From IMG/VR virus record IMGVR_UViG_3300014846_000086: a stretch of DNA of 2,498 bases; one strand, written 5' to 3'. Made by a program: the position numbers and the translations under genes. Positions 1 through 2,498 of this stretch are shown here, piece after piece. This DNA is from a virus. Taxonomy: Duplodnaviria > Heunggongvirae > Uroviricota > Caudoviricetes. The stretch's first letter is position 1, and the number at the start of each line of letters is the position of its first letter. The notes under the pieces were generated by a model. That model had not been told where the DNA came from and ran no database searches. It saw only the letters and a list, made by a program, of their open reading frames with translations.

Positions 1-324
1 GTGGCGCAGTCTGCAAATGGCGTCTTTGTGTCTCTTCCTGACGTCGAGGATGTGGACAACGCCGATATTAACCAGCGCCTGCTGGAAGTCATTGAACAGA
101 TTGGCAGTTATTCCAGACAGATTCGTTCGGCAATCGAAGACGGTGTGGTGGAACCGCATGAGAAGACAGCAATTAACGACGAGCTGTATCTCTCAATTTC
201 GAAGCTGCAGGAGCATGCAGCACTGGTCTACAAAATCTTTTGCATTTCAGAAAGTAATGACGCCCGCGAGTGTGCAGCTCCGGGCGCCGTGGCGTGTCGT
301 GACTGTGGAGAAACTAACGCATGA
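1..324 (+). CDS. hypothetical acidic protein, 5'-partial (CDS almost certainly begins upstream of the window)
   Basis: Frame 1 is open from base 1 to TGA at 322-324. The translation is protein-like (acidic, helical-looking) and has no internal Met, so the only in-window start would be GTG at 1. The stop overlaps the next ATG (ATGA at 321-324). The alternative frame 17-415 has W/C/R-rich composition typical of out-of-frame sequence. No family recognised. Confidence 0.55.
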
Positions 325-659
325 ACAGTTTAACAACACACTACCGTCGCTCGCAACTGATTGCGCTTCCTGTACCGGGTGGAAAAGCGAAGGTGGAGTA
401 TTGCTATGCAGTTAATGTACCAGGTGACAGGGAAATTGTAACCCACAGCTTTGCTGAGTGGGCTGTGGGTGATTTCAACCGGCAGAAGGAGACAGTCCTT
501 TGCGACAAGTTAACCGCTGGTTCAAAGATCACTACGGAGTGCCCGTCAGAGTCATTCGTTGGGAGCCGGAAACACAACGAGTTATCTACCTCCGCGAAGG
601 CTATGAGCATGAGTGCTTCAGCCCGCTCGAACAGTTTCGTCGTAAATTCAGGGAAATAG
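321..659 (+). CDS. hypothetical protein; first ~60 codons credible, 3' portion probably out of frame (see frame-change finding)
   Basis: ATG 321 overlaps the upstream stop (ATGA), with GGAG at 307-310 ten nt upstream. The N-terminal translation [59 protein letters not shown] looks protein-like. After about 500 the frame-0 translation becomes Ser-rich and low-complexity, while frame +2 becomes strongly protein-like. Confidence 0.4.
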
Positions 660-679
660 AGGTCGGTCATGAGCACTAA
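500..679 (+). CDS. frame +2 ORF: either the frameshifted 3' part of the 321 gene or an independent small gene with a TTG start
   Basis: Frame 2 is open from 473 to TAA at 677-679 and translates to ...[59 protein letters not shown]. It contains no ATG. TTG at 500-502 is preceded by AAGGAGA (486-492) with a 7-nt spacer. It is absent from the ORF track, presumably because it lacks an ATG start. Confidence 0.4.
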
Positions 680-932
680 ATTAACCGGCTATGTATGGGA
701 TGGTTGCGCTGCATCAGGCATGAAATTATCCAGCGTGGCAATTATGGCCCGCCTGGCTGATTTCAGTAATGACGAAGGTGTGTGCTGGCCATCAATTGAA
801 ACCATTGCCCGCCAGATTGGCGCGGGGATGAGTACCGTCAGAACGGCTATCGCACGGCTGGAAGCAGAAGGCTGGTTAACGCGTAAGGCGCGTCGCCAGG
901 GTAACGAACCAACCCGACAGGAGAAGTCATGA
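669..932 (+). CDS. small winged-helix / helix-turn-helix DNA-binding protein (HTH_36 / PF13730-like), 87 aa
   Basis: ATG 669 has GAGG at 659-662 six nt upstream. The segment SSVAIMARLADFSNDEGVCWPSIETIARQIGAGMSTVRTAIARLEAEGWLTRKARRQG has the look of the wHTH domain found in small DNA-binding proteins of P4-like islands and in replication-initiator N-termini (recalled, not searched). The stop overlaps the next start (ATGA at 929-932). Confidence 0.75.
   Translation: MSTKLTGYVWDGCAASGMKLSSVAIMARLADFSNDEGVCWPSIETIARQIGAGMSTVRTAIARLEAEGWLTRKARRQGNEPTRQEKS
919..924 (+). promoter_or_regulatory. Shine-Dalgarno (AGGAGA) for the sid-like gene
   Basis: AGGAGA lies 5 nt upstream of ATG 929, inside the 3' end of the HTH gene. 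Confidence 0.5.
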
Positions 933-1672
933 ACAACACCGCAGTGAATAACAACCTTTCCACTTTTCCGGCTGTAACGCAGCGGGCACTGGAAACCATG
1001 AACACAGCCAGAAACGCATGGCTTGAAGCACGTCGTCAGCAGAAAGCGGCAGCGGATAATATTGCGACAATCCGCCAGCGTCGCGCTGAAATGGAATCCA
1101 CGACGAATACACTGAATGAGGAGTGGCGCACGCTGTTTCGTGAAAGTCAGGGCGTGGTCTCAAAGGAAATGAAAAAACTGCGCACGGAAATTGCGCTGGG
1201 ACGAGAAACGCTTGAGGATTTTGATGAGCTGCTGGCGGCTCAGGAAAGCGAAAATGCACTTTTGCCGCAGAAAGCTGCGGAATTAGCCGGAAAGTATATC
1301 CACGCGCATAACATTCTTGTGGATATTCGCGCAAAACAAATCTGGGAGGATTTTATGCAGTCGCATGGAAAAGCGCTTATTCAGACGCTGAGCCTGCTTA
1401 AATCCACAATGGGCCGGGAAGCCAGTGCCGTTGTGGGTGTGGTGAATTCAGTTAATGACCCGGACACAGTGCTGAAAGACTTTATTCATAAACATATCAC
1501 CAGACCGGCTCTGGCTAACGATGCGATGCCTGAACAGGACCCGGTGTTTAAACTGGCGGGAGTTGCCCCGGATTATGCGGCGCGTCTGGATTTCAGTAAT
1601 CAACTCTCTCCAGCAGCTATGCATAAAATAAAGGTTCGTCAGGAACTTGCTGAGAAGGAGAAAGCAGTATGA
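929..1672 (+). CDS. sid: Sid-like capsid size-determination (external scaffold) protein, Sid/Psu family
   Basis: At 247 aa it is close to P4 Sid (about 244 aa as recalled). It is clearly paralogous to the adjacent Psu homolog: N-terminal NARNAWLEARRQQKA vs NARILWARHSESRKA, central FMQSHGKAL vs FMQANGAAL, C-terminal LSPAAMHKIKVRQEL vs YTPAQHLRFQQRL. It has a long charged, helical central insertion. AGGAGA at 919-924 lies 5 nt before ATG 929, and the gene sits immediately 5' of psu. Confidence 0.65.
   Translation: MNNTAVNNNLSTFPAVTQRALETMNTARNAWLEARRQQKAAADNIATIRQRRAEMESTTNTLNEEWRTLFRESQGVVSKEMKKLRTEIALGRETLEDFDELLAAQESENALLPQKAAELAGKYIHAHNILVDIRAKQIWEDFMQSHGKALIQTLSLLKSTMGREASAVVGVVNSVNDPDTVLKDFIHKHITRPALANDAMPEQDPVFKLAGVAPDYAARLDFSNQLSPAAMHKIKVRQELAEKEKAV
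1655..1660 (+). promoter_or_regulatory. Shine-Dalgarno (AAGGAG) for the psu homolog
   Basis: AAGGAG lies 8 nt upstream of ATG 1669, inside the 3' end of the sid-like gene. Confidence 0.5.
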
Positions 1673-2220
1673 CGGCCCGAGGCACACCTGACCAGGTACT
1701 TACCAGTTTTCGGAATGCCCGTATTCTGTGGGCCAGACATAGTGAGAGCCGAAAAGCCGTTGAACAACAGATAACATCTCTCCTCGCTGCCACAGAAAAA
1801 CCAGCAGATTATGCCCGACAGCTCGAATTCCTGCGGGAACGTCTGGATGTGCTGAAATGGCAAATTAACTGTGCTGCGCGCGAATGCATTTACTCGCAGC
1901 ATTTACTGATGGAGGCCTGCACAGAAGCCGCTCTCAGCAATTTTATGCAGGCGAATGGGGCAGCCCTGACATCTGCACTGGCTCCGTTCCTGAAGGGGCG
2001 CGGAGGGGTTGACGTTGCGTCCCGTATATTACGCAGTGCTCTGGTTCGCCAGCTGGCAATAACACCGCCTGAAATTGCCGGGGATTATCGTGAGATCCTG
2101 GATGAATCCGGTTTGATGCCTGACCCCAGTATGATTCGTGATTGCCAGGGCTCTTACACCCCGGCACAACATCTGCGTTTTCAGCAACGCCTGAATGACA
2201 TTAACGATATACAGGAGTGA
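1669..2220 (+). CDS. psu: phage polarity suppression protein Psu homolog (capsid decoration / Rho antagonist in P4)
   Basis: The 183-aa product (P4 Psu is about 190 aa) carries motifs I recall from P4 Psu: LKWQINCAARECIYSQH (P4: KWQVNQAAGRYIRSH), FMQANGAALTSALAPFLKG (P4: FMQQHGTALAAALAPELMG) and C-terminal YTPAQ (P4: FTPAQ). AAGGAG at 1655-1660 lies 8 nt before ATG 1669, with an ATGA overlap with the upstream gene. Confidence 0.85.
   Translation: MTARGTPDQVLTSFRNARILWARHSESRKAVEQQITSLLAATEKPADYARQLEFLRERLDVLKWQINCAARECIYSQHLLMEACTEAALSNFMQANGAALTSALAPFLKGRGGVDVASRILRSALVRQLAITPPEIAGDYREILDESGLMPDPSMIRDCQGSYTPAQHLRFQQRLNDINDIQE
2212..2217 (+). promoter_or_regulatory. Shine-Dalgarno (CAGGAG) for the Ogr/Delta-like gene
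   Basis: CAGGAG lies 8 nt upstream of ATG 2226 and overlaps the last codons of psu. Confidence 0.5.
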
Positions 2221-2225
2221 TATTA

Positions 2226-2498
2226 ATGGCACTTAAATGTCCGGAATGCGGTACAGTTGCACACGCCAGAACAGCAGCCTATGAAGCTCCGTCAGTTAAA
2301 CGCTCGTGGTATCAGTGCCAGAATCTGGAATGTTCCTGCACATTTACGGCACTGGAGAGTGTGGATAAGATAATCATGAAACCCCGGCGCAATGAACAGG
2401 AACCAGACAAATCACAAACCCCGGTAAAACAACAGCAAACGCTCAATCGCTATGGCTCCGCGTCAAAACTGTCAAGCCGTCAGCAGATTCCTGTCTGA
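2226..2498 (+). CDS. Ogr/Delta-family zinc-finger late transcriptional activator (single-domain, 90 aa)
   Basis: MALKCPECGTVAHARTAAYEAPSVKRSWYQCQNLECSCTF...ESV matches the Ogr/Delta C-x2-C-x22-C-x4-C signature (compare P2 Ogr MFHCPLCQHAAHARTSRY...HQCQNVNCSATF..ESV, recalled). CAGGAG at 2212-2217 lies 8 nt before ATG 2226. The track's GTG 2217 start adds MIL and overlaps the psu stop; I prefer 2226. Stop TGA is at 2496-2498, the last bases of the window. Confidence 0.85.
   Translation: MALKCPECGTVAHARTAAYEAPSVKRSWYQCQNLECSCTFTALESVDKIIMKPRRNEQEPDKSQTPVKQQQTLNRYGSASKLSSRQQIPV

What the first reader, a model, noticed from the sequence alone, without database searches (positions are those of the whole stretch)
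321..679. Apparent reading-frame change inside a gene near a TTT run (499-501)
Frame 0 (from ATG 321) is protein-like for about 60 codons and then becomes Ser-rich and low-complexity until its stop at 659. From about 500, frame +2 encodes a convincingly protein-like 59-residue segment ending at TAA 677-679, with no ATG. Frame 2 has stops at 455-457 and 470-472, so any switch must lie in 473-515. A single-base loss in the T run at 499-501 would join the two parts into one protein of about 119 aa (...[30 protein letters not shown]...). Alternatives are a sequencing or assembly indel, a genuine pseudogene, or an independent nested small gene started at TTG 500 with the strong AAGGAGA at 486-492.
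Basis: seen in the sequence. Interest (0 to 1): 0.5.

Follow-up and report, generated by a model that had tools for sequence, protein, structure and literature searches.

The report
Two overlapping prophage genes, no frameshift
The apparent frame change is two separately started, overlapping prophage genes: ymfM, the E. coli K-12 'cell division inhibitor', and a well conserved small gene of unknown function (DUF4222) in another frame of its 3' half; the published ymfM experiments I could read did not separate the two products.

Summary
ORF 321-659 (112 aa) turns Ser-rich after about 60 codons, and ORF 500-679 in the other frame is protein-like. One detail is wrong: joining the frames needs a one-base gain or a -1 slip, not a one-base loss.

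This is neither a frameshifted gene nor an assembly error. Frame 0 is ymfM (K-12 e14 b1148). The other frame is a complete DUF4222 (PF13973) gene with its own Shine-Dalgarno sequence (AAGGAG, 486-491) and start (TTG 500).

- In relatives the DUF4222 start is ATG, and some have a stop 0-3 nt upstream of it in that frame.
- In Yersinia-type phages a 53-aa homologue of the YmfM N-terminal part ends at the DUF4222 ATG (ATGA).
- No conserved fused protein exists.
- DUF4222 is under strong purifying selection (dN/dS 0.09) and is predicted to fold. The YmfM N-terminal part is under moderate constraint (0.25-0.43). The Ser-rich tail shows no amino-acid constraint and is predicted disordered.
- The frame-0 stop before the replication gene's ATG is conserved.

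K-12 RefSeq annotates only ymfM and PGAP only DUF4222. The ymfM clone that caused filamentation carries DUF4222 codons 1-53 with their native ribosome-binding site, so the active product is unresolved.

The parts
1..324 (+). 3' end of ymfL (cII-like regulator). Its TGA stop (322-324) overlaps the ymfM ATG, giving ATGA.
   Evidence: Pfam PF06892 Phage_CP76, E 4.2e-8. RefSeq annotates ymfL here. The ATGA junction is present at 29 of the 33 loci; at the other four the first in-frame ATG found lies further upstream or downstream.
321..659 (+). ymfM ORF, 112 aa, counterpart of E. coli K-12 e14 b1148 'cell division inhibitor YmfM'.
   Evidence: ORF list. K-12 annotation at the corresponding place. 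phrog_1170 matched full length, E 3.8e-70.
321..497 (+). Conserved N-terminal part of YmfM (~58-60 aa), the constrained part of that gene.
   Evidence: dN/dS 0.25-0.43 in three diverged sequence types. A stand-alone 53-aa homologue exists in Yersinia-type phages. phrog_20047 is a 63-aa family. AlphaFold confidence is only moderate (pLDDT 52-72).
486..492 (+). Shine-Dalgarno sequence AAGGAGA for the DUF4222 gene. GGAG ends 8 nt before TTG 500.
   Evidence: Sequence. GGAG/GGAGG/AGGGG-type motifs lie upstream of the DUF4222 start at most related loci.
500..679 (+). DUF4222 gene, 59 aa, TTG start, in the -1 frame relative to ymfM. RefSeq protein WP_001250269.1.
   Evidence: PF13973 E 8.6e-19. PGAP annotation. 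The start is ATG or GTG at the same codon in other genera. dN/dS 0.09. AlphaFold pLDDT 83, small beta-barrel.
498..656 (+). Ser/Thr-rich C-terminal tail of YmfM, produced by reading the DUF4222 gene in its +1 frame.
   Evidence: Third positions of DUF4222 codons diverge as fast as in the neighbouring single-coding O gene (0.476 against 0.475). Apparent dN/dS in the ymfM frame is about 2. Residues 67-112 have pLDDT below 50.
657..659 (+). Frame-0 stop codon TAG. It lies 9 nt before ATG 669 of the O-like gene, which is in the same frame as ymfM.
   Evidence: The stop is made by DUF4222 codon 53 (always NTA) plus the first base (A or G) of the next codon. The third position of codon 53 is invariantly A even though the amino acid varies (I/L, and V in Pantoea) and NTA codons are the rarest for each of these amino acids.
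669..932 (+). O-like replication gene, N-terminal helix-turn-helix domain only. It is truncated at about 905 and the ORF reads into foreign DNA up to 932.
   Evidence: PF13730 E 4.1e-12. PGAP marks it 'incomplete, missing C-terminus'. Alignment with an intact O gene.
901..905 (.). Deletion joint between the lambdoid prophage and a P4-like satellite, at a 5-nt microhomology GTAAC.
   Evidence: Intact O reads CAGG GTAAC CGCAA, the P4-like element reads TTGAC GTAAC GAACC, and the window reads CAGG GTAAC GAACC.

Best explanation
Window 321-679 holds two separately initiated genes of the early rightward operon of an e14/SfII-like lambdoid prophage. They lie between the cII-like gene ymfL and the O-like replication gene, and their reading frames overlap by 160 nt.

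- ymfM starts at ATG 321, which overlaps the ymfL stop (ATGA), and ends at TAG 657-659.
- The DUF4222 gene starts at TTG 500 behind its own Shine-Dalgarno sequence (AAGGAG, 486-491), in the -1 frame relative to ymfM. It ends at TAA 677-679, just inside the O-like gene, whose ATG is at 669.
- No frameshift, indel or pseudogene is involved.
- The Ser-rich 'low-complexity' half of frame 0 is what a ribosome makes when it reads a conserved gene in the wrong frame. The ymfM ORF has no stop at the junction, so it runs on to the next frame-0 stop.

Shown here: the signals; family membership; separate starts in relatives; strong purifying selection and a confident predicted fold for DUF4222; moderate constraint on the YmfM N-terminal part; no amino-acid constraint on the tail; and a conserved frame-0 stop just before the next gene.

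Inferred, not shown: that both proteins are made, and that ribosomes finishing ymfM at 657-659 and DUF4222 at 677-679 help load the O-like gene's start. Which of the two products causes the published ymfM filamentation phenotype is open.
For: 1. DUF4222 is a real gene. Pfam gives E 8.6e-19 over the whole profile. There are 139 homologues, nearly all stand-alone proteins of 59-70 aa. dN/dS is 0.09, with codon-position divergence of 0.13/0.08/0.48, like the neighbouring O gene. The predicted fold is confident (pLDDT 83).

2. It has its own start. The start is ATG at the same codon in Klebsiella phages. Among 27 genome loci it is ATG in 22, GTG in 2 and TTG in the 3 E. coli/Shigella e14-type loci, and most have an SD-like motif upstream. 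In L032 and L019 a stop in the DUF4222 frame lies 0 and 3 nt upstream of the ATG.

3. The two genes are separable. In Yersinia-type phages a 53-aa protein ends with TGA overlapping the DUF4222 ATG. This protein is 50-60% identical to the type-2 N-terminal part, one of the three diverged sequence types of this region.

4. ymfM is a real gene. It is annotated in K-12 and linked to an experimental phenotype (bioRxiv 10.1101/2020.11.19.390815). The N-terminal part has dN/dS 0.25-0.43 in three diverged types, and 29 of 33 loci have the ATGA junction with ymfL.

5. There is no conserved fusion. A search of 1.84 billion representative proteins with a fused 119-aa query found N-terminal-only hits, DUF4222-only hits, and chimeras with idiosyncratic junctions.

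6. The arrangement is widespread: 2,745 of 5,426 complete E. coli genomes match window 300-700, and 2,031 of them over at least 80% of it.
Against: There is no direct expression evidence for either product (ribosome profiling, mass spectrometry); none was found in the searchable literature.

PGAP does not call ymfM at all. The N-terminal part gives only a moderate-confidence model and matches no Pfam or NCBIfam family.

The E. coli start is TTG, a weak start codon.

The evidence that frame 0 is kept open by selection is only moderate. A naive synonymous-shuffle null gave P(open) of about 0.06 per sequence. That null is poorly calibrated: DUF4222 genes without an overlapping upstream ORF are also open in their +1 frame in 46 of 60 distinct sequences.
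Confidence: 0.85

Rival explanations
1. One gene of about 119 aa (YmfM N-terminal part fused to DUF4222) has been broken by a one-base sequencing or assembly error, or by a genuine frameshift mutation (a pseudogene).
For: Inserting one T at 499-501 gives a clean 119-aa fusion. A few database proteins are such fusions, for example P0065 (119 aa, 14 member sequences) and P0059.
Against: The two-frame layout is present in thousands of independent complete genomes and phage isolates. It persists at about 74% DNA identity in Klebsiella phages and in at least eight named genera. Each fused database protein has a different junction, and several are visibly error-ridden. The DUF4222 frame has stops 0-3 nt upstream of its ATG in L032 and L019. 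DUF4222 proteins are stand-alone proteins of 59-70 aa.
Confidence: 0.02
2. Programmed -1 ribosomal frameshifting near 473-500 makes an N-terminal-part-DUF4222 fusion in addition to YmfM, as in lambda G/GT or dnaX.
For: The frame relation is right for a -1 shift, and an internal SD-like AAGGAG lies just upstream, as in dnaX (the dnaX comparison is from general knowledge).
Against: There is no X XXY YYZ heptamer in frame 0 anywhere in 321-659, and the only such heptamer in any frame is out of register. The -1 frame is closed by TGA 470-472, which leaves only 27 nt. In relatives the stop sits 0-18 nt before the ATG (L032, L019, L020, L025). The local RNA fold is not unusual (z -0.79). Rfam finds nothing. 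A start codon (ATG, GTG or TTG) at that position in all 33 sequences compared would be unnecessary under this model.
Confidence: 0.02
3. Only DUF4222 is a gene, as PGAP annotates. The frame-0 ORF 'ymfM' is a non-coding or vestigial ORF that happens to stay open.
For: PGAP annotates no ymfM in essentially all RefSeq E. coli. The tail has no amino-acid constraint. The +1 frame of DUF4222 is stop-poor even where nothing reads into it. The structure model has low confidence.
Against: The N-terminal part has dN/dS 0.25-0.43, and its third codon position diverges faster than positions 1 and 2, in three diverged types. Its ATG is coupled to the ymfL stop at 29 of 33 loci. A stand-alone 53-aa homologue is conserved in Yersinia-type phages. 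The frame-0 stop TA[AG] is conserved at the nucleotide level while the overlapping DUF4222 residue changes.
Confidence: 0.08
4. Only ymfM is a gene, as the K-12 reference annotates. The DUF4222 ORF is a chance ORF inside it.
For: The K-12 RefSeq record lists only ymfM at this place. The E. coli ORF has no ATG.
Against: The codon-position pattern and dN/dS of 0.09 show that purifying selection acts in the DUF4222 frame, not the ymfM frame, across the overlap. There is also the Pfam family, ATG starts in relatives, and a confident predicted fold.
Confidence: 0.01

Closest known systems
ymfM (b1148) of the E. coli K-12 cryptic prophage e14, proposed SfiC cell-division inhibitor (Ansari et al., bioRxiv 10.1101/2020.11.19.390815)
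   Same: Same gene: a 112-aa ORF in the same position between ymfL and the O-like gene. K-12-derived strains are about 98.5% identical over window 300-700. The K-12 copy contains an identical 59-aa DUF4222 ORF.
   Different: It sits in a different prophage copy, at tRNA-Thr next to proA rather than at the e14 site, and the right arm of that prophage has been replaced by a P4-like satellite. The preprint treats ymfM as a single-product gene. In the preprint text I could read, no frame-specific mutant is reported.
Pfam DUF4222 (PF13973); RefSeq WP_001250269.1 'DUF4222 domain-containing protein'
   Same: Full-length match and identical protein. The family consists of stand-alone small proteins of 59-70 aa from Enterobacteriaceae prophages, usually placed just before the replication gene.
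   Different: Nothing differs in sequence. What database entries do not record is that, in this lineage, the gene lies inside another annotated ORF.
Out-of-frame nested phage genes such as lambda Rz/Rz1 (general knowledge)
   Same: A small gene with its own ribosome-binding site and start lies in another frame of a larger gene in a lambdoid phage.
   Different: Rz1 lies wholly inside Rz, and both overlapping parts are functional and interact. Here DUF4222 extends 20 nt beyond ymfM. The overlapped part of the outer gene shows no amino-acid constraint. Relatives exist in which the two genes do not overlap at all beyond ATGA.
Programmed -1 frameshift genes (lambda G/GT, dnaX; general knowledge)
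   Same: The frame relation is -1 and there is an SD-like element upstream of the junction.
   Different: There is no slippery heptamer. Stops close the -1 frame right up to the start codon in relatives, and a start codon is conserved there.
Small prophage-encoded division inhibitors (lambda Kil, Rac KilR, Qin DicB; as cited in the Ansari preprint)
   Same: They are small proteins expressed from early prophage operons on induction. Expression of the ymfM fragment blocks Z-ring formation.
   Different: No sequence or family relationship was found. For this locus, the responsible polypeptide has not been identified.

Membership tests
DUF4222 (PF13973) | Match to the family HMM above the curated gathering score, over the whole domain | tested here: met
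   67.3 bits against a cut-off of 27, E 8.6e-19; residues 2-53 match profile positions 3-52 of 53.
DUF4222 (PF13973) | Stand-alone small protein with its own start codon | tested here: met
   Homologues are 59-70 aa. The start is ATG or GTG at the same codon in 24 of 27 genome loci, and most loci have an SD-like motif upstream. In the window the start is TTG 500, 8 nt after GGAG.
ymfM of e14 (K-12 b1148) | Orthologous sequence and synteny (ymfL - ymfM - O-like gene) | tested here: met
   K-12 annotation and sequence. About 98.5% DNA identity to K-12 derivatives.
ymfM of e14 (K-12 b1148) | The 112-aa polypeptide itself inhibits cell division (SfiC phenotype) | not testable with these tools
   The published clone was the ymfM ORF in pBAD24. 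By the coordinates, that fragment also contains the SD, the TTG and codons 1-53 of DUF4222. The preprint reports no frame-specific mutant.
Programmed -1 ribosomal frameshift | Slippery heptamer X XXY YYZ in the zero frame at the junction | tested here: not met
   None in frame 0 in 321-659.
Programmed -1 ribosomal frameshift | -1 frame open from the shift site into the downstream domain, and conserved in relatives | tested here: not met
   TGA at 470-472 in the window. In relatives the stop lies 0 nt (L032), 3 nt (L019), 15 nt (L020) and 18 nt (L025) before the ATG.
Programmed -1 ribosomal frameshift | Stimulatory RNA structure downstream of the site | tested here: inconclusive
   The minimum free energy of 460-560 is not different from shuffles (z -0.79). 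There is no Rfam match. Covariation was not analysed.
Frameshifted pseudogene | Intact single-frame homologues exist, of which this would be a broken copy | tested here: not met
   Only sporadic fusions with differing junctions were found among 5.8 billion clustered and 1.84 billion representative proteins.
Dual-coding (overprinted) gene pair with both products constrained in the overlap | Reduced synonymous divergence of the constrained frame within the overlap | tested here: not met
   Third positions of DUF4222 codons diverge at 0.476 against 0.475 in the adjacent O gene, for the same 78 pairs.
Dual-coding (overprinted) gene pair with both products constrained in the overlap | Second frame kept open and its stop codon conserved | tested here: inconclusive
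   Frame 0 is open in 33 of 33 distinct sequences, with 0 of 149 at-risk codons making a stop. In DUF4222 genes without an overlapping ORF the figures are 46 of 60 and 20 of 275 (Fisher p 1.7e-4, not corrected for phylogeny). The stop TA[AG] at DUF4222 codon 53/54 is invariant although the amino acid varies. An exception is the SfV/ST64B group, where frame 0 has no stop and runs on.

The most novel reading that the evidence does not exclude
The e14 division inhibitor SfiC, now assigned to the 112-aa YmfM polypeptide, could in fact be, or could require, the overlapping DUF4222 protein. The filamentation-inducing 'ymfM' clone also carries DUF4222 codons 1-53 with their native ribosome-binding site, and a deletion of the ymfM ORF would also remove the DUF4222 start and most of its coding sequence. 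DUF4222 is the better conserved and confidently folded product of this DNA. It is predicted to be a Tudor/SH3-like barrel of the same general fold as RNA-polymerase-binding domains.

A second, compatible novelty concerns the YmfM tail. It may be retained as a translated 'bridge' whose sequence is irrelevant but whose open frame and conserved stop deliver ribosomes to the start of the replication gene.
Probability: 0.3. Interest if true: 0.6.

Novelty: new member of a known kind. Interest (0 to 1): 0.4.

Why it matters
Both genes are already in databases, but never together. The K-12 reference lists only ymfM, and PGAP lists only DUF4222 in the other E. coli records sampled here. Phage annotators variously call frame 0, DUF4222, both, or even the antisense ORF.

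I found no paper that mentions the overlap. This matters for one concrete question: which polypeptide is the SOS-inducible, SulA-independent division inhibitor SfiC of e14? That gene was sought for about 35 years and was assigned to ymfM on the basis of a clone and a deletion, neither of which separates the two products.

Three single- or triple-base changes that are silent in one frame and disruptive in the other would settle it. The locus is also a clean example for annotation pipelines. An out-of-frame overlap of about 160 nt is conserved across Enterobacteriaceae prophages, and rules that forbid long overlaps will always drop one of the two genes.

Tried and rejected
1. Synonymous-codon randomisation suggested very strong selection to keep frame 0 open (P about 0.06 per sequence). 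Calibration on DUF4222 genes that have no overlapping upstream ORF showed the null is too pessimistic, because 46 of 60 are open anyway. I downgraded this to moderate evidence.
2. The first viral-contig scan returned 80 near-identical e14-type loci and added no diversity. A second scan with distant DUF4222 proteins was needed.
3. The Rfam scan of the whole window at E up to 1 found nothing.
4. The promoter and terminator scan of 1-1000 found no promoter-like site and one chance-level minus-strand terminator-like site. I therefore treat the genes as one operon.
5. The local RNA fold at the junction is not unusual.
6. NCBIfam has no family for either protein. PHROGs has families for both frames, all of unknown function.
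8. The YmfM model was too poor for fold search.
9. The journal version of the ymfM paper (J Bacteriol) is not in the library. Only the preprint was read, so later frame-specific experiments cannot be excluded.
10. The antisense 90-aa ORF at 404-676 is annotated in one Klebsiella phage. I regard it as the usual open antisense frame of a conserved gene and did not pursue it.

Full report
**What is in the sequence.**

The window comes from an E. coli chromosome (100% match to strain SW070917). Positions 1-905 are the early-right region of an e14/SfII-like lambdoid prophage integrated at tRNA-Thr. From 901 onwards the DNA belongs to a P4-like satellite.

- ATG 321 opens a 112-aa ORF ending at TAG 657-659.
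- TTG 500 opens a 59-aa ORF ending at TAA 677-679 in the frame offset by +2.
- That frame is closed upstream by TGA 455-457 and TGA 470-472.
- AAGGAGA lies at 486-492 and TTT at 499-501.

One claim is wrong in direction. The second frame is -1 relative to the first. Losing one T gives a truncated 63-aa product.

**Identity of the two frames.**

Frame 0 is ymfM. In K-12 MG1655 the corresponding ORF is b1148, 'cell division inhibitor YmfM', between ymfL and the O-like pseudogene oweE.

The other frame matches Pfam DUF4222 over the whole profile (E 8.6e-19). It is the protein PGAP annotates here (WP_001250269.1).

Window 300-700 matches 2,745 of 5,426 complete E. coli genomes, 2,031 of them over at least 80%. 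In the 60 records sampled, PGAP lists DUF4222 in nearly all and never ymfM. The K-12 reference lists ymfM and not DUF4222, although K-12 encodes an identical DUF4222 ORF. Phage records call frame 0, DUF4222, both, or even the antisense ORF.

**Is it one broken gene?**

No, for four reasons.

- Klebsiella phages at about 74% DNA identity keep both ORFs. There the DUF4222 ORF starts with ATG at the codon that is TTG in E. coli.
- I examined 27 genome loci from Escherichia, Shigella, Citrobacter, Enterobacter, Kosakonia, Raoultella, Atlantibacter, Buttiauxella and Silvania. The start is ATG in 22, GTG in 2 and TTG in the 3 E. coli/Shigella e14-type loci. The DUF4222 frame is closed by a stop 0-117 nt upstream, at 0 nt in L032 and 3 nt in L019. 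A fusion or a -1 frameshift product is therefore impossible in those relatives.
- Database proteins that do fuse the halves (P0030, P0052, P0059, P0065, P0090) each have a different junction.
- A full HMMER search of 1.84 billion representative proteins with the fused P0065 found N-terminal-only proteins, DUF4222-only proteins, and a handful of chimeras. Their sequences show several frame switches or unique junctions.

DUF4222 proteins are otherwise stand-alone proteins of 59-70 aa. There is no slippery heptamer, no unusual RNA fold and no Rfam match at the junction.

**The two genes can be separated.**

In Yersinia-type phages (L119, L123-L151) a 53-aa ORF lies just upstream of DUF4222 (MNIVAAKRFIPQLRC...NHSRA.GIVG...). 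It is 50-60% identical to one of the three diverged types of YmfM N-terminal part. It ends with a TGA that overlaps the DUF4222 ATG (ATGA).

So the N-terminal part of about 55 aa and DUF4222 form a conserved pair of adjacent genes. In the Escherichia/Enterobacter/Klebsiella lineages the first gene has no stop at the junction and reads on through DUF4222 in its +1 frame.

**Selection in each frame.**

Across the overlap, divergence by codon position in the DUF4222 frame is 0.13/0.08/0.48. In the adjacent O gene it is 0.10/0.05/0.475 for the same 78 pairs.

| Region and frame | dN/dS |
|---|---|
| DUF4222 frame | 0.09 |
| Same DNA read in the ymfM frame (tail) | about 2 |
| YmfM N-terminal part, three types | 0.25-0.43 |

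The value of about 2 is the expected artefact of reading a constrained gene out of frame. The tail therefore carries no detectable amino-acid constraint.

The ymfM ATG overlaps the upstream stop at 29 of 33 loci. AlphaFold agrees with this picture. DUF4222 folds confidently into a small beta-barrel (pLDDT 83). YmfM is moderate for residues 1-66 and below 50 for residues 67-112.

**Is frame 0 kept open on purpose?**

Frame 0 is open over DUF4222 codons 1-52 in all 33 distinct sequences. None of 149 codons that could make a stop by a synonymous change does so.

My first null model made this look overwhelming. It is miscalibrated, however. DUF4222 genes with nothing reading into them are also open in 46 of 60 distinct sequences, with stops at 20 of 275 at-risk sites. 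The contrast (Fisher p 1.7e-4) is not corrected for shared ancestry, so I count it as moderate evidence.

The frame-0 stop gives a cleaner signal. It is always made by DUF4222 codon 53 (ATA, TTA, CTA or GTA, the rarest codon for each amino acid) plus an A or G. The third position of codon 53 is one of only six invariant third positions in the gene. The others include the start codon, a Trp codon, a base in the next gene's Shine-Dalgarno sequence and a base in the next gene's ATG.

ATG 669 of the O-like gene is in the same frame as ymfM, 9 nt after the stop. Without that stop, YmfM would be fused to O. This fits frame 0 being translated to that point and suggests, without showing, translational coupling to the replication gene.

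In the SfV/ST64B group the stop is absent. There frame 0 runs on for 278-400 codons into a Rha-like gene.

**Function.**

Ansari et al. cloned 'the open reading frame' of ymfM in pBAD24 and saw filamentation and loss of Z rings. A ymfM deletion reduced SOS filamentation in a sulA background (bioRxiv 10.1101/2020.11.19.390815).

By the coordinates, that insert also contains AAGGAG, TTG and DUF4222 codons 1-53, which is the whole Pfam domain. A deletion of the ymfM ORF would also remove the DUF4222 start and most of its coding sequence. The preprint reports no frame-specific mutant and does not mention the overlap. I could not read the journal version.

**Verdict.**

The finding is real but is not a frameshift. 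It is an out-of-frame overlap of two known genes, each of which one annotation tradition ignores.

It is a new member of a known kind (overlapping phage genes) rather than a new mechanism. Interest is moderate, because it reopens which polypeptide is the e14 division inhibitor. Three point-mutation designs that are silent in one frame and disruptive in the other would answer that.

Noticed in passing
window 895-932; L002 3400-3410; L203 3990-4030: The O-like gene is cut at a 5-nt microhomology (GTAAC, 901-905) and joined to a P4-like satellite 28 nt upstream of its psu-like gene. The K-12 e14 oweE/aaaE junction lies within about 3 nt of the same point (after ...CGCCAGGGT). Two independent rearrangements therefore break the O gene at almost the same base. 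Only 1 of 5,426 genomes has the whole window.
   Followed up: partly
window 929-1672 and 1669-2220: Two tandem Psu-family genes overlap by ATGA. The second is a clear Psu (PF07455, E 3.3e-44). The first is 247 aa and matches only the C-terminal two-thirds of the profile, weakly (E 1.6e-9). RefSeq names it variously 'septation initiation protein', 'hypothetical protein' or 'phage polarity suppression protein'.
   Followed up: no
L116 1052-1888 (SfV orf37); L117 1058-2215 (ST64B sb41); L122: In SfV/ST64B-type phages the ymfM-frame ORF lacks the conserved stop and runs through the DUF4222 gene (out of frame) into a Rha-like gene. This gives annotated ORFs of 278-385 aa, and phage records leave DUF4222 unannotated underneath them. 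PGAP instead starts the Rha protein inside DUF4222. The true start of these Rha-like genes looks doubtful.
   Followed up: partly
L123-L202 (distant DUF4222 loci): The +1 frame of DUF4222 genes is stop-poor even where no upstream ORF reads into it (open in 46 of 60 distinct sequences), whereas the +2 frame carries about 2-10 stops in nearly all of them. No explanation was tested. Inheritance from an overlapping ancestor or a codon preference are both possible.
   Followed up: partly
window 404-676, minus strand; L003 1652-1939, minus strand: A 90-aa antisense ORF covers the DUF4222 gene. In Klebsiella phage ST101-KPC2phi6.3 this antisense ORF is the one annotated, so across databases the same DNA is assigned to three different reading frames.
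   Followed up: no
L001 10914-13134 (downstream of the window): The P4-like satellite carries a DprA-like gene and a phosphoribosyltransferase gene after ogr/delta. From general knowledge, P4-like elements often carry anti-phage cargo at this position. The same pair is present in strain LR-64-2.
   Followed up: no
[not shown]
   Followed up: partly

What the first reader, a model, noticed from the sequence alone, without database searches (positions are those of the whole stretch)
929..2498. P4-type capsid-hijacking module in non-canonical order: sid-like, psu-like, then Ogr/Delta-like
The three genes are the hallmark late module of P4-family satellites (Sid redirects helper capsid size, Psu decorates the capsid and antagonises Rho, Delta activates late promoters). 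In P4 itself the operon order is sid-delta-psu, as I recall; here the zinc-finger activator follows psu. This suggests a distinct lineage or a rearrangement of the late operon.
Basis: partly seen in the sequence, partly recalled or inferred. Interest (0 to 1): 0.5.

Follow-up and report, generated by a model that had tools for sequence, protein, structure and literature searches.

The report
Promoter-less P4-like module fused to prophage remnant
The three genes really are the capsid-hijacking genes of a P4-type phage satellite, but their sid-psu-delta order is a common, already published variant, and here they sit in a decayed fusion with a lambda-like prophage remnant.

Summary
ORFs 929-1672, 1669-2220 and 2226-2498 are distant homologues of P4 Sid (24% identity), Psu (29%) and Delta (45% to its N-terminal half). 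P4's own order is sid-delta-psu.

The order is not remarkable. De Sousa & Rocha (PMC8628076) report the psu/delta swap as the most frequent variant, at 20% of P4-like satellites. This exact module, in this order, occurs in 618 of 5426 complete E. coli genomes.

- Bases 1-905 are the early-right operon of an SfII/SfIV-like lambdoid prophage: YmfL, DUF4222 and a replication O gene cut to 87 aa.
- Bases 901-2498 are the satellite.
- The two parts are joined at a 5-bp microhomology, GTAAC.

The deletion removed the satellite's int, alpA, primase, ori and its whole Delta-dependent Psid promoter. It stops about at the predicted transcription start.

The junction is real. The chimeric 87-aa O' protein turns up in at least 24 independently assembled contigs with the same neighbours. 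All eight carrier loci examined share a 1-nt attR deletion, which points to one clonal lineage.

The module is probably now read from the prophage's pR; that step is inferred. Overall this is ordinary mobile-element decay, of low novelty.

The parts
1..324 (+). C-terminal part of YmfL, the CII-like regulator of the lambdoid prophage early-right operon. The gene starts upstream of the window.
   Evidence: Pfam Phage_CP76 4e-8, NCBIfam YmfL 1.4e-22, PHROG 7487/101. 98-99.7% DNA identity to phages SfII, SfIV and vB_EcoM-689R6.
321..659 (+). YmfM-like ORF (112 aa) of the lambdoid prophage. Its last 160 nt overlap the DUF4222 ORF in another frame.
   Evidence: PHROG 1170 at 3.8e-70, full length. 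Called as a gene in the metagenome loci but not annotated by PGAP in SW070917.
500..679 (+). DUF4222 small protein (59 aa) of the lambdoid prophage.
   Evidence: Pfam DUF4222 8.6e-19, PHROG 1343 2e-34. Annotated.
669..932 (+). Truncated, chimeric replication-initiator O' (87 aa). It keeps the N-terminal HTH of a lambdoid O/primosomal protein. Its last 9 codons and its stop are read from satellite DNA. The stop TGA 930-932 overlaps the sid ATG.
   Evidence: Pfam HTH_36 4e-12. PHROG 11896/391 match only positions 1-80 of profiles 225-298 long. The intact O in phage vB_EcoM-689R6 is 313 aa (942 nt including stop). PGAP flags the gene as 'missing C-terminus'.
901..905 (.). Deletion junction: 5-bp microhomology GTAAC shared by the lambdoid O gene and the satellite's sid leader.
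   Evidence: Three-way comparison of window, phage L004 and intact satellite L002. Phage identity runs through base 905 and satellite identity starts at base 901.
906..928 (+). Residual sid leader with its ribosome-binding site (AGGAG 919-923). This is all that remains of the satellite's alpha-sid intergenic region.
   Evidence: Identical to L002 12006-12028. The two TGT-N12-ACA Delta-binding dyads of the intact element lie at L002 11939 and 11977, which corresponds to window positions before 901, so they are deleted. No such dyad lies upstream of sid in the window.
929..1672 (+). sid homologue (247 aa), the capsid size-determination external scaffold.
   Evidence: PHROG 6165 7e-93, the same family as P4 Sid. 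PDB 7jw1 Sid 6e-10. 24% identity to P4 Sid, E 7e-13.
1669..2220 (+). psu homologue (183 aa), a capsid decoration protein and Rho inhibitor. Its start overlaps the sid stop (ATGA).
   Evidence: Pfam Psu 3e-44. PDB 3rx6/4dvd 4e-14. 29% identity to P4 Psu. The Rho-contact motif P-A-Q plus a basic residue is conserved.
2226..2498 (+). Single-domain Ogr/Delta-type zinc-finger late activator (90 aa).
   Evidence: Pfam Ogr_Delta 6.6e-16. PHROG 603, the same family as P4 Delta. 45% identity to P4 Delta residues 2-45. CX2C-X22-CX4C motif visible in the sequence.

Best explanation
Window 929-2498 is the late, helper-hijacking operon of a P4-like satellite. It encodes Sid (an external scaffold that forces the helper's capsid protein into a small shell), Psu (capsid decoration and Rho inhibitor) and a single-domain Delta (activator of P2-type late promoters). 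The sub-lineage it belongs to normally has the order sid-psu-delta and normally sits at tRNA-Thr (thrW).

In this genome the satellite is no longer intact. A deletion between 5-bp GTAAC microhomologies joined the O gene of an SfII/SfIV-like lambdoid prophage, also lying at the thrW locus, to the sid leader. The deletion removed the rest of the lambdoid prophage and the satellite's int, alpA, icd, primase, ori iterons and whole Delta-dependent Psid promoter.

What remains is an immobile remnant of about 10.5 kb: lambdoid int/xis, the cI/cro immunity switch, ymfL, O', then sid-psu-delta, a cos-like site, the ShosTA (DprA-PRTase) defence pair and attR.

Shown: the gene identities, the junction, the loss of the promoter, and the recurrence of the junction in independent assemblies of what looks like one clonal lineage.

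Inferred: the ancestral state was a tandem array of prophage and satellite. Also inferred: sid-psu-delta, if expressed at all, is now read through from the lambdoid pR operon, and so would be under the LexA-like CI repressor rather than under Delta/Ogr.
For: Gene identities.

Common order:
- PMC8628076 reports the swap at 20%.
- 618 of 5426 complete E. coli genomes carry this module.
- Shigella flexneri locus L012 has the same order.

Chimeric structure:
- Bases 1-905 are 98-99.7% identical to SfII, SfIV and 689R6 phages, and the match stops at 905.
- Bases 901-2498 are 99-100% identical to satellites at thrW.
- The intact satellite reads int-alpA-icd-DUF5375-primase-sid-psu-delta-DprA-PRTase, bounded by 18-bp tRNA-Thr repeats.
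- The carrier locus has lambdoid int to O' and then sid onwards.
- The exact breakpoint has GTAAC microhomology.

Promoter loss:
- The intact relative has two TGT-N12-ACA dyads 38 bp apart, the second starting 52 nt before the sid ATG. P4 Psid has exactly the same geometry.
- Both dyads lie upstream of the breakpoint, and none is left in the window.

The junction is real and inherited:
- The junction-specific 87-aa O' protein is indexed in 178 blocks of the collection. At least 24 contigs from independent ENA gut-metagenome assemblies carry it with the same neighbours.
- The 50-bp junction sequence is identical in all carriers. Two alleles exist at base 1193.
- All carriers share the right flank and a 1-nt deletion in the attR core that intact elements lack.

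Read-through is plausible:
- A pR-like promoter lies at L001 19480-19508.
- No terminator-like site lies on the + strand from cro to the end of delta.
- The O' stop overlaps the sid start (ATGA).
Against: - No expression data exist. Transcription from pR is inference only, and lambdoid early operons often contain terminators that the simple scan would miss.
- The Psid transcription start was placed by analogy with P4's -55/-18 Delta sites, which I recalled from the literature and did not measure here.
- The tandem prophage-plus-satellite precursor was not observed. The two other satellite-bearing genomes I inspected have the satellite alone.
- Only 1 of 5426 complete genomes carries the junction.
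- Weak sigma-70-like matches inside sid (1033-1060) and before delta (2195-2224) occur at chance frequency. They cannot be excluded as internal promoters.
Confidence: 0.85

Rival explanations
1. An intact, mobile P4-like satellite whose late operon was rearranged (delta moved behind psu).
For: The three genes are intact, tightly coupled and full length relative to intact relatives. The order differs from P4.
Against: The order is the native one of a lineage found in 618 E. coli genomes, and it is a published 20% variant. In this locus no satellite int, alpA, primase, ori or Psid promoter exists between tRNA-Thr and the chromosome flank. Only 4 of the 7 P4 core components remain, counting the lambdoid integrase. 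The neighbouring excisionase-like gene hits HTH_17, not AlpA.
Confidence: 0.03
2. An assembly chimera: the lambdoid and satellite halves were joined wrongly by the assembler.
For: Only one of 5426 complete genomes has the whole window. That record is a WGS-derived chromosome.
Against: The junction-dependent 87-aa protein occurs in at least 24 contigs from independent metagenome assemblies made with different assemblers, always with the same gene neighbourhood. Carriers differ by a SNP at 1193 and share a private attR deletion. The overlap is only 5 bp, too short for k-mer or overlap assemblers to join on.
Confidence: 0.02
3. A functional hybrid element, or a domesticated module. Either the ~10.5-kb chimera, which is P4-sized and keeps a cos-like site, is still packaged by a P2-like helper. 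Or the host keeps an SOS/CI-controlled Sid-Psu-Delta cassette because it interferes with P2-like phages or modulates Rho.
For: The remnant from attL to attR is about 10.5 kb (L001 ~14808-25340), close to P4's 11.6 kb. A cos-like sequence and the ShosTA defence pair are retained. All three ORFs are intact, and the Psu Rho-contact motif is conserved. The lineage is seen in many gut samples. P2/P4 terminase packages monomeric circles (my own knowledge).
Against: No replication module remains. attL is lambdoid while attR is the satellite's, lacks the lambdoid arm and carries a 1-nt core deletion in every carrier, so excision is unlikely. The element is always at the same site with identical flanks, which fits vertical descent. 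The ORFs are nearly identical to intact satellites, so there has been too little time for their intactness to indicate selection.
Confidence: 0.1

Closest known systems
Satellite phage P4 late operon Psid-sid-delta-psu (NC_001609)
   Same: The same three protein families: PHROG 6165, 6366 and 603, and Pfam Psu and Ogr_Delta. The genes show the same tight coupling. In the intact relative the promoter geometry matches P4 Psid: two TGT-N12-ACA dyads 38 bp apart, the second starting 52 nt before the sid ATG. The ori iterons lie upstream of the operon, and a cos-like site and a defence hotspot lie downstream.
   Different: The order is sid-psu-delta rather than sid-delta-psu. Identity to P4's proteins is only 24-45%. 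Delta is a 90-aa single domain rather than P4's 166-aa tandem. In this window the Psid promoter and everything upstream of it are deleted and replaced by lambdoid prophage genes.
P4-like satellites with swapped psu/delta, and divergent 'Type C' elements, of de Sousa & Rocha 2021 (PMC8628076)
   Same: The swap is described there as the most frequent organisational variant, at 20%. Divergent elements lacking detectable epsilon and alpha (Pox_D5) are described as early-branching. The intact relative here has a Toprim/DUF927 primase and no epsilon hit, which fits that description.
   Different: I could not map this element onto their clusters; the supplementary lists were not consulted. The locus in this window keeps only 4 of 7 core components, below their detection threshold, so it would be missed or treated as a degraded element.
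Shigella/E. coli serotype-converting lambdoid phages SfII, SfIV, and e14-type ymfL-ymfM region
   Same: Window 1-905 is 98-99.7% identical to their ymfL-DUF4222-O region. The carrier locus has their int, cI (S24 peptidase) and cro layout next to tRNA-Thr.
   Different: O is cut after codon 79. All replication, lysis and structural genes are missing and are replaced by the satellite's late module.
Defective (cryptic) prophage remnants in E. coli, such as CP4-6 at thrW and e14
   Same: It is an immobile mosaic left by a deletion between tandem or adjacent mobile elements at a tRNA hotspot, and it retains regulatory and defence genes.
   Different: Here the breakpoint places a satellite's helper-hijacking genes in the early operon of a different kind of element. 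I found no described counterpart, but I did not search the literature for one.

Membership tests
Sid (P4 capsid size-determination protein) | Full-length sequence homology to P4 Sid rather than to Psu | tested here: met
   PHROG 6165 at 7e-93 over 11-246, and P4 Sid falls in the same PHROG. The best PDB hit is 7jw1 Sid, 6e-10 over residues 12-230, whereas Psu hits cover only the C-terminal half at 7e-5.
Sid (P4 capsid size-determination protein) | Forms an external scaffold that redirects P2-type gpN into T=4 shells | not testable with these tools
   This needs helper infection and electron microscopy, or genetics.
Psu (PF07455) | Pfam score above the gathering threshold over the full domain | tested here: met
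   151 bits against a cut-off of 27.4, covering profile positions 3-180 of 182.
Psu (PF07455) | Conserved Rho-contacting helix alpha7 residues (P171, A172, Q173 and K/R180 in P4 numbering, from PMC11718236) | tested here: met
   Window Psu has T164-P165-A166-Q167 aligned to P4 TPAQ, and R174 aligned to K180.
Ogr/Delta late activators (PF04606) | Pfam score above the gathering threshold, and the CX2C-X22-CX4C zinc motif | tested here: met
   58.4 bits against a cut-off of 26.3. C5, C8, C31 and C36 are read directly from the translation.
P4-like satellite (de Sousa & Rocha / SatelliteFinder definition) | Co-localisation of at least 5 of 7 core components (int, psu, delta, sid, alpA, epsilon, alpha) | tested here: not met
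   The carrier locus has sid, psu and delta plus a lambdoid integrase. It has no alpA (the neighbouring gene hits HTH_17), no epsilon and no alpha. The intact relative L002 has int, alpA, sid, psu and delta plus a DUF927 primase.
P4-like satellite (de Sousa & Rocha / SatelliteFinder definition) | Delta/Ogr-dependent late promoter (TGT-N12-ACA dyads) upstream of sid | tested here: not met
   Present in the intact relative at L002 11939 and 11977. Deleted in the window: the breakpoint is at 901-905 and no dyad lies upstream of sid.
P4-like satellite (de Sousa & Rocha / SatelliteFinder definition) | P2-type cos site next to the late operon | tested here: inconclusive
   No exact or 5-mismatch match to the P4 19-nt cos was found. 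A cos-like stretch (AAGCGGGCAGGCGTGCGGGGC) and GCATGA repeats lie about 200 bp past delta, outside the window.
Lambdoid replication initiator O | Full-length protein with the C-terminal P-interaction/ori domain | tested here: not met
   Only 87 aa remain. PHROG 11896/391 match positions 1-80 of profiles 225-298 long. The intact homologue is 313 aa (942 nt including stop).

The most novel reading that the evidence does not exclude
The microhomology deletion created, by accident, a new operon in which a lambdoid CI/Cro (SOS-inducible) switch drives a satellite's Sid-Psu-Delta genes. A successful gut E. coli clone would then keep this ~10.5-kb P4-sized remnant, which bears a cos-like site and ShosTA, for one of two reasons. 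It might act as an inducible anti-P2 or Rho-modulating cassette, or it might still be mobilisable by a P2-like helper.
Probability: 0.08. Interest if true: 0.5.

Novelty: already known. Interest (0 to 1): 0.15.

Why it matters
It matters little for the claim as made. The sid-psu-delta order is a documented, frequent variant of P4-like satellites, so it does not point to a new rearrangement or a new kind of element.

The modest added value is practical:
- Gene-order 'anomalies' judged against the single type genome P4 are unreliable, because a large share of E. coli elements have the other order.
- This window is a clean, base-resolved example of how tandem mobile elements at a tRNA hotspot collapse by microhomology deletion into an immobile mosaic. 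The mosaic keeps defence cargo (ShosTA) and helper-manipulating genes but loses its own regulation.
- Satellite finders would miss or mis-score such remnants, and prophage finders may call the locus a lambdoid prophage.

If the fused operon is expressed on SOS induction, it would be a natural experiment in rewiring satellite genes. That remains untested.

Tried and rejected
- NCBIfam gave no Sid or Psu model hit. This is uninformative, since Pfam, PHROGs and PDB settle the identities.
- The genome-contig scan with a Psu alignment returned only 8 loci, too few for a gene-order census. Six had sid-delta-psu and one had sid-psu-delta. I therefore relied on the published census and on two megablast counts in E. 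coli.
- tblastn of the window's Psu against the phage collection found only P4 itself. No deposited satellite record of this lineage exists there.
- I looked for the presumed tandem precursor (SfII-like prophage followed by an intact satellite) in LR-64-2 and GPT24-02. Both carry the satellite alone, so the precursor remains inferred.
- An exact and 5-mismatch search for the P4 cos 19-mer failed. Only a gapped resemblance was found.
- Rfam found nothing in the window.
- The assembly-artefact reading was rejected.
- The horizontal-spread reading was rejected because flanks are identical and every carrier shares a private attR deletion.
- PADLOC gave no defence-system hit for Sid, Psu or Delta.
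- I did not run structure prediction. Sequence-level evidence was already decisive for family assignment.
Full report
**Observation.** The window holds three co-directional, tightly coupled ORFs at 929-1672, 1669-2220 and 2226-2498.
- The first is a Sid homologue. It matches PHROG 6165 at 7e-93, and P4 Sid falls in the same PHROG. Its best solved structure is P4 Sid 7jw1, E 6e-10 over residues 12-230, while Psu matches only its C-terminal half. It is 24% identical to P4 Sid, E 7e-13.
- The second is Psu. It scores 151 bits on Pfam PF07455 and 4e-14 against PDB 3rx6/4dvd. It is 29% identical to P4 Psu. The Rho-contacting P-A-Q motif and the basic residue highlighted in PMC11718236 are conserved.
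- The third is a single-domain Ogr/Delta zinc finger. It scores 58 bits on Pfam PF04606 and is 45% identical to the N-terminal half of P4's two-domain Delta. The CX2C-X22-CX4C motif is visible in the translation.
- The P4 record confirms the order sid-delta-psu.

**Is the order remarkable? No.**
- De Sousa & Rocha (PMC8628076) found that 77% of complete P4-like elements have P4's organisation. [quoted passage not shown]
- Megablast of window 906-2498 finds the module, in this order, at 80% coverage or more in 618 of 5426 complete E. coli genomes, including O157:H7 and O55:H7. The P4-type module is in 867 genomes.
- A small cross-species sample gave 6 loci with sid-delta-psu and 1 (Shigella flexneri, the same lineage) with sid-psu-delta.

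**What is really there: a deletion junction.**
- Against phage genomes, only bases 1-905 match. They are 98-99.7% identical to SfII, SfIV, vB_EcoM-689R6 and relatives, across ymfL, a small DUF4222 gene and the start of the replication gene O.
- Against E. coli genomes, hundreds of strains match bases 901-2498, but only one matches the whole window.
- In strains LR-64-2 and GPT24-02 the satellite is intact at tRNA-Thr (thrW). Its order is int, hypothetical, alpA, icd-like, DUF5375, Toprim/DUF927 primase, sid, psu, delta, DprA, PRTase. It is bounded by an 18-bp repeat of the tRNA 3' end.
- In the one matching complete genome (SW070917) the same site reads tRNA-Thr, lambdoid int, excisionase-like HTH, yfdT/yfdR, S24-peptidase CI, Cro, YmfL, DUF4222 and truncated O. 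It then runs directly into sid, psu, delta, DprA, PRTase and the same chromosomal flank.
- Base-by-base comparison puts the breakpoint at a 5-bp microhomology, GTAAC (901-905).
- The truncated O' (87 aa; the intact protein is 313 aa) reads 9 codons into satellite DNA. It stops at a TGA that overlaps the sid ATG.

**The native promoter is gone.**
- In the intact relative, the 400-bp primase-sid spacer carries GGTGGAACAG-type iterons and two TGT-N12-ACA dyads 38 bp apart. The second dyad starts 52 nt before the sid ATG.
- That is exactly the geometry of P4 Psid: dyads at 9493 and 9531, ATG at 9583.
- From my own knowledge of P4, these are the Delta/Ogr sites centred near -55 and -18. That places the transcription start at about window base 902-903, which is at the breakpoint.
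- Both dyads are deleted, and no dyad remains upstream of sid. Only 23 nt of leader with the AGGAG ribosome-binding site survive.
- Consensus scans show a pR-like promoter between cI and cro (L001 19480-19508). They show no terminator-like site on the + strand from cro to the end of delta.
- The most economical model, which is inferred and not shown, is that sid-psu-delta is now the distal part of the lambdoid early-right operon. It would then be controlled by the LexA-like CI repressor instead of by Delta/Ogr.

**The junction is real and inherited.**
- The 87-aa O' can exist only with this junction. Its exact sequence is indexed in 178 blocks of the assembly collection. The 24 contigs read came from independent ENA gut-metagenome assemblies, and the 7 places shown (the others were collapsed as similar) have the same neighbourhood.
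- The 50-bp junction sequence is identical in all of them.
- The window is not base-identical to SW070917. It differs at base 1193 (Sid A89 in the window, T89 in SW070917). The window is identical to contig L007, and at that site to the intact satellite. The junction therefore predates that SNP.
- All eight carrier loci examined (SW070917 and seven metagenome contigs) share the right chromosomal flank of LR-64-2. They also share a private 1-nt deletion in the attR core (TCCTATTATCG-CACCAT) that intact elements lack.
- This points to one clonal E. coli lineage carrying an immobile remnant. It argues against both an assembly artefact and a spreading hybrid element.
- The lambdoid left arm differs among carriers in patches and in gene content. 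This could be ongoing decay, gene conversion with other prophages, or consensus effects of metagenome assembly.

**Likely history (inferred).** SfII-type phages integrate at thrW (my own knowledge), and the 98-99.7% match fits that family. Such a prophage and the satellite would have sat in tandem at thrW. A single illegitimate deletion from O to the sid leader then removed the prophage's replication, lysis and structural genes, together with the satellite's int-to-promoter segment. I did not find the tandem precursor.

**Context downstream of the window.**
- After delta there is a hairpin followed by a T-run, then GCATGA repeats and a cos-like stretch.
- Next comes a ShosA/ShosT pair (PADLOC 2.5e-90 and 3.1e-94). 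This is the same gene pair (DprA + PRTase) as the system that Rousset et al. showed protects against T7 and lambda (PMC9122126).
- The remnant therefore keeps the satellite's defence cargo.

**Comparison and novelty.**
- The module belongs to the Sid, Psu and Ogr/Delta families; all sequence criteria are met.
- The locus fails the operational definition of a P4-like satellite. It has 4 of 7 core components, has lost its late promoter, and has a mismatched and damaged att pair.
- The intact relatives are a divergent P4-like sub-lineage. They have a DUF927 rather than a Pox_D5 primase, no detectable epsilon, an early operon co-directional with the late one, and a single-domain Delta. This fits the divergent 'Type C' early-branching elements discussed in PMC8628076, although I did not map it onto their clusters.
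- Neither the gene order nor the decay process is new.

**Verdict.** Interest is low (0.15).

The least ordinary reading not excluded is that the accidental pR-sid-psu-delta fusion is expressed on SOS induction and retained for anti-P2 or Rho-modulating effects, or that the P4-sized remnant with a cos-like site is still mobilisable. I put that at about 8%.

Noticed in passing
window 321-679: Two ORFs with strong phage-family matches overlap by 160 nt in different frames. One is YmfM-like, 321-659 (PHROG 1170, 3.8e-70, full length). The other is DUF4222, 500-679 (Pfam 8.6e-19). A 63-aa PHROG (20047) matches only YmfM residues 1-63, which end about where the DUF4222 ORF begins. PGAP annotates only DUF4222, whereas the metagenome gene caller calls the 112-aa ORF. 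One of the two 'families' may be partly a read-through artefact.
   Followed up: no
L001 22499-22913 (just past the window's end): The delta-DprA spacer has three features. First, a hairpin with a T-run (CCCGGTCGAGTACCGGGATTTTT) that the terminator scan missed. Second, several GCATGA/GTGCATG repeats resembling those before the P4 cos. Third, a cos-like stretch, AAGCGGGCAGGCGTGCGGGGC, compared with P4's AAGCGGGCG|GGCGAGGCGGGG.
   Followed up: partly
L001 22914-25134: The cargo retained in the remnant is a ShosA/ShosT (DprA-like plus phosphoribosyltransferase) defence pair (PADLOC). It occupies the cos-adjacent hotspot position described by Rousset et al. 2022.
   Followed up: yes
L001 25313-25340, compared with L002 16415-16432: All junction carriers have a 1-nt deletion (G) in the 18-bp attR core. 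Intact satellites do not. This is a private marker of the carrier lineage.
   Followed up: yes
window 1193: The window differs from E. coli SW070917 by one base, G in the window and A in SW070917 (Sid A89T). It is identical to metagenome contig L007 (ENA ERZ27239698). SW070917 is therefore not the exact source. Most carriers have the derived allele.
   Followed up: yes
L005, L006, L008, L009 left arms, compared with L001 14800-20000: The lambdoid left arm varies among junction carriers. SNPs cluster in patches (yfdR region 16658-17360; ymfL 5' end 19844-19922). L008 and L009 have different gene content (extra DUF2303/YfdP, or Ead/Ea22 genes). This could be gene conversion with other prophages, further deletions, or mixing during metagenome assembly.
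   Followed up: partly
L002 4969-13598 (intact relative): The intact satellite's layout differs from P4 beyond the psu/delta swap. The int and the alpA-to-primase operon are co-directional with, and upstream of, ori-Psid-sid-psu-delta. The primase has Zn-ribbon, Toprim_3 and DUF927 domains instead of D5_N/Pox_D5. No epsilon (Derepression family) homologue was detected.
   Followed up: partly
L002 11650-11860: The primase-sid spacer of the intact satellite contains at least seven copies of a GGTGGAACAG/CTGTTCCACC-type iteron in both orientations. They resemble the P4 ori type-1 repeats and are all deleted in the window.
   Followed up: no

What the first reader, a model, noticed from the sequence alone, without database searches (positions are those of the whole stretch)
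929..2220. Adjacent Sid-like and Psu-like genes are tandem paralogs, with similarity still visible at DNA level
The two products share collinear motifs at the N-terminus, centre and C-terminus (listed in the features). The central motif is also conserved in DNA: the 11-mer attttatgcag occurs at 1350-1360 and again at 1940-1950, each followed by a cg.atgg-like stretch. The Sid-like copy carries an extra charged, helical segment of roughly 60 residues (about residues 50-115), consistent with a lattice-forming external scaffold. This fits the Sid/Psu relationship I recall being noted for P4, and the pair here may be useful for dating the duplication.
Basis: seen in the sequence. Interest (0 to 1): 0.45.

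Follow-up and report, generated by a model that had tools for sequence, protein, structure and literature searches.

The report
Sid and Psu paralogs, P4-like remnant
The two adjacent genes are the capsid-size scaffold (Sid) and the decoration/anti-Rho protein (Psu) of a P4-like phage satellite; they are true but ancient paralogs, a relationship published in 2020-2021, and the shared 11-base word simply reflects a conserved protein motif.

Summary
ATTTTATGCAG sits at 1350 and 1940, in the same codon phase, encoding [D/N]FMQ. ORF 929-1672 and ORF 1669-2220 are homologous across their full length: Pfam Psu hits both, hhalign gives E 1e-5, and pairwise alignment gives z about 4.5.

AlphaFold models match P4 Sid (7JW1, TM 0.74-0.77) and P4 Psu (3RX6, TM 0.85). 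The Sid-like copy has a coiled-coil stem about 40-45 residues longer, and its tip is charged.

The claim of residual DNA-level similarity fails. Once the protein sequences are fixed, nucleotide identity, identical-codon counts and the 11-mer are all at expectation, so synonymous sites are saturated.

A joint tree puts P4 Sid with this Sid and P4 Psu with this Psu (200/200 bootstraps). The duplication therefore predates the P4-like family and cannot be dated from this pair.

Sid/Psu homology (Kizziah 2020) and the psu/delta order swap (Moura de Sousa and Rocha 2021) are already published.

The less ordinary point lies outside the finding. The window is a deletion junction (5-bp microhomology at 901-905) that fuses a lambdoid prophage O gene to a promoterless sid-psu-delta operon, and it recurs in many gut metagenome assemblies.

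The parts
929..1672 (+). sid-like gene (247 aa): external capsid-size-determining scaffold, orthologue of P4 Sid
   Evidence: phmmer against PDB: 7jw1_E Sid, E 6.4e-10, residues 12-230. PHROG 6165 full length, 7e-93. AF2 pLDDT 86.9. Foldseek top hit 7jw1_E, TM 0.74/0.77, followed by Psu 4dvd/3rx6. Pfam Psu PF07455 on residues 119-237, 38 bits, above the 27.4 cut-off.
1669..2220 (+). psu-like gene (183 aa): capsid decoration / Rho-inhibiting polarity suppression protein. Its start overlaps the sid stop (ATGA).
   Evidence: Pfam PF07455, 151 bits, residues 9-178. PDB 3rx6/4dvd, E 4e-14. AF2 pLDDT 92.2. Foldseek 3rx6, TM 0.85, rmsd 2.3.
2226..2498 (+). delta-like gene (90 aa, single Ogr/Delta zinc finger), third gene of the operon
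   Evidence: Pfam PF04606, 6.6e-16. PGAP 'ogr/Delta-like zinc finger family protein'.
1350..1368 (+). Sid copy of the 11-mer plus the cg.atgg stretch. It encodes (D)FMQSHG, the start of the dimer 'knot' region. G147 aligns with C140 of P4 Sid.
   Evidence: PMC7552001 section 3.3.
1940..1958 (+). Psu copy of the 11-mer plus the cg.atgg stretch. It encodes (N)FMQANG.
1061..1243 (+). Sid residues 45-105: distal part of the helical hairpin (stem tip). Most of it has no counterpart in Psu, and it is 36% charged.
   Evidence: hhalign gaps in Psu opposite Sid 61-83 and 98-109. AF2 helices: Sid 15-72 and 79-168 against Psu 7-40 and 48-103. Charge count.
1607..1618 (+). Sid S227-P-A-A, the start of the C-terminal helix. 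It aligns with P4 Sid T219-P-A-Q, the contact with the helper capsid protein gpN.
   Evidence: alignment; PMC7552001 section 3.3.
2158..2169 (+). Psu T164-P-A-Q. It aligns with P4 Psu T170-P171-A172-Q173 (Rho contact; also the presumed capsid-binding helix).
   Evidence: PMC11718236.
901..905 (+). GTAAC microhomology at the deletion junction between the lambdoid prophage O gene and the P4-like sid leader
669..932 (+). Truncated lambdoid replication protein O (N-terminal HTH_36 domain) with 9 foreign codons from the sid leader. Its stop overlaps the sid ATG.
   Evidence: Pfam HTH_36. PGAP 'incomplete; missing C-terminus'. The full 313-aa O gene is in L004.

Best explanation
Bases 901-2498 are the late (sid) operon of a P4-like phage satellite, in the order sid-psu-delta.

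The first gene encodes a Sid orthologue. By analogy with P4 Sid, it would form knotted dimers that straddle hexamers of a P2-like helper's capsid protein through the C-terminal [ST]PA helix. Its long, charged coiled-coil stems would meet in threes to build an external cage that forces a small capsid.

The second gene encodes a Psu orthologue. It has the same fold with a short stem. It would decorate the mature small capsid and inhibit termination factor Rho.

The two are ancient paralogs, and the duplication predates the divergence of this lineage from P4. The shared 11-mer is the nucleotide shadow of the conserved [D/N]FMQ motif at the dimer junction, not surviving DNA homology.

Shown here: homology, orthology assignments, fold, stem extension, and absence of excess DNA identity. 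Inferred from P4 work: the cage, decoration and Rho-inhibition mechanisms.
For: - Pfam Psu hits both ORFs above its cut-off.
- Profile-profile alignment covers Sid 18-240 against Psu 8-177, E 9.9e-6.
- Pairwise z is about 4.5.
- PDB sequence search: the Sid-like ORF matches 7jw1 Sid at 6.4e-10 and Psu at 7e-5; the Psu-like ORF matches 3rx6 at 4e-14.
- The AF2 models are confident. Their only Foldseek PDB hits at E<=0.001 are Sid and Psu.
- Joint NJ tree: Psu (including P4) separates from Sid (including P4) in 200/200 bootstraps.
- The Rho-contact residues of P4 Psu (R43, D49, E56, P171, A172, Q173, K180; PMC11718236) map to K44, E53, D60, P165, A166, Q167, R174.
- DNA-level controls are all at expectation.
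- The same operon follows a primase gene in an intact P4-like island at tRNA-Thr.
- Published precedent: PMC7552001 and PMC8628076.
Against: - No functional data exist for this lineage. Identity to P4 Sid is only 23% and to P4 Psu 31%.
- Only monomers were modelled, so the knotted dimer and the trimer contacts are untested.
- In this particular genome the operon has lost its Ogr/Delta-dependent promoter and the rest of the satellite, so the genes may not be expressed or used.
- The hhalign probability is 82%, not above 95%, because the profiles are shallow (Neff about 2.5).
Confidence: 0.9

Rival explanations
1. The pair is a recent tandem duplication, or the central motif was homogenised by gene conversion, so real nucleotide homology survives and could date the event.
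For: Exact 11-mer in the same codon phase at homologous codons, with 17 of 19 bases identical. The genes are directly adjacent with a 4-nt overlap.
Against: - With the proteins fixed, an exact word of 11 or more bases arises in 32% of synonymous permutations.
- The local DNA alignment score is reached in 49 of 300 permutations.
- Codon identity at conserved residues is 8 of 27 against 10 expected.
- Protein identity is only 22-28%.
- Each copy groups with its P4 orthologue in 200/200 bootstraps.
Confidence: 0.03
2. The 247-aa protein is not a size-determination scaffold. It is a second Psu-type polarity suppressor, as the database names ('phage polarity suppression protein') suggest.
For: - PGAP and PHROG label it Psu-like.
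- Its central motif DFMQSHGKAL is 8 of 10 identical to P4 Psu DFMQQHGTAL.
- It scores higher against P4 Psu (SW 90, z 9.1) than P4 Sid does (SW 35, z 0.1).
Against: - The best full-length sequence and fold match is P4 Sid.
- It belongs to the PHROG that contains P4 Sid; P4's own sid gene carries the same Psu-like label.
- The stem is lengthened by about 20 residues per arm. This displaces the coiled-coil tip that carries Psu's Rho contacts R43 and D49 (PMC11718236).
- It groups with P4 Sid, not Psu.
Confidence: 0.07
3. The resemblance is a compositional artefact of two helical, coiled-coil-rich proteins and not homology.
For: Both are all-alpha. Weak Pfam hits to unrelated coiled-coil families occur in the Sid stem. 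Lower Foldseek ranks are generic coiled coils.
Against: - Composition-preserving shuffles rarely reach the score.
- The matches lie mostly outside the stem, in the knot, linker and C-terminal helix, with conserved spacing.
- The Pfam Psu hit is above its gathering threshold.
- Sid and Psu are the only PDB folds at E<=0.001.
Confidence: 0.01

Closest known systems
Bacteriophage satellite P4 Sid (NP_042042; PDB 7JW1) and Psu (NP_042044; PDB 3RX6/4DVD)
   Same: - Same two protein families and the same fold.
- Same difference between the pair: long against short coiled-coil stem.
- Same C-terminal [ST]PA(Q) helix.
- Same operon with a delta activator.
- In intact relatives, the same pair of TGT-N12-ACA dyads at about -90 and -52 from the sid ATG.
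- The Sid/Psu paralogy and its origin by duplication were proposed in PMC7552001.
   Different: - Only 23% (Sid) and 31% (Psu) identity.
- The gene order is sid-psu-delta, not sid-delta-psu.
- Delta has one Ogr-like domain (90 aa) against 166 aa in P4.
- This Sid keeps a Psu-like central motif, so plain BLASTP detects the paralogy here. The same pairwise test scores P4 Sid against P4 Psu at z 0.1.
P4-like satellites with swapped psu and delta (about 20% of 'Type A' elements; Moura de Sousa and Rocha 2021, PMC8628076)
   Same: The sid-psu-delta order is conserved in every relative fetched here with all three genes: E. coli, Shigella, Pantoea, Mixta and Scandinavium. A defence hotspot follows, here ShosTA.
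   Different: In the intact relative the sid operon lies downstream of, and codirectional with, the primase gene, unlike P4's divergent arrangement. In the window's own genome the satellite is only a remnant fused to a lambdoid prophage.

Membership tests
Psu (Pfam PF07455; P4 polarity suppression / decoration protein): ORF 1669-2220 | Full-length sequence match to the family model above the curated cut-off | tested here: met
   151 bits against a 27.4 cut-off, residues 9-178 of 183. PHROG 6366, 1.7e-69.
Psu (Pfam PF07455; P4 polarity suppression / decoration protein): ORF 1669-2220 | Psu fold as in crystal structure 3RX6 | tested here: met
   AF2 pLDDT 92.2. Foldseek 3rx6, TM 0.85/0.84, rmsd 2.3 over 183 columns.
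Psu (Pfam PF07455; P4 polarity suppression / decoration protein): ORF 1669-2220 | Rho-contacting residues (R43, D49, E56, P171-A172-Q173, K/R180 of P4 Psu; PMC11718236) | tested here: met
   They align with K44, E53, D60, P165-A166-Q167 and R174, with charge or identity kept. P165, A166 and R174 are nearly invariant in the family alignment.
Psu (Pfam PF07455; P4 polarity suppression / decoration protein): ORF 1669-2220 | Knotted homodimer; inhibition of Rho; binding to small capsids | not testable with these tools
   Only monomer models could be made. No biochemical data.
Sid (P4 size-determination external scaffold; PDB 7JW1; PHROG 6165): ORF 929-1672 | Full-length similarity to P4 Sid that is stronger than to Psu | tested here: met
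   7jw1_E at 6.4e-10 over residues 12-230, against Psu at 7e-5 over 117-230. SW z 20 against P4 Sid. Groups with P4 Sid in 200/200 bootstraps.
Sid (P4 size-determination external scaffold; PDB 7JW1; PHROG 6165): ORF 929-1672 | Elongated two-helix coiled-coil stem, longer than in Psu, followed by the knot region, linker and C-terminal helix | tested here: met
   AF2 helices 15-72, 79-108, 112-168, 178-196 and 228-246. Foldseek 7jw1_E, TM 0.74/0.77 over 236 columns.
Sid (P4 size-determination external scaffold; PDB 7JW1; PHROG 6165): ORF 929-1672 | gpN-contacting motif at the start of the C-terminal helix (P4 Sid 219-224, TPAQRK) | tested here: inconclusive
   It aligns with SPAAMH (227-232). 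P and A are kept, T becomes S and Q becomes A. The helper capsid protein is unknown.
Sid (P4 size-determination external scaffold; PDB 7JW1; PHROG 6165): ORF 929-1672 | Redirects the helper capsid from T=7 to T=4 | not testable with these tools
   Needs co-expression with a P2-like capsid protein, or helper infection.
[quoted passage not shown] | Presence of the replication and regulation core (alpA, epsilon, alpha primase) next to sid-psu-delta | tested here: not met
   In the genome that holds the window, the genes left of sid are lambdoid (int, cI, cro, ymfL, O'), with no primase or alpA. They are present in the intact relative NZ_AP027595.1.
Functional P4-like satellite (integrase, psu, delta, sid, alpha; PMC8628076) | Ogr/Delta-responsive Psid promoter (TGT-N12-ACA dyads) upstream of sid | tested here: not met
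   Two dyads lie at about -90 and -52 in P4 and in six relatives. None lies upstream of sid in the window, which keeps only 28 bp of leader.
Recent tandem duplicate retaining nucleotide homology | Nucleotide or synonymous-site identity above what the protein alignment and codon usage predict | tested here: not met
   Nucleotide identity 0.414 against 0.416 expected. Identical codons 8 against 10.05 expected. A word of 11 or more bases arises in 32% of synonymous permutations.

The most novel reading that the evidence does not exclude
This lineage may preserve the state closest to the original duplication:
- sid and psu are still directly adjacent and translationally coupled.
- Delta has a single domain.
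- Sid still carries Psu's central and N-terminal motifs; it scores z 9 against P4 Psu, where P4 Sid scores z 0.1.

On this reading P4's sid-delta-psu order and its highly diverged Sid would be derived, and this family would be the better template for reconstructing the unduplicated capsid-binding ancestor.

My data do not root the gene-order change, so this is only not excluded.
Probability: 0.3. Interest if true: 0.3.

Novelty: already known. Interest (0 to 1): 0.12.

Why it matters
For the finding itself, little is new. It re-derives a published relationship and confirms that the annotation pipelines' habit of calling both genes 'Psu' reflects real homology.

It has some practical value:
- The first gene should be named Sid, not 'septation initiation protein', 'hypothetical protein' or a second Psu.
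- This Sid lineage makes the Sid/Psu paralogy visible to simple pairwise search, which may help profile building for satellite finders.
- A shared short DNA word between diverged paralogs should be tested against synonymous-codon controls before it is read as DNA-level conservation.

Tried and rejected
- **Residual DNA homology or gene conversion.** Tested with codon-order shuffles, synonymous-codon permutations, aligned-codon identity and local DNA alignment. All were at expectation.
- **A second same-diagonal word.** GATGCCTGA at 1525 and 2115 has the same 590-nt offset and the same phase, and looked like support for DNA homology. It pairs Sid MPE200-202 with Psu MPD150-152. The conserved G...[ST]PA spacing in all four proteins shows these are not homologous columns, because 13 residues of net indel lie in between. 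It is a chance match.
- **The zero-in-200 shuffle figure.** It tests a pre-specified word, not 'any shared 11-mer', so it was not used as evidence.
- **Rfam and promoter/terminator scans of the window.** No RNA family matched, and promoter and terminator counts equal shuffle expectation.
- **NCBIfam.** It has no model for either protein.
- **Genome-contig scan with a Psu profile.** It returned only 7 loci, too few to root the gene-order change. I did not attempt an ancestral-order inference.
- **The 2012 JBC Psu structure paper.** It is not held. Knot details were taken from PMC7552001 instead.
- **Assembly artefact as an explanation for the chimeric left part of the window.** Rejected, because the junction ORF is on record in 178 blocks of independent assemblies.
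Full report
**What is in the window.** All substantial ORFs lie on the + strand and are tightly packed:
- a cII/YmfL-like C-terminus (1-324);
- a DUF4222 ORF (500-679);
- an 87-aa HTH_36 ORF (669-932);
- a 247-aa ORF (929-1672);
- a 183-aa ORF (1669-2220);
- a 90-aa Ogr/Delta zinc-finger ORF (2226-2498).

The 669-932, 929-1672 and 1669-2220 ORFs are joined by ATGA stop/start overlaps. Pfam assigns the 183-aa protein to Psu (PF07455, 151 bits, full length). It also assigns the C-terminal half of the 247-aa protein (residues 119-237) to the same family, at 38 bits against a cut-off of 27.4.

**Check of the observation.**
- The 11-mer ATTTTATGCAG is present exactly at 1350 and 1940 and nowhere else. 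Both copies start at codon position 2 and encode D/N-F-M-Q. The next eight bases agree at six positions.
- BLASTP aligns Sid 120-237 with Psu 70-174 (22% identity, E 2e-4).
- Smith-Waterman scoring gives 55 against a shuffle mean of 32 (sd 5). Three to four of 2000 shuffles reach it, and a semi-global alignment gives z 4.75.
- I built family alignments from database homologues: 30 Sid-like and 21 Psu-like sequences from Escherichia, Salmonella, Klebsiella, Pantoea, Serratia and others. They align profile-to-profile over nearly the whole length, Sid 18-240 against Psu 8-177 (E 9.9e-6, probability 82%).
- The N-terminal (AR..W), central ([D/N]FMQxxGxAL) and C-terminal (G-x3-PD...D-x6-[ST]PA) motifs are collinear. 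They include residues invariant in both families.

**The DNA-level claim does not hold.**
- Some exact shared word of 11 or more bases appears in 12% of trials when the codon order of psu is shuffled.
- It appears in 32% of trials when both proteins are kept and only synonymous codons are permuted within each gene.
- Nucleotide identity across the 95 aligned codons is 0.414, against 0.416 +/- 0.015 expected.
- At the 27 identical residues only 8 use the same codon, against 10.05 expected.
- The best local DNA alignment (1350-1377 against 1940-1967) is matched in 49 of 300 synonymous permutations.

The 11-mer is therefore what a conserved FMQ motif gives with ordinary codon choice: Met has one codon, and Phe and Gln have two each. 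Synonymous sites carry no memory of the duplication. A second word on the same diagonal (GATGCCTGA, 1525 and 2115) pairs non-homologous residues and is chance.

**Identity of the two proteins.**
- Against PDB sequences, the 247-aa protein's best match is P4 Sid (7jw1_E, E 6.4e-10, residues 12-230), followed by P4 Psu (E 7e-5, residues 117-230).
- The 183-aa protein matches P4 Psu (E 4e-14).
- The AlphaFold2 models are confident, with pLDDT 86.9 and 92.2.
Nothing else reaches E<=0.001.
- The second model matches Psu at TM 0.85 and rmsd 2.0-2.3 A.
- PHROGs places them in two separate families: 6165, to which the Sid-like ORF matches full length, and 6366 for Psu. Both families are labelled 'Psu-like'.

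**The extra segment.**
- Sid's first helix spans 15-72, against 7-40 in Psu.
- The return helix up to the FMQ motif spans about 79-141, against 48-91.
- hhalign puts gaps in Psu opposite Sid 61-83 and 98-109.

The extension is thus about 20 residues on each arm of a helical hairpin, about 37-45 residues in all, and not one 60-residue insert. Residues 45-105 are 36% charged (10 K/R, 12 D/E), against 26% for the whole protein.

This matches the P4 description in PMC7552001. [quoted passage not shown] On the P4 structure, the central motif maps to the start of the dimer 'knot': G147 here aligns with C140, the disulfide at the twofold axis. The [ST]PA motif maps to residues 219-224 of P4 Sid, which contact the gpN 'sir loop'. 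In Psu, the same PAQ residues, together with R43, D49, E56 and K180, contact Rho (PMC11718236). They are conserved or conservatively replaced here as K44, E53, D60, P165-A166-Q167 and R174.

**Age of the duplication.** I built a joint neighbour-joining tree from 13 Sid-like and 11 Psu-like sequences, P4 Sid, P4 Psu and two extra Pantoea paralogs (180 well-occupied columns). It separates all Psu from all Sid in 200 of 200 bootstraps, and P4 Sid never pairs with P4 Psu. The duplication is therefore older than the split between this lineage and P4. [quoted passage not shown] The pair cannot date the event.

**What is known.**
- Kizziah et al. 2020 reported the Sid/Psu structural similarity, an HHpred E-value of 9e-35, about 17% identity, and origin by duplication.
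- Moura de Sousa and Rocha 2021 built the joint tree. They also reported that about 20% of complete P4-like elements have psu and delta swapped, which is the order seen here.
- Gjorgjevikj et al. 2025 call Sid a 'distant paralog' of Psu.

The finding is therefore already known.

One nuance is specific to this lineage. Its Sid is much closer to Psu than P4's Sid is:

| Pair | SW score | z |
|---|---|---|
| this Sid vs P4 Psu | 90 | 9.1 |
| this Sid vs this Psu | 55 | 4.6 |
| P4 Sid vs P4 Psu | 35 | 0.1 |

This explains why a reader could see the relationship by eye here.

**Context, outside the finding.**
- Megablast shows that only 1 of 5426 complete E. coli genomes holds the whole window: strain SW070917, which differs at one base (1193).
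- Bases 1-905 are 97-99.7% identical to lambdoid phages of the SfII/SfIV type (ymfL, DUF4222, start of replication gene O).
- Bases 901-2498 are identical to a P4-like island at tRNA-Thr in strain LR-64-2. That island has the order int, alpA, icd-like, DUF5375, primase, a 400-bp gap, sid, psu, delta, ShosA, ShosT.
- The two parents share only GTAAC at the crossover.
- The deletion removed the satellite's integrase-to-primase half and the phage's replication-to-tail half.
- It also removed both TGT-N12-ACA dyads. These lie at about -90 and -52 from the sid ATG in P4 and in all six intact relatives examined. From my own knowledge of P2/P4 late promoters, these are the Ogr/Delta binding sites; I did not verify this in a paper here.
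- The operon now follows directly on the truncated O gene of the lambdoid early-right operon.
- The chimeric 87-aa ORF is on record in 178 blocks of public assemblies, many from human gut metagenomes, and is always followed by sid-psu-delta-ShosA-ShosT. The junction is therefore real and circulating, not a misassembly.

**Verdict.** The protein-level observation and the paralogy interpretation are correct but already published. The DNA-level and dating claims are not supported. Interest is low for the finding as stated.

Noticed in passing
window 901-905 (context: 1-932; L001 6822-17134): The window is a deletion junction. A lambdoid (SfII-like) prophage, truncated inside replication gene O, is joined through a 5-bp GTAAC microhomology to the sid leader of a P4-like satellite that used the same tRNA-Thr site. 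What remains is int...cI-cro-ymfL-O'|sid-psu-delta-ShosA-ShosT.
   Followed up: yes
window 669-932; loci L012-L018: The chimeric 87-aa O' ORF is on record in 178 blocks of public assemblies, many of them human gut metagenomes. It always has the same right-hand neighbours but some variation in the lambdoid genes to its left. The hybrid remnant is therefore widespread, not an assembly error. Only 1 of 5426 complete E. coli genomes has it, and that one differs from the window at base 1193.
   Followed up: partly
window 901-928; L002 9938-9995; L003 (P4) 9493-9548: P4 and all six intact relatives carry two TGT-N12-ACA dyads at about -90 and -52 from the sid ATG. The window keeps only 28 bp of leader and has neither. 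sid-psu-delta may now be read through from the lambdoid early-right operon, which would put it under SOS control through the S24-peptidase repressor. Expression is untested.
   Followed up: partly
L006 6843-7655; L009 6840-7649 (Pantoea): A third Sid-family gene lies directly after delta. It is about 270 aa and 31% identical to the window's Sid over 210 residues (E 5e-27), with PHROG 6165 at 3.6e-19. It has an extra N-terminal region and no [ST]PA C-terminal helix. It groups on the Sid side of the tree in 200/200 bootstraps, and with this window's Sid family rather than P4 Sid in 143/200. Function unknown.
   Followed up: partly
L011 6001-6537 (Enterobacillus tribolii): In-frame fusion ORF of Psu residues 1-110 to a Delta zinc-finger domain, with no sid upstream. 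It looks like a decayed P4-like operon.
   Followed up: no
window 929-1672 and its database homologues: The Sid-like protein is named inconsistently in public records: 'septation initiation protein', 'hypothetical protein', 'phage polarity suppression protein', 'Phage capsid and scaffold protein'. Even the sid gene in the P4 record fetched here (NC_001609) is labelled 'polarity suppression Psu-like'.
   Followed up: no
L002 2969-14234 against L003 (P4): In the intact relative, the sid operon lies downstream of and codirectional with the primase gene, and the integrase is next to alpA. In P4 the integrase is next to the hotspot and psu, and sid is divergent from the alpA-primase operon. I did not check whether this architecture has been described.
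   Followed up: no
window 321-679: Two overlapping ORFs in different frames compete for this stretch. One is a 112-aa ORF (321-659) with no Pfam hit, called as a gene in the metagenome assemblies. The other is the 59-aa DUF4222 ORF (500-679, Pfam 8.6e-19), annotated by PGAP.
   Followed up: no
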